Origin: Myxococcales bacterium | GTDB taxonomy: Bacteria > Desulfobacterota > Binatia > HRBIN30 | Length of the DNA: 64,000 bases | Direction of reading: 5' to 3' | NCBI GenBank assembly: GCA_037445065.1 | Contig: JBBILD010000010.1 | Coordinates: 1 to 64,000 of the forward strand | Notes under the pieces: generated by a model | Database searches by the model: none | Seen by the model: the letters and a program-made list of their open reading frames with translations, nothing else | Told to the model about the DNA's origin: nothing | Made by a program: the position numbers and the translations under genes | Part shown: piece after piece, positions 1-64,000 of the stretch | Layout of the letters: each line of letters starts with the position of its first letter | How positions within the stretch are numbered: position 1 is the first letter of the stretch

Positions 1-430
1 GTTGGCGTCGGAGTAGAGGTCGGTGTGTTTGTGACCGTTGGCGTCGAGGTTGGCGTAAAGCTGGGGGTTTGCGTTGGCGTGGAAGTGCGGGTGGGGGTTC
101 GTGTCGGCGTGTTCGTGATGGTGGGGGTGTTCGTTGGTGTGAATGTTGGAGCCCCCGCCGGCAAGGTATGACTCGGTGTAGGAGTCAAGGTCTCAGTGGG
201 CGTCGGGGTGGGTGTCTCGGTCGGGGTTTCCGTGGGCGTGTCGGTGGGAGTGTGAGTGAGCGTCGGCGTCCGCGTCGGCGTATGCGTGCGCGTTGCGGAT
301 GGGGTGTTGGTGATCGTCGGAGTCCCGGTCGCAGTCCGCGTCGCGGTGTCGGTCGAGGTTGGCGTACTGGTCTGAGTCGGGGTAGGGGTCGGGGTTGCGC
401 TTTCGGTGACTGTCGGCGTTGGCGTCATGG
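1..430 (-). repeat. Low-complexity Pro/Thr (TPTPT) coding repeat
   Basis: Recurrent gtcggcgt/gttggcgt units on + read as ACG CCG/ACG CCA (Thr-Pro) on -. Confidence 0.9.
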
Positions 431-1244
431 ACGGCGGGAAATACACCAGGTCGTAAATACGATCGGCGCCCGTACTCCCCAGCGAAGCCGTACATGCTGT
501 CGCTCCGGAGACGCTGCTCGCACACGACGTGAGGCCTCCAAGCAGCATGTCCGTACACTTTTTCTGAATCAGCGTCGCTAAAGCGGCCTGTTTCTTCGCG
601 ATCGCCCCAGTGAGGTCGGCGCTGCGGCAATCGGCCGGTGGGATCTTCCCGCCATCCACTTTGAGTCTGCACAAGATCTGCTGTTGCAGTCGCTTGGCCA
701 GCAAATCTCGGAGGCCTTTTCCCAATGCCCGCTGGCAAGCCAGGAGCGCGGAATTGGTGAACACCAGCGGTGGGTTGGGGAAGTTACCGTATACCTGCCG
801 GGTCAAATCGAAGGCCTGACTTTGAATCTGGCAGGAGAGGCAGGTGGTCACACTCACGAAGCTCGAAGTAATCCCCACCTCTTCACACGGAGCCGTGCAC
901 GCCACGTAACCCAAGCTGGCCGGAGAGGAAGCACCACCCAGGTCGCACTTTTTGATCGCGGCGTTCTCCAAAGCGAGCTGCGCTTTTAAGAGCGAATTCA
1001 AGGCTGAACTCGGGAGTTGGCTGAGGTCGTTGCAATTCAACGTTGAGGGGAACCCGGGCTTTGCCTGCATGCGCTTTTCATGGCAGGCCGCCTGCGCGGC
1101 CAGCATTCTCATTTGCAACCGGCGGGCAGCTTTCGCCAACGCGTCGCGGCAGCGGATGTCTTGCGGCGTCAAGGCTCGACTCGCCTGCATCAGGCTCAAC
1201 AGGCCAAGGGCCGCGGCAACGGCCCCACGAATCTTTCCATTCAT
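1..1244 (-). CDS. Secreted Cys-rich protein with long Pro/Thr linker (partial, runs off left edge)
   Basis: Not in the ORF track. Manual translation from ATG at 1244 (purine-rich GGAAAAGGAAAG upstream) gives the signal peptide [24 protein letters not shown], two Cys-rich helical repeats, then PT repeats to the window edge with no stop. Confidence 0.85.
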
Positions 1245-1395
1245 TTCACGACTTTCCTTTTCCCGGCTGTTTCCGTTGCTCCCGCACAGCGGACCGCCGT
1301 AAACAAATCGCAAACGTTCGCCTCTATGCTCTCTCCGCTTGCGCTTTGTCAACAGAAAATCTGTCTGTGCGGGCGGAATGAATTCCCGAACGGAG

Positions 1396-3258
1396 CTACC
1401 ATTCGGTTGAAAAGCCGCGGTCGGGGATATCGAGTGCACTACGGTCGTCACTGGCCAGCATGCGCAAGCGCGCTACCGTCACGGGCAGCACTCGATGAAC
1501 GAAAAACTTAGCGGCCATGACTTTGCCGGCGTAGAAGTCCATGTCCTCGGCAGTCGGTTCCCCATCGCTGTCGGCTTCGCTGGCCCGTCGCTCTTCGGCC
1601 ACTCGCGCCGCATCGAGCAACAAGTGCGCAATCGCCACTTCGCCCATACTTTCCAGAAACCAGTTTGCCACCAGGGTAACCTGGTCGAGCTTGCCATCCA
1701 GGAAAAAGCTCATGAGCGACGAAGAAGCATCCTGCAGAGCTTGCAGGGCCTCGCGCAGCCGGGCGACTTCGGTCGCCAGCCCCGGAGTGTGCTCTTGTGC
1801 CACAACAAAGGTCTGAATCTCGTCAATAAAGGCCCGAAAGTTCTCGCCGCCGTGCTGGTGCAGCTTCCGCGCCACCAGATCCAGCGCCTGGATGTGGTTC
1901 GTGCCTTCGTAGATGGAAAAGATCTTCGCATCTCTACAGTACTGCTCCACCGGATGGTCCTGCACGTATCCAGCACCACCGTACGTTTGGATCGCTAGCT
2001 CGGTGATGCGAAACGCTTGATCCGAACAGTACGCTTTCACGATGGGGGTCAACAAATCCACCTGGCCCATGTGAAACGCGGCGCGCCCTGGGTCGGACCG
2101 TTCCAGCGCAAGCGCCATGTCCATGTGCCAGGCGAGTTTGACGGCCAGAGTGCGCATGCCCTCCACCTTGGCCTTCATCTCCAGCAGCATCCGCCGCACA
2201 TCCGAGTGTTCGACAATCGGGACGCGCGGCGCATCCGGATCCTTGAAGTGGCGGATGGAGGAGCCTTGCAGCCGATTGCGCGCATACGACAGCGCATTTA
2301 AGTACGCCGTGGACGCAATCGCGAGGCCTTGCACTCCGACCGCGATGCGGGCCCCGTTCATCATGCGAAACATCTGACGGATTCCCATGTGCGGCTGATC
2401 GCCGACCAGGATTCCACGGCAGTGGCCATTTTCCCCGAAGTTCAGAACCGCGGTGGCAGAGGCACGGATGCCGAGCTTGTGTTCGATCGAAGCCGTGGTC
2501 ACATCGTTCCAAGCCCCGACGCGACCGTCCTCTTCGACCCAATACTTTGGGACAATGAACAGCGAAAGGCCCTTGGTTCCACTGGGTGCGCCCTCGATGC
2601 GAGCCAGCACCAAGTGCACGATGTTTTCGGCAAGGTCATGGTCCCCAGCAGAAATCCAGCATTTGGTTCCCTGGATCCGGTAGACGTTCCCCTCGATAGG
2701 GACGGCGCGGGTTTTCGCGGCGCCCACGTCGGAACCGGCGTGCGGTTCGGACAGGCACATCGTGCCAGAGAAGCGGCCCTCCAGCATCGCAGGAAGAAAG
2801 CGTGCCTTCTGCTCCGCCGTACCAAAGTGAGCCAACAGATCCGCGGCGCCGCGGGTGAGTTCCGGATACATGGTAAATGCCGTGTTCGCGCCGCTTTGCA
2901 ACTCCTGTAGCACGACGCCGACCGCATGCGGGCCGCCCAAGCCATCCACTTCGAGGGGCATGCTGAAGGTCGGGAGCCCGAGCTCAAACACCTTCCGCCA
3001 TGCCTCGCGAAAACCGGGCGGGGTTTTCACCACCCCGTTTTCCAGTCGGCAACCGACCCGGTCGCCTAGCCCGTTGAGCGGCCCGATGGTTTCGCAAACA
3101 AAGCGGTAACACTGGTCGATGATCGCGTCGCATTCGCTTTGGTCCAGGTGGCGGTACCGGTCGAACGCAAACAGCTCTTGGACCCGCAAATGCTCGTACA
3201 GAGTGAAGCGAATCGAGCGAAGATCTGCCTTGTAGAAGTTAATGGCTTGCTGCGACAT
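1396..3258 (-). CDS. Acyl-CoA dehydrogenase (long, ~620 aa type)
   Basis: Motifs [41 protein letters not shown]; start moved to ATG 3258 behind a GGAGG RBS. Confidence 0.93.
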
Positions 3259-3554
3259 GCACCCTCCACCAAAAGGATCGGGCGCGACTTCAACCATGGC
3301 GCGCCGCGTTATTCAAGCGCCGGACTCCCTCAATCAGGATTGGCGGTGCAAAGGTCATGCGGCCATTTCCCCCAAGCTAGGCCACGGCACCCGGCCTCCA
3401 GGAATTCGCCTTCTCTGCGGGAGCTGCGCAACACAACGGTCGGGGCAAGCTGCCCCTGCGTCAAAAGGCACAACCCGCTTTGGCTTGCCCCTGCGAGTGC
3501 GGGATCTGGTTGACCGTTGCTCGCTCTCCTCTTAATTCTCCGCACGCAGGTGCA

Positions 3555-4540
3555 ATGCACTCCGGAAACACAGTCGTGCTTGGAGTGGACTTCGGTGCCC
3601 CGCGCCGCGCGCGCGATCAACAGCGAAAGATCGTGGCGATCGCGGCCCACCCCGAGCCGCTCCGCGCCGATACCGAATCGCAGCGAGTGGGTGGAATCGG
3701 CGCCTCCTCCGCGCAACGCCCCCAGGATGAACTGCGGAAGAGCTGCTCCGCGAGCTGCTGTGCCACCCGGCCACCGTGGTTGCGTTCGACTTTCCTTTCT
3801 CCGTCCCTGCCAGCCTTTTGGACGACCCGGCATTTGCTGCGGCGGTGGGCTTTGTTCATGGCCCCTTCCGCACGTGGAGACGCTTCAGCAGGCATGTGGC
3901 TCGCAGGCTGCCCATGCAGGACCCCCTCGATTTCAGCCCCTTCCAGACATGGCGATCCCTGGCCCGCCAGCGCCTGTGGGCCCGCCGGGAAACGGACCAC
4001 GAGACCCAAGCGCAACCGCCGCTCAAAGACTCTTTTCCTTCGCTCTTCCAAATGACCTTATTGGGGACCGCGCTGCTGGCGAGGCTCGAGACGTCCGGGA
4101 TCTACGCCGTGCGACCCTTTTCTTGCCGGCCGGGCAAAAACGAGGTCATCGAGGTCTACCCAGCCGGAACGCTGCGCGCCCTCGGAATCAAACGTTACAA
4201 GCGTGACCCGCTCGCAGCCATCGCCGCTGTTCTCGCGTGTTGCGTTGAGTTCGGGATTCGCATCAACATCGATCGTTCGGTGCTGCGCGCCTGCACGGAA
4301 TATCATTCAAGTGCCGGCGCCGATTTCGATGCAGCAGACGCACTGGTCGCCCTCTGCACGGCGATTCTTTATCTCGAGGGTGCATGCGTAATGGCTGTGC
4401 CGCACTCGGAGAGCCGGCCGCCCCGCGATGGGGTGATCTGGGTACCGAAAGCAAGCTCATCCTGGCCACTGTCCTTCCGGAGTCCTCCAACCCTGAACCA
4501 AGCTCGATCTCCATGGCCGGAAACCGTTGTCTCCCATTGA
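3555..4540 (+). pseudogene. DUF429-like (RNase H-fold predicted nuclease) gene, disrupted
   Basis: N-terminal VLGVDFG lies in one frame; VAFDFPFS, IEVYPAG, DAADAL and GVIWVP lie in another. Frameshift near 3646-3653 and in-frame TGA at 3728-3730. Confidence 0.7.
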
Positions 4541-4797
4541 CACTCCGGTCCCTGTTCCCCTGGCTTGCTCAGGTGGCGAAGACGCACAGGATCGCCGCTT
4601 GGTGTGGAAGGACGCCCGTGTGGCGGGGCCTTTTCCGGGAAGATTTCAGTGCCCGCGAGGGCCCAACCCACACCTGTCGACGCTCCCCACCTGCCCGCCC
4701 GCTCGCCAGTTTCGTTCCTGACGCGTCTCGGCTCAGGCGGGACAAACCTGCAGTCCTCATCGAGAACACAGGCTAACGCGTTCTTGTGCCGGAAAAG

Positions 4798-4871
4798 TGG
4801 GCCGTCAGGGATTCGAACCCCGGACCCGCTGATTAAGAGTCAGCTGCTCTAGCCAACTGAGCTAACGGCCC
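4798..4871 (-). tRNA. tRNA-Lys(CTT), CCA not encoded
   Basis: Reverse complement GGGCCGTTAGCTCAGTTGGCTAGAGCAGCTGACTCTTAATCAGCGGGTCCGGGGTTCGAATCCCTGACGGCCCA folds as a cloverleaf with anticodon CTT. Confidence 0.97.
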
Positions 4872-4993
4872 CAGACAAACAAGTGGGCTGTGTCTAGCGA
4901 GAGGGGCCGCGTTCGGTCAAGGCGGCGCAGCGCACGCGGGCCTCGCTTGCGCAAAGCGGGCGGTCTGGCTGAGCGCGGCCGCGCAGCCTTCGG

Positions 4994-5311
4994 CTACACC
5001 CGAATCCGTGGGTTTTCCGGATGAGGACGATACAAGATCACCATGTGGCCGATCAGGCCGCACAGCACCGCGCTGCAGCGCCGCGCCAGTTCCTCGGCCA
5101 TGGCGTGTTTATCGGGAGGGCGCAGCAGCCGGACTTTAATCAGTTCGTGGGTGGTCAACGCCTCGTCTACGGCACGCACCACCTCGGCGCTCACGCCGGC
5201 ATGGCCCACCATGACGACCGGAGCGAGCTTGTGGGCAAGCCCCCGCAGGTAGCGCCGCTGCTTTCCGGTGAGGCGCAACTCGACCCCAATCTCATCGCCC
5301 TGCTCCGACAT
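4994..5311 (-). CDS. yhbY: YhbY/CRM-domain ribosome-assembly RNA-binding protein
   Basis: LTGKQRRYLRGLAHKLAPVVMVG...HELIKV...IGHMVILYR is typical of the CRM domain; start uncertain. Confidence 0.9.
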   Translation of the reverse strand: MSEQGDEIGVELRLTGKQRRYLRGLAHKLAPVVMVGHAGVSAEVVRAVDEALTTHELIKVRLLRPPDKHAMAEELARRCSAVLCGLIGHMVILYRPHPENPRIRV

Positions 5312-5460
5312 ATTTCTTCCCCGCCGAGTTTCTGAATCCGTCCCGCGCATCGGCCTCGAGCTCATCTGCGATTCACCGCTCTCCAGGCTTTCCATCGCAA
5401 CTATCCTCTGCTCCGGCAACTCCGTTGAGCAGGCAAAGAAAATCCGGTATGGGGCCGTGC

Positions 5461-6045
5461 ATGCTGGGTCGGTGGCGGCTGGTTGTTGCGCTCGTTGTTG
5501 CACTCCTGCCTCACGCGCTGAGCCGCGCGGGAGCGACAGACGCACTCGAATCGTGGCTGGAAGGGGCGCAGCCACCTTACCGTCTCGAGGTCGTGAAGTC
5601 CACGCGCCAAATGCATCTTTGGTACGGTGGCAGCATCCTGCGCACCTATGCCATTGCGCTTGGGAAAGAGCCGAACGGGAGCAAGGAATACCGGGGCGAC
5701 AACCGCACGCCGGTCGGACGCTACTACGTCGTGGAGAAGAAGCCGAGTCGTAAATTCCACCGTTTTCTCGGGCTCAATTACCCCAACCTGCAGGATGCGG
5801 AGCGGGCCCTCACGCGCGGCTGGATTGACGAACCCTTGTGGTCCGAGATCTTTTTTGCCGACCTCAACCGCACCATCCCACCGCAAAGCACACCGCTCGG
5901 AGGCCGCGTCGGCATCCACGGGTACGGTGGCCGCCCCGAGCTTCCCGTTGACTGGACCGAGGGCTGCATCGCGGTACGCGATGCAGACATCGAGTACCTT
6001 TACGAAACGCTGCCCATCGGCACGCGCGTCGACATCGTACCCTGA
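5461..6045 (+). CDS. L,D-transpeptidase (YkuD family), secreted
   Basis: Signal peptide; GDNRTPVGRY, LNYPN and VGIHG...WTEGCIAV catalytic motif. Confidence 0.9.
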   Translation: MLGRWRLVVALVVALLPHALSRAGATDALESWLEGAQPPYRLEVVKSTRQMHLWYGGSILRTYAIALGKEPNGSKEYRGDNRTPVGRYYVVEKKPSRKFHRFLGLNYPNLQDAERALTRGWIDEPLWSEIFFADLNRTIPPQSTPLGGRVGIHGYGGRPELPVDWTEGCIAVRDADIEYLYETLPIGTRVDIVP

Positions 6046-6061
6046 CCGGGCCCGCTCCCGC

Positions 6062-6604
6062 TCAGTCCATCCCCAAGAGCCGCCGGCCTTCGGCCGAAAT
6101 CATCTGCGGGCTCCACGGCGGGTCCCAAACCAGTTCCACCTCGGCTTCTTCGACGCCCTCGATCTCCAGAATCTTTTGCCGCGCATCATGGGCGATGTAT
6201 CCGCCCATGCCGCAACCAGGCGCTGTGAGGGTCATCTTCACGTCCACTCGCTTCCCGCCGCCCGGGAGATCACTGACCTGCAGATCATACACCAGGCCCA
6301 GGTCCACGATGTTAACGGGAATCTCGGGGTCGTAACATGTACGCAATACCGCCCAAACCCGTGACTCCACATCCTCACCCTCGGCGGCACCGAACGAGCC
6401 TTGCTCCGGCGATTTCCCGATCGCCTCCGCATCTTTGCCTGCAATCCGGTAGAGCCCGCCAAGACTGGGCACCTGCAAGGTGTAGGTGCCGCCCAGAGCT
6501 TGCGTAATGTAGGCCACCGTGCCTTTTGGAATGACCACAGTGTAGCCAGCTGGGATTTCGACCGCTTCGCAGTCTCGCTCGAACTGGACTTGTTCGCCCA
6601 TCAT
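6062..6604 (-). CDS. sufT: Fe-S cluster assembly protein SufT (DUF59)
   Basis: ITQALGGTYT N-domain; CYDPEIPVNIVDLGLVY, MTLTAPGCGMG, LVWDPPW. Confidence 0.9.
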   Translation of the reverse strand: MMGEQVQFERDCEAVEIPAGYTVVIPKGTVAYITQALGGTYTLQVPSLGGLYRIAGKDAEAIGKSPEQGSFGAAEGEDVESRVWAVLRTCYDPEIPVNIVDLGLVYDLQVSDLPGGGKRVDVKMTLTAPGCGMGGYIAHDARQKILEIEGVEEAEVELVWDPPWSPQMISAEGRRLLGMD

Positions 6605-6682
6605 GGTCGTTCTCCTTTGCTGCTCCAGAGATCCGAATCTAGGCCGCAATCCCCCGTGCAGCAAGGAGAAGCGGCCGGCTTC

Positions 6683-6883
6683 CTAACGAAGCTCTCTGGG
6701 CACGAACTTCTTCCACCACGGAGCGCCCGCTTGTTCGTAGCGTTTTTCCTCCCCTTCTGCGGCCTTGGTGGCACGCACCGGCTTCGCCTTTTTGTTTTTG
6801 GCGGTACCGGAAACCTTCCTTTTCCCAGCCTTTGGCTGCGTCTTTTTGCTGGCTTTTTTCTTCGACTCTTGCTTCTTCGCCAT
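6683..6883 (-). CDS. Small Lys-rich basic protein
   Basis: 66 aa with a GGAGG RBS; Lys-rich composition unlikely for a shadow ORF in GC-rich DNA. Confidence 0.65.
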   Translation of the reverse strand: MAKKQESKKKASKKTQPKAGKRKVSGTAKNKKAKPVRATKAAEGEEKRYEQAGAPWWKKFVPRELR

Positions 6884-7098
6884 CCTCGCTCACACCTCCC
6901 TCAAAACCGTTCCTGGAAAGCCGGACCTCCCTCACGCCGGCCCGAGACCATTTCAAATCCTGTATGCGCCGGCTTGCTGAAGGAGCAAGTTTTAAGAAAC
7001 CATGCAACGCCGAACGGCGCAAGGTCGCTCTTCACTCTTGCGTGCTTCTGGCTGCCTCGCTACGAGAGCGCGCCTACGCTGCGACGAACACAGCTTAC

Positions 7099-7173
7099 GT
7101 CCCCGTCGTCTAGCCAGGCCTAGGACACCGGCCTTTCACGCCGGCAACACGGGTTCAAATCCCGTCGGGGACG
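7099..7173 (+). tRNA. tRNA-Glu(TTC), CCA not encoded
   Basis: GTCCCCGTCGTCTAGCCAGGCCTAGGACACCGGCCTTTCACGCCGGCAACACGGGTTCAAATCCCGTCGGGGACG; anticodon TTC. Confidence 0.97.
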
Positions 7174-7504
7174 TTCTCCGGTTTCCGGAGTGGCTGGGAA
7201 CCGGTATTCCCCGCCGTGAAGCCGTGGAGGCGTACAAAGCGCGCTTCCCGCGCCTTCGCTCGCGCCCGACCCAAATTCCAGCCCTGGGATGGGCGGAGGT
7301 CTGCTGCTGGCCGCCAAAGCTGTCTCAGATGGGCAGCCCCTGTCCTACCTAAAACGGATTGCCCCACGCCGTGGGGCGTACAGACGAAGCACACCACTAG
7401 CGCACCGGAACAACACGGCTTCGATGCGCCTCCAGAGCGCGGGGCAATCGAGTTGCTTACAGCCCCCGGTGCTTCCTGACCCCTCCGGAACGGGTTGCTT
7501 GTTC

Positions 7505-8449
7505 TTAGCGCTGTTCGACGCGAAAGAACTTTTGCGTCGCCACGGTGGGCAGGCCGGAAGCGAAGTCCACGCCCAAGTTGCGCAGGATGGGCCCGCAGTC
7601 CGCATCGCCAGGGTCCGACATGCATCCTGGCGGAGTATCCGGCTGGTTGCTGGTCAAATCGCTATCGGCCAGCAACGCTGCCAAGTCGGCAACGATGATG
7701 TCCTCACGCCAGTCAAAGGGCTGCAACCAAACTTCTGCTCGGTTGGGGCGGCTGCAGCCGCCAACCACGCCTGGGCGTGCGAAAAAGCAGCCAGTGCTGC
7801 CCAAGTGAATGCGCAAGTCATCGAAGGCGGTGTCGATGCGTAGAAACTTGTACCCGGCCTGCCAGCTCCAAAACATCCCGGTCAAACTCAGCGGTGGCGG
7901 GGCAACCGAGGCGTCACCGTGGTTGCGGCGGAAGGGAACCCCTAACGTGAAACGGATTCCTACGTAGTTCCCAGGGGCGATGCGCCCGCGAATCGAATCG
8001 TTGGTTTGCACAGTCCCGTTGTTACACGGCGGTTGTTTGTTTTCGAAGTCGAGCAGTGCCAAGTCCTCGAGCTGCCAGACTCCGTCTTGGTCCAAAAGCA
8101 CCGCGACCGGTGTCCCGTCTTCGCGGATCAATTGCACATTGGAGACGTAAAACCGGAAGTCCGAGGGAACCAGGCGCGACGCCTCCGTACCCAAGCCGTC
8201 GTAGGCTTGCCCGCACGCAAAGTCCTGGCTGCCAACCCGCGCAGCAAAGCGGATTTGCACTCGCTCGAATGAACACCCGTCGAGCAAGTTGGCCACCCCT
8301 TGCACGAGCTCGTTCACCGTAACCTCGCCATCCCGATCCGCGTCGCCCACACACTGGCCTTGAGCATCGAAACTGCTCGCTTGGGTACTGGCGACCCAAC
8401 ACAGACCCAAGAGACCAATCCCAAGCAACACCGCGTGTTTTCGGTTCAT
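7505..8449 (-). CDS. mbnP: MbnP-family copper-binding protein with N-terminal dockerin-like tag
   Basis: Own RBS (GGGGAGG), ATG at 8449 and signal peptide; motifs DFRFYVSNV, LLDFEN, FTLGVPF..NH, MFWSWQAGYKF (WxW), HLGSTGC, GCMS. Confidence 0.88.
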   Translation of the reverse strand: MNRKHAVLLGIGLLGLCWVASTQASSFDAQGQCVGDADRDGEVTVNELVQGVANLLDGCSFERVQIRFAARVGSQDFACGQAYDGLGTEASRLVPSDFRFYVSNVQLIREDGTPVAVLLDQDGVWQLEDLALLDFENKQPPCNNGTVQTNDSIRGRIAPGNYVGIRFTLGVPFRRNHGDASVAPPPLSLTGMFWSWQAGYKFLRIDTAFDDLRIHLGSTGCFFARPGVVGGCSRPNRAEVWLQPFDWREDIIVADLAALLADSDLTSNQPDTPPGCMSDPGDADCGPILRNLGVDFASGLPTVATQKFFRVEQR

Positions 8450-8492
8450 ACAACCTCCCCTTGTGATCAGAGCGCCACAACTCTCCATTGCC

Positions 8493-9575
8493 TCATTTTG
8501 TGGGGCGCCCTGTAAAATCCACACACGAATCCGCCGGAGCCAGTCTTCCTCCACCGGCGCACCGATTAGGGGCATTTGGCTACCGAGTTGCGGTGCGATC
8601 GGTCGCAGCTTGAGATAAAGAAAGCTCTGCTGTGGCTCGCCCGGCGCCACTCGATGCCAACCATTGGTAGCCGCTGCAAAGTTATCCGGCGGTACGTTCA
8701 CCAAACTCTCGTATGCGTGCACCTCCAAGTCGAGATTGCCCACATGATCCTGCTCCGTGTGGCATCCCTTAAGGGCGCAGCGCGGCAAGAAAAGCTCCTG
8801 CCACAGCTCAGACCAGCGCACTTCATGGTGGTGCGGGGAACCCACAAGTGCCATCTGTACGGACATGACGATTTCTTCGATCGTGATTTCTCGATCGCCA
8901 TTCACGTCCGCCGCCCCGCACAGCTCCGCGTGCAGACCGAGAGCGCGAGCCACAGCGCGCAAAATCTCGTCGATGGTGACCTCACCGTTCCCATCGCAGT
9001 CGCCGGCGCAATCGGGTGCCTGCGGAATCGGAGTGGGCGTGGGTTCCGCCCGCACGAGAACAAAGCGAGACGTGCAGACTGGGGAGGGCGCATACCGCCC
9101 GTCCTCAGTGATTAGCCGGTACGAAAACGCCACCTCTCCGCTCTGACCGGCCGGGACCACGGCTTGCGAAGAAGGGTGCACGTGAAACGGAGCGACTCCC
9201 AAGCGTGCAGCGGCCCCTACTGCGGTGAGCTGCACTCCGTTCACGTTCACCGAAAGACCCGCATCCATCGCGACGATCTCCATCCAAACAACGGTGCCGG
9301 GTTCCAAGGCACGCTCTCCGTCCCCCACGGTCTTCCTCTGGAGCGGTGACCCCGGGATCCATCGTTGAGAAAAGACATTCCCCCGCCGCCGGCTGGCACA
9401 ACGTCTCGAACATGGGGAACACGTCCTCGAAGTCCCCTGACAGCGCGAGCGCGTCCTCCGCACTGCCAGTCCGGAACACATCGATGGACTCGTGATCCGC
9501 CCGCACGGCTCCTGCCAGCACACTCATCCAGCCGAGGAGCACTGCGAGGTGGCTCCTGCGCCCCAGTAGCCGCAC
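8493..9575 (-). pseudogene. Secreted HxH-domain + dockerin-like + CX4CH cytochrome c-like protein; frameshifted and lacking its stop
   Basis: N-half in ORF 9105..9626, C-half in ORF 7505..9523, switching at the C5 run 9322-9326. CALKGCH...RVAPGEPQQSFLYLKL...GSQMP...WILQGAP resembles a cytochrome domain. Reads through into mbnP. Confidence 0.65.
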
Positions 9576-10393
9576 TGGCTGGCCGCAAGGGCCCGTGTTC
9601 TCTGCACGATGCAAGCCGAGGCTCAAGTTCGATGTCGAACCTCAGTCGGTGGGGGGCTTGGGGAGCCGTTCTTCTGACCGTCGCGGCGCTGGTCTGCCGA
9701 ACTCGGGAACCGTTGCCACTGTCCGTACCATAAACTGCCCCCAAGATCAGTCCGCGAATCAAGGAGGAAAACCTGCCGGTCAACCACGAACCACCGTGCA
9801 CCAAAACATCCCGCAGGAGCATCAGCTGACGTACCTACTGCCGAGGAACACGGCGCTCAACGCGACAAGTTGTCGCAGTTCCGGCTCGTTCTCTCTCGAC
9901 GCCAAAACGCCGCCGCGTGGCCCAACCGCCACGTGCGATGGCTCGAGGTGGTCACGCTTGCGCGAACTGAGCCGCGGCGCTGCCGCCGGCCATCAACCAA
10001 GTGAACGTGCGCGAATACCACCCATCGGGCCTCGTTCCGCACGACGTCTCCGCCGATGCGTCCTACCACTTTGGCTCGCGTGAGGCGTGGAGGCTTCCCG
10101 GTCCCTTTTGCCCCCAAAGAGGCTGATTGCTTTTTCTAAAGCATCCCGCCCTTGGTGCCCACTCCTACCCCGTTTCGGGATGTGAGTCCGGACCAGCGCC
10201 TAAAACGCAAAGCGCCCGCTCGGCCCCAAATCAGCTTTGTACAACCCGCTGCGACCCCGCTATTTGTGCACCCTCCTCCGACGTTCGCAAGCTGTCAAGC
10301 TTTGCCGAGCGCACCTGGATTCGCCGGACACATCCGCATCGCTCCCCGTCCCGCCAGCGTCGCTGCACCTCCCTCGAAACGGCCAACACAGGC

Positions 10394-11413
10394 TCAACCG
10401 AGCACCAACTCGGCCATGGTCCGCACCACCGACATGTCGTGCGACATGACGAGCAACATCGTCACTGGGCTTTCCCGCCAAGCCGCCAAGCGATCGCGGA
10501 TCCGCTCTTTCGGACCGACCAGAGAGATTTCATCCGCGAACTCGTCCGGCACCGCTGCCATCGCCTGGTCGCGCCGATTGGCGAAAAACAACTCCTGGAT
10601 TCGCTCCGCTTCGGCGGCAAAGCCCATGCGGGCCATGAGTTCTTTGTGGAAGTTTTTCCGCTTGGCACCCATGCCGCCAATGTAAAAGCCCAGCATCGCC
10701 TTCACCGGTAGGAGCGCCGTTTTCACGTCCGTACCCACGTTGACGAACACCAGCGGTGCGATTTCAAAACCGGGCCGTGCATGCCGGATCTGATCCGCGT
10801 AAACCTCGGGCCGATACGGCGAGTAATACAAGGGAAACCACCCGTCACACAGCTCAGCGGCCAAGGCAACATTCCTCGGGCCCTCCGCCCCTAACCAAAT
10901 CGGTAGGTCCGCGCGCAGGGGGTGGGTGATCGATCGCAGTGGCTTGCCCAACCCCCAAGCGTTCGGTCCCCGATACGGCAGAGGGTAGTGGGGTCCAGGA
11001 TTGGTAACAGGCTCTCTGCGCTCCAGTACCTTACGGATGATCGAAATGTACTCGCGGGTTCGCGCCAGCGGCTGCCCGAAAGGCTGCCCATACCAGCCCT
11101 CCACCACTTGCGGACCAGAAACACCGAGTCCCAAGATCACGCGGCCGCCGCTCAAATGATCCAAGGTCAGCGCCGCCATCGCGGTAGCAGTGGGCGTGCG
11201 CGCAGACATCTGCGCAATCGCCGTTCCCAGCCGGATGCGTTTGGTGTGGGCTCCAATCCAAGCCAGCGGCGTAAAGGCATCCGAACCCCATGCCTCGGCA
11301 GTGAATACTGCGTCGTAGCCTAAACGCTCCGCTTCTTGTGCCGCTTGCACGAATCCCTCCGGCGGCCGCGCGCCCCAGTAACCAAGTTGCAACCCTAATT
11401 TGAGGTCTTTCAT
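10394..11413 (-). CDS. LLM-class (probably F420-dependent) oxidoreductase
   Basis: KLGLQLGYWG, AEAWGSDA, LGLGVSGPQVVEGWYG, FYIGGMGAK. Confidence 0.9.
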   Translation of the reverse strand: MKDLKLGLQLGYWGARPPEGFVQAAQEAERLGYDAVFTAEAWGSDAFTPLAWIGAHTKRIRLGTAIAQMSARTPTATAMAALTLDHLSGGRVILGLGVSGPQVVEGWYGQPFGQPLARTREYISIIRKVLERREPVTNPGPHYPLPYRGPNAWGLGKPLRSITHPLRADLPIWLGAEGPRNVALAAELCDGWFPLYYSPYRPEVYADQIRHARPGFEIAPLVFVNVGTDVKTALLPVKAMLGFYIGGMGAKRKNFHKELMARMGFAAEAERIQELFFANRRDQAMAAVPDEFADEISLVGPKERIRDRLAAWRESPVTMLLVMSHDMSVVRTMAELVLG

Positions 11414-11543
11414 GGTGCACCCTCTAATCAGAGAGCGCGCGTCGAAGAAACTACTCCTGCGCTGTAACTTTTCGGTTGCACGTGCGATCGTCTCCCGGCA
11501 CGATTGTGCTCGTGAGTGCGTTTGCGGAGGCGGAGGAAAAATC

Positions 11544-13085
11544 GTGAACAAACAACTTGCCCGGACGATTGCAGCATTCGTACTTCTCGCTCTGGTTCCC
11601 AGCTCCGAGGCGCGGGCGGAAAGCGATCCCCGTTCAGTAAGCGACATGCTGCTCGACTACATGAAGCTCGGCAGTGATGAGTGGCAACGGCGCGCGGAGC
11701 AACTGTTCCGCCAGGGCGATCTCAAAGCCGCGCTTTCCGCGGCGCAGGAAGCGGCACGTTTGCGCCCAGGGTCAGCCTATTTGCACCGGCTGCTCGGTTA
11801 TCTACACGCGGCTTTGGGCGAACACCGTGAGGCACGGGCAGAGTTCGAACGCGCGGCTGCCCTCGACCCCAAGCTGCGCGTGAATCTGGCGGACTTCTAT
11901 TTGGCCCAGGCACTTAACGAACTCGAAACCCAACTGCGGCTCAACCCAGCCGACCCGGAGGTGGCCAAGCGAGTGCGCGCGGTGGCCGCCTTGGCCGAGA
12001 TCCAACCGGAACTCAAGAACCTGCTGCGCGCCTCGACCGAAAACGTGCGCGGCGACGCGCGCTCAGCGTTGGTTCCGCCGCTTCGCCTCTCCGACCGAGC
12101 GCCGTATGCTCTGGTGGTGGAGAAGCGAACCCAAACCGCGCGCTTGTATCGTTGGACCCCGGCTGGTTTGGTGGTCGAACGCACGTACCCAGTGACGACC
12201 GGCCAAGCCTCCGGTGAAAAGAAAAAGCGCGGTGATCTGCGCACGCCTGATGGTGTCTATTCCGTGGTAGACCTCATTCCTGGAGATCAACTGCCGGAAA
12301 TCTACGGCGCGTTTGCGTTGCCGCTTAACTACCCGAACGCGTGGGACCAGCTCCAGGGCCGCAACGGGCACGGGATCTGGATCCACGGATCGGACCGGCT
12401 CACGCAGCCGCTGCGCCCACGCGAGACCCGCGGCTGCGTGGTGATGCGCGGCGAAGACCTGCTCGGGCTCGTGCAACTCGTCACACCACAACTCACCCCA
12501 GTCGTGATTGCAGAGAACGTGCCTTTCCGGACCATGGAAACCTGGCAAAAAGAGTTCGGACCGCTCTTCGAACTCGCGCGCTCTCCCGATGTAGCCGCCC
12601 TTGCCGTGGGCCCTGATTACGCCGCCCTCTTCCGCTTGAACGGGGGGCAGCTGATCCGCGAGTATCGGCAGCCGAAGGGCCTCGCGATTGAGCTTGCCCG
12701 CGAGGAGGTCGCTCTGCTCCCAGCCGATGCTTGGCAGCAAAAGTTGGCCGCGGTGATGCCCGCAGAGATTGCTTCACTCGAAACCGTGAAAGTGCGCAAG
12801 GACTCTACGTTGCCCCGGCTGATCATCGAGACCAGCGCTCCATCCAAGCCTCGTCCCCTAAAGCCGGAAACGCGGGAAGCATTCTACCTCGACTTTCCCG
12901 GGGTAAGACCAGGCCCTGTACCGCAGACGATCGTGGGCGACGGGAAGTGGATTCGGCAAGTGCGCGTGGCCGCAAGCCAAATGGATCCACCGGTGACGCG
13001 CCTCGTAGTCGAGCTGAATCAGCCGAGCAACTACCGAGTCTCCACCAACGGCAACGAAACAATCGTGTATCTGACCGGCCGCTAA
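11544..13085 (+). CDS. TPR + L,D-transpeptidase (YkuD) + AMIN-like domain protein
   Basis: GTG start after GGAGG; signal peptide; TPR helices; GDLRTPDGVY, IWIHG...TRGCVV; C-terminal YLDFPG...VRVA...TRLVVEL. Confidence 0.85.
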   Translation: MNKQLARTIAAFVLLALVPSSEARAESDPRSVSDMLLDYMKLGSDEWQRRAEQLFRQGDLKAALSAAQEAARLRPGSAYLHRLLGYLHAALGEHREARAEFERAAALDPKLRVNLADFYLAQALNELETQLRLNPADPEVAKRVRAVAALAEIQPELKNLLRASTENVRGDARSALVPPLRLSDRAPYALVVEKRTQTARLYRWTPAGLVVERTYPVTTGQASGEKKKRGDLRTPDGVYSVVDLIPGDQLPEIYGAFALPLNYPNAWDQLQGRNGHGIWIHGSDRLTQPLRPRETRGCVVMRGEDLLGLVQLVTPQLTPVVIAENVPFRTMETWQKEFGPLFELARSPDVAALAVGPDYAALFRLNGGQLIREYRQPKGLAIELAREEVALLPADAWQQKLAAVMPAEIASLETVKVRKDSTLPRLIIETSAPSKPRPLKPETREAFYLDFPGVRPGPVPQTIVGDGKWIRQVRVAASQMDPPVTRLVVELNQPSNYRVSTNGNETIVYLTGR

Positions 13086-13347
13086 ATCCCGAGCGCAGCG
13101 CGCCCAGGGTAAAACCTGCAGTGTCAAAACGGTCCGTTGAACCGTTCGTTTTTGTACGCTCGGGCGGAACCAGGAGCCCACTCTGGGCAAACCAAACCAA
13201 GTGCGGGCCGCCTGTGCATCTGGCACATCATCTGCTCACGCTGATACACGCACCCGACTGCTGAGGAGTTACAAACGGAACGAGCGTACTGTGGAAACCT
13301 CTTACCAGGCCGCCTGGGCGCACGCGGCAGGCTGAAAGGGGGGAAGA

Positions 13348-15597
13348 GTGGAGGAGACTTGGGAGGACCAACGAACGCAGCTCCTTGGCGAGCGACTGCG
13401 CAAATCCTTGCTCCTTGTTGCCACCATTTTACTCGCTTTTGCTGTTGGTGAGTGGTTCTGGAATCGTGAGGTCCTTGGATCACTGTACTTCCTGAAACTC
13501 ATGGAATTTGCGACCGTAGGTCTAGCTGCGGTCGTCGTACGCAAGCAGGCCAACTTTCGACAGCTGGTGTGGACGGCACTGGCCGTTTTCGCGACCCTAT
13601 GCGTCACCTCTGCGCTCGCGGGTATCGCGGTCCTCGATCCCGTCACGCCCGCCCTGGTGATCACAATCCTTTCCCTGGCCACGGCGACGGTTCTGCCATG
13701 GGGCTGGCAGGCACAGCTTGTCGCCGCCCTGATTGCCGTTGCAGCCGTGAGCGGCCAGGCCTGGGCCTTGAGTTCCTTGCTGCACGGAGAAACCAACTAC
13801 CTGTATATCGCCACGTTGGCTGCCGCAGCCGCCTCGGTTTATGTTTCGGCCGAACTCGAGCGGTACCGCCAAGAGCGGGATCGCATCGAGCAGGAATTGC
13901 GTGCCGCACGGGAAGCGGCAGAGCGCGCCAGTGAGGCCAAGATGCAGTTTCTGGCGAACGTCAGCCACGATTTCCGGACGCCCCTCAATGGCATCATCGG
14001 GATGACTCAAATCGCCCTCGAAACAGAACTCGACCCCGAGCAGCGCGAATACTTGGAAATCGTGCGCCTGTCCGCCGATACCTTGCTCTCACTGATCGCC
14101 GATATTCTCGATTTGTCCCGAATCGAAGCTGGTGACCTGCGCCTCGAACCCATTCCATTTTCTCTCTTGGAACGATTGGGCGATACGATGAAAGGGCTTG
14201 CCATCCGCGCACACCAGAAGGGGCTCGAGTTGGCCTGGCGAGTCGCCCCCGAGGTTCCGAAGTACGTGGTTGGCGACCCAGCCCGGCTGCAACAAATCGT
14301 GTACAATCTGGTGAGCAACGCGATCAAATTCACCGAGTCAGGGCACGTGCTGCTCGAAGTAGAGGTTCACTCCCGGAAGGACTCCGAACTGGTCCTCCAC
14401 TTCGCCGTGCGCGACACCGGTAGCGGGATCGCACCGGAGGAACAGGACCACATCTTCGAGCCCTTCGAGCATGGAGGGCTGAGCAGCGGCAGCACGCGCG
14501 TAAGCGCCGGGCTCGGGTTGGCAATCTCTAAGCGCTTGGTCGAACTCATGGGCGGTCGGATCTGGGTGGAAAGCGAGCCCGGCAAAGGGTCACATTTCCA
14601 TTTTACAGCCAGTTTTGCGATACCGTCCGAGCGACCACGGCGCCGCCCCGCCCTGCCTGCAGAGGCACTCGGAACACCCGTGCTCGTTGTAACCAGCGAA
14701 GCGTTGACCAGGCGGATACTCGGAGAAATGTTGGCCGCCTATGGGCTTCAGGTTCACACCGCCGATCGCAGCGCCACAGCCTGGCATCTCCTGCGCACTC
14801 TAGCGGCCGAGCAGTCACCGATTCGCCTGCTGTTTCTGGATACCGTTCTCGTGGACGAAAGCGGCTTCGCGCTCGCCGAGCGAGTGCTGCTCGACCCCAC
14901 ATTGGGCTTGCCGCACATCGTTTTACTCAGCGCCAGCACACGCTTGGGAGACGCCGGTCGCGCGATCGCACTCGGGCTAGCACCACCCTTGATCAAGCCT
15001 GTTCGTTACGAAGAACTCGAGCGCGCCGTGAACACCGCCCTCGGTGTACATTCCGAACTGACTGTCGTCCGCGAGGTCACGCCCCCTTACCCAACCGTAG
15101 CCAGCAGGCCGCGCCGGCGTATCTTGTTGGCAGAGGACAACGCGATCAACCAGCAGCTCGTCAGGCGTTTACTCGAGCCGCGCAATGTGGAGGTTGTCGT
15201 GGTGGAGAACGGTGCCGAGGCCATCGCCGCCGTGCAAAAAGAGCCCTTCGACTTGATCCTCATGGATTTGCAAATGCCGGTGATGGACGGCATCGCCGCA
15301 GCGCAAACGATTCGAAGTCTCGAGCCACCCGATCGCCCGCGTATGCCGATCATTGCCCTGACCGCGCACGCTCTCCCTGGAGACCAAGAGCGCTGTCTCG
15401 CCGCGGGGATGGACGCTTACATCAGCAAACCGATCCAAGCACGCCAGCTCATTGACACAGTAGAAGCCTTCCTGGCGGGGCGCCCGCGCAACCCACCAGC
15501 ACCGAGTTCGCCTGCACCAAACGGGGCCCCTCCGGGAAGCGCACCTGGCTCCGGTCCAAGACCAGGGAGGGACGATCTGGACTTCCGCTCTCACTGA
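13348..15597 (+). CDS. Membrane-bound hybrid sensor histidine kinase/response regulator
   Basis: N-terminal TM helices; [16 protein letters not shown]-box; NAIKFT, DTGSGI and GLGLAI boxes; two receiver domains (second: LAEDN, LMDLQMP, SKP). Confidence 0.95.
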
Positions 15598-15628
15598 GGC
15601 CACGTGGGCTGAGCCCGCTGCATTTCCG

Positions 15629-16396
15629 TCAACGCATGCCACCGTCCACGCGAACGATCGCCCCGGTGGTAAAACTGGAGGCGTCGCTCACGAGGTAGAG
15701 CGCGGTACCGATGATCTCACTCGGCTGACCAGCGCGGCGCAGCGCCATAAACGAAGACGCATACTGCTGAAACGCGTCAAGATCCCACGCTCGTGCAACG
15801 TCGGTAAGAAATGGACCAGCCTCGATCGCGTTGACTCGCACTTTCGGCCCGTACGCGTGCGCGAGGGCAATGGTCAGCGCGTTCAAGCCAGCCTTCGCTG
15901 CCGCGTATGGAGCCTCCAAGGGGCTCGGGCGCGAGGCTGCCACACTCGACACATTGAGGATCACCCCGCCCTCCCCCGCCGCCATCCGCGCACCGATCAC
16001 TGCCGCGAGCCGGAACGGACCTTTGAGGTTGACCGCCAGCACCTTGTCGTACAGCTCTTCCGAAACCTCGGCGAGTGAAGGGTACAGGGGAGACATGCCA
16101 GCGTTGTTGACCAGGATGTCGACCCGCCCAAAGCGGCGGTACGCGGCTTCGATGAGCTGATCCACTTCGGCCCACCGACCCACGTGACAGCCTACCGCGA
16201 GAGAGCGCCGCCCCAAGGCTTCCACCTCGGCAGCTACTTTGGCGCAATTGTCGAGCTTGCGGCTGGCAATGACCACGTCGGCTCCACACGCCGCAAAGGC
16301 GAGCACCATTTCTCGCCCGAGCCCGCGACTGCCACCCGTAACCAAGGCAACTTTCCCGGATAGGTCGAAGAGTTTGTGCACCTCTGCGCGCGTCAT
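15629..16396 (-). CDS. Short-chain dehydrogenase/reductase
   Basis: [17 protein letters not shown]. Confidence 0.93.
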
Positions 16397-16542
16397 GGCC
16401 GCGCAAGGCTAGCCCTGCTCATCCGCTCGGAGCAACCGCCACACGTATCCCATGGGGCAGCTCGCAGCCTTCTGGCTTGCATGAACCAGGAATTCTCGCC
16501 ACAAGTTGGGCTCCGAGGTGCCCGAAAGACGGCGGAGGGCTC

Positions 16543-18579
16543 ATGCGCATCGGAAAGTTGTTACTCTGGCTCGCAATCGCGCTGGCGGGCGCAGTGGCAA
16601 TCGCGCAGATTGCTTGGCTGCGTGGCGAAACAGTGAACGCAGTGTGGTTCATTCTCGCTGCCGTTTGCGTGTACGCCATCGGGTACAGATTCTATAGCGC
16701 CTTTCTCGCGGCGCGGGTTTTCGCCCTCGATGCCTGCCGGCCGACTCCCGCAGAAATCATCAATGACGGAAGGGACTTCGTTCCCACCAACCGCTGGGTG
16801 GTCTTCGGGCATCACTTCGCTGCAATCGCTGGTCCCGGCCCATTGATCGGACCAACGCTTGCCGCACAGTTCGGGTACTTGCCGGGTACCTTGTGGATCC
16901 TCATCGGGGTCGTACTCGGGGGCGCTGTGCAGGACTTTTGTGTTCTCTGCGGCAGCCTGCGCCGGGGTGGGCGCTCGCTCGGCCAAATGGCGAAGGATGA
17001 AATCGGTCCCCTCGGCGGCTTTGCCGCCTTGGTCGGCGTGTTCTCGATCATGATCATCCTGATTGCGGTCCTCGCCCTGGTTGTGGTCAATGCGCTGCGG
17101 CACAGTCCCTGGGGGACGTTCACGGTAGGTGCCACGATTCCCATTGCGATGATCATGGGACTGTACATGCGCTGGGTGCGCCCTCACGACGTTGTAGGGG
17201 CGACCGGGCTCGGGCTCGTTTTGCTATTCTTCGCTCTGATCGGTGGGCGTTGGGTGGACCAGCACCCGACGCTCAGCGTGTGGTTCACGCTAACCGGGCC
17301 GCAACTCGCGTGGGCGATCATCGCCTACGGCTTCGCTGCCTCGGTACTTCCCGTTTGGCTCCTGCTCGCCCCCCGCGATTACCTCTCCACCTTCGTCAAG
17401 TTGGGAACCATTTTTGCCTTGGCGACGGGCATTTTGATCATGCGCCCCGAGATCGAGTTGCCGGCCGTAACCCAATTTGTAGACGGGACGGGCCCGATCT
17501 TCGCCGGCAAAGTGTTTCCTTTTTGCTTCATCACGATTGCTTGCGGGGCCATTTCTGGCTTTCACTCCCTGATCTCGTCCGGCACGACCCCGAAGTTGCT
17601 GCGCTCCGAGTCCGACGCTCCCATGATCGGTTACGGCTGCATGCTCCTGGAATCGTTCGTCGCGATCATGGCAATGATAGCCGCTGCCTCGCTCAAACCA
17701 GGCGTGTACTTTGCCATCAATAGTCCTGCCGGCGTGGTCGGTAGCGATCCCGTAATCGCAACGGAGCGAATCTCATCGTGGGGATATCCGGTCACTGTGC
17801 AAGAGATGGAAACCCTCGCCGCCGAAATCGGGGAGCGTACCTTGTTTGCCCGCACCGGCGGGGCGCCCAGCCTGGCGGTCGGCATGGCGCATATTTTCGC
17901 CAACGCACTGAGCAACACCGCCATTGCCCTTTGGTATCATTTTGCCATCATGTTCGAGGCGCTCTTCATTCTTACCACGCTCGATGCTGGTACGCGTGTC
18001 GGCAGGTTCCTACTCCAGGACTTGCTCGGGAACTTGTGGCAACCGCTCGGGCGCACCGCCTGGTATCCGAGCATCATACTGACGAGTGCCATCGTGGTCG
18101 CAGCCTGGGGCTATTTCCTGTACCAGGGCGTGGTGGATCCCTTAGGGGGTGTCAACATCCTGTGGCCTCTGTTCGGCATTGCCAACCAACTGCTAGCTGC
18201 CATCGCTCTCGTCGTGGTCGCAACCATCCTGGTTCGGGAAGGCCGAGCGCGTTACCTGTGGGTGCCACTGATTCCCTTATGCTGGTTGTTGGTCGTGACC
18301 TTCACGGCCGGTTTTCTGAAGATTTTTTCCCCCGACCCGACGCTCGGTTTCCTCGCGCAAGCCCAGTCCCTGCAAGCGGACCTGGCCGCCGGGACAGTTG
18401 CCGCCGAGCAGATGCGGCAAGTGAGAGCACAGATTTTCAACTTACGGGTGGATGCCGTGGTGACCGGAATGTTTCTCCTCCTCGTCGGTCTTATTGTCAT
18501 CGAGGCAAGCCGCGCATGGTATCGCGCACTGGTGCACGAGCGCTCTACGATCGCTCCGGAGGTTGGGACTGCCGCCTGA
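16543..18579 (+). CDS. cstA: Carbon starvation protein A (peptide/pyruvate transporter)
   Basis: [49 protein letters not shown]. Confidence 0.95.
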
Positions 18580-18608
18580 CGGCGGAACGGACTCTGTAAC
18601 CGGAACGA

Positions 18609-19301
18609 TCAATAAAACCACGGCGGGAGTTCGTCCGTAACCTCATCACGCTGCGGCCGCTGAGCGGGAGCCGTACGCGGCGGAACGGTGGGCGGGGCGA
18701 CTCTGCGCGCGGCTGTCGGCGTACGTGTTGGGCGTGGCGAAGGGCTGGGCGGCCGCGGTGGCTGCCGGCGTTCGGGCGTGGGCGAGAACCACAGGATGGG
18801 AAAGGCGGGCACTCGAATGACCGGCGTGTTTGTAGGGGTGCGCGCCGGACGAACCGCCCGTTGTGCGGGCAATCCGCGCCCCGCTCCGTGCGTTGGCGGC
18901 GCCGGCGGCTTCGCTTCCGCCCCCGCGGCCGGCTGTGTCTCCGGAGCGGTCTCTCCGCCCAAGAAAGAACGAAACACGGCCTGACAATCTTGCGTCGTGT
19001 GAGCAAACGACAGCGAACGCAGCCACTGGGGTACCCGCCCCCCACTGTGGTGGCGAACCACGTCCTCGATCACCGACAAGTACTGTTCCGCGGCCGACAG
19101 CAGTTCTGCCTGCTCCCGGTTCGGCGTTTGTCGCAACAGTTGGGCCCGGCGCACGCACACCTCGAAGGCTTCGGCAAAGAGGCCCTTCGCGTCGAGCTTC
19201 TCCAACGCCGCGCGCTCCTTGTTGTCCGCTGGCCCATACCAGCGTGCAACCGCTGGCAGCGCTGCCAAGCAGAACCCGGCAATCAGGCAGAGGAGTCGCA
19301 T
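18609..19301 (-). CDS. Hypothetical secreted protein with Pro-rich tail
   Basis: Signal peptide MRLLCLIAGFCLAALPAVA; helical domain with two Cys; Pro/Thr/Arg-rich C-terminus. Confidence 0.6.
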   Translation of the reverse strand: MRLLCLIAGFCLAALPAVARWYGPADNKERAALEKLDAKGLFAEAFEVCVRRAQLLRQTPNREQAELLSAAEQYLSVIEDVVRHHSGGRVPQWLRSLSFAHTTQDCQAVFRSFLGGETAPETQPAAGAEAKPPAPPTHGAGRGLPAQRAVRPARTPTNTPVIRVPAFPILWFSPTPERRQPPRPPSPSPRPTRTPTAARRVAPPTVPPRTAPAQRPQRDEVTDELPPWFY

Positions 19302-19419
19302 CGGCGTAATCATCCCGAAACGGCGGGCGAAGGCAAGAAGCAGATCGGGCGCCCCGCTTTGAAAACGTACGCTCCGCCCGTGCCCCTCCACACGGGGGGC
19401 TCTTGTTTCAACTTCAGCC

Positions 19420-21723
19420 TTATTCTGCGGCAGCGGGGCTACTGGCCCGTTCTTCCAGCGGCTGGATGCGGAAGATCAGGCCCTCCGGTCCCGCGTCCAC
19501 TTCGACACGTCCACCGTTTTGCAGGCGACCGAAAAGCATCTCGTCCGCGAGGACGCGCTTGATCTCCGTTTGGATCACGCGCGCCATCGGCCGAGCACCA
19601 AAAGCTCGGTCGTACCCCTTCTCCGCCAAGTACCGCCGCGCAGCGGCCGTGATTTGCAAGAACACCCGCCGCTGGTTGAGCTGAGCATCGAGCTGCGCAA
19701 TGAACTTGTCCACCACTCGTTCGATGATTTCCGGGCTCAGTGCTTGGAAGTGGACGATGGCGTCCAAGCGGTTTCGGAACTCCGGACTGAACAAGCGCTG
19801 TAACGCTTCTTGCGCTTTGTGCTCGTTCGACCGGCCACCAAATCCAATTGCCGCGGCCGCCGATTCTTGCGCCCCAGCATTGGTGGTCATGATCAGGATC
19901 ACGTTGCGAAAATCCGCCTTGCGGCCGTTGTTGTCCGTCAGGGTAGCGTGATCCATCACTTGCAGCAGGATGTTGAACAGATTCGGATGTGCCTTTTCGA
20001 TTTCATCCAGCAAGAGAACGGCGTGAGGCGAGCGGCGAATCGCGTCAGTGAGCAGCCCGCCTTGATCGAATCCCACGTAGCCCGGAGGTGCGCCGATCAA
20101 CCGCGATACCGTGTGCGCCTCGGAGTACTCGCTCATATCGAAACGCAGGAACTCGACCCCTAGAGTCAGAGCGAGCTGCTTGGCCACCTCGGTCTTCCCC
20201 ACACCGGTTGGACCCGCGAACAAAAAGCAGCCCACTGGCCGATCGGGTTGCGACAATCCCGCCCGCGAGAGCTTGATGGCTGAGACGACCGTTTCGATCG
20301 CCTGATCCTGGCCAAAAACGCTGAGCTTTAAATCACGCTCGAGTGTCTGCAGCCGTTCGCGATCCGATACCGAAACTGAACGAGGCGGGATCTTGGCGAT
20401 GTTCGCGACCACTTGCTCGATGTCCCGCACCCGCACAACGCGCCGTTTCTGGCCGGCTGTGCCTTCCACTTGAAGCTTGGCGCCGGCTTCATCAATCACA
20501 TCAATAGCCTTGTCCGGCAGGTGCCGGTCATTGATGAAACGCGCGGCCAACTCGGCTGCAGCCCGCAACGCGTCTTTGGTGTACGTCACACCGTGATGCC
20601 GTTCGTAATGGCGCTTGAGCCCGCGCAGAATTTCGACCGTTTCGTCCACGGTCGGCTCGGTCAACTCGATCTTCTGGAAGCGACGCGCCAAGGCCCGGTC
20701 TCGTTCGAAATGGTTTTTGTAGTCCTGATACGTCGTCGCTCCGATGCAGCGAAGCTCGCCCGACTGCAACGCTGGCTTGAGAATGTTGGACGCATCGAGC
20801 GAACCGCCACTGGCTGCGCCCGCCCCGACCAAGGTGTGAATCTCATCCACAAAAAGGATCGCATTGGGTTGCCGACGCAGCCCGGCCAGGACTCCTTTCA
20901 ACCGTTGCTCGAAATCCCCACGAAAGCGGGTGCCGGCTAGCAGAGCGCCCATATCGAGCGCATAAATCTTGGCGTTGCGCAGAGCTGGCGGCACCTTGCC
21001 TTGGTGGATCATCAACGCCAACCCCTCTGCCAGCGCTGTTTTACCCACACCCGGATCACCCACAAACACCGGGTTGTTTTTCTGGCGCCGGCAGAGCACG
21101 TACGCCGTTCTCGCCAGCTCTCGCTGGCGGCCAATAATCGGATCAATGCGCCCTTGCGCAGCCTTAGCCACTAACTCGGTAGTGTAGAGCGCGAGCGGAT
21201 CTCGCCGACGGGGCCGCGCCGAGCTGATCAGCGCCTCTTCATCCTCGTCCTCGTCACTCTCGATTCCCTCGCCCACCACATCGTCTCCTACCTTGGAGAC
21301 ACCGTGCGAGATGTAATTCAGCACGTCCAGCCGGCTGATCCCTTGCTGCTCCATGAAGTAGGCGGCATGCGAGTCCGGCTCGCGGAAAATCGCCACCAGC
21401 ACGTTGCGGGCCTGAATTTCATCCTTTCCGGCGGACTGCACGTGCGCCGCTGCACGCTGGAGTACACGCTGGAAACCAGTGGTTTGTTGCGGCTGAACGG
21501 GTAGCCCGTCAGGCACCCGCTCTAAGTGACGCTCGAAAAAAACCTCGAGGTTCTTCTTGAGCGCGTCCACATCCCCACCGCAATGGCGGATGATGTCAAT
21601 AATGTCCTCGTCGTGGAGCAGCGCATACAACAAGTGCTCGATGCAAACGAACTCGTGTCGGCGCCGCCGCGCTTCGTTGAACGCAAGCGCTAAAGAGATT
21701 TCCAGCTCGCGGCTGATCCGCAT
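19420..21723 (-). CDS. clpA: ATP-dependent Clp protease ATP-binding subunit ClpA
   Basis: Clp-N (RRRHEF..IEHLL), two AAA+ modules (GDPGVGKT; GPTGVGKT), no ClpB M-domain; lies directly behind clpS. Confidence 0.96.
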   Translation of the reverse strand: MRISRELEISLALAFNEARRRRHEFVCIEHLLYALLHDEDIIDIIRHCGGDVDALKKNLEVFFERHLERVPDGLPVQPQQTTGFQRVLQRAAAHVQSAGKDEIQARNVLVAIFREPDSHAAYFMEQQGISRLDVLNYISHGVSKVGDDVVGEGIESDEDEDEEALISSARPRRRDPLALYTTELVAKAAQGRIDPIIGRQRELARTAYVLCRRQKNNPVFVGDPGVGKTALAEGLALMIHQGKVPPALRNAKIYALDMGALLAGTRFRGDFEQRLKGVLAGLRRQPNAILFVDEIHTLVGAGAASGGSLDASNILKPALQSGELRCIGATTYQDYKNHFERDRALARRFQKIELTEPTVDETVEILRGLKRHYERHHGVTYTKDALRAAAELAARFINDRHLPDKAIDVIDEAGAKLQVEGTAGQKRRVVRVRDIEQVVANIAKIPPRSVSVSDRERLQTLERDLKLSVFGQDQAIETVVSAIKLSRAGLSQPDRPVGCFLFAGPTGVGKTEVAKQLALTLGVEFLRFDMSEYSEAHTVSRLIGAPPGYVGFDQGGLLTDAIRRSPHAVLLLDEIEKAHPNLFNILLQVMDHATLTDNNGRKADFRNVILIMTTNAGAQESAAAAIGFGGRSNEHKAQEALQRLFSPEFRNRLDAIVHFQALSPEIIERVVDKFIAQLDAQLNQRRVFLQITAAARRYLAEKGYDRAFGARPMARVIQTEIKRVLADEMLFGRLQNGGRVEVDAGPEGLIFRIQPLEERASSPAAAE

Positions 21724-21727
21724 GATC

Positions 21728-22054
21728 TTACGCCTCCTCGATACTGCAGCGCAGCGGGTACTCGTGCTTTCGGGCCAACGCCTCCACTTGCGATACACGC
21801 GTCTCCGCGACCTCGCGCGGGTAAATTCCAGCGACGCCAACCCCGCGATGGTGTACGTGCAACATGATTCGCACCGCGTCCTCCTGACGGTGGTGGAAGA
21901 CGGTCATCAGCACATACACCACGAAGTCCATGGTTGTGTAGTCGTCATTGTGCAGGAGTACCTTGTACAGCTTAGGCCGCCTGAGTCGGCGCCGGGTCCG
22001 GGTCCGCGCCGCCGCTTCTACTTCCGACTCATCGCTCGGCCGCCAGAGACTCAT
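21728..22054 (-). CDS. clpS: Clp protease adaptor ClpS
   Basis: YKVLLHNDDYTTMDFVV...IMLHVH..GVG...YPLRC. Confidence 0.96.
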   Translation of the reverse strand: MSLWRPSDESEVEAAARTRTRRRLRRPKLYKVLLHNDDYTTMDFVVYVLMTVFHHRQEDAVRIMLHVHHRGVGVAGIYPREVAETRVSQVEALARKHEYPLRCSIEEA

Positions 22055-22138
22055 GGCGGCACCGAGATTAGCACCCACTCGGGAGGGGACAACCGATCTC
22101 GCGTCCGCGGCTCGCCGCTCGCTGCCGGCTGCATGCGT

Positions 22139-23350
22139 CTAAGTACGCAGCGCCGCGACGAACGCTTCCAGGTCGCTCTCGTCGTTGTAAAAGTGCACCC
22201 CTAGGTGCAGGCAGCCCTCGCGATGGTTGACCGCTACGTGGTTCTGGTGCAGGCGATGCATCCATGCCTCCGCACTCAGGCCAGGCGGAGGCTTGAGGAG
22301 TAAGATTCCCGACCACTCATGCGGGCCACGCGGACTGACGACCGACCACCCCAAAGGATGGACGCGAGCAATCAGCTCCTCCGTCCACTCCTGAACGTGG
22401 GCAGCGATGGCCTCGACACCGACCTCGGACAGCAAGTCGAGTGAGGCGGCAAGCATTTCTAGCCCGATCCAGTTTCTCATGCCCTCCTCGAAACGCCGGG
22501 CTTCTGCAACGTACCGTTCGTCGTAAGGGGCTAAGGGATCCGAAGGGTCGTGGTCATCGGCCAAACTCCCGTTCCCCACGTGGTGAGGGTGGAGTGCAGC
22601 CAGCACCGACGGCGAGAAGGCAGCCACACCAATGCCTGGCGGTCCGAGAAGCCACTTTTGCGCCCCTGCACTCACCACATCTGCCCCCACCGCATGGAAG
22701 GAAAACGGTAGGACCCCGAGCCCTTGGATTGCATCGCACACCACCAGGCCACCGCGGGCGTGCACCTCCCGCACCAGTTGTGCAAGGTTGGCACGGAATC
22801 CAGAATGAAACTGCACCCAGCTCAACGCCAGAACTCGCGTTCGGCTCCCCCACGCGCGCAGGACATCCTCTACAACGAGCCGCCTAGCCTGCTCTTTGAC
22901 GAAGCGTACTTGCACTCCCTCGCAGCGCCGAGCGAGAAACGGAAGCACGACAGAAGGGTAGCTCCCCTGTACCGCGAGCACCTCGTCGCCCTCCTGCCAG
23001 GGAAAACAGTGTGCGAACCACAAGATTCCCTCGGTTGTGTTGCGGCAAAAAGCGATTTGCTCGGGCTGGGCACCCAAAAACCGAGCGACTTGTTGCCGCA
23101 AGTCGGCCACGCGTTGCCGCGCCTCGAAGATTTCATACACGATGCCGTCGCGGCTCAAGCGGCGCAAAAGCTTCGTGCCAGCGTTTACCGCACGTCTCGG
23201 GATCAAGCCGAACCCGTTGGTCGCCAGGTACACGTACCGCTCTAGCGCCGGGAACTCTCGCCGGAGTTCACGAATTTCCGCCGCGGAGAGCGGGCCCATT
23301 ACGCACCGCTCCAGGTGCTCGGGTTTCCTGCTCGAGCGCTCTCGGCTCAC
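22139..23350 (-). CDS. Class V PLP-dependent aminotransferase (cysteine desulfurase/kynureninase-like)
   Basis: RREFP, NTTEG, DAIQGLG, QKWLLGPPGIG, HFYN. Confidence 0.88.
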   Translation of the reverse strand: MSRERSSRKPEHLERCVMGPLSAAEIRELRREFPALERYVYLATNGFGLIPRRAVNAGTKLLRRLSRDGIVYEIFEARQRVADLRQQVARFLGAQPEQIAFCRNTTEGILWFAHCFPWQEGDEVLAVQGSYPSVVLPFLARRCEGVQVRFVKEQARRLVVEDVLRAWGSRTRVLALSWVQFHSGFRANLAQLVREVHARGGLVVCDAIQGLGVLPFSFHAVGADVVSAGAQKWLLGPPGIGVAAFSPSVLAALHPHHVGNGSLADDHDPSDPLAPYDERYVAEARRFEEGMRNWIGLEMLAASLDLLSEVGVEAIAAHVQEWTEELIARVHPLGWSVVSPRGPHEWSGILLLKPPPGLSAEAWMHRLHQNHVAVNHREGCLHLGVHFYNDESDLEAFVAALRT

Positions 23351-24099
23351 ACAGGCAGTGCAACCAGCCCACCGCCGTCAACCACCAAGGTTTCGCCCGT
23401 AATCCAACTGGCTGCGTCCGAAGCCAGGAACACGGCAGCGGCCGCTACATCCTGGGGCTCTCCCAAGCGCTTGAGGGGGTAGCGTTGCGCCACCAGTTCG
23501 CCACGTCCCTCCTCCCACAGCAAACGAGCAAAATCCGTCTTCACCAAGCCCGGCGCAATGGCATTCACCCGCACGCGCGGGCCGAGTTCTGCAGCCAGTT
23601 GGCGGGTCATGTGGATGAGTGCCGCCTTCGTCACGTTGTAAACGCCGAGCAGAGGACTGGTCTGCAGCCCACCGACGGAGGAAATGTTGAGGATCACACC
23701 TCCGTGGTCCTTCATCCAATATCGCCAAGCAAGCTGCGACCACACAAACGGCCCGCGCAAATTGACCTGCACGGTCTTGTCGAAGCGCGGCAGGTCGGCA
23801 TCGATCAGTGGGCCCGCGTACGGATTGGTGGCTGCATTGTTCACCAGGATGTCCAGCCGGCCAAAGCGCTCCAGGACTGCCCGCACGCAGTCCTCGGCCT
23901 GAGCCGGGTCCCCAGCGTGGGCTGCGGCGTACGCAACGCCGGGCCCGATTTCCTGAGCCGCGCGCACGAGATCGTCCGCTTTGCGCGAGGAAATCCACAC
24001 CTGTGCCCCGGCTTGGTAAAAGGCGCGCGCGATTGCCTTACCGATCCCGCGCGATCCACCGGTGACCAAGGCTACCTTCCCATCCAGTCTCAGTTCCAT
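23347..24099 (-). CDS. Short-chain dehydrogenase/reductase
   Basis: TGGSRGIG, NNAATNP, YNVTK. Confidence 0.93.
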   Translation of the reverse strand: MELRLDGKVALVTGGSRGIGKAIARAFYQAGAQVWISSRKADDLVRAAQEIGPGVAYAAAHAGDPAQAEDCVRAVLERFGRLDILVNNAATNPYAGPLIDADLPRFDKTVQVNLRGPFVWSQLAWRYWMKDHGGVILNISSVGGLQTSPLLGVYNVTKAALIHMTRQLAAELGPRVRVNAIAPGLVKTDFARLLWEEGRGELVAQRYPLKRLGEPQDVAAAAVFLASDAASWITGETLVVDGGGLVALPV

Positions 24100-24110
24100 C
24101 GCAGACTCCT

Positions 24111-25826
24111 TCAATCGATCTCGCCCCGCTCCTTCAGGCGCTGCCAGGTGTCTTTGAGCGTAACGGTGCGATTCAGCACAAGCCGCGGCCCAGTGGCACT
24201 GTCGGGGTCCACGCAAAAGTAACCCAGCCGCTCGAGCTGCAGGCGGGTGCCCACAGGAGCTGCCGCTAAGCTCGGCTCCAGCCATGCGCCCTCAATGACC
24301 TCCAGCGAGTTTGGGTTCAGAGCACTCCTCCAGTCCTCCCCTTCGCGCTCCAGGTTAGGATTTTCGACGCGAAACAGCCGGTCGTACAGCCGCACCTCAG
24401 CAGGCACGGCATGCGGAGCCGAGACCCAATGCAGGGTCGCTTTGACTTTGCGACCGTCCGGTGTGTCTCCGCCACGCGTCGCGGGGTCGTAGCGGCAGCG
24501 CACTTCCTGAATTCGGCCGGCGCTGTCCTTCACCACGCCGGTGCAGGTGACCAGGTACGCATAACGCAAGCGGACTTCGCGGCCCGGTGCGAGACGGTAA
24601 AATTTCTTGGGCGGGTGTTCGAGAAAGTCCTCGCTTTCGATCCACAGTTCGCGTGAAAAGGGGACCTTGCGCGTGCCCGCGGACGGGTCTTCGGGGTTGT
24701 TGATAGCGTCCAACTCCTCGACCATCCCTTCCGGGTAGTTCTCGATCACCAGTTTGAGGGGCCGCAGTACACCCATGAAACGCGGCGCCGTCTTGTTGAG
24801 TGCGTCCCGGATGCAGTGCTCGAGCAGCGCCACGTCTACCACCGAGTCACGCTTGGCCACCCCGATCCGCCGGCAGAAATCACGGATCGCCTCGGGGGGA
24901 ACCCCTCGCCGCCTGAGCCCTGCCAGTGTCGGTAGGCGCGGATCGTCCCAGCCGTTCACGTAGCCGCCCTCCACCAACTCGATCAGCTTGCGCTTGCTCA
25001 GCACGGTGTAGCTTAAATTCAAGCGGGCAAATTCGATCTGTCGCGGATGGCAGGGGGTTTCGAGGGTATCCAAAAACCAATCGTACAACGGCCGGTGGTC
25101 CTCGAACTCGAGCGTGCACAGGGAGTGCGTGATCCCTTCGATCATGTCCGACAACGAGTGCGCGAAGTCGTACATCGGATAAATGCACCACTGGGTGCCG
25201 GTGCGAAAATGTGGAACCTTCTTAATGCGATAGATCACCGGGTCGCGCAGATTCAGATTGGGCGAAGCCATGTCGATCTTGGCCCGCAAGACACACTCCC
25301 CTTCCTCGAATTTGCCCGCACGCATGTCTGCAAACAGGCGGAGGTTTTCTTCAACCGAGCGATTCCGGTAGGGGCTATCGCGCCCCGGCTCGGTCAGCGT
25401 GCCCCGGTACTGTCGAATTTCCTCCGTACTGAGATGGCATACGTACGCCTTCCCCAGGCGGATGAGATCCACGGCGTACTCATACAAGCGCTCGAAGTAA
25501 TCCGAGGCGAAAAACAGTTTGTCGCCCCAGTCGAACCCGAGCCAACGGACGTCGCTTAGGATGGCATCCACATACTCCTTGTCTTCCTTCTCCGGGTTCG
25601 TGTCGTCGAAGCGCATGTGGCAAACGCCACCGAACTCCTGTGCCACGCCGAAATTGAGGCAAATGGATTTTGCGTGGCCGATGTGCAGATAGCCGTTCGG
25701 TTCGGGTGGAAAGCGGGTGACGACGCGGCCGCCGTTTTTCCCTTGCTGCACATCCTGCGCGATGATCTCCCGTATGAAATCTGTCGCCAGTGGCTCCTCG
25801 CTCTTGCGCCGTTCTTCCGAACTCAT
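24111..25826 (-). CDS. glnS: Glutaminyl-tRNA synthetase
   Basis: [45 protein letters not shown]. Confidence 0.97.
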
Positions 25827-25914
25827 GGCTTCCTGCTTCTAGGGAGCTTGTCCCCCTCGTTCAACGCTACTCCGCTTGCGCGAGCCGGTGGCAGGCGTGG
25901 TATACGGCTCCGCC

Positions 25915-26688
25915 ATGGCATTGGTAGATGTTACGGATCACGCCGGCGGAGTGCGTGTGCTTGCCCTCAATCGGCCGCCCGCGCAGGCGATCGAAGAGAG
26001 CCTACTCGGTGCATTGCAGGACACCCTGCGCGATGCTGCGCAAAACCCAGCCGTGCGCGCTGTGGTGCTTACCGGGACGGGGCCGTTCTTCAGTGCTGGC
26101 TTCGATTTTCGAGCGCCGCGCCGCAGCGAATCCGAGGCTCGCTCGTTTTACGAGCTGTACAGGGACGTTCATCTAGACCTTCTCTCGCTGCCCAAACCGA
26201 CCGTGGCTCTCATCAATGGCCACGCGATTGCCGGCGGGCTCATTTTGGCCCTGGCCTGCGACTACCGTTTGGCCGTGGAGGGCGACTATCGGATCGGTCT
26301 CAACGAAGTGGCTGTAGGGGCAGCGTACCACCGCGCTGCGGCCGAAATCGTGCGGCTGCGCCTGTCCCACGCACGGGCAAGCGAGCTCATGCTGGGAGCG
26401 GCCTTGTACCCAGCCAGTCAAGCGATTCGGCTCGGGATCGCTGACGAGCTACTGCCTCCAGCAACCTGCGAAGAGACGGTGCTGCGCCGGGCAGCTCGCC
26501 TAGGAAGCTTCCCAGCCTCGGCCTACGCGCACACGAAGCGTTTCTTGATCGCTCCCGCCGTGCAAGCCATTCGCGCCGAAGGCAAGGAAGAAGCGGAGCA
26601 GACGCGCGCGGTGTGGAGCAGTCCAGAGGGACGAGAGGCGCGCCACCGCCAGCGAGAAAAGCTGCTTGGCCCCCAGACAAAGGGTTGA
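25915..26688 (+). CDS. Enoyl-CoA hydratase/isomerase family protein
   Basis: FSAGFD, NGHAIAGG, GLNEV. Confidence 0.9.
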   Translation: MALVDVTDHAGGVRVLALNRPPAQAIEESLLGALQDTLRDAAQNPAVRAVVLTGTGPFFSAGFDFRAPRRSESEARSFYELYRDVHLDLLSLPKPTVALINGHAIAGGLILALACDYRLAVEGDYRIGLNEVAVGAAYHRAAAEIVRLRLSHARASELMLGAALYPASQAIRLGIADELLPPATCEETVLRRAARLGSFPASAYAHTKRFLIAPAVQAIRAEGKEEAEQTRAVWSSPEGREARHRQREKLLGPQTKG

Positions 26689-26694
26689 GTACGC

Positions 26695-28794
26695 CTACGG
26701 CTCCGCCACGACAACGCTGTGCCGCACCGGCAGGTTTTCGAGCACTTGAACGGTGCCACTCGCCGGCCAGCGCACCTCGAGGCGCGCGACGCTCTCCTCC
26801 TGCGAGTCCAGCCCGAAGTGGCAGACAGCCTCGTCTTGGCCGAGAAAATTATTGCCGAGTTGGACCTCACGTACCTGTGGGGTCGCTTCTCTCGCAGGCC
26901 ACATCCGCACGCGTGCGTTGGCGCCTTGCGAGTTCGAGCGTCCCCCTCGCAATTGCACCCGCAACCACGGCCTCTCGTTCCCGCCTTCGTTGCGGTACAG
27001 TGCGGGCTCGTCCGAGTTGTTCATGATCCAGACGTCGAGGTCACCATCCTCGTCGTAATCAAACACCAGAAGCCCGCGGCCGTTGCGCCGGTCGGCAATC
27101 CCGAGCGCGGGCGCCTCGTCCACGAAGTGATCTCCCTGTCGCACCCATAGTTTCAACGGGTCGGTTTCGAACTCGTCGTCCAACTGGCCCAAACCGACCA
27201 GATCGAGATACGGCAAGCGCTGGCCGTTGGTTGCAATCAGGTCGAGAGCACCGTCGTTGTTGAAGTCGGCAAAGGTCGCTGCCCAACCCCAACCAGCGTC
27301 GCGCACACCCCAGAGGTCAGTCACATCGGCGAACCGCCTTCCTCCCAAATTGCGGTACAAGCGATTCCCCGAGCGACCCCAGTTACAACGGCGGCGACTC
27401 TCGCAAGCGTCGCCGTTTTCCCAAATGGCCGTAACGAACCAATCGAGGAGACCATCTCCGTCGAAGTCACCGATTGCCGAGCCCATCCCGTTCTCGTCGG
27501 TACCCACACCGGCGGCCATCGTGCCGTCCGTAAACGTGCCGTCGCGGTTGTTCCAAAACAGACGGCTGGTGCCAAAATCGGAGGCCACCGCTAGATCGGC
27601 CCATCCGTCTTCGTCCAGGTCCACGAAGCGCGAAGCAAATGCCACCCCGCAGCCGTACTCCACGCAATCGGGATGGATCGCATCCATGTCTACTCCCGCC
27701 TGCTGGGTTACATCCTCGAAGTACCCGGGCTGTTGCGCGCCGCGGTTGCGCAAGAGGCGGGTGTGCGAAGGCGCGCGCTCGCGATTGAACACGATCGGCT
27801 TCCATTCGGTCACGTGTACATCCAGGTACCCGTCGCGATCGTAGTCCCCAAAAGAGGCGCTGAAACCCAGATGGCTAAATTCGCTTTCCACCGCTGCACC
27901 GCGCTCTCGACCTTCTTCCGTGAAGTGTCCGGTTCCGTCGTTGACGAACAGCAGGAAGCGGCGGCTTTCGAGCCCGAGGGTGGTGACGTAGAGATCCACG
28001 TCCCCATCGTTGTCAATGTCTCCCCAGGCCACCCCGTTCGGGTGCAGGCCTTGCACTTCGATGCCGGCCTGTGCGGACACTTCCTCGAACGTTCCATCTC
28101 CCCGGTTACGAAACAACAGGACTGCCGGAGGAGAATAACGAGTGGCCGCCAGGTCAATCCGCCCGTCGCCATCAAAATCACCGGCGGCCGCTCCACCCGC
28201 GTAGTAGATCCACTCGTGGAAACTGGGGATGGGCGGGATCTGGTTGTGCAGGAAGCGAAGGCCCGCCTCCTCGGTGACCTCCCGAAAATGCCAGCGAGCC
28301 ACCGTGTGCGTGGGCAAAGGAGCACTCGTCCCCGTGGGCAATGGAGTGGGCGTCTGCGAGGGGCGCGGCCTGACCGTAGGCGTTGCCTTCGCGGCCTTCG
28401 TTGGCTCCAAGGTGCGCGTAGCCGTGGGCGATGCCTGTTCGCTTGGAGAGGGCGTCGGGGAGGCACCCACGACGATCGGCGACTCCTGTGGTGACGGCGC
28501 TGGACAACCGTTCAAGGCTGCGGTCACGCCTGCGATGACTTCGTCCACGGTCACAAGCCCGTTTTGGTCCCGGTCGGCGGCGACGCACGTCGCCAACTCT
28601 TCTTGCTCGAGCGCAATACGAACCGCTCGCACCAGTTCGTCCACCGTCACGTCTCGATCGCCGTTACAGTCACCCGCACACCCGTTCTCGAAGCTCGCTG
28701 TAGCCCGCCCCATCCAGACGAGCAGGCTCACGCCGGCGGCCAACCACCCCAGTGCGAGTCTCGGGGCATTCCCCCATGCCATCGGGCGGGCCAT
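26695..28794 (-). CDS. CRTAC1/ASPIC-UnbV family FG-GAP repeat protein with N-terminal dockerin-like domain and PT linker
   Basis: Repeated GDxDxDGxxD motifs; ENGMG; C-terminal FLGQ...HFGL...VRWP ASPIC/UnbV domain. Confidence 0.9.
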   Translation of the reverse strand: MARPMAWGNAPRLALGWLAAGVSLLVWMGRATASFENGCAGDCNGDRDVTVDELVRAVRIALEQEELATCVAADRDQNGLVTVDEVIAGVTAALNGCPAPSPQESPIVVGASPTPSPSEQASPTATRTLEPTKAAKATPTVRPRPSQTPTPLPTGTSAPLPTHTVARWHFREVTEEAGLRFLHNQIPPIPSFHEWIYYAGGAAAGDFDGDGRIDLAATRYSPPAVLLFRNRGDGTFEEVSAQAGIEVQGLHPNGVAWGDIDNDGDVDLYVTTLGLESRRFLLFVNDGTGHFTEEGRERGAAVESEFSHLGFSASFGDYDRDGYLDVHVTEWKPIVFNRERAPSHTRLLRNRGAQQPGYFEDVTQQAGVDMDAIHPDCVEYGCGVAFASRFVDLDEDGWADLAVASDFGTSRLFWNNRDGTFTDGTMAAGVGTDENGMGSAIGDFDGDGLLDWFVTAIWENGDACESRRRCNWGRSGNRLYRNLGGRRFADVTDLWGVRDAGWGWAATFADFNNDGALDLIATNGQRLPYLDLVGLGQLDDEFETDPLKLWVRQGDHFVDEAPALGIADRRNGRGLLVFDYDEDGDLDVWIMNNSDEPALYRNEGGNERPWLRVQLRGGRSNSQGANARVRMWPAREATPQVREVQLGNNFLGQDEAVCHFGLDSQEESVARLEVRWPASGTVQVLENLPVRHSVVVAEP

Positions 28795-28953
28795 CTGTTT
28801 CCCGCTGTTGTCTTACGCCCGCATGTCCATACTTGTCTAGACAGAAAGTTCCCCCCAACGGGCACTTGGACCCTGTCAACCTACAGCCCGAGGTCTACAG
28901 GAAACGCGATAGGAAGGGCCTTCGGTCTTGCGCCCGGCTCCGGCGACATCTGC

Positions 28954-30492
28954 TCACCCAGGCGGGAACACCTCGATCCGAACGAGCCCACCATTTGCTT
29001 GAGAGCGGACCACGAGCACCTCCCGATCGGCATCCCAAGACGCGGCGCAAGCCTCCTCACAACCGCGCACCACAAAACCCTGTGGATACAACCGGCGCGC
29101 AGGCACGAAGATCTCCGACTCCGAGCCTCCGTTGTGTGCAACGTATTCCACGGTGAAACGCCGCAAAGGGCGATCGAACGCCACACGCAACAACGTCCCC
29201 GCCACAGCACGCGGGTAGGGGCGTATCAGCGCATGCACCAGCGGTGTCTCCTCGCCGCCAGGTGTATGAACCGGTCCCCACGAGCCAGGGTCGTAGGACC
29301 AATAAAACCAGCTCGCCAGAAGCCGATCTGCCACGTCGAAGAATTGGGACAAGTAACCAATCGGATTTCCCCCCGCCGTCCATGGTAGCCCCACTTCCCC
29401 CACCACAACCGGGTGTCCGAAGCGGGCGCTGTCGTTCTGCCGCTCCTGCTCCCAAGTCCGCATCTCCCCCGCAGTGGTCGGATCGTAAATCTGGTTCACC
29501 TCGGGAAGGATGGCGTAAAAGTGCGGAGCGTACGCCAGCCGTGTTTCCCCGGCACGCGGGTCCGCGAGTCGGCCCAAAAACACAGGGCCGCCGTTGTTTG
29601 CCGGAAAGGCGAGCGGCTCGTACAGAATCCATGTGTCAGCATCCACGGCGCGGACGGCGTCAATCAGCCGCTGGTAGAAGCGGGTCAGTTGGGTCTCCTC
29701 GAATTGTCGCGACTTCACTGGGTCACCGATTTGCAACGGACCAACCGTTCCCGCGGCGTTGCTTCCGGCAAAGGGCTCGTTGATGAGGTCGTAACCGATC
29801 ACCGCCGGATGGCCAGCAAAGCGGCGCGCCACAAACTGCCATGCTTGCCGGTAGTGTTCCTGCAAATCTGCATGCGGCCCATCTTCCGACCAAAAGCGGT
29901 CGAACGCGCGGCGCACCGCAGGCTGGAAATAGGCGAGGGCCCACGGCTCGACCAGCGAGTGCGGCAGCCCGTCGGTGCGTGCAGCCCAAGCCGGCGCACC
30001 ATCGAAGCCCAGACGTTTCCCATCCGCGCTGAACTTCCCGTATACGTCTTGGTGCATGTCCAACACGACCCACAAACCCGCCGCCGCGCACCAGTCGAGA
30101 CGCTCAGCCACGCGCTCCAAGTACTCCTCGTCGAACACGCCGGGTTGGGGTTCGATCGCCTCCCAGAAAATCAACCACCGTACCGCGTTGAGTCCCCAAT
30201 CGCGCCGCATCCGCTCGAGGTCCGCAGGTGCGACCCAAGGGACCGCGAGCGGATCGTCTTTTGCGGAGCTACTCACGTTCAACCCGTGCAGGATCAGACT
30301 GCGCCCGGAAGCATCCTGCAACGTGGGCCCGCCGGCTACCGGTGGGAAATGCGGGAGCGGTTCTCCGTCATGACCGCAGCCCGCGGCGGCAAGCAGCACG
30401 CACACGAGCAGCGCCCTCCGCACCGCGCTCGCCCGCCTGGCCCATTTCAGACAGCGCCGCAGCAGACCATCACTGGGCGGGAATGGCCTCAT
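28954..30492 (-). CDS. GH5 endoglycoceramidase-like lipoprotein
   Basis: Lipobox AAGC; LHGLNV, WEAIEP.PG, LDMHQD, YDLINEP (acid/base), VVGEVG (nucleophile), RPYPRAVAG. Confidence 0.88.
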   Translation of the reverse strand: MRPFPPSDGLLRRCLKWARRASAVRRALLVCVLLAAAGCGHDGEPLPHFPPVAGGPTLQDASGRSLILHGLNVSSSAKDDPLAVPWVAPADLERMRRDWGLNAVRWLIFWEAIEPQPGVFDEEYLERVAERLDWCAAAGLWVVLDMHQDVYGKFSADGKRLGFDGAPAWAARTDGLPHSLVEPWALAYFQPAVRRAFDRFWSEDGPHADLQEHYRQAWQFVARRFAGHPAVIGYDLINEPFAGSNAAGTVGPLQIGDPVKSRQFEETQLTRFYQRLIDAVRAVDADTWILYEPLAFPANNGGPVFLGRLADPRAGETRLAYAPHFYAILPEVNQIYDPTTAGEMRTWEQERQNDSARFGHPVVVGEVGLPWTAGGNPIGYLSQFFDVADRLLASWFYWSYDPGSWGPVHTPGGEETPLVHALIRPYPRAVAGTLLRVAFDRPLRRFTVEYVAHNGGSESEIFVPARRLYPQGFVVRGCEEACAASWDADREVLVVRSQANGGLVRIEVFPPG

Positions 30493-30928
30493 AAATCCAC
30501 GCACCAAACGGGGCAGGCTGCGCGCCAGGCCGTTTGCGGATGTAGTAGTAGTCTATTTCTGCCTGCAGGTGCGACTTGAGATCCTCGCGCGAGCGGCGCG
30601 GAATTCCCGAAGGCCGATCGCGCAGCATGTCGCGAAAGTACGACGTGTACAAGTACGCCGCCCACCAGGGAGGAATTTCACCGGTAGCCGCCCGCTCGGA
30701 GATCAGCAGGTAATAGTCGTACAGTTCGCCCTCGAGTGGCGCAGGCGCTGGCTCCAAAAGCAACACGTCGTGGACATGCTGGATGGTCACATGAGCGAGT
30801 GACGGGGTCGGTGCGGCCGGGGTCGGTGTGCTTTCCGTACCTCTCACAGAGCCTGCACAAGAAAACACCGCCAAGAACCACAGCAAGGTTGCGCCCCAGC
30901 GCCTCGTGTCACGGCCCGCGTTCGTCAC
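30470..30928 (-). CDS. Hypothetical secreted protein
   Basis: Signal peptide, short PT linker and aromatic-rich small domain; overlaps the start of the GH5 gene. Confidence 0.6.
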   Translation of the reverse strand: MTNAGRDTRRWGATLLWFLAVFSCAGSVRGTESTPTPAAPTPSLAHVTIQHVHDVLLLEPAPAPLEGELYDYYLLISERAATGEIPPWWAAYLYTSYFRDMLRDRPSGIPRRSREDLKSHLQAEIDYYYIRKRPGAQPAPFGAWIYEAIPAQ

Positions 30929-31135
30929 AAGTCGTTCACATCAGGCCCGGCCCCTTGGGTCAAGCCCCGCCGGCCATCCACTGAGATGCCGTACGGTTGC
31001 CGCAGCGGGTAAACCACTCGCGCTGGCACGAAGAAGCCACCCTGTGGCCGCTCGGATCGCCTCCAACAAGGCGAAGCTCCCGGAGCGCGCCAGCTGGCAA
31101 ACCCCGGGAGCTTCGCTGCGTTTCGCGTTGCTGTT

Positions 31136-32302
31136 TCAGTGCCCGCTGTCGAGTTTGTAAAGCGCGGCAGCGTTACCGGCACAAATCGCGTGGCGCTCCT
31201 CTTCCGGAACGCCGGAAAACATCTCATTGGCGATTTTCCGCGAGTATGGCCAATCGCAGATGTGGTGCGGGTAATCCGTGGACCACATCATGTTTTTGAT
31301 CCCCACCGCGTGCCGGTTGCGGATGCCGTAAAAGTCCTGCACAAATGTCACCAGCCAGTTGCGGCGGAAGTACTCGCTGGGCAGCATCTGGAGTTCGACC
31401 TTGGCCCACGCACGGTTGCGGAAGTAGCGATCGTCCATTTGCTCGAGGAAAAAGGGAACCCAACCCGCGCCCGCCTCCACGGAGATGAACTTGAGGCGGG
31501 GAAAACGGTCGAAAATTCCCGAAAAAATCGTCTCGGCAATGATGATGGGCATGGTGTCGAGTCCGGCAGTGGAGTAGCCGACGATCGTCTTTGCCCCGGT
31601 GCTCAACATGCCCTGCCCTTCCATCATCCCCGTGCTCGTCTGCGGCTTGCCGCTTTGCTTCGAAGCTACGCCCAGGTGGATGCTCACTGGCATGTCGAGG
31701 CGTTCCGCCTCTTCCCAAAACGCGTTGTCGTCCACCGTGAGCGAGGGTTGCCCGCTCGGCCAGCTCGACAAGATCACGCCCCTCATGCCCATTTGCTTGG
31801 CCCGCCGCATTTCGGCAATCATTTCCTCCACGCCCAGGTTCGGCATTTGCGCCAGACCAATGAGGCGCGTTGGGTCAGCCGCCATGAATTCTTTGGCCAT
31901 CCAGTTATTGTACGCTTGGATTCCGGCTTTGTGGAACTCGGGGTCGTCGTCGAGCATGAAGTGGCGCATGGTGCGCTGGGAAGGATACAGCACCTCTGCG
32001 TCCACACCATCAATGTCTTGTTCCTTGATTCGTTCCGAACCGATGAACGCTCCTTGGTTCACCTTGTCGTAACGCGCGCCCGTCCACTTGAACTGCTCGT
32101 AGGTGCGACCCGGGTAGGTGGTGACCAAGCCCAGCGGGACTGGCGGAGTACCCGGACGGTACTGCCAGGCATCCCCTCCTTCTGCATCCTTGACCAGCTT
32201 CGGCGCCTTGGGCAAAAACTCGCGCGGGAGCCACTTCTCCCACAAGTTAGGCGGTTCCACGATGTGCGAGTCGGCCGAAATCAACGAGTACTGCTTCTTC
32301 AT
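31136..32302 (-). CDS. Amidohydrolase_2 family protein
   Basis: ISADSHIVEP, SIH, VEAGAGW, WSTDYPH. Confidence 0.92.
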   Translation of the reverse strand: MKKQYSLISADSHIVEPPNLWEKWLPREFLPKAPKLVKDAEGGDAWQYRPGTPPVPLGLVTTYPGRTYEQFKWTGARYDKVNQGAFIGSERIKEQDIDGVDAEVLYPSQRTMRHFMLDDDPEFHKAGIQAYNNWMAKEFMAADPTRLIGLAQMPNLGVEEMIAEMRRAKQMGMRGVILSSWPSGQPSLTVDDNAFWEEAERLDMPVSIHLGVASKQSGKPQTSTGMMEGQGMLSTGAKTIVGYSTAGLDTMPIIIAETIFSGIFDRFPRLKFISVEAGAGWVPFFLEQMDDRYFRNRAWAKVELQMLPSEYFRRNWLVTFVQDFYGIRNRHAVGIKNMMWSTDYPHHICDWPYSRKIANEMFSGVPEEERHAICAGNAAALYKLDSGH

Positions 32303-32383
32303 GCCTTTCCTCCTCTGCCCGCCGGAGCGGGGCTCGATTGAGATTTGTGTTCCTGTCTCTTAGGAGGCGCGAAGCACTGCTTC

Positions 32384-32399
32384 CGTGACCCATGTCACA
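32384..32399. promoter_or_regulatory. CRP-type operator CGTGA-N6-TCACA
   Basis: cgtga cccatg tcaca matches 9/10 of the TGTGA-N6-TCACA consensus; lies between divergent genes and overlaps the regulator ATG. Confidence 0.6.
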
Positions 32400-33123
32400 C
32401 TCGGCCAAATTTCCTCTTTCTGCTGATTTGCGTGGGAGCCTGGCTCGCGAGTGGGGTCTTCCGGAACCTGCCATCGGAGAACTCCTACGCCGAGGAGTGC
32501 AGCGCCGTTACGAACGGGGGGCATCCATCCTACCGCAAGGGGCGGTGCGCGACACAGTGTTCATCCTGCTCGACGGGGAGGTCAGCATCTCCGTGTTTCT
32601 CCCCGACGGAAAGCGGATCTTGTGCGGTCTCTACCGACCAGCAACGATCTTCGGCTTCCCGCTCGTAGAGGAAGAGCGGCCGCGCTGGAGCGCGGCAGAT
32701 GCCTTTACGGATGCGGTGCTCACCTTAGTGGCACGGCGCGACTTCGAGGCGGTGCTGGCCTCTATACCCTCCGCCGAGGTCATGCGCTTTTTCAACCGGG
32801 TGCTGATGCGGCAGGCACGTTTTGCGATGCGACTGCTGCACTGTTTGGTGCTCGACCTCGCTGGCCGCCTTGCCCTCACCTTGCTCGATCTTGCCCATAC
32901 CTTCGGCTCGCCGAGCGGCTGCGAGATCGTCATTCAGCTACCCATCACCCATGAGCTGCTCGCGGAAATGGTGGGTGCCTCGCGCGAGCGGGTGAGCAAA
33001 GCGATGGCCGACTTCGCAGCCCAGGATGTCCTCCGTTACAACCGCCGGCAGATCGTACTTTGCGACCTGGCCTCGCTCGAGCGGATCGCCCAACCGCGAG
33101 CGATGCCGCTCGCTAACCCTTGA
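32392..33123 (+). CDS. Crp/Fnr family transcriptional regulator
   Basis: cNMP-binding fold (LDGEV..S...DGK) plus HTH ITHELLAEMVGASRERVSK. Confidence 0.92.
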   Translation: MSHSAKFPLSADLRGSLAREWGLPEPAIGELLRRGVQRRYERGASILPQGAVRDTVFILLDGEVSISVFLPDGKRILCGLYRPATIFGFPLVEEERPRWSAADAFTDAVLTLVARRDFEAVLASIPSAEVMRFFNRVLMRQARFAMRLLHCLVLDLAGRLALTLLDLAHTFGSPSGCEIVIQLPITHELLAEMVGASRERVSKAMADFAAQDVLRYNRRQIVLCDLASLERIAQPRAMPLANP

Positions 33124-33129
33124 GATCCT

Positions 33130-34797
33130 TCAGCTCTCGTCGGCCGCCGAGCCCAGCCGCGGAGCCAGACGGCTGGAACGCTCGAGCCAAGCCGCAAGCT
33201 CAGCGAAGAGCCCATTTCCTTCCGGGCGCTCATCGTCAGCGGTGAGCACGTCGAGATGGTAGTAACGGTCCATGAGCTGCATCCGGAATCCGTCCGGCAC
33301 TGCGCTGCGAAATTCACCGTTGCGGAGGCGGGGGGAGATCGAGTCGCGGTAGGGGACGAGCCGTTCCAAGTTGTTGAGCAACCCACGCGAGCCGCCTACA
33401 GCGAACACAGGCAGATCCACCAGCGCATTTTCGGTGGCGCGCAGGCCGTACTGCTCGGCACGCCAATCTCCCCGGCGGGCCACGTTCAAGCCGGTGGTCA
33501 CACTGACGTCGAGAGTCAACCGTGCCGGAAAGTACCACTCGATAAAGTTCGTCGGGCCCGCAAACAGCAGCCGGGCAAAGGTTTCGAGCCGCGTGGGGTC
33601 GGTTCGCGACGGATCGTCCGCCGCTTGCGCCACCCAGTCGTAGCGGGCGGTTGGGTCGAGAGGGGCAAGCAAATTACCCACGGGGCCCAGCAGTTGCGAG
33701 AGCAATGGGCCGTTCGGATTTGCACCGACGCGCCCGCCGGTGAGACTCCCCAGGCTCACGCGCACGAACGCGAGAGGCTGGAAATCATTGTCGAAGCCGA
33801 GCCCCAACGCCGCGCGGTTGGTCGCCTGCACAGGCTCCGAGCTCCCGAAAAGAAGAGAGAAAAAGTTGCGGTACAGATCCGCATCAGGGGACAGCTCCTG
33901 ACCCGTGCCGAACTCGGGCGCTGCGCGCATGGCCAGAATTTCTGCCACGATGAACAGATCGGAAGAAACAAACGGCTCGAGCGAACTCACCGGGTTGCCC
34001 GTGCGGATCGAGCGTACACTCGTACGGGTGAACCCCCCGCCCACGCCGGTGCGCTCGTATGCTTCTTGCGAGGGAGGGGGAGCACCCGGGTTCGGTGCGC
34101 CTTCGAGCAAAACCAAGCCCGAAAGCAATTCGTAGCCCGCGTGATCTCCAAAATCCCAAGCGGCGTAAATCGGAGCGATCGAGGCCCCGAGCGAGTGGCC
34201 ACCCAGAAACACCGCCGCCCGTGGGTAGCGCCGCCGCGCCGCACGGATGAGCGCATCGAGGTCGCGAACATGGACATCCAAGCCCCACTCGGACAAAAAG
34301 CGAAGCTCGCTGGCGGGCAAGATTCCCGCGAAGGTCTTCCCGTCAATCGGCGCGCGGGCGAAGTAATACGCCTTCGCAATATCCGCATTCTTCTCCGCCT
34401 CGGCGCGATCCAAGCCCAGGTGATCTTCTAGCCAGTTAGAACGGCGATCCACCGCCCATACCACCAACGCGCCATTACTGCGCTGGACCAGCCGCCGAGC
34501 CAGGTAATCAAAATTGTTCGCTCCGCCCAAAAAGCCCGGCATGAGCACCAAAACGCGTTCGACTTCTTCATCCCGCTTGCCCTCCGCCGAGTACGCAAGC
34601 GCTCGCGCGCGGTTTAGGTGCGGAGGAGTTTCCACGCCAAACTCCGGGTTGGCGGGAGGAATGGCCCCCGGGACGACGACCATTTCCTGACGAATCACGC
34701 TTTGGGTAGCCTGCTCAGGCTCTCCGTCGTCGCCACAACCTACGAAAAATGTAGGGAGAAGCAGAACAAGCAGCTTCGCCCAGAACTGTTTCCTCAT
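33130..34797 (-). CDS. Alpha/beta-hydrolase lipoprotein
   Basis: Lipobox FVGC; PGFLGG oxyanion loop, GHSLG nucleophile, YYHLD catalytic His. Confidence 0.8.
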   Translation of the reverse strand: MRKQFWAKLLVLLLPTFFVGCGDDGEPEQATQSVIRQEMVVVPGAIPPANPEFGVETPPHLNRARALAYSAEGKRDEEVERVLVLMPGFLGGANNFDYLARRLVQRSNGALVVWAVDRRSNWLEDHLGLDRAEAEKNADIAKAYYFARAPIDGKTFAGILPASELRFLSEWGLDVHVRDLDALIRAARRRYPRAAVFLGGHSLGASIAPIYAAWDFGDHAGYELLSGLVLLEGAPNPGAPPPSQEAYERTGVGGGFTRTSVRSIRTGNPVSSLEPFVSSDLFIVAEILAMRAAPEFGTGQELSPDADLYRNFFSLLFGSSEPVQATNRAALGLGFDNDFQPLAFVRVSLGSLTGGRVGANPNGPLLSQLLGPVGNLLAPLDPTARYDWVAQAADDPSRTDPTRLETFARLLFAGPTNFIEWYFPARLTLDVSVTTGLNVARRGDWRAEQYGLRATENALVDLPVFAVGGSRGLLNNLERLVPYRDSISPRLRNGEFRSAVPDGFRMQLMDRYYHLDVLTADDERPEGNGLFAELAAWLERSSRLAPRLGSAADES

Positions 34798-34860
34798 CGG
34801 CACTCCTCTCCTCGGCAAGGGTGCCGAATGTACAGCGGTCGGTCTAGAGGGTTTTCCGGC

Positions 34861-35076
34861 CTAGCGCAGTCGGCTCGCGGACCCTGGGGGACGCAGCCCG
34901 CGGTAAAAGTCGCCCCGCTCCTCTCGCAACTGCATCAGTCGCCGCTCCGCATCCCGGACCATGCGGGGCCGGTAATTTAAGAGGTAGTAGAGGCCGATCA
35001 GGATTCCGATCAGCCCCAAACCGTGGTCGGGATGGGCAGCGCAGTACTGCAGGAGCGGTTGCACGAAGTCACTCAT
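34861..35076 (-). CDS. Small single-pass membrane protein
   Basis: GAGGAGG RBS; one TM helix GLGLIGILIGLYYLL. Confidence 0.65.
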   Translation of the reverse strand: MSDFVQPLLQYCAAHPDHGLGLIGILIGLYYLLNYRPRMVRDAERRLMQLREERGDFYRGLRPPGSASRLR

Positions 35077-35107
35077 CGTTCCTCCTCGCGAATCCCCCCT
35101 TCCTGAC

Positions 35108-36355
35108 ATGTCAGCCTGTCTGCGAGAAGTGTGCCGAGTTGCCAACAAAGTTCTGCCGTTTTATTTCGTTACGGTGCGTCACGGTTACAACACCCGCTTG
35201 CACAGATCGTGTTGCTCGCTCGCCAAATTGCCAAAATTTGTCACTCGAGCGGGCCGTCCCTTCCTTCTTATTATCGTGCTGAGCGTTCCCGCTTCCTCCG
35301 AAATCGGCTCCGTGAAGGAGCAACCCCCCAGCACCACCCCAGGAGTGCTAGGCCCAGAAACAGGAGATCGCGCAGGAAGCGAGCATCGTTCGGTGGATGC
35401 ACTGCACGCAGTCGCGGAGCCGAAGACAGCGCCCACCCCGAATGCCGCCGTCTCGCAGCAACAGCGCGAAGCGGAGCGCTACCCGGTGTACCACATCGTA
35501 GTGGGGACGGAGCGAACGCACCGCGTGGAAGCCGGCGACACGCTGGCCGCGCTTGCGCGCCGCTACCATGTATCCGTGGCGGTGACTCAGCGCCGCAACG
35601 GAATTCACGACCCGCGCCGCTTGCACATCGGGCAGCGGCTTGTGCTCTCCAACCAACACGTGGTGGCCGCGCCCTTTGCGGACGGCCTGGTGGTTGATCT
35701 CAACTTGCTCGCCCTGTTCGTCGTACGCGAAAGCCGCGTCGCGGCGCGCTACCCGATTGCTGCGGGGCGGCCGGCCTGGGAAACGCCGCCTGGCCTGTAC
35801 CACATCACCGGGAGGCGCAAGGATCCCGTGTGGTACGTGCCTCCGTCCATCCAACGGGAAATGCAGGCACTCGGCCAACCTGTGCGACGCGTGGTACCAC
35901 CCGGTCCGGACAACCCGCTAGGTCGCTTCTGGCTGCAGCTTTCCGCTCCTGGCATTGGGATTCACGGCACCAACGCGCCGTGGAGTGTGGGCCGCTACGC
36001 CACGCATGGTTGTATCCGCTTGCACAACGAGCACGTGGAGACCCTGTTCCGGGAGGTGCCAGACGGTACCCCGGTCGCCATCGTGCGCGAGCCCATCCGC
36101 ATTGGACGCACCGCTAGCGGGCGGGTGTTTCTCGAAGCCCATGAACGTGCAGGTCCAGAAGCCCTCGAGCAGATTCGCAAGGCGCTGGACCGAGAGGGAG
36201 CAGCAAGTGAGGTAGACTGGCAACGCACAGCGCAGGTTCTGTCCGCTGCTTGGGGGGTGGCTGTGGACGTTACCCGAAAACCTGTTCCGGCGGCTGAGAA
36301 CCCGCACTCGCTCGCGCCGCCGGAGCCCAGCGCATCAAGAGAGCCGGCGCACTAA
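35108..36355 (+). CDS. LysM + L,D-transpeptidase (start uncertain, probably downstream of 35108)
   Basis: HRVEAGDTLAALARRY LysM; PGPDNPLG, IGIHGTN...ATHGCIRL. Confidence 0.88.
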   Translation: MSACLREVCRVANKVLPFYFVTVRHGYNTRLHRSCCSLAKLPKFVTRAGRPFLLIIVLSVPASSEIGSVKEQPPSTTPGVLGPETGDRAGSEHRSVDALHAVAEPKTAPTPNAAVSQQQREAERYPVYHIVVGTERTHRVEAGDTLAALARRYHVSVAVTQRRNGIHDPRRLHIGQRLVLSNQHVVAAPFADGLVVDLNLLALFVVRESRVAARYPIAAGRPAWETPPGLYHITGRRKDPVWYVPPSIQREMQALGQPVRRVVPPGPDNPLGRFWLQLSAPGIGIHGTNAPWSVGRYATHGCIRLHNEHVETLFREVPDGTPVAIVREPIRIGRTASGRVFLEAHERAGPEALEQIRKALDREGAASEVDWQRTAQVLSAAWGVAVDVTRKPVPAAENPHSLAPPEPSASREPAH

Positions 36356-37609
36356 GTCGGCAACTCGCTCCAAGGCACCGGCAACCACGGTGTGCACGAA
36401 TGCCTGCCGCCTCTCGCGGGGGGCACCGCGCAATTCAGCGAGTTGCGCCTGGACGGCTTCTTCGAATGGATCCAGGATTTCCCTCACCAAGGTCAGGTGC
36501 AAGGGCCAGTTGCGCTCGACCGCGCTGCGCAACCGGCACATCTGCCACCACGCCGAGTCTTCCTGCTCCGCTTCGCCACCACGGGCCAGGACTTCGGGCA
36601 AATCGGTATCCACGAACAAGGGCAGGAATACGCCACAACACGCTGAGCCCAAGGAAGCCCAGTAGACGATGGGGCACTGCTCGGGCAGCGCCAGTTCCGC
36701 CACCACGCTTGCTGTGGTGGTTCCCACGGGGTCGGCATGCATGCAAACGGTGAAGTATTCGGCTTCACCGGGATTCACGCCCGCATGCGGGTCGAGCCGC
36801 CCGTAGTGATCCCGCAGAGCGGCCTTCATACGGGCCGCATCCCAGCGGCCGCGATGCTGGCTCAGCCACTCACAGGTCCGCCGATGCCGCGCAGAAGAAA
36901 CCTCCGCCGGGACCAACGAGTGGTCGCGGTAGGCAGCAGCAAAGTCGAAGCGCTGCTCCGCCTCTTCCGGCCACCACCCCTGCTCCACAGCGTGCTCGAT
37001 CGTTCCCTCCGCGAGAGCATCCCAATCACTGCTGATGGTCAGGTGGTTCGAGAGACTCGCCACCTCCTCCACCCGCTGCACGGCCCAGTATCGTCCTGCC
37101 GTTTCCCACAAAAACGCCTCGCGCGCGTCCGCAACTAAAAATGAGTTGTGGTACGGCCAATGTTTATCCGCAAAACCGGAGCCTCCCTGGCCATGCCGTG
37201 CGAGCAGTTCGCTCATCACCTCGACCGCTTCCCGCGCGCTTTGCGCCCGCTCCAAACCGAGACGGACGAGATCCATACCGAGCAAGCCGGTGTCCGCCAC
37301 AGGTTCGCGCGTAAACACTGTGTGGTTGCCGATCGCCACGCCATGCTCGTTTACCCCGTGCTCAAACCCCCAGCACCAGTACGGGCGCGAACCCAGCACC
37401 CGGTATGTGTGCCGCACCTGCGGAATCTCGATGTACGTGCAGCGCACGCTCGCCTGCGCGGGGTGCTCTCTTGCTGGCACGAGGCACAAAGGCTGGCATT
37501 CGAGCGCCGGCCGATCACTGTTCTTCGCGAACAAAGTCACCCCCTGGCTGGTCGCCGGGGGCAGGGCCACTAAGGAGTCGCATGACCAACGTTGTTGCCA
37601 ATCCAGCAT
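36335..37609 (-). CDS. Peptidase C69/secernin-like dipeptidase
   Basis: N-terminal nucleophile SCD, FAKNSDR, WGFEHGVNEHGVAIGN, LLGMDLVRLGLER. Confidence 0.9.
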   Translation of the reverse strand: MLDWQQRWSCDSLVALPPATSQGVTLFAKNSDRPALECQPLCLVPAREHPAQASVRCTYIEIPQVRHTYRVLGSRPYWCWGFEHGVNEHGVAIGNHTVFTREPVADTGLLGMDLVRLGLERAQSAREAVEVMSELLARHGQGGSGFADKHWPYHNSFLVADAREAFLWETAGRYWAVQRVEEVASLSNHLTISSDWDALAEGTIEHAVEQGWWPEEAEQRFDFAAAYRDHSLVPAEVSSARHRRTCEWLSQHRGRWDAARMKAALRDHYGRLDPHAGVNPGEAEYFTVCMHADPVGTTTASVVAELALPEQCPIVYWASLGSACCGVFLPLFVDTDLPEVLARGGEAEQEDSAWWQMCRLRSAVERNWPLHLTLVREILDPFEEAVQAQLAELRGAPRERRQAFVHTVVAGALERVADLVRRLS

Positions 37610-37713
37610 GGGCGGCTCATAGCTCGCTGCCCGCACGCGGGAAACTGCCCGCTCGGCTTCTCCTAGCGAGCCCAGCGCTGTAAAAGAGGGCCTGCTTGCG
37701 GAGGGAGGTCGGG

Positions 37714-38508
37714 ATGGACTCGTACGAGACGTTACAAGTGAGCGTGAAGGATCATGTGGCTACGGTTCTGCTCAACCGCCCGGCACGTCTGAACGCGTGG
37801 ACTCCGATCATGGGCAACGAGTTGGTGGCCGCCTTTCGCGCCCTGGATGCCGACCCCGAGGTCCGCGCCATTGTGCTGGCGGGGGCGGGCAAGTCGTTTT
37901 GCGCGGGTGCGGACATGGAGTTTTTTGCTTCGCAGATCGCACGCGGCGGTGGCATGCAAGGAAGCGGCACGCTCACTCGTAGCGAGGAATTTCCACTTCT
38001 GATGCGCCGGCTCGGGAAACCGACCGTCGCGGCCCTGCACGGCTACGCGCTGGGCGTAGGCGCGACTATGTCGCTCCTCTGCGATGTGCGCATTGCCAGC
38101 CGTGACGCAAAAATCGGCTTTATCTTTGGGCGCGTCGGTGTCATGAGCGAGTTGGGCTCGACCTTTCTGCTGCCCCGCATCGTTGGCCTCGGCCGTGCCT
38201 GCGAGCTGCTGCTCAGTGGGAAGACTTTTACCGCTTCCCAATGCCGGCAGTTCGGTCTGGTCAACGCCGTCGTGCGCAACCAAGAACTCCTCGCGCGCGC
38301 ACTGGCACTTGCTGCGGAAATGGCAGAATGCGCACCGCTATCCCTGCGTTTGACTCGGCAAGCCCTGTATCAGGGGCTGGAGAATTCGTTCGAGAACCAG
38401 CTCCGCGTCGAGTCGCTCGCGCTCGACTTCCTCTATCGTACAGAGGATCACGCCGAGGCGGTGCGCGCGTTCAAGGAGAAACGTCCGCCGGCGTTTCGCG
38501 GCCGCTAG
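37714..38508 (+). CDS. Enoyl-CoA hydratase/isomerase family protein
   Basis: LNRPARLNA, FCAGAD, HGYALGVG, AFKEKRPP.F.G. Confidence 0.92.
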   Translation: MDSYETLQVSVKDHVATVLLNRPARLNAWTPIMGNELVAAFRALDADPEVRAIVLAGAGKSFCAGADMEFFASQIARGGGMQGSGTLTRSEEFPLLMRRLGKPTVAALHGYALGVGATMSLLCDVRIASRDAKIGFIFGRVGVMSELGSTFLLPRIVGLGRACELLLSGKTFTASQCRQFGLVNAVVRNQELLARALALAAEMAECAPLSLRLTRQALYQGLENSFENQLRVESLALDFLYRTEDHAEAVRAFKEKRPPAFRGR

Positions 38509-39484
38509 GCGGGGCGTACACGATCTCCGCCCGTGCGCGAAGTTGGCGGGTAAACTCATCTTGCCGGCGCTGGCGCTCCCGCCGCAACAACACTTCGGCG
38601 ATGCGCCCTTTGACCTCTTCGAGCGGCGCAATTCCAGCTTCGCGACGACCGGTTACCTGTAACAGGTGGTACCCGGCCGGAGAACGCACTGGCGTGCTGA
38701 TCTCCCCTACGCGCAGGGACAGCGCTGCCCGCTCGAATTCCTCGTGCAGTTCACCAGCCGCGACCCAACCCAAATCGCCCCCCGCGTCCGCGGTGTCTCG
38801 ATCCGCTGACTCCTTATGGGCAAGTTCGGCGAAGTTCTCCCCAGCTTCCAAGCGTCGCCGCACCTCTTCCGCTCGCCGCCTCGCAGCTTGCCAAGCCTCC
38901 GCCGCGTTCCCTCCCAACGGCCGGAACAGAATGTGGCGCACACGCACTTGGGCCGGATGGCGGAACTCCTGGCGGTGCCGTTCGTAAAATGCCGCGACCG
39001 CATCGTCGCTGACTCGCACATCTTTCCACACCACCGTCTCCAAGAGTCGCTGCACCGCCAGCGCTCGTTCCGTATCGCGTTCCACCTCCGCAGGCGTCCA
39101 TCCCCGACTCCGCAACGCCTCCGCGTAGGCCTGCGCTCCTCCCATTTTCTGCTCGGTTCGTTTCAGTTCAGCTACGATCGCTTCCTTGGGGATCCGGATT
39201 CCCAGCCGCTGGCTTTCCTGGAACAAGAGTTCGAAGTCGATGAGCGACTCTAACGCTGCCCGTTCGAGCTGCCGGCGCCGCTCCGGGTCCGCCGCCGCCT
39301 CCTGCTCAACGGCAAGAACTCCCGCCAGCACTTCGCTCAGCGCCCGCTCGCTCACCACCACGCCGTTGACGCGCGCTACCGCGGCACTGCTTCCCAGCGC
39401 TCTTGCCTCTTCGCCCCGCGCGGCTCGCTCAGCCGCTGCAAGGGCCGCAAACAACACACACAAAACAAGAAAGCGGCACGGCAC
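38471..39484 (-). CDS. PpiC-type peptidylprolyl isomerase (SurA/PrsA-like)
   Basis: Signal peptide; VARVNG, VRHIL, GGDLGW, GYHLL. Confidence 0.9.
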   Translation of the reverse strand: MPCRFLVLCVLFAALAAAERAARGEEARALGSSAAVARVNGVVVSERALSEVLAGVLAVEQEAAADPERRRQLERAALESLIDFELLFQESQRLGIRIPKEAIVAELKRTEQKMGGAQAYAEALRSRGWTPAEVERDTERALAVQRLLETVVWKDVRVSDDAVAAFYERHRQEFRHPAQVRVRHILFRPLGGNAAEAWQAARRRAEEVRRRLEAGENFAELAHKESADRDTADAGGDLGWVAAGELHEEFERAALSLRVGEISTPVRSPAGYHLLQVTGRREAGIAPLEEVKGRIAEVLLRRERQRRQDEFTRQLRARAEIVYAPPSGRETPADVSP

Positions 39485-39959
39485 GGCGGACTCTACGGGT
39501 GGGTCTTGAGCCGGTGCTCATAACGCGATGGCAGCAAAGGATCAAACCAAGCAGGCCCGTGGGCGGGGCGCGCTCCACCCCAACGGCCCACCGCCTCGTC
39601 GTTGCGGACCGAAAAGGGCTGTGCCGGGACGAGCAAGAAGCACGGCCACCAACGCAACGCCAAAGGGCGAATGCGGCCGCGGTGACAACCGCTGCCCCCC
39701 CAACAGCCGCAGGCAGCGATTGTAACGGTTGGTGCTCGTCGAGCCCTTGCCGTGCATGAGTTCAAGAAGACTACGGGATCCCTCTTGCTCCTGCCACTTC
39801 GGAAACGTGCCAGCCTTTGGCATGGCCGAACCGCCGTTGGCGGCCCGGATGCGAGCGCTGAACCTCGCCTTTCCGGTAGCGACCACCACCAGCACCTGGC
39901 TGCCAGCTTGTGATGGCCACCTTGCAACGAGACCGAACGCTGCTTAATGCGCGCGCACG

Positions 39960-40847
39960 ATGGCCAGCGCCGAACGAGCAGAATTGACCGTCGCCTTAGG
40001 GCAAATGCACTGCGGGCGCAGCGCGGATGACAACGTTGCGCGCGCGGTTTCTTTCGTAAGTGAGGCAGCCAAGCGTGGGGCACAGCTCGTATGCCTCCCG
40101 GAACTCTTCCGCACTGGATATTTCTGTCAAGAAGAGAACCCGGAGTTGTTCGACCTCGCCGAACCTGTCCCTGGGCCGACCACCGACGCACTCTGTCGTG
40201 CCGCGGCCTCGCAGCACATCGCGGTTATTGGCTCCGTCTTCGAGCGCCGCGCCCCCGGCCTGTACCATAACACAGCCGTCGTGATCGAACGGGACGGAAG
40301 CCTGCGCGGCGTTTACCGCAAGATGCACATCCCACACGATCCCCTGTACTTCGAGAAATACTACTTCACCCCCGGAGATTTGGGCGTTCGTGTCTTCGCA
40401 CTGCATTGCGGGCAGATCGCAGTCTTGATTTGCTGGGACCAATGGTACCCCGAGGCCGCTCGATTGGCGGCGCTCGCCGGTGCGCAGATCATCTTTTACC
40501 CCACGGCGATCGGCTGGCATCCCACGGAGAAAGAGGCGTTTGGCGCCGATCAGTACGCTGCGTGGCAAACCATACAGCGGGCGCACGCCATTGCCAACGG
40601 CGTGTTCGTGGCTGCCTGCAACCACACGGGCATGGAAGGCCAGATCGAGTTTTGGGGCGGCTCGTTTGTGGCGGATCCGTTTGGCCGCATTCTCGCTCAG
40701 GCCAAACACGACGCTGAGGAGCTGCTCCTGGTACGCTGCAACCTGAGCGAGATCGAGCATACCCGCCGCCACTGGCCCTTCCTGCGCGATCGCCGGGTGG
40801 ACGCCTACGCCGATCTCTCCCGCCGTTACCTCGATCCTGCCCGATGA
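39960..40847 (+). CDS. aguB: N-carbamoylputrescine amidase (carbon-nitrogen hydrolase)
   Basis: Catalytic E-K-C triad (LPELF, YRKMHIP, ICWDQWYPE); YPTAIGW; adjacent to aguA. Confidence 0.92.
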   Translation: MASAERAELTVALGQMHCGRSADDNVARAVSFVSEAAKRGAQLVCLPELFRTGYFCQEENPELFDLAEPVPGPTTDALCRAAASQHIAVIGSVFERRAPGLYHNTAVVIERDGSLRGVYRKMHIPHDPLYFEKYYFTPGDLGVRVFALHCGQIAVLICWDQWYPEAARLAALAGAQIIFYPTAIGWHPTEKEAFGADQYAAWQTIQRAHAIANGVFVAACNHTGMEGQIEFWGGSFVADPFGRILAQAKHDAEELLLVRCNLSEIEHTRRHWPFLRDRRVDAYADLSRRYLDPAR

Positions 40848-41914
40848 GCCAACGCTTGCCGGATCTTCCAGCCCGACTTGGTTTCCGCATGCCTGCAGAA
40901 TGGGAGCCGCACGCGGCCACGTGGCTGTCATGGCCCCACAAGGAGGAGTCGTGGCCAGGTCTGTTCACCGATATTCCGAAGGTTTGGGCGGAATTGGCGG
41001 CTGCCCTGAGCTCGGGCGAGGATGTTTGCATCTTGGTCCGCGATGCCACGATGGAGGAGGCAGCGCGGCTTCTTTTACGCGAGCGTTTGGCAACCCTCGA
41101 ACGGATCCGTTTCTTTCACATTCCGACCAACGACGCGTGGATCCGCGACCATGGCCCGACGTTCGTCGTGCGTGAGCTTGAAGGTGCGCGCGAACTGGCC
41201 GCCGTGGATTGGATTTTCAACGCCTGGGGAGGGAAGTACCCGCCTTGGGATGACGACGACGCGGTGCCGACGCGTATCGCCGCGCGGCTCGGGATCCCCG
41301 TCGCTTCGCCCGGGATCGTGCTCGAAGGCGGCTCGATCGAGGTGAACGGCCGCGGCTTGTTGCTCACCACCGAGCAATGCCTGCTCAATCCGAACCGCAA
41401 CCCACATCTGTCGCGAGAAGAAATCGAGGAAGTACTGCGCCTCTACCTGGGGGTTCAGCAGGTGCTTTGGCTCGGTCAGGGGATCGTGGGTGATGACACC
41501 GACGGCCACATTGACGACCTCGCCCGCTTCACGGACGAGCGCACGATCGTGGCCGCGTATACCGACGATTCTTGCTCGCCCGACTTTTACGCCCTGCAGG
41601 ACAACTGGCGCCGCCTGCAGGCCATGCGTGACCTCGACGGCCGACCCTTTCACCTCGTTCCCTTACCCACACCAGAACCGGTGTTTTTTGGCGGGCAACA
41701 GTTGCCAGCGAGCTATGCGAATTTTTACATCGGCAACTCGGTGGTCCTGGTGCCGGTTTTCGGTGTTGCACAAGATCGCCCGGCTTTGCGCCTTTTGCAG
41801 GAGTTGTTCCCTACACGCCGTGTGATCGGTCTTCCCTGCAGAGAACTCATCTGGGGCCTGGGCGCGATTCACTGCGTCACTCAGCAGCAGCCTGCCACTG
41901 GCAAGAACCGCTAG
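40844..41914 (+). CDS. aguA: Agmatine deiminase
   Basis: MPAEWEPH, DAWIRDHGP, LEGGSI, DTDGHID, GAIHCVTQQQP; ATGA overlap with aguB. Confidence 0.95.
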   Translation: MSQRLPDLPARLGFRMPAEWEPHAATWLSWPHKEESWPGLFTDIPKVWAELAAALSSGEDVCILVRDATMEEAARLLLRERLATLERIRFFHIPTNDAWIRDHGPTFVVRELEGARELAAVDWIFNAWGGKYPPWDDDDAVPTRIAARLGIPVASPGIVLEGGSIEVNGRGLLLTTEQCLLNPNRNPHLSREEIEEVLRLYLGVQQVLWLGQGIVGDDTDGHIDDLARFTDERTIVAAYTDDSCSPDFYALQDNWRRLQAMRDLDGRPFHLVPLPTPEPVFFGGQQLPASYANFYIGNSVVLVPVFGVAQDRPALRLLQELFPTRRVIGLPCRELIWGLGAIHCVTQQQPATGKNR

Positions 41915-41930
41915 ACGCGGCTCCTCCCAC

Positions 41931-42533
41931 TCAGTGCAGTTTCGCCAGCGCAATCGGTTGTGCGACAAAAGCGAGGCGAGCACCCGTTTCCGACAGCAGT
42001 GCCGTACCCTGGGGAAAGGTCGGCGGCGCGTGCGGGAAGACCAGCAGTGCCACGTCCAAGAAACCACCCCGCTCCGCCACAGCCGCTCTCGGTAGCTCCA
42101 ACGAGGCGAGGTACTGCCCGGCACCCAGCGCAATCGGCGTCTCGCGGCCCACGTACCAGAGTGCCGCGTCACCGCCGCTGCGCACCGCGAGCCGCACCTG
42201 GGCTGCGGAGACTGCTGGGTCAGCAAGCGTGAACCCCAACGAAAATGAGCAGTGTTCGCCCTCGATGAGGCCACAGTCCAAAACTCCGCGCCCCGCTTCC
42301 TGCAAATCTACCGGCGCCGCCATCGAGGGCACCGAAGCTAAGGGACACAGCGTCAGCCCGGTTTCCTCCACCACCACACAGCGCTGCTCCTGCCGCACCA
42401 ATTGCAACGCCGCAGCCTCCAGGGGGGCACGTGCATCGAAGCCGCTCGAGCCGCTGCCCCCCCCGCAAGCCGCGGCCCAAATGGCCGCTAGGATCAGACA
42501 GGTGACGTTGCGCCTGGCCATTGTCCACCTCAC
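41931..42533 (-). CDS. Hypothetical lipoprotein
   Basis: Lipobox AAAC-GGGSGSSG; four further Cys; GTGA overlap with the upstream regulator. Confidence 0.7.
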   Translation of the reverse strand: MRWTMARRNVTCLILAAIWAAACGGGSGSSGFDARAPLEAAALQLVRQEQRCVVVEETGLTLCPLASVPSMAAPVDLQEAGRGVLDCGLIEGEHCSFSLGFTLADPAVSAAQVRLAVRSGGDAALWYVGRETPIALGAGQYLASLELPRAAVAERGGFLDVALLVFPHAPPTFPQGTALLSETGARLAFVAQPIALAKLH

Positions 42534-43318
42534 AAAGCAGTGGCTGCCACCAAAACGTTCAGGAAACGGGTGTGCGGCCCCGCGTCAGCCGCGAACTCCT
42601 CCGCCAAGTTGCGCAGCGCCGCATCCAACCGGGTGGTAAACTCGTCCAACCGCTCCTCTTCGAGATTGAGAAAGTGGTTGCGCAGGTAGGTCTGCGCGGA
42701 CTGCTCGGCGAGCACCAGCTTTTCCAACAAAGCCTTGGTGAACAGCGCGCAAAACTCCATGGCCAACGCAGCTCTCTCCTCCGTTTCCTGCGGGACGTAG
42801 TGGCGACCCCGGCGCCGCACGCGACCTTTCTGGACTTCCACGAGTCCGCGCTCCCGCAGTAACTGCTCCACCGCATCTGCGCGGCCGACCGAGCTTTGCC
42901 GACGTTTCCCCGCAAATGTACGCCGCCAACGCGCCAAGGGGACCCAGCTCCCGTCATCCGGCAGAGCGGCAATCGCCTGGCTCACGCGCACGGCAAGCTC
43001 GGCATCGGGCAGACCTTGCACCTCCCGCGGACTGTGCAAGGCGCGCCGCAACTCCTTGCCCAATGCGTGCAGCATGCGGTCGCGCCACAAGAGCACCAGT
43101 AGTTCCCGCGCATCTTGCTTGCGCAAGGCCGCCAGCTTGCGCACCAGCGACTCACTCGGGAAACGCTTCCCTTTTTCGATGTAGCTCAGCATGACCGGAT
43201 CCACGGCGCCTTCCAGTACCTCTTCGGCAAAGCGGCGGACCGTGTACTGCCGCCCCATCAGCACACGCGTCTCGTAAAACACGTCCTTGATTTGCTTGAG
43301 CTGCGGCGTCGGCTGCAT
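42530..43318 (-). CDS. XRE-family HTH protein with uncharacterised C-terminal domain
   Basis: TVRRFAEE...MLSYIEKGKRFPSESLVRKLA is an XRE-type HTH. Confidence 0.7.
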   Translation of the reverse strand: MQPTPQLKQIKDVFYETRVLMGRQYTVRRFAEEVLEGAVDPVMLSYIEKGKRFPSESLVRKLAALRKQDARELLVLLWRDRMLHALGKELRRALHSPREVQGLPDAELAVRVSQAIAALPDDGSWVPLARWRRTFAGKRRQSSVGRADAVEQLLRERGLVEVQKGRVRRRGRHYVPQETEERAALAMEFCALFTKALLEKLVLAEQSAQTYLRNHFLNLEEERLDEFTTRLDAALRNLAEEFAADAGPHTRFLNVLVAATAL

Positions 43319-43409
43319 GCGGCGTGCCTAAAATACTGCAAGGCAGCCGACAAGCAAACAAGTCTTGTTCGTGCGCAGAACCGCTTTCGATGTGCTCGCC
43401 TACTGCTGC

Positions 43410-44336
43410 CTAAGCGGCAAGGGAGGGGGTTCCCACACCCTCCCGCTCCCAGCCCCGTCGCGCTTGCGGAAAGTAGCGGACGGTCGGGGGCAGATAGGGA
43501 AGCAGCGTGCGGGTGGCCCCCACGACTGCGCGGAACAAGCGTTCCTGCCAGGCGCTCCACGAATACCCGTAACGCACACGCACCGGTTCCGGCAAAAGGC
43601 CGATGGTCAGCAGGCGGAGCGGTGGCGCAGCAAAACGCAGGGGCCACGGATGCTCTGGCGCGAGGAGCGACTCGGCTATGTCGCGCGCCTGGCGGCCCAC
43701 GGCCAACTCATCGCCGTTCAACATCCGTTGCCAGTAGGCCGCAAAGCTGTGCCGGGAGGCAGGAATGAGCAGCTCCGGAACACCAAAGAGCCGCGCGACG
43801 ATCTTCGATTCCTCGTAGTACCGATCCTTTTCCGCCTCGCTTAAAGGGGCCACGAACATCTCGAACACGCGGATCGCGGTGTCCACTAAGGTCGCGTGCA
43901 CCCAGAACAACAGTTCCGGATCGGTGGCCCGATATGGGGTCCCTGCCGCAAAACGCCCCACGGGTTCAGGCAACGCTCCACGAACTCGCTCATGCCGTCG
44001 CTGGATCTGACCGAGCGCTTCCGCTGCCTCTCGGGCCGTGCCAAAGGCGATCGTGAGGGTGAGTTCCAGCGTGCGGTTGAGCCGCCCTAACGGATCCTCG
44101 CGGTAGCGGCTGTGCTCGGCCACTCCCGCCGCCACCAATGGGTGCGCCAGTTGCAGCAAAAGCGCACAGCCACCCCCTGCAAGAAGCACCGCCTCACGAT
44201 TGACCCTCCAGGTCACGGACTGGGGTCCGAGCACGCTCCGTTCCGGGCTGGCGGCGGCTAGCCCAAGCTGGGCACGCTTGCTGTGCTCGCGCGTTTTCCT
44301 CCTTGCCGGTCCGTGCTGACTGGCCCCTTTTGCCAT
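43410..44336 (-). CDS. MpaB/DUF2236 oxygenase-family protein
   Basis: ALLLQLAHPLVAAGV.EHS, HERVRG, YRATDPELLFWVHATL. Confidence 0.92.
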   Translation of the reverse strand: MAKGASQHGPARRKTREHSKRAQLGLAAASPERSVLGPQSVTWRVNREAVLLAGGGCALLLQLAHPLVAAGVAEHSRYREDPLGRLNRTLELTLTIAFGTAREAAEALGQIQRRHERVRGALPEPVGRFAAGTPYRATDPELLFWVHATLVDTAIRVFEMFVAPLSEAEKDRYYEESKIVARLFGVPELLIPASRHSFAAYWQRMLNGDELAVGRQARDIAESLLAPEHPWPLRFAAPPLRLLTIGLLPEPVRVRYGYSWSAWQERLFRAVVGATRTLLPYLPPTVRYFPQARRGWEREGVGTPSLAA

Positions 44337-44427
44337 TGCCGCCCCCTCATAACCCGTAAGCCTGACGGCTGTCTAGACAATCTTTGGCAGCGCGTGGCGG
44401 ACACTGACGCCGGCAGTCCGAGAGCGG

Positions 44428-45915
44428 TCAAAAGGTGAGCTGCATCTCGACGAAGCCGTAATTGCCGTCAGGGCTCGAGAACTGCTGGGCGAGCACCGCT
44501 TGCCCAAAGGCGTGGGCGTATAGCAGGTTCAGCGCGGCGTTCGGGTGGAGGCGAACCGTGCTGTACGCTTGCAGGAGGTGGGCAAGCTGCGTCTCGCCTT
44601 CAGTCGGTAGCCCGGCGTAGCCAAAGAAGGAGTCACTGGTGGCACCACCACCGCTGTAGAGAACGTCCTCCGCCTGGTCCACCTGCAACCAATGCCAATC
44701 GAAGCGCAGCACCCACCATGGTGTAGGAGCCAGCACGCTCTGCACGAACACGTCGCGGTTATTCATCATGTTGAAGAACGGGAACATCGCGTACTGCCAG
44801 GCGGTGGGCAGCATTTGAAAAAAAGTGCCGTGAGTACCGTCGTTCGGGTCGGAGTCTCCGGAACCAACGTTGATCCCCGCGCGCAGCCACGGCGAGGCCC
44901 AGGCTGCTTCCCACTTGTAGCCCGCTTCAATACCGTATGCGTACGCGCGCTGATCGAGTTCTTGCCAGTCCCCCACCTGGCCGTAGAAAAAGGCGCTCAG
45001 GTCGAGCTTGCCCTCCGGCAGAGCGAGAACATGTGCGGCATTTCCTCCCAGTGTATGGATCTCCAGCATCTGGCCTACGCTCTGCCGGCGTCGGTTCAGC
45101 GGGCGATTGTCCGTAACGACCAAGGCGCGTTCGTCCTGGTAGAGGCTCCAAAACACGCGCCCCACAGTGTTGGGAAGGGCCGCACTCGTATCCAGCAAGT
45201 TCGCGCTGACACCTGCCACCCGGATCTCGGGCAGGTTGCGCATGGCATCGGTTTCAAAGCCCCCGAAGGTCGGCAGAAAAGCAAAGGCCGAAAGCTCCCA
45301 TGTCGGCGCACGAAGCCCGAAGAGCGCACCATCGAAGCTGCGCCCGGTGTGCGTGTAATCAAAAGGACCAATCAACCGCTGCGACCAGCGCGTTTCTTGA
45401 ATCCACCGGAGGCTAGGATCGCGGGCCAGCCCCTGGCCTGCGTCACGGTACAGTTGCCGACCCAAGGCCACCGAGAAGCCCTCGTGCTGCAGGCGAAGCC
45501 AGCCCTGCCGCACAAAGACCGTGGCCTGCGTGCGGTCCGGAGTGTTTGCAACGTACACGGAGCCTACCCCGACTCCGTTTCGCGGCAACCCGGCGAGCAC
45601 CGTGTTCTGGCCCTGCAGGAACAACTCGACCACCTCGCTGCGCCAGCCGACACCGAGCTGCAACTTGTGGCCCACGAAGTCGTAACGCGATTCCCGCGGC
45701 TGCACAGATCCGCTGATCCGAGGGTCGCCGAACCAGTCGACAAACTCCCCGCGTAACCGCTCGCTGAGCGAGAGTCGCAACGTTCCGCCGCCGATGCCCC
45801 TCCACTCCAACGGCGGCACCTCTGGCGCACTGCTGAGCTGCCCCGTCGCCTGAGCCCGCGCGCTGAGGAAGCAAACGAGCCCCACACCCACCCATCCGAA
45901 GACGCGAAGCTTCAT
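44428..45915 (-). CDS. Outer-membrane beta-barrel, alginate export (AlgE-like) family
   Basis: Signal peptide; RLRGE, LGRQ, RSFDG, GSGD.DP.DG.HGTF.QM.PT; amphipathic strands and C-terminal Phe. Confidence 0.82.
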   Translation of the reverse strand: MKLRVFGWVGVGLVCFLSARAQATGQLSSAPEVPPLEWRGIGGGTLRLSLSERLRGEFVDWFGDPRISGSVQPRESRYDFVGHKLQLGVGWRSEVVELFLQGQNTVLAGLPRNGVGVGSVYVANTPDRTQATVFVRQGWLRLQHEGFSVALGRQLYRDAGQGLARDPSLRWIQETRWSQRLIGPFDYTHTGRSFDGALFGLRAPTWELSAFAFLPTFGGFETDAMRNLPEIRVAGVSANLLDTSAALPNTVGRVFWSLYQDERALVVTDNRPLNRRRQSVGQMLEIHTLGGNAAHVLALPEGKLDLSAFFYGQVGDWQELDQRAYAYGIEAGYKWEAAWASPWLRAGINVGSGDSDPNDGTHGTFFQMLPTAWQYAMFPFFNMMNNRDVFVQSVLAPTPWWVLRFDWHWLQVDQAEDVLYSGGGATSDSFFGYAGLPTEGETQLAHLLQAYSTVRLHPNAALNLLYAHAFGQAVLAQQFSSPDGNYGFVEMQLTF

Positions 45916-46015
45916 CGGTTTCCTCCTTTACCAGCAGACCGACCGCTACCACCGGCCGTTCGTCTCGCGCTCCCTTCTCCGTCGAGAGCTCTCCCCCAAA
46001 AGCTGGCGCGGCCGC

Positions 46016-46768
46016 TTACGCGCGCACGTCGCCGGCCCGCGGGCACTCGAATCGTTCGCCCTGCATGGGATCGCCGCCCGCACGTCCCCGGATCTCCTGC
46101 GCTTGCACGTGCAGGCGCTTCACCTCTTCCCGAACCGCAACACGAACGGCTGCCAGTAACTCCGGGTACGGCGCTGGCACGTTTTGGCGCGCCATTTCCG
46201 CTTCGAGAGCTCCCAGCCAGCGCGCCAAGTGATCTGCAAGGAACTGCCGAGCTGCGCTGCGCGTAATCGCCGCCTGTTCCCCCCAACGTTCCGCTCGCGC
46301 CCATGCTTCCTTGAACAAAAGCACGCTGTAAAACTCCAGTTCCACTGCCAAGTGATCGGCCCTCTCGTGCTGCAAGGACATGCCAAAAGCGCGGTAAAAG
46401 CCCTGCAGATCCGAGAGTTCCGCCGACTTGCCGGTGAGCCGCTGGCCGTCTCCGTATGCGGTTTCGTGCAGCGGGCAGCGCTGGTCGGTGGCAAAAAAAC
46501 GCGCGTAGCGCGCCGCCCGCTCCTCGCTAGAGCACCCGTGCCACGCAGCAGCCGCGCAGCCCAACGCGCGGCTGAGTTCCTCGCTCCACCCGGGCAAGTG
46601 GGACAACCGCCGCAACTCGCGCTCAAGTTGACCGTTGGCGTCCAGATAGGGGGAAGAAAACCCACGCGCGAGCGTACGAAACAGAGTGCACCGGCGGAGC
46701 ATTTCGAACACCCCTGTTTCCAGTTCGGTTGTGGAAGCAGGTGATTTCTTTGGCCCTGAAGCAGTCAT
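46016..46768 (-). CDS. TorD/DmsD-family molybdoenzyme maturation chaperone
   Basis: ETAY, FYRAFG, ERADHLAVELEF, FLADHLARW; position within the operon. Confidence 0.9.
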   Translation of the reverse strand: MTASGPKKSPASTTELETGVFEMLRRCTLFRTLARGFSSPYLDANGQLERELRRLSHLPGWSEELSRALGCAAAAWHGCSSEERAARYARFFATDQRCPLHETAYGDGQRLTGKSAELSDLQGFYRAFGMSLQHERADHLAVELEFYSVLLFKEAWARAERWGEQAAITRSAARQFLADHLARWLGALEAEMARQNVPAPYPELLAAVRVAVREEVKRLHVQAQEIRGRAGGDPMQGERFECPRAGDVRA

Positions 46769-46770
46769 GC

Positions 46771-47646
46771 TCACTCCTCGATTTGCACTGGCACCCACGG
46801 AGACCAAGCTTTGCGCGACCCGACCTCGCGGTTTCCCCCTTCCCACACCGCAAAGGCAGCCACGGTTTTTGCCCCGGGAGCAAGCTGCGGGTCGTTCTTG
46901 CTCGCAGTCTTGAGCGGGCGCGTGATGACCACCGACCAAGCGCCCTCCCGCCACACCCCGCGGCCATCGGCGTGCTCCTCCGCCTTGACCGTCATCGTCC
47001 CCCACCCTTCGGCCATTTGGTCCAACACCGGTGAGCGCCGCGGGTGGGAGATGGGATTGTCCACGCCCACCGCTCCCATGTACGGGCGTGCATCAATCGC
47101 GCTCAAGACCTGATCTGGGTACACATCCACCAGCGCGAACGGGTAGAGGTCGCGCACCTGTGGCTCGCCGTAATCCAAGTCGCGCTGAAAGGCGGCGCGC
47201 CACTGCATAATGGTCACACGAGCACCCGGGTTTCCCATCATCGGGCTGGGCAATGCGTCCTCTTGGAATTGATTCGGCAGCTCGACCGCGACCTGATCCC
47301 CAAACCGATCCAACACGATCACGTCACTCTGAGTAGAGTCGTCCCACTGCAGCCGGAAGGCCAGCCACTCACCGTTGTGCGCGGCTTGCACGCGGAGCTT
47401 TTGCACCGTGGCGTGCGGGTTGGTGGGGGCGGTAATGGTCTGCGGAAGCATCGTTACCTCGGTTGCCGGCACCTGCTCCCACCACGGTGCAAGAGGTTCT
47501 GCGAGGGAGCCCCGTTGCGCTACCCGCTTGCACTGGATGCCAGGAGCTTGGCCTGGCGATGGGGCACAGAGGGCGAGTATTCCCGCCGCCCATGCCGCCA
47601 CCACCCAGTGTCTTCCTCTCACCTTCCCTTCCCTCGAATCGGCCAT
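46771..47646 (-). CDS. Heme b gamma subunit (EbdC/NxrC-like, soluble periplasmic)
   Basis: Signal peptide; AAHNG..LAFRLQWDD, DQVAV, MMG (Met ligand), AFAVWEG...GSRK (Lys ligand). Confidence 0.88.
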   Translation of the reverse strand: MADSREGKVRGRHWVVAAWAAGILALCAPSPGQAPGIQCKRVAQRGSLAEPLAPWWEQVPATEVTMLPQTITAPTNPHATVQKLRVQAAHNGEWLAFRLQWDDSTQSDVIVLDRFGDQVAVELPNQFQEDALPSPMMGNPGARVTIMQWRAAFQRDLDYGEPQVRDLYPFALVDVYPDQVLSAIDARPYMGAVGVDNPISHPRRSPVLDQMAEGWGTMTVKAEEHADGRGVWREGAWSVVITRPLKTASKNDPQLAPGAKTVAAFAVWEGGNREVGSRKAWSPWVPVQIEE

Positions 47647-47661
47647 GTCGCGCACCTCGGT

Positions 47662-48789
47662 TCACGTAATGTTGCTGCGCCAGGTTCCGAACCGCTCGTC
47701 GTACGCCGGGCGCACGTACGTCGGTTCTGTGAACGGCACCCACACCACCTCTTCGTTTTGCTCGTTGTACCCGCTCACCCCTCCCTGCCGCACGCGGTAG
47801 TGGTGAACGATCAATGGCGTCGAGCCAAACAGCAGCAGCGCAGCCAAAAGCTTCTCGTCCTCGGCCGCTTGCCGGTAACGAGCAATCGCCTCTGGAACTC
47901 CCCAACCGAACATTTGCTGCAAATACGGGAGCGGAACGTGGACCGGCGGGATGTAATACACGTTGGGCTCGAGTCCGAACTGTGGGTAGAGCGGCTTGGC
48001 CACCTTAGTTATGTGGACCAAGTAATCGAGCGGATTGTCCTCGCGGATTTGGTCGGGGCGGCTGATGAACCCCTGGAGGCGGATTTTGCCGATGCAGGTA
48101 ATGGTGCACTGCGTTTGCCGGCCAGACTCGACCGCCGGATAGCAGCCGACGCACTTCTCGGAGACCCGCGTCATCGGGTTGAAAAAGGACTTCTTGTAAG
48201 GGCACCCGCGCACGCATTCGCGGTAGCCGCGGCAGCGATTCTGATCGATCAGAACGATCCCGTCTTCTGGCCTCTTGTAGACCGATTGCCGCGGGCATGC
48301 GCCTAAACAGCCGGGATAAGTGCAGTGGTTACAAATGCGCGGCAGATAAAACATCCACTGTGCATGGGGGATGGTGAGAAACGCCCCTTTTTCCATCAGG
48401 CCGAACGAATCGTCCTCGCCAATGTTCGGGTGCGCGTAGTCCAGATCGTCCGGTAAAAAACCCAGAATTCTCTCCCCCGTCGGCGCCGCCTCGAACAGCG
48501 TCTTACCGTCGTACACCGGGCCATCCATGGGCTGCACGCCTAACTTTTCGAGGATGCGCACATCCCAGCCCAACGGGTAGTAACCGTACGGCTTGGACTC
48601 GACGTTGTTCCAAAACATGTACTCCTGCCCGCGCCCCGGGGTCCAGGTCGTCTTGCACGCCACCGTGCACGTCTGGCAGGCAATGCATTTGTTCAAATCG
48701 AGCACCATCGCGAACTGCTTTTGCGGCCGCGCCCCCTCGTACGGGTAGTCCATCTCGCGGCCGATCTGCCAATTGTAGACTTTGGGCAT
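47662..48789 (-). CDS. Fe-S beta subunit of type II DMSO-reductase-family enzyme (NxrB/NarH-like)
   Basis: MPKVYNWQIGR N-terminus; four Cys groups CIACQTCTVAC, CNHCTYPGCLGAC, CRGYRECVRGC, CVGC...CTITC; WNNVESKP. Confidence 0.95.
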   Translation of the reverse strand: MPKVYNWQIGREMDYPYEGARPQKQFAMVLDLNKCIACQTCTVACKTTWTPGRGQEYMFWNNVESKPYGYYPLGWDVRILEKLGVQPMDGPVYDGKTLFEAAPTGERILGFLPDDLDYAHPNIGEDDSFGLMEKGAFLTIPHAQWMFYLPRICNHCTYPGCLGACPRQSVYKRPEDGIVLIDQNRCRGYRECVRGCPYKKSFFNPMTRVSEKCVGCYPAVESGRQTQCTITCIGKIRLQGFISRPDQIREDNPLDYLVHITKVAKPLYPQFGLEPNVYYIPPVHVPLPYLQQMFGWGVPEAIARYRQAAEDEKLLAALLLFGSTPLIVHHYRVRQGGVSGYNEQNEEVVWVPFTEPTYVRPAYDERFGTWRSNIT

Positions 48790-48802
48790 CGCTCCCCTCC
48801 TC

Positions 48803-51800
48803 TCACGCCTTCCGCACGAACTCGCCGCGTAGGTATTTTTTCACCGCCTCGTTCTCGTTGGTGGGGCGGAAGCCGAGACTCACCGGCCGCCAAGGGCCGC
48901 TGCCGTCCAGTCCACCGTCTTCCGCCTTCGTGAAGCGCGCCATCGCCTCGCGCGGCGCGCCGGTGACGCAGTGGACATCCACGTTAAACCCGCGCGTCAC
49001 CTCATGCGTCCACGACTTGCGGGTAATCAGGGAGTGGGTCTGGTGGGTGGGCTTTAGCCACGACCTCGTGAGGCTTTGATGCCCGCCGTAGCGGAACAAG
49101 GCCTGGTAGTGGGTCTCCGGATTCTTGGCCACTCCGTCCGGCCGCGTTTCATGAGCCTGCACGGTCCCGGGGGTGGCCATGTAGCCGTTGAACCACATGC
49201 GAGCGACGCCGCGCGGGGTTCCGGGATAGTAGCGCGCACGTGCCAGCAAGCGCGCGACTTTGTACTCTTCCTTGCGCTTCGGATCTTGCCACCCCCGGAA
49301 CGGCAAGTCCGCCGGGTCTCCATCAATCCAAACGTAGTCACCATCCTGGATGCCGAGCTCGCGTGCATCGAGTGGGTTGATGTCCACGTACATCTCCCCG
49401 GTGCCAGGCGAGCGCCGGTCACGCCGGTACATGTCCCCGAAGGGGCCGAACAGCGCCGCCATGTAATCGGTGTCAATCGGCATGGTGTGGGCGCCATGCC
49501 GGTACTTGGGCGTGTGGAAGATATACCGGTATCCCGCGGAAAGAAGCGGATGGCTGGTTTTCAACAGCTCTGCCGGCGGAAGCGGGACGTTGCGCATCTG
49601 CCGCGTCATGTGCGACCGATCTTCAGGCGGGATGCCCCAGTCCGCGGGCTGCTTTGGTCGCAGGGCCGGGTGGGGCGCCGCGGCAATGGCGCACGGCTCG
49701 TAGAATGTCGACTCGGCCGGTTCGCGGTGTACGGGTAGGTTCTCCCCGGCGTCCACGAACTCCGGCTCGGGCCGGTAAAACTCGAGGCGGCCGGTCTTCG
49801 TGTACCAGGGTTTCGACTCCTGCACTTGCTCGAAGCTGTTGATGCGCGGGTAGGAACGGGTGTTCATCAGAGCCGGCACTCCGGCTTTCGCTAGCTCTTC
49901 GAGATCCTCGAACTTGTATCCACGCAGCGGCGTGGAGCCGTCTATGATCCGCTGCAGGTAGACCTCCGCGCGGCCCTCGGCGATGAAGTGCCACATTTGC
50001 TCGAAACGCGCGTCGCCGGTGAGCTCGGCCAGTTCGCGCGCCACACCGAGGTAAGTCTCGTTATCGGAAACCGTCTCGAAGACCCGCTTGGCTGGGGTTC
50101 GCGGATAGGCCTGTATGAACGGGTTGGTGTTCGATGCGGTCATGTCGGGGAAGCGAAACTCCATCCAGGAGTCCACCCCGTACACGATGTCACTGTACTC
50201 GCACGAGCCTGTCCACCACCAGTCGTTGTACACCACCAGTTCCACCCGCGGCAGGGTGTTGAACACGACGTCGAAGTGCCCCTTTTGGTTTCCCAAGCTG
50301 GAATTGGAGTTTACCTGCCAAATCGCCTTGGTCGGCGTGGGGCAATGAGGCCCACTGGTGATCTTCTTGTTCCCTGCCTTTAAGATCCGCTCGCCGTTGG
50401 CCCAGTAGTGCATGGATTCCGAGCGCACGTAGGGCCGCGCTTTGACCTCTCCAGCCGGGTCGAGCTGCGGGTGGAACGGGTCTTCCAGCACGTACCGGGA
50501 GGCCACACCGCTAAACAGGGTGTTCTTGTAGGTGCCCGCGTAGCTGCCGATGTTGGCGCCGTGGCGCCCGAGGTTGGCGGTGAGGGCAAGAACCAAGAAC
50601 AGGGCGCGATCCTTGTTATCGTTGTTCCAAAACTGGTTCGGGCCCATACCGCAGGCGATCATCGTTTGCCCCCGATGGGCTGCAATGTCTCGCGCCAACG
50701 AAACGATCGCCTGCTCCGGAGCCCAAGTGAGCGCTGCCACTTGTTTCGGAGTCATGTTGGCGTCGAGGTAGTCGCGAATGAGGCTTAGCACCGGACGTAC
50801 TTCCACCTTCTTCCCGTCCACCAGTTCCACGGTGTACGTGCCTTCCAGCGCCGGCTCGATCCCCAAGTGGGCGAAGTGCTCCCCCAAGTCATCGTGGCTT
50901 ACAGCCACGGGTTTTCGCGTACGCAGATCCCACATCACGAAATCGGCGAACTCGCCCAGCAGGGCCTCTGGAATCTGCTTTCCCTCTTGCTGAATCGTCG
51001 GCGGGGCTTTTTGATCTTTGGCAACCACGCGCGTACTGTTTTGCGGCGGGCGGTCCTGGTGCCTTGGAAATACATCCGCCGCGCGCAGGCGCTCGAGCGT
51101 GTCCATGCGCACGAGGGTGGGCAAATCGGTGTAACGGCGCACGAAATCAGCGTCGTAGCGTTTTTCTGCGAGAATCACTTGCGCCAGTCCCAGCGCCAGT
51201 GCGGGGTCGCTTCCCGGGCGAATCACCACCACCTCGTCGCATTTGGACGCGGTAGCCGAGTATTCGACCGTGACGGCTACGACTTTGGTGCCCTTTAGCC
51301 GCGCTTCGGTCAGCCAGTGGCTATCCGGCATCTTGGTGGTGATCCAGTTCATGCCCCACACCAGCAAGAGCTTGGCGTGCTCGACGTCGAACAACTCGAA
51401 ATCGTTGGTTTGCTCGCCCGTGACCATCGGGTGCCCGGGCGGCAAGTCGGTGTGGAACGAGTAAGAGTCCCAGGTTCCGCCGCCCCGCGCTTGCTCGGGT
51501 GACACACCGCGCAGGTGGGCATCGAGAAGGGCCATGCTGTTGGCGAAACGGAAGGCGCCAAAGATGCGCACGGCACCTTGCTTCGCCATGCCGCCGCGGA
51601 ACTTGAGCACGGCCGTACCAGCGCCCCCCGTCTGTTCGACCATGTCCGGGTCGTGGCCCTGGGCAAGAAGGCGCCTCTTGCCCTCTTCTCCACTGTAGGT
51701 CTTGGCAATGTTGTAGAGCGCAGCCGCGTGGTAACGGTACGCTTCCGCGTGCGAGACCCGCACCCAGTGATCGAAGCCGCGCCGGAACAGTTCGCGCGGC

Positions 51801-52291
51801 GGGGCACCGGTCACCGGATCGCGCGGAAAGCCTCGGTCCACCCACTCTTTGAACCCTTTCCGCAAGAAGGCACCGTTAATACGCCTGTCCCCGTAAAAGC
51901 GGCGCGCCAGCACCAGCCCCTTCTGGCAACAGCGCGGATCCCAGCGGTGCGAAGCTTGGTGTCCGTACAGGTCACGCGCCTTTCCGTACCCGTAGGTGGG
52001 CTCGATTCGCACGACGACGTCGTTTTTGACGAAGGCGCGCAGCAGGCAGTTGTGGGTGTCGTTCGGGCAACACAGAAACACGAAGCTGCCGTCGGTCCGG
52101 AAAATGTCTCGATAAACCTTCTCCCACCCGCGTGTCGGGTAGCCAGCAAGCGGGTTCGGCACGACCACCGGATCGAGAAACCCCCCTGCGCCAGCAGCTT
52201 GGCTCGGGTCGGCCGCCACCCCCAAACCCGCCGCCGCCGCGAGTTCGAGAAACCGGCGGCGAGAAATTCCACCCATTTTCTCGTCCCGCAT
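48803..52291 (-). CDS. Molybdo-bis-PGD alpha subunit, Tat-exported, periplasmic NXR/NAR-like
   Basis: GGAGGAGG RBS; twin-Arg SRRRFLE; NPL..YP.R.WE.VY; FS0 motif CCPNDTHNC...CCQKG; Mo-ligand region [22 protein letters not shown]. Confidence 0.93.
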
Positions 52292-52526
52292 GCCAGTCCT
52301 CCTCCGCGTGCCGACCCCAAGCAAGGCGAAGGCCAGCGCTGTGGGCGCGCAGCCGGCGGTAGTCGCTCTCGATTCCTTCCTATCCTTAAGAGACCGAGAA
52401 GAGTGCCCGCCCTGCCCGAGCCACACCCGGAATCCTCTGCCTTTGGCCGCCGGCGCTGCAGCCAAGGGCTACGCAACGGCCCGCCATTGCGCGAGCCCTG
52501 CGCCCTTCGTATATGGGCGCGCGGTC

Positions 52527-52946
52527 ATGGCGCAAAGCACACAACGAATGGTCCCGAAACCCACGCCAGAGACGCGGCCCTTTTGGGAAGGTGCCCGCCA
52601 GCGCGAACTGCGCATCCAACGCTGCCTCGATTGCAACTCCTGTTACTTCTACCCGCGTCCGCTTTGCCCGTACTGTCTCTCGCGCAACGTGGCTTGGATC
52701 AGAGCCAGCGGCCGCGGACGCTTGCACACCTTCGTCATCAACCACCGCCCTCCTCGCCACTTTCCCGCCGATGGCCCGTACATCATCGGCATTGTGGAAC
52801 TCGAGGAGGGCCCACGCATGATGACCCACATCGTGGGGGTCGAGCCGCGACCGGAGGCGCTGCGCTGCGACATGCCGGTGGAGGTCGTGTTCGAGGACCT
52901 CAGCGAAGAGATCACCTTGCCGAAGTTCCGCCCCGCTGCCCCATGA
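52527..52946 (+). CDS. DUF35 Zn-ribbon/OB-fold protein
   Basis: PFWEG, CLDC...CPYC, GRGRLHTF, VELEEGPRM. Confidence 0.93.
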   Translation: MAQSTQRMVPKPTPETRPFWEGARQRELRIQRCLDCNSCYFYPRPLCPYCLSRNVAWIRASGRGRLHTFVINHRPPRHFPADGPYIIGIVELEEGPRMMTHIVGVEPRPEALRCDMPVEVVFEDLSEEITLPKFRPAAP

Positions 52947-54109
52947 GCGATCGTCGTCGGAGAGAGTTACGCGGCCGGGTTGCAATTGTGGGAGTGGCCG
53001 AATCGGACGAACTCGGCCGCTTGCCGCACAAATCGGCGCTGGCACTGCACATCGAAGCCGCTCACAACGCGCTTGCGGATGCCGGGCTCAGCAAAAAAGA
53101 CGTGGACGCGGTGTTCAGCTCTGGCCGCAACATGGCCAACGAAATCCCGGAGTATTTGGGAATTCGCCCTTGCTTTATCGGTGGGACGCAAATCGGTGGC
53201 TGCTCGTTTCTTTTGCATGTGGAGCACGCCATGGCCGCCATCACTTCCGGGCTTTGCGAAGTGGCACTCATCACCCACGGTGAAAGCGGCTACTCGCGCG
53301 TCGGGATGCCCGCGAATCGGTGGGGCGAGGATTCGAACAACGCCCAGTTCGAGCTCGTGTACGGGCACGCCGGACCGCCCACCGGATACGGACTGGTGGC
53401 CACGCGCCACATGCACGTTTACGGCACCACTAAGGAACAAATGGCAGAAGTGGCGGTGGCGACCCGCAAGTGGGCAGCACTCAATCCCAAGGCGCTCATG
53501 CGTGACCCGATCACCATTGACGACGTTTTGCAATCGCGTCTCATTGCCTGGCCCTTCAACCTGCTCGACTGCTGTTTGGTGACCGACGGCGGCGGTGCGG
53601 TGGTGGTCACCTCCGCGGAGCGCGCGCGCGACCTACCCAAGAAGCCGGTGTACGTGCTCGGCACGGGCGAATGCGTCACGCATCAAATGGTGAGCCAGAT
53701 GCCGAACTTCCACCAGTGGGACGCTGCGATCGTATCCGGTCAGCGCGCCTTCGAGATGGCGGGAGTTCGACCCGCAGATGTGGACGTGGCGGAGCTGTAC
53801 GACGCCTTTACCATCGTGCCGATCCTGGCGCTAGAAGCGCTCGGCTTTTGCAAACCAGGGGAAGGTGGCGCATTCGTTGCCGGACAGCGCACTGCACCGG
53901 GCGGCGAGTTTCCGATGAACACCAATGGCGGCGGGCTTTCTTACACGCACACCGGGATGTACGGGATCTTCACGATCATCGAAGCTGTGCGCCAGCTTCG
54001 CGGTGAGTGCGGGCCACGCCAAGTGGCCAACGCGCGCGTTGCCCTCTGCCATGGCACGGGTGGTACGTGGAGTTCGGCCGCAACGCTGATTCTCTCGACC
54101 GAGCGATAA
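52943..54109 (+). CDS. SCP-2/Ltp2-type thiolase-like protein (DUF35 partner)
   Basis: ATGA overlap with DUF35; VAIVGV, DCCLVTDGG, AELYDAFT, NTNGGGLS, EAVRQLRG. Confidence 0.92.
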   Translation: MSDRRRRELRGRVAIVGVAESDELGRLPHKSALALHIEAAHNALADAGLSKKDVDAVFSSGRNMANEIPEYLGIRPCFIGGTQIGGCSFLLHVEHAMAAITSGLCEVALITHGESGYSRVGMPANRWGEDSNNAQFELVYGHAGPPTGYGLVATRHMHVYGTTKEQMAEVAVATRKWAALNPKALMRDPITIDDVLQSRLIAWPFNLLDCCLVTDGGGAVVVTSAERARDLPKKPVYVLGTGECVTHQMVSQMPNFHQWDAAIVSGQRAFEMAGVRPADVDVAELYDAFTIVPILALEALGFCKPGEGGAFVAGQRTAPGGEFPMNTNGGGLSYTHTGMYGIFTIIEAVRQLRGECGPRQVANARVALCHGTGGTWSSAATLILSTER

Positions 54110-54403
54110 CCAGCGGCGGCAGAGCCCCTCCTTGCCTCATCCGCGAGCGCGCGGAACGCCCAACCGTACGTGCGCCCGAGGCGAACAGCCGTTCTCGTGC
54201 CCCCGACACACCGTCGCATCGGGCACCACGGCACCCAGCCGCACACCTACTCCTTCGCATTTCCATCTACCGAATGGGCACCGCCATCGCCCAACTGCAT
54301 CGTTTGTCTGCTAGAAATCCCGGCCACCGCTTCTCGATTTGTGCAAGCGGGTTCAGAGCAGCAGCGTTGGCGGGGCACCGAGTTTTGGATATCGTTCGCC
54401 CTC

Positions 54404-55660
54404 ATGACTCTTCACGACACCATCGTGAGCCTCTGCCAGCAAGCGCGCTCGGCGGCACGGAGCCTCGCCACTGCGTCCACGACCGCGAAAAACCGCGCCC
54501 TCGAGCGGGTCGCGGCAGCGCTGCGCAGGGACGAGCCGCAGATCCTCGCCGCCAACGAGCGCGACCTGGAAGCGGCGCGCCGCTCGGGCTTGAGTTCGGC
54601 GTTGTTGGATCGCTTGCGTCTCGACCCCAAGCGCATCGAAGCCATGGCGCGCGGCGTGGAGGAGGTGGTTGTGCTGCCCGACCCGGTGGGGGAAACGATT
54701 GCCTGCTGGCGGAGGCCCAACGGTCTCGAGATCGCCCAAGTGCGGATCCCGATTGGCGTGATCGGGATCATTTACGAGGCGCGGCCCAACGTGACCGTCG
54801 ATGCCGCCGCTTTATGTTTAAAGTCGGGGAACGCCGCAGTGCTGAAAGGGGGCTCGGAGGCACAGGGAACCAACCAACAACTCGCTCGCATCGTGGCACA
54901 AGCGGTCGCCGAAGAGGGTTTGCCCGCGGCGAGCGTGCAGCTCCTGCCGACGACGGAGCGAGAGGCCGTGCAGATCCTTTTGCAGCAGTCGCAGTGGCTG
55001 GACGTGATCATACCGCGCGGCGGCGAGAGCCTCATCCGGGTGATCACCGAGATGTCGCGCATTCCCGTGATCCAGCATTACGCCGGAGTCTGCCACACGT
55101 ATGTGGACGAATTCGCCGATCTGAAGATGGCGGAGGAGATTTGCTTCAACGCCAAGGTGCAACGCCCAGGCGTGTGCAACGCCATGGAAAATCTGCTCGT
55201 GCACGCTGCTGTGGCCGAGGCGTTTCTGCCCCAGATGATCCGCCGCTTTCAGCAAGCCGGGGTCGAAATCCGCGGCTGCGAGCGCACGCGCAGCATCGTG
55301 CCAGACGTTCGCCCGGCAAGCGAGGAGGATTGGCGCACCGAGTACCTCGACCTCATTTTGGCGGTAAAGGTGGTCGCCTCTCTCGATGAAGCAATCCGCT
55401 TCATCAACACCTACGGCACGGGCCACTCGGATGCCATCGTCACCAACCACTACGAGCACGCCCGCCGCTTCCAGCAGGAGGTTGATTCGGCAGCCGTTTA
55501 TGTAAACGCGTCCACCCGTTTCACCGACGGCTACGAGTTCGGTTTCGGCGCGGAGATCGGGATTTCTACCAATCGCTTGCACGCGCGCGGTCCGATGGGG
55601 CTGCGGGAACTGACCACCTACAAGTACAACATCCGCGGCAGCGGCCAGATCCGCACCTGA
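54404..55660 (+). CDS. proA: Gamma-glutamyl phosphate reductase
   Basis: PIGVIGIIYEARPNVT, LKGGSEA, CNAME, NASTRFTDG, LHARGPMGL. Confidence 0.97.
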   Translation: MTLHDTIVSLCQQARSAARSLATASTTAKNRALERVAAALRRDEPQILAANERDLEAARRSGLSSALLDRLRLDPKRIEAMARGVEEVVVLPDPVGETIACWRRPNGLEIAQVRIPIGVIGIIYEARPNVTVDAAALCLKSGNAAVLKGGSEAQGTNQQLARIVAQAVAEEGLPAASVQLLPTTEREAVQILLQQSQWLDVIIPRGGESLIRVITEMSRIPVIQHYAGVCHTYVDEFADLKMAEEICFNAKVQRPGVCNAMENLLVHAAVAEAFLPQMIRRFQQAGVEIRGCERTRSIVPDVRPASEEDWRTEYLDLILAVKVVASLDEAIRFINTYGTGHSDAIVTNHYEHARRFQQEVDSAAVYVNASTRFTDGYEFGFGAEIGISTNRLHARGPMGLRELTTYKYNIRGSGQIRT

Positions 55661-55680
55661 GGCAAGCGGAGCCCAGGCGG

Positions 55681-56337
55681 ATGCACGTTGGCATCCTCGG
55701 TGGAAGCTTCAACCCGATTCACCTCGGGCACTTGCGCGTAGCCGAAGAGGTACGCGAAGCGCTGTCTTTGGATCGGGTATTGTTCATTCCAGCCGCCCTG
55801 CCGCCGCACAAAGTCGGACACAAGCTTGCGGCCCCCGCGGACCGCTTGGCCATGGTACGGCTGGCCATTCGCGGCAACCCGTACTTCCGCGCCTCTGTAC
55901 TGGAACTTCAGAGGCAAGGACGTTCCTACTCCGTCGATACGCTGCGCGCACTGCGCCAGAGCCATCCGGAATGGAAGCTGTCGTTTATCGTCGGGCTCGA
56001 CGCCTTCGCCGAAATCGGCACCTGGAAGGAGTATCGCGAGCTGTTCGGCCTCGCCGACTTCGTTGTCGTCTCGCGCCCGGGATTTGCAAACCGCCACCTG
56101 CGCAGGCTGCTTCCGGTTGCCGCTCGTGGTGACTTCTGGTATGCGCCTGACCGCTTGACTCTCGTCCACCGGTCAGGGCACAGGGTGCACTTCCAGACGG
56201 TAACGGGTTTAGACATTTCGGCGAGCGCGATCCGCGAACGGGTCTCCCGCGGCGCCTCGATTCGCTACTTGGTTCCCCCGGCCGTGGAGCGATACATCGC
56301 TGCTCGCGGCCTCTACACGCGGAGGAACAAGCGGTGA
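55681..56337 (+). CDS. nadD: Nicotinate-nucleotide adenylyltransferase
   Basis: GGSFNPIHLGHL, PPHK, SYSVDTL, ISASAIR. Confidence 0.96.
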   Translation: MHVGILGGSFNPIHLGHLRVAEEVREALSLDRVLFIPAALPPHKVGHKLAAPADRLAMVRLAIRGNPYFRASVLELQRQGRSYSVDTLRALRQSHPEWKLSFIVGLDAFAEIGTWKEYRELFGLADFVVVSRPGFANRHLRRLLPVAARGDFWYAPDRLTLVHRSGHRVHFQTVTGLDISASAIRERVSRGASIRYLVPPAVERYIAARGLYTRRNKR

Positions 56338-56735
56338 AGCGAAAGACGTCGAAAGACACCGCGCTGCTGTGTGTGAAGGCGGCGCTCGAGCGCAAGGCGT
56401 ACGACTTGGTCTTGCTCGATGTGAGCAAACTCACTTCCCTGGCCGACTATTTCCTGATTTGTACCGGTCGTTCCGACACCCAAGTGCAAGCAATTGCGCA
56501 AAGCATCGAAGAGGTCCTGGAGCGGGCCGGTGAACGGCCCCTTGCGGTCGAGGGCTTTCAGCACGGACACTGGGTTGTGATGGATTACGGGGATGTAGTC
56601 GTGCACGTGTTTTTCGAACCGGTGCGCCAGTTCTACGATCTCGAGCGGCTGTGGGCAAAAGCCCCGCGCGTTCGCCTGCCGAAGCCATACGCCGACCAGG
56701 TGCGTGAACTGAGCCTCGCCGCCGGCGGGTCCTGA
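56334..56735 (+). CDS. rsfS: Ribosome silencing factor
   Basis: ADYFLICTG, WVVMDYGDVVVHVF...FYDLERLW. Confidence 0.96.
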   Translation: MKRKTSKDTALLCVKAALERKAYDLVLLDVSKLTSLADYFLICTGRSDTQVQAIAQSIEEVLERAGERPLAVEGFQHGHWVVMDYGDVVVHVFFEPVRQFYDLERLWAKAPRVRLPKPYADQVRELSLAAGGS

Positions 56736-56746
56736 CGGAAGCAATC

Positions 56747-58039
56747 ATGAAACGCGCCGTTTTGCTCAGCCTGCCTCTGGTCGCCGTCGTTCTGTACATC
56801 GTCATTTTAAACCAGGGCTCCACCACCGTGACGCTTTGGCCAGAGCGCTCCTTTACCTCGATCACCGGAGTGGTGCTTGCGGGCGCATTCCTGGCTGGAG
56901 TTCTCCTCGCTTTACTGGGTGTGGCACTGCAGGCAAGCGGGCGGGCGTTGCGAGCCTGGCGCGTGGGCCGCCGGGAACGGCGTTCGCTCCGCCTCCACGA
57001 GTGGGAACAAGCGGGGGAACAGCTCCTCTGGGGCGGCGAGATCGCGCGCGGCCGAGCGCTCCTGCAAAAGGTTTGGCAGCGGCGGCCGGAGGACCCGCGT
57101 CCGGCTCTCCTCTTAGCGCAGTCCTATTGCGACACCGGAGAGTTCCATCGCGCGCGCGGCGTACTGGTGGATGCCTCGGTCGTGCACCACTCGGATCCAG
57201 AAGTCCTCTTTGCGCTGGCAGAAGTGCACCGCCTGAGCGGCGAGACGGCACCCCGCATCGAAGTCTTGGAACGGCTGCGCGCCCTCCATCCGCGTTCGGC
57301 GCGCGCCCTTGCTGCGCTGCGAGACGCCTATGCCGCGGCCGGACACTGGACCGATGCGGCCAGCGTGCAGGAAGCCTTCATGGGGCTCTTGCCAGACCCG
57401 GTGCAGGCACAGCGCGAAGGGGAGCGGCTCCAGTCCCTGCGCTACCAAGCCGCCTTGCACATGCCCGACCCACAGGCACGGCTGCAAGCCCTCGAAGCGC
57501 TTGCCGCGAGCCGCAACGTCCCAGCGCCGGTTTACGTTGCCTTGGGCGACGAACTCGCCGCGGCGCAACGACTCGCCGATGCCTCCGCCGTGTGGGAGCG
57601 GGGCCTGCGTGCCAAACCGCAAGGGGTATTTGTGCAGCGCTTGCTCCGTATCGCCACGAGCCCCTCGCACCGCGATCGCATCCGGAACCTGTTGCGAAAA
57701 GTGCGCTCCGATTCCGTGCAGGCCGATGCGGTCCGCCTGTGGGTTGCCGAAACGCACCTCGCCGACGGCAACGCGGAGCCCGCTGCGGCTGAGCTGCAGG
57801 CGGTAGAGGCCCCCGCCATGTTCGCTGCGGACTATGATCGTTTATGGGCACAAGTACACCGCCTGCGCGGGCAAGTGGAGCAGGCGTTGCACTCCTACCA
57901 GCGCGCTTGTGGCGAGGAACCCTTTTTTCAGTGCTCGCAGTGCGAGCGGGTTTCGGCCGATTGGCTCGGCGTCTGCCCGCGCTGCGGTTCTTGGGCGAAG
58001 TACCGCGCTCGCATCGAATTATCGCGCGAACTCGTCTGA
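56747..58039 (+). CDS. LapA-like N-terminus + TPR + rubredoxin-type Zn ribbon (LapB-like)
   Basis: Two TM segments flanking N...VT; TPR helices; C-terminal CSQC...W..VCPRCGSW. Confidence 0.78.
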   Translation: MKRAVLLSLPLVAVVLYIVILNQGSTTVTLWPERSFTSITGVVLAGAFLAGVLLALLGVALQASGRALRAWRVGRRERRSLRLHEWEQAGEQLLWGGEIARGRALLQKVWQRRPEDPRPALLLAQSYCDTGEFHRARGVLVDASVVHHSDPEVLFALAEVHRLSGETAPRIEVLERLRALHPRSARALAALRDAYAAAGHWTDAASVQEAFMGLLPDPVQAQREGERLQSLRYQAALHMPDPQARLQALEALAASRNVPAPVYVALGDELAAAQRLADASAVWERGLRAKPQGVFVQRLLRIATSPSHRDRIRNLLRKVRSDSVQADAVRLWVAETHLADGNAEPAAAELQAVEAPAMFAADYDRLWAQVHRLRGQVEQALHSYQRACGEEPFFQCSQCERVSADWLGVCPRCGSWAKYRARIELSRELV

Positions 58040-58185
58040 GTCCGCCGAGTAGCGCAAGCACACTCCCCGCCCGAGCCCAACCTTCGGGGTCGCTGTCCGC
58101 AACCTTGCGCGCCCCTCAGCCCACCCACCACTTTGTGGACGTCTCGTTTGACTTTCCGCCGGCTTGCGTGAGAAAAAGGCGCGTG

Positions 58186-59493
58186 ATGCGGTGGTGGATG
58201 GTGGCGGGCAGGTGTTCTCTGCGCGCGCAGCGGCAAGACCGCACGCGCTGGCGCCAACGCACGCTTTTGCTCCTCGCTGGGCCGATGGTGTTGCTCCAGG
58301 CAGCACATGGGTGGGCGGAATCGCTGGACGAGGTGACCCGCCAGATTTTGCAAGCGCAGGAGTGGGCCCTGGCCGCGGAACGTGCGGCCCGCTCGGCCGA
58401 AAAGGCGGCACAACGCAGTGGCGATGCCATTCGGGCCGAGCGGCGCGCGGTGTGGCTCAGCCGTACCGCAGAGGCGCTACGCCGCCGTGGCGGCCGCGAG
58501 TTTTTGGCCGCTCGCCGTGGGGCGGAGCTTGCACAACGGGAGCGCGAGGCGATCGCACGCGAAGCCCGCAACTGGGTGCGGCAGGCAGTTGCCGAGTTGG
58601 ACGCTTTGCTGGTGCAACCCGAAACCCTCCGCTCCGCGCTCACCGACGACAGCGGCAAGCCGCTGGCCGCCTCGCAGGAACTGGTGGCCGCCGCCGCGCA
58701 GTTGCACGCCGCCGCCGCGCCCGTACGGGAGGCTCTGTACGAAGTCCAAGCCGTTCAGGTGCGCACGGAACTCCTGCGCTCCCAACTGACGGGCGAGCAA
58801 GCGCAACGCATGGAAGAGTCGTTTACCCGGCGGCGGGCGAGCCTCTTGGAGGCACTGGAAAATTTGACCAGCGCCAGCGAGCGCCTGGCGCGCAGTGCCT
58901 CGGAGCTGACCCGCTGGCGAGACAGCGTACAGCCGGCTGCGCGTCAGCGAACGCGACGAGCAGCCGGACTCGGTTTTGGGGCAGGTGTCGGGATTGGCTT
59001 TCAGGTGGACGTTGGCGGCAAAGAACGGGTCGAGTCCGCTTCGATCGGACCGAACGCGGCGGGCCAGCCGGTCGTGCGGGTGGATCACGACACCGACTCC
59101 ACGCCGCATCTGGTGCTGGAGGCACACTACGTTTTTCCGATTTCCTCTGCCGCCCGGAAGGAAGAGTGGGGGGCCGCGCGCAGCCCGCGGAGCTGCCGGT
59201 GGTGCACCCCGCGTCTAGCCGAGCGCTTGCGCTGGGGCCCATTTGTCGCCGTTCAGCCGGGCGATGACTTTATTGACGCGGTTGGGGCGGGATGGATGGT
59301 GGCCGGCTCAGTGGAAGAACTGCATGAGCGCGGAAGCATCAATATTGGCGTCGGCTACGTTGCCGACCCGAACACGCGCGTGCTTGCCGACGGATTCCGT
59401 GCGGGGGCTCCCCCACCCGCTGGGGAAACCCAGGTGCGATTCAAGCGCGTCACCCAATCGGGTGTGCTGATTTTGCTGAGCTACGGGTTCTGA
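58186..59493 (+). CDS. Hypothetical exported protein: coiled-coil + C-terminal beta-rich domain
   Basis: Signal-like segment, long Ala/Glu/Arg helical region, then amphipathic strands ending in LLSYGF. Confidence 0.65.
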   Translation: MRWWMVAGRCSLRAQRQDRTRWRQRTLLLLAGPMVLLQAAHGWAESLDEVTRQILQAQEWALAAERAARSAEKAAQRSGDAIRAERRAVWLSRTAEALRRRGGREFLAARRGAELAQREREAIAREARNWVRQAVAELDALLVQPETLRSALTDDSGKPLAASQELVAAAAQLHAAAAPVREALYEVQAVQVRTELLRSQLTGEQAQRMEESFTRRRASLLEALENLTSASERLARSASELTRWRDSVQPAARQRTRRAAGLGFGAGVGIGFQVDVGGKERVESASIGPNAAGQPVVRVDHDTDSTPHLVLEAHYVFPISSAARKEEWGAARSPRSCRWCTPRLAERLRWGPFVAVQPGDDFIDAVGAGWMVAGSVEELHERGSINIGVGYVADPNTRVLADGFRAGAPPPAGETQVRFKRVTQSGVLILLSYGF

Positions 59494-60374
59494 GCGCCCT
59501 CCCGCTCTTTTTCCTCGCTTGGCGTGAGAGCTTCCATCTCCACCCGGTACTTTGCGCGTAACTGGGCCAGCGCTCGGTTGCGCGCCTGCTTGCGGGCCTC
59601 TTCGCGCCAGTCTTCCAAAACCCGCTCGCGGATTTCTTCCAGCGGTACGATGCGCGGCGGGCGCGAGTCCTCGAGCCGAACCAGGTGCCAACCAAAGCTC
59701 GACCGTATGGGTCCGGACCAAGTTCCGAACGGCAACGGAGGCAGGGCTTGTGCGAAGCCGGCGCCAAAGGCAGCTTCGACTTCCGCTAGGGACCGATTCC
59801 GCCACACGAGCCCGGGCAAGAAGGGTCGAGAGAGCTTTCCTACCTCCCCACCTCGCTGCAACTCGGCCAATACGGCCGCGGCTCGTTCTGCGGGAGTGTT
59901 TTGCTCTCCTAGAAACACATGGGTGAAGCTGACGCGCCCTGCTTCGCGATAGCGGTGGCGGGAACGCTGCCAGAACGAAAGGAGTTCTTCCGGCCGCTCA
60001 GGCTCTTCCGGCGCCGCCCCTTCGAGCAAGAACTCCATCTTTTGAATGAGCCGGCGGCGCACGATCTCATCATCGCGATCGAGCCCGAGTGCCAGTGCCT
60101 CGCGGTAGAGGATCTCCCGATCCAAAAAGTCGGGCCAGGCGTTACGCACCTCGTCCTCGCTCGGCGCGCGGCCGTTGCGCGCGAGCAGCTCGGCCACGAG
60201 ACGGGCACGCAACTCCTCCCGCGGCGGCAAGGAGGGGCCTGTGTTCTCCCGGCCGCTCCGAGAAGCAGCCAAGGCCAGCGCCGCAAAGCCAAAAAACCAC
60301 GCCGTCGGCTCGCGCAGCAGCGCACGACCCACAGAGCGAATCCAAGCGCGTGTGCGCTCAAGCCGGGAACGCAC
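59481..60374 (-). CDS. PPIC-type rotamase-domain membrane protein
   Basis: LREP..WFF anchor; EILYREALALGLDRDD.IVRRRL.QKMEF; WSGPIRSSFGWHLV; start uncertain. Confidence 0.85.
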   Translation of the reverse strand: MRSRLERTRAWIRSVGRALLREPTAWFFGFAALALAASRSGRENTGPSLPPREELRARLVAELLARNGRAPSEDEVRNAWPDFLDREILYREALALGLDRDDEIVRRRLIQKMEFLLEGAAPEEPERPEELLSFWQRSRHRYREAGRVSFTHVFLGEQNTPAERAAAVLAELQRGGEVGKLSRPFLPGLVWRNRSLAEVEAAFGAGFAQALPPLPFGTWSGPIRSSFGWHLVRLEDSRPPRIVPLEEIRERVLEDWREEARKQARNRALAQLRAKYRVEMEALTPSEEKEREGAQNP

Positions 60375-62034
60375 GTTCCACGAACTGCGCGCTTGCAACC
60401 CCACGCGGCAGCGTCCCAAAGGCCAGGCCATGCCGGCCTTCCAAACGCGACGCGCAAAAGGCAGTGGCCACTGCCGGCTCGGAGTACCGGAGCAACAAGG
60501 AAGCCTGCAACGCCAAAGCCATCCTCTCGACCAAACTCCGCGCTCGCAGCTCGAGATCAGCGAGGTCTTGCAGCTCCTGGCGCAAAGAGTTCACGGCTCG
60601 ATCGAACGCAGGCTCGCCCGCAGCCAGATCCAGTTCTGCAAAGAACGCTTGTACAGACTCAGGCTCTTTGGCCATGGCCCGCAACACGTCCAGACAAATC
60701 ACGTTGCCCGAGCCCTCCCAAATGCCATTGAGAGGAGCTTCGCGGTACAAGCGGGGCAGAACCGATTCCTCCACGTACCCGGCGCCACCCAAACACTCGA
60801 GTGCCTCGGCAACGAACGCGGGAGCGCGTTTGCACACCCAGTATTTGATCACCGCAGTAGCCAGGCGGGCAAAGTGCCGTTCACGCTCGTTTCGGGCTTC
60901 TTCATCGTAAGCGCGAGCCAGGCGCATCATCCCGAGGGTGGCCGCTTCCCACTCCAAACACAGATCAGCGAGCACATTTTGCATCAGCGGCTGTTCCACC
61001 AAGCGCTTGCCAAAAGCAGCGCGGTGGCGGGTGTGGTGGATCGCCTGTACGAGCGCCTGCCGCATGCCAGCAGCCGCGCCAATCGCGCAATCGAGCCGCG
61101 TGTGGTTGACCATCTCGATGATCGTGCGCACCCCGCGGCCCTCTTCGCCCACCATGCGGCCCCAGGCCTGGTCCAGTTCGATTTCGCTCGAAGCATTCGA
61201 GCGATTGCCGAGCTTGTCCTTGAGGCGCTGAATGAAGATCGCATTGCGCTTTCCGTCCGGCCGCCAGCGCGGCACGAGAAAGCAAGAAAGCCCTTTGTCC
61301 GTGTACGCCAGCATCAAGAACACGTCGCTCATCGGTGCCGAGCAGAACCACTTGTGGCCAGTAATCCAGTACGCTGCCCCCGGTCCAGCACTGTCAATCG
61401 GCACGGCGCGTGTGGTGTTGGCACGCACATCCGAGCCGCCCTGCTTCTCGGTCATCGCCATGCCGCACATCACTCCGCGCTTTTCTTCAGCAGGGAGCGA
61501 GCGCGAATCGTACTGGTTGGAGACAATGCGCGGTTCCCACTGCGCCGCCAACTCCGGCTGGTGGCGTAAGGCGGGGACGATCGAGTAGGTCATCGAGATC
61601 GGACATCCGTGCCCGGCCTCTACCTGCGACTGCAAGTAAAACTTGGCCGCACGCGCTACGTGCGCTCCCGCCCGCGGCGTGCGCCAAGGGAGAGCGTGCA
61701 ATTCGTGCTCGACCGCAAGCCGCATGAGCTCGTGATAGGCGGGGTGATATTCCACCTCGTCAATGCGGTTGCCAAAGCGATCGAAGTTGCGCAGCACGGG
61801 TGGGTATGCGTTCGCCCACACGGCCCACTGTTGCGGCTCTCCGGCGAGAACCTCCGCCAGCCTGCGGCAGTCCGCACTTGCCCACCCGGCACCCTGCGTT
61901 TCGAGTGCGCGCTGGAGCACCGGATCCGTGTCGAACGAGTTGTACCCTTCCAGCGGTGGCGGCTGGTTCAGCACCTCGTGCGTCCGATGCGGCGGCACCA
62001 CCAAGTTGCGGGGAACAAAACTGGTTCCTTCCAT
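60358..62034 (-). CDS. aidB: AidB-like acyl-CoA dehydrogenase
   Basis: THEVLNQPPPL, GHGCPISMT, MTEKQGGSDV, KLGNRSNAS, IWEGSGNV. Confidence 0.92.
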   Translation of the reverse strand: MEGTSFVPRNLVVPPHRTHEVLNQPPPLEGYNSFDTDPVLQRALETQGAGWASADCRRLAEVLAGEPQQWAVWANAYPPVLRNFDRFGNRIDEVEYHPAYHELMRLAVEHELHALPWRTPRAGAHVARAAKFYLQSQVEAGHGCPISMTYSIVPALRHQPELAAQWEPRIVSNQYDSRSLPAEEKRGVMCGMAMTEKQGGSDVRANTTRAVPIDSAGPGAAYWITGHKWFCSAPMSDVFLMLAYTDKGLSCFLVPRWRPDGKRNAIFIQRLKDKLGNRSNASSEIELDQAWGRMVGEEGRGVRTIIEMVNHTRLDCAIGAAAGMRQALVQAIHHTRHRAAFGKRLVEQPLMQNVLADLCLEWEAATLGMMRLARAYDEEARNERERHFARLATAVIKYWVCKRAPAFVAEALECLGGAGYVEESVLPRLYREAPLNGIWEGSGNVICLDVLRAMAKEPESVQAFFAELDLAAGEPAFDRAVNSLRQELQDLADLELRARSLVERMALALQASLLLRYSEPAVATAFCASRLEGRHGLAFGTLPRGVASAQFVERAFPA

Positions 62035-62079
62035 GCTCCCTCCGTTACCACGAAGCCTCGAACCGCAACAGGGGATCCC

Positions 62080-62700
62080 TCAGGGCTGCGGAGCCCCACC
62101 GGCTACACTTTGCAAGACTCGATAGCCGTGCCATAGGCGCTGCGCCGCTGTGACCAACCCCAGCAAGCCGTACACGATGCAAAGCGGCGCCAGCCATCGT
62201 GGAAGCAGCAAGGCAACGGTGCAAAACAGCAGCGCCTCGCTGCGCTCGAGGAGACCCGGAGGATACGCGATCAACTTGCCGCTCGGGTGACGGCTGGCCG
62301 CGCCCACCGCCAAAAACACCGTAATGTTCACGTACCACGTGGCGAGCAAAAACAAGGCAGCAGGCTGGACGTCTGGACGCGGCAACGAAAGAGCCAGCAA
62401 CACAGCTCCCTCGACCATTCGATCGAACACGAGGTCCAAGACCCCACCCCAGGGAGTGACCCCTTTGCCGAGCCGTGCCACTCGTCCATCCACTGCGTCC
62501 AAAACTCCGGAGACGACCAGCAACACCCAACCAGCTGCGAACTGCTGGGCCCAGAACAGAGCCGCCGCAGCGAGCCCACTTCCCAGCGCAAGCACGGTAA
62601 GCCAGTTGGCAGCAATCTCACGGCGCACGCAGGCGCGTGCCATTCGGTCGAGCACGCCGCCCACAAGACTCTCCGAGCGGCCCAAATACGTGTCGAGCAT
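62080..62700 (-). CDS. CDP-alcohol phosphatidyltransferase family protein
   Basis: Signature DAVDGRVAR...GGVLDLVFD; multiple TM segments. Confidence 0.9.
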   Translation of the reverse strand: MLDTYLGRSESLVGGVLDRMARACVRREIAANWLTVLALGSGLAAAALFWAQQFAAGWVLLVVSGVLDAVDGRVARLGKGVTPWGGVLDLVFDRMVEGAVLLALSLPRPDVQPAALFLLATWYVNITVFLAVGAASRHPSGKLIAYPPGLLERSEALLFCTVALLLPRWLAPLCIVYGLLGLVTAAQRLWHGYRVLQSVAGGAPQP

Positions 62701-63533
62701 GGAAGCTTGCACTGCCCGATCCGGCGCCAGAAATCCACCGGTGCTCCCCAGTTTGATTTGCTCCCGCGCAGCCCTCCCCAGTTGGCGTCGCACCGTGGCT
62801 CAGCAATTCTGCTGGCAGCCGCTCCCCTGCAGCGCACGGGATCCAACCATGCGACCACGGCAAGCGACCGCCACACAGTGGGGCCATCTACCCGGCCTCG
62901 GCGCGTTTTCCGGGCCAGCATCACCGACTGCGCTGATTGACAACCAACAGCCGGCGGGCCCGCCCGAGCCACACCGCAGCGGTCGTTGCGCCTCGGCTAA
63001 GACGCGATCCCGCGAGGGAACGAGAGAGGCAGCCCACGAACAGAGAAGCGGCGAGTCGCGCCTGGGCAAAACCGACTGGCTGGCACCAACCGTAGCGGTG
63101 GCCACCACACCGTGGTTCTCCCGTTTCTTCAGCGGCCACCAGAGCACGGTCGGGTGCGACGAGCTACGACCGTGACGGTGCGGCCCCGGCGTGTTCTCAG
63201 CATCGCAGGGCACCCGCTGTGACCCGCGATGTTTGCAGCGCACGGGGAGCCGCAGAATTACGGTCGCATGCGCTCCTTCTAGGCCAGCCACCTTCCACGC
63301 AGCACCCGTGTTCGACGCCTGCCCAGCGTGCCACTTGTTTTGGGTCCGGCTTCGCGCCGCTGGCGTTGCCCGCTCCGGCGGGACCGGGCACATCGCGCGA
63401 TGCGGCCTTAGCGACCTGCAATTCTGAAGCCCTTCTCCCAGCGCGAGCTCTTGACCGGCTAGTGCTGCCGCCCTACCCTCGCCGCCATTCTCGCCCCCAA
63501 ATCTACGAGGGCAATGGCAGCAAAGGAGAAACG

Positions 63534-64000
63534 ATGACTGTCCGAACCGCGTGTACCGTGCTTGGCACCGCTGGATTGCTGTTCGCCTGTGGCGCGCCGA
63601 GTTTTGCCGACGAGGTGGTCGCCAAGGTGGGCTCGACAAGCATCACCCGAGCGCAGTTGGAGAAGCACGTAAAGGCCAAGCTCATCCAGCTCGATCAGCA
63701 ACGATTCCAAATTTTACAGGAGGGTCTGGAGGAACTCATCGCCAACGAGCTGTACGAGCAGGAGGCCAAAGCGCGCGGGCTCTCGCTCGAGGCCCTAGTG
63801 AAGCAAGAGTTGGAGGGGAAAGTCCCCGCCCCGAGCGAAGAAGAGCTGCAAAAGCTTTACGACGACAACAAGGAGGACCTCGAAGGGCAAACCCTAGAAC
63901 AACTCAGGCCGCAGCTTACCGAGTATCTCCGCCAGCAGAAGCTCAGTGAACGGCATCAGGCGTTCCTGAATGAACTCAAGAAGAAGTACAAGACTTCCGT
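63534..64000 (+). CDS. Exported SurA-N-like protein (partial; homologues often continue into a DsbA/thioredoxin domain)
   Basis: Not in the ORF track. AAGGAG RBS, ATG 63534, MTVRTACTVLGTAGLLFACGAPSFA-DEVVAKVGSTSITRAQLE...; open to the window edge. Confidence 0.75.
   Translation, partial: MTVRTACTVLGTAGLLFACGAPSFADEVVAKVGSTSITRAQLEKHVKAKLIQLDQQRFQILQEGLEELIANELYEQEAKARGLSLEALVKQELEGKVPAPSEEELQKLYDDNKEDLEGQTLEQLRPQLTEYLRQQKLSERHQAFLNELKKKYKTS

Follow-up and report, generated by a model that had tools for sequence, protein, structure and literature searches.

A stretch of 64,000 nucleotides (the window) from a bacterium that is likely of the class Binatia, judging by its sequence, carries genes for a periplasmic molybdoenzyme, and the question is what this enzyme does: does it oxidise nitrite, or reduce nitrate or another oxyanion? 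The RpoB of the host is 81% identical to that of the 'Bacterium HR30' genome, as against 62–67% to those of three unrelated genomes, and HRBin30 is an order of the Binatota (PMC8262859), in agreement with the Binatia-like host proposed in an earlier note on this DNA.

Gene set and subunits

Five intact open reading frames, all on the minus strand, together span exactly positions 44428–52291. They encode the catalytic Mo-bisPGD subunit alpha (48803–52291, 1162 aa), of the Nitrotoga/Hydrogenobacter-type periplasmic NxrA/NarG lineage; beta (47662–48789, 375 aa), with four Fe-S cluster motifs, three for 4Fe-4S and one, with Tyr at a Cys position, likely for 3Fe-4S; gamma (46771–47646, 291 aa), with an EB_dh haem-b domain (PF09459); a TorD/NarJ-type chaperone, delta (46016–46768, 250 aa; PF02613); and a predicted outer-membrane porin of the alginate-export family (44428–45915, 495 aa; PF13372). 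The description of these as five tightly spaced co-oriented genes holds for alpha, beta, gamma and the chaperone, separated by 13, 15 and 2 bp, whereas the porin follows after 100 bp. Since this gap is similar to the 91 bp between the porin and the next co-oriented gene (44336), the end of the operon is not fixed by spacing alone. A purine-rich, Shine-Dalgarno-like stretch precedes each of the five starts, and a promoter and terminator scan gave nothing over chance. No foreign island was seen by composition (GC 0.62–0.65 across the region; GC3 0.70–0.79 against 0.74 ± 0.03 for 1591 filtered ORFs). Alpha is present in a single copy in the host genome. Lipid-catabolism-type genes flank the operon.

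The motifs named in the earlier note are all present. The twin-arginine motif SRRRFL (alpha residues 10–15; 52247–52264, minus strand) coincides in position with that of 7B04 chain B and predicts Tat export, signal peptides being called from motif and hydropathy. The FS0 motif C74-x2-N77-D78-x3-C82 (52046–52072, minus strand) corresponds to C67/N70/D71/C75 of Kuenenia, the fourth FS0 ligand C122 (51926–51928, minus strand) to C115, and Asp282 (51446–51448, minus strand) to the Mo ligand Asp275 of Kuenenia NxrA; the Mo motif reads HTDLPPGH. Asn77 is the equivalent of the proposed substrate-binding Asn of Kuenenia NXR. Beta is leaderless and starts with MPKVYNWQIGR, and Met137/Lys279 of gamma align with Met155/Lys305 of Kuenenia, a haem ligation as in EbdC.

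Across the five proteins, hydropathy in 19-residue windows nowhere exceeded 1.51; the highest-scoring windows of gamma, hydrophobic only at its N-terminus, and of the porin are N-terminal leaders. Thus, as claimed earlier, the operon encodes no membrane quinol-interacting subunit, unlike the periplasmic NAR of Hydrogenobacter thermophilus, which is described as membrane-bound. The HxxxCxxxC FS0 motif and the NarI membrane subunit, traits of cytoplasmic NarGHI and Nitrobacter-type NXR, are also absent from the operon.

Placement in the Nitrotoga-type lineage

By its sequence, alpha is a member of the Nitrotoga/Hydrogenobacter-type lineage of periplasmic NXR/NAR enzymes, which is already known, and not of the Ebd, Ser, Clr or NarG groups, so that the periplasmic NXR/NAR assignment of the earlier note was borne out and made more specific. 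The best PDB matches of alpha, beta and gamma are the three subunits of Kuenenia stuttgartiensis NXR-ABC (7B04), with E values of 1e-275, 4e-116 and 3e-18, far beyond chance. For alpha, NXR scored 921 bits compared with 191 for 4ydd and 143 for EbdA, and its scores stayed below the curated thresholds for narG, ebdA and TIGR03479. In the careful IQ-TREE tree (33 of the 69 rows; LG+G4 with no mixture model; long outgroup branches flagged), alpha fell in a clade with Nitrotoga, whose reference sequence was confirmed by name, and Natronococcus, sister to NxrA of Nitrospira, Nitrospina and anammox bacteria (support 100/100). The same clade membership was obtained with FastTree on all 69 rows. The alpha trees leave out Hydrogenobacter, Beggiatoa, Thermogutta, SerA, ClrA, EbdA and PcrA sequences, and the chlorite-dismutase-linked enzyme of L105 served as a stand-in for the Ebd/Ser/Clr/Pcr enzymes. 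Grouping with Ebd, Ser, Clr or NarG, named beforehand as the outcome that would speak against the assignment, was seen neither in these trees nor in the PDB ranking: alpha is 27–28% identical to the L105 enzyme and NarG (27% to NarG of E. coli) and falls outside their groups. With E. coli NarGHJI and Ebd/Ser/Clr/Pcr it shares type II membership in the DMSO reductase family, an Asp-ligated Mo and a four-cluster beta subunit.

Within the lineage, alpha nests with copies from Thiomargarita, Ca. Magnetaquicoccus, Thioalkalivibrio and Hyphomicrobium (support 100/99–100), and beta does likewise (100/97). Alpha is 71–77% identical to the Thiomargarita, Magnetococcales and Hyphomicrobium copies, and 68–77% over the 'NarGHI-like' operons of Ca. 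Magnetaquicoccus inordinatus (PMC6783814), Thiomargarita, Thioalkalivibrio thiocyanoxidans and Hyphomicrobiaceae, which have near-identical active-site motifs and the same ABCD operon. The Ca. Magnetaquicoccus authors assigned no substrate to theirs (PMC6783814), and we found no nitrate or nitrite phenotype and no assayed member in the literature for this sub-branch.

Two closer identifications were rejected. With Ca. Nitrotoga NxrABCD the operon shares gene order, a Tat alpha, a leaderless beta, a soluble gamma and a TorD chaperone, as well as the 3Cys/1Asp FS0, an HTDL-type Mo motif, Thr at Kuenenia position 312 and Lys at 917. However, identity is 46% for alpha, 56–57% for beta and 38% for gamma, the Nitrotoga pattern Y-4x-D-11x-QM ends in QT, Met549 stands where Nitrotoga has Ala (Kuenenia position 527), and a grouping of alpha with Nitrotoga was rejected (p-AU 8e-45); it is not a Nitrotoga NXR in the narrow sense. 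Similarly, the NXRs of Kuenenia, Nitrospira, Nitrospina and anammox bacteria share C67/N70/D71/C75/C115/D275/K917, but alpha is only 40–42% identical to them, has Thr319 for Asn312, Met549 for Glu527 and HTDLPPGH for their HGDQ-type Mo motif, and monophyly with them was rejected (p-AU 3e-29). The protein P0126, whose length had suggested a possible Nitrotoga sequence, comes from a Gaiellaceae cluster.

A reviewer in the peer-review file of PMC8387239 listed four marks of this lineage ('lineage g' there; the Nitrotoga-type clade of PMC6050957) in Kuenenia numbering: conserved Asp71 and Lys917, a Thr at 312 and a residue other than Glu at 527. Alpha fits all four, with D78, K929, T319 and M549. 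Nitrate reductases of the lineage have the FS0 Asp as well (PMC8387239, both in the article and in its peer-review file); this residue marks the lineage and not the reaction direction, which no known sequence feature fixes and which cannot be read from sequence. The sole biochemically characterised member, the Hydrogenobacter enzyme, is a nitrate reductase according to the part of PMC6050957 that cites it.

That the operon would be a rarity is not supported. The lineage is widespread and already known, with 581 sequences in one published survey, and this locus is one more member of a barely assayed group. Among 41 related genomes, 17 have the lineage enzyme and three a canonical NarG, none of these three together with it, which is weak at n = 3. 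A plasmid search gave five records, one of them near full length (Natronococcus).

Host respiration, porin and upstream regions

The host genome (97.7% complete) contains an alternative complex III (ACIII)-type cluster with an aa3-type oxidase, soluble cytochromes c and four haem-copper oxygen reductases, and no bc-complex cytochrome b was found in it. In three relatives cytochrome b and c genes adjoin alpha, in two of them together with Crp/Fnr and haemerythrin genes. The electron partner, said earlier to be unknown, is thus less so. NarG and NapA were not found, which leaves this enzyme as the sole candidate found for respiratory nitrate reduction. Searches for NirK, full-length NirS, NrfA, any dissimilatory nitrite or NO reductase and NiFe hydrogenase gave nothing in the host genome; a weak PF02335 match is the ACIII pentahaem cytochrome. 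A motif scan had missed NosZ, whereas a clade II NosZ, accompanied by NosD, scored above the cut-off in an HMM search; motif-only negatives are thus weak, and HMM results take precedence wherever they exist. With a NosZ but neither a nitrite nor an NO reductase among the genes found, the host would denitrify only in part, taking nitrate to nitrite and N2O to N2.

The search for CO2 fixation proposed in the note found no key enzyme among those sought: RuBisCO occurred in 0 of 41 genomes, CdhC (ACS) was not found in the host, and the ATP-citrate lyase model, which matched 0 of 14 controls and so has no positive control, gave only a SucC-like protein (a weak PF16114 match). The SucCD-like pair might conceivably act as a citryl-CoA synthetase. 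The reductive-glycine genes FTHFS and folD-gcvTHP and three 2-oxoacid:ferredoxin oxidoreductase (POR-family) matches are present, so formate-based carbon assimilation may occur; no formate dehydrogenase was found.

The porin scores 55.9 bits against PF13372 (cut-off 25.2), with ESM features at 0.99, and is by this score predicted to be an AlgE-type protein of the outer membrane. Its gene is no more than 7 kb away from that of alpha in 13 of 17 genomes, and homologues at 7 of 17 other loci neighbour genes for NarK, ABC-type anion transport, NirB/NasA, NirS or a type II molybdoenzyme. Only 3 of 80 named loci of alpha relatives have a homologue, many of these loci being truncated. The recurrent linkage appears to be a small addition to what is known of this operon type, and it singles out the porin as a candidate channel for nitrate/nitrite across the outer membrane.

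An FNR-type box (0–1 mismatch) was found upstream in 23 of 32 named loci at 70–78% identity, and 29 of 91 upstream regions carried one compared with 2 of 265 in-gene control windows. Most of the Magnetococcales, Thiomargarita, Thioalkalivibrio and Hyphomicrobiaceae operons have this box and no porin homologue at the locus, unlike the operon here. Among 19 loci of the host's order, this one included, none had a box; the window holds two one-mismatch matches (3.3 expected), none upstream of alpha, where a variant palindrome of some relatives is also absent. Both Nitrotoga-type loci carry a perfect box, so it does not discriminate direction. Neighbour genes in 83 loci include Crp/Fnr (16), MoaA-type (16) and protoglobin kinases (7).

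Direction of the reaction

It seems likely that the enzyme is a cytochrome-c-fed periplasmic nitrate reductase, used when oxygen is short in a partial denitrifier. Alpha would fold with the chaperone, and the soluble alpha–beta–gamma complex is predicted to be exported to the periplasm, where nitrate would enter via the co-encoded porin. Electrons from organics would pass from quinol through ACIII to a soluble cytochrome c, then to the gamma haem b (Met/Lys), the four beta clusters, FS0 and Mo, with complex I and ACIII rather than the molybdoenzyme as the sites of energy conservation. In vitro the reaction can probably run both ways, like that of other NXRs. In favour of nitrate reduction count the ligands shared with Kuenenia NXR, the alpha and beta trees, the Hydrogenobacter enzyme, the FNR-type boxes and the neighbour genes at the loci of relatives, the respiratory gene complement of the host, the weak mutual exclusion with NarG, the cytochrome genes next to alpha in three relatives and the neighbours of the porin homologues. 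Against it count the lack of an FNR-type box in the host's order and its presence in the Nitrotoga-type loci, the reverse electron flow that ACIII serves in Nitrotoga, the genes that would allow formate-based carbon assimilation and the four oxygen reductases of the host.

These oxidases favour a mainly nitrite-oxidising enzyme, in which electrons would run from the gamma haem b via cytochrome c to one of them and yield extra energy, carbon would come from organics or formate, and nitrate might be reduced in anoxia. Nitrotoga oxidises nitrite within the same lineage, with the same ABCD order, a soluble gamma and ACIII without bc1; FTHFS and folD-gcvTHP are present; and the 65–70 °C reactors behind the HR-series genomes made nitrate with no identified nitrite oxidiser, according to passages of PMC5877337 that do not name HR30, whose link to them rests on the name of its genome record. 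On the other hand, alpha is not the sister of Nitrotoga NxrA, Met549 matches neither group of nitrite oxidisers, Nitrotoga has two to three copies and RuBisCO, NirK is present in all Nitrotoga and most nitrite oxidisers, and no CBB, ACL, ACS or formate dehydrogenase was found. The weight that the earlier note put on nitrite oxidation is therefore not retained, alpha being far from both groups and the FS0 Asp common to nitrate reductases. We regard this reading as unlikely but not negligible, because direction is unreadable from sequence and the reductive-glycine genes are present. Slightly less probable is its bolder form, a hidden mixotrophic Binatia nitrite oxidiser without classical CO2 fixation, with an enzyme from a never-assayed branch and its own nitrite/nitrate porin.

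Type II DMSO-reductase-family enzymes switch substrate readily, Ebd/Ser/Clr-type enzymes share the soluble Met/Lys gamma, and the sub-branch lacks an assayed member in the literature found, so chlorate, perchlorate, selenate or arsenate could be considered as the main substrate. This is improbable given the distance from the L105 enzyme and NarG, the conserved Asn77 and porin homologues that track nitrate/nitrite genes; the chlorite-dismutase-family protein of the host scores best as the haem synthase HemQ/ChdC. Periplasmic nitrate reduction in itself moves no charge, and the enzyme might act, like some NapAB, only as a redox valve for surplus electrons of fatty-acid oxidation, even in air and without anaerobic growth. 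The lipid-catabolism-type neighbours and the lack of an FNR-type box upstream fit such a role, but energy would be conserved at the ACIII upstream, the clade II NosZ speaks for anaerobic respiration of N-oxides and the nearest homologues have FNR boxes; this is the least probable of the readings.

Surveys score genes of this lineage under 'nxrA' or 'narG'. A single copy, no other respiratory nitrate reductase found, no complex III found besides ACIII, and a NosZ unaccompanied by Nir/Nor make the host genome a clean test case. If the enzyme did oxidise nitrite for energy, nitrite oxidisers would widen to non-autotrophs, and the many 70%-identical operons that sulfur oxidisers and magnetotactic cocci carry would become nitrite-oxidiser candidates too.

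The five-gene locus and the lineage of its enzyme

Five minus-strand ORFs occupy exactly 44428–52291, and the five-gene set of the earlier note is real and was correctly described. They encode alpha (48803–52291, 1162 aa, Pfam Molybdopterin), beta (47662–48789, 375 aa, Fer4_11), gamma (46771–47646, 291 aa, EB_dh), a chaperone (46016–46768, 250 aa, Nitrate_red_del) and a porin (44428–45915, 495 aa, Alginate_exp). The intergenic gaps from alpha to porin are 13, 15, 2 and 100 bp, and an SD-like stretch lies ahead of each start. No hydrophobic, membrane-anchor-like stretch beyond a leader was found in any of the five proteins. The best NCBIfam models for the first four were those of type II DMSO reductases, all under the curated cut-offs, and the Kuenenia nitrite oxidoreductase (NXR; PDB 7B04) was the top solved-structure match for alpha, beta and gamma. 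In the alignment, alpha residues C74, N77, D78, C82, C122, D282 and K929 correspond to C67, N70, D71, C75, C115, D275 and K917 of Kuenenia NxrA, whose roles were taken from PMC8387239; Met137 and Lys279 are retained in gamma. The host genome, 97.7% complete, holds one copy of alpha.

The assignment to the periplasmic NXR or Nitrotoga-type NXR/nitrate reductase (NAR) family was borne out by the trees of alpha and beta. Under a simple LG+G4 model, with long outgroup branches flagged and rows that exclude Hydrogenobacter, Beggiatoa, SerA, ClrA, EbdA and PcrA, alpha was placed inside the Nitrotoga/Natronococcus clade (100/100; 69-row FastTree and 33-row IQ-TREE), and a 36-row beta tree agreed (100/97). 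The Nitrotoga references were Nitrotoga-type operons, and one of their alphas has exactly the sequence of a protein named Ca. Nitrotoga sp.; the others were NxrA of Nitrospira, Nitrospinota and anammox bacteria, Natronococcus, E. coli NarG and two plasmid enzymes. Within the clade, alpha belongs to a sub-branch (100/100) with Thiomargarita, Ca. Magnetaquicoccus, Hyphomicrobium, a gammaproteobacterial genome and other deltaproteobacterial or Binatia copies, and the sister of this sub-branch is Thioalkalivibrio thiocyanoxidans (100/99), represented by the cultured strain ARh2. Alpha is 71–77% identical to members of its own sub-branch and 68% to T. thiocyanoxidans, whereas identity falls to 46% with Nitrotoga, 40–42% with Nitrospira/anammox and 27% with NarG. 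Grouping alpha with Nitrotoga itself, or with the Nitrospira/anammox clade, was rejected by the AU test.

As a reviewer set out in the peer-review file of PMC8387239, the NXRs of Nitrospira, anammox bacteria and Nitrospina carry Asn312 and Glu527, Nitrotoga forms one lineage with the Hydrogenobaculum and Beggiatoa nitrate reductases, marked by Thr312, and Asp71 and Lys917 are common to both NXR lineages and to these nitrate reductases. At the positions of Kuenenia 312 and 527, our alpha has Thr319 and Met549.

The operon is a member of a known and widespread kind of enzyme. An E-value of 1e-50 or lower was obtained for 2856 of 8000 scored candidates, the best 120 being 71–89% identical to alpha. 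Related loci were found in at least 600 stretches; the 80 that were retained come from many phyla, with A-B-C-D in order in almost every one of sufficient length. In the host's family and order, a homologue of alpha is present in 23 of 41 genomes, and in 17 of these its identity is at least 56%. Elsewhere, 581 Nitrotoga-clade sequences were counted in 97,227 genomes (PMC12823411), and the clade had been described as made up of proteins that are for the most part uncharacterised and whose direction is uncertain (PMC6050957). The Magnetaquicoccus operon is noted in PMC6783814, with no substrate assigned, and bioRxiv 2022.03.11.484050 reports, after a nar/nxr phylogeny, Binatia 'NarG' peptides from river sediment, which may be of this or another type. 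In a literature search that took in few subscription papers, neither the occurrence of the enzyme in this Binatia lineage nor its link to the porin was the subject of any paper.

Four loci of the order (L017–L020, in G013, G026, G025 and G027) have an alpha that falls in the clade on the Nitrospira/anammox side and is 41–43% identical to ours. Second copies of this type are present in G015, G023 and G031, and some genomes also hold a Nitrotoga-type copy. For nitrite oxidation, these alphas are stronger candidates than the operon studied here. In G020 (C1:35861-39431) alpha is broken into four frames and the porin has an internal stop, either a pseudogene or an assembly error.

The porin and its neighbours

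Porin homologues were detected in 34 of the 41 genomes. Of the 17 genomes with this alpha type, 13, host included, have the porin on the contig of alpha and no more than 7 kb away, a count to be read as no statistical test, the genomes being kin; in the remaining four it is on a different contig. The alphas of the 17 genomes fall in several separate sub-branches (69-row FastTree) and the porin is upstream of alpha in some genomes but downstream of it elsewhere, so that the pairing was either retained or formed anew. Only three of the 80 named loci, many of which are incomplete, contain the porin.

The neighbourhoods of 20 porin loci were also fetched, and the 129 of 250 called ORFs nearest to the porin were scanned. 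In 7 of the 17 loci without a known adjacent alpha of this type, the porin adjoins genes linked to nitrate or nitrite (NarK-like or ABC anion transporters, NirB/NasA, NirS/NnrS, type II molybdoenzyme genes); in the other 10, no such neighbours were seen among the scanned ORFs. From its linkage to alpha and to these genes, the porin is likely a nitrate/nitrite channel, a putative role read from gene neighbourhood.

In the other three loci (L137, L138, L139), genes for cytochrome b and multi-haem cytochrome c flank the enzyme, in two of them together with an Fe-S flavoprotein gene; this bc-like donor module is absent from the host genome. Past the porin in the window (41931–44336, minus strand) are co-oriented genes for an MpaB/Lcp-type oxygenase-domain protein (PF09995), a 262-aa protein and a 200-aa lipoprotein-like protein, the latter two without a Pfam match; these genes may be part of the operon's transcript.

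Respiratory and carbon genes of the host

The host is Binatia-like, as had been suggested: its RpoB shares 81% identity with its counterpart in the 'Bacterium HR30' genome versus 62–67% for one genome each of Polyangiaceae, Rokubacteria and Acidobacteriota, with no match in the fifth of the five genomes tested. The alpha of a same-family genome pairs with the HR30 copy (100/100, 33-row IQ-TREE). The order HRBin30 belongs to Binatota, whose members all encode alternative complex III (ACIII) and complex IV (PMC8262859). The earlier note had called the electron partner unknown; the operon indeed encodes no membrane subunit, but the genome contains, at C16:1727-14076, an aa3-type oxidase linked to an ActA/B/C-type cluster, in which NCBIfam named only a QrcC-like domain, the Act names being interpretive. 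It also contains a candidate cytochrome c (C28:12735-13238), which over 63 aa has 57% identity with a cytochrome c encoded beside the operon in five loci.

Four haem-copper oxidases are present, and apart from these no match of NO reductase length was found in the host genome; neither were the cytochrome b of a bc complex, NirK, NirS, NrfA, NarG, NapA, NiFe hydrogenase or formate dehydrogenase. Clade II NosZ and NosD are encoded, as is an assimilatory NirB/NasC/NarK-like cluster. The nos cluster (L141, C19:37160-43456) comprises clade II nosZ, an upstream cytochrome c gene, nosD and a nosY-like gene, possibly an N2O sink without N2O production.

In the search for CO2 fixation, RuBisCO was found in none of the 41 genomes, and CdhC and ACL were not found in the host genome. 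FTHFS, a folD-gcvT-gcvH-gcvP cluster and three POR-family matches are present and weaken the reading as a strict heterotroph. At motif level, folD is immediately upstream of gcvT-gcvH-gcvP (C5:213698-219080), and the formate-tetrahydrofolate ligase lies apart (C4:163010-164713); together they point to C1/glycine metabolism, in one direction or the other.

Two further clusters were observed. Multihaem cytochrome genes (6, 18, 4, 7 and 10 CxxCH motifs) surround a possible beta-barrel protein at C7:145759-154427, an arrangement resembling an extracellular electron-transfer conduit. A second Tat-type molybdoenzyme operon (L140, C38:2271-6914) encodes an Fe-S subunit, an NrfD-like membrane subunit and a catalytic subunit; its best score, under cut-offs, was PhsA/ArrA-like, and it is of the polysulfide/thiosulfate/arsenic-oxyanion type.

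Regulation and the direction of catalysis

Using a consensus with 0–1 mismatch, we found an FNR-type box upstream of alpha in 29 of the 91 loci whose preceding DNA was long enough, versus 2 of 265 in-gene windows; among the 32 named loci at 70–78% identity, 23 have it. Crp/Fnr genes (16), MoaA-type genes (16) and protoglobin kinases (7) recur near alpha among 83 loci, which together with the boxes suggests that the nearest homologues are controlled by low oxygen. Both Nitrotoga-type nxrABCD loci (L022, L023) have a perfect FNR-type palindrome 278–291 bp upstream of the twin-arginine motif of alpha, which suggests that nxr responds to oxygen or NO in a lineage proven to oxidise nitrite, and the box is missing from all 19 loci examined from the host's order and from this window; it thus does not settle the direction. 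A variant palindrome, ATGAC-N4-(G/A)TCAT, precedes alpha in five Binatia-order, deltaproteobacterial and Methylomirabilota loci (L002, L028, L048, L059, L062), possibly as a lineage-specific Crp/Fnr site, and is absent upstream of alpha in this window. A 290-aa protein without a Pfam match (L090:2131-3003 and homologues) is encoded upstream of alpha in 22 of 83 loci; no homologue was found in the host genome.

The enzyme is probably a periplasmic nitrate reductase fed by cytochrome c, with ACIII upstream and entry through the porin, in a partial denitrifier. Its main rival is nitrite oxidation for energy, which we regard as unlikely, although Nitrotoga shares the gene layout and ACIII (bioRxiv 317552), direction cannot be told from sequence, and reactors that yielded HR-series genomes formed nitrate at 70 °C with no nitrite oxidiser identified (PMC5877337). 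That the host is a non-autotrophic nitrite oxidiser is likewise rather improbable. Less likely than nitrite oxidation are another oxyanion as the substrate, to which we give little credence, and a pure redox valve, to which we give less still.

If the enzyme reduces nitrate, alpha would be matured by the chaperone and would carry beta through Tat, while gamma would be exported by Sec. Nitrate would enter via the porin, and electrons would pass from ACIII to a cytochrome c, for which the C28 protein is one candidate shuttle, and on to the soluble complex. Because NosZ is present and Nir and Nor are absent, the organism would produce nitrite and consume N2O. What is added to the known biology of this enzyme is small, namely its link to the porin.
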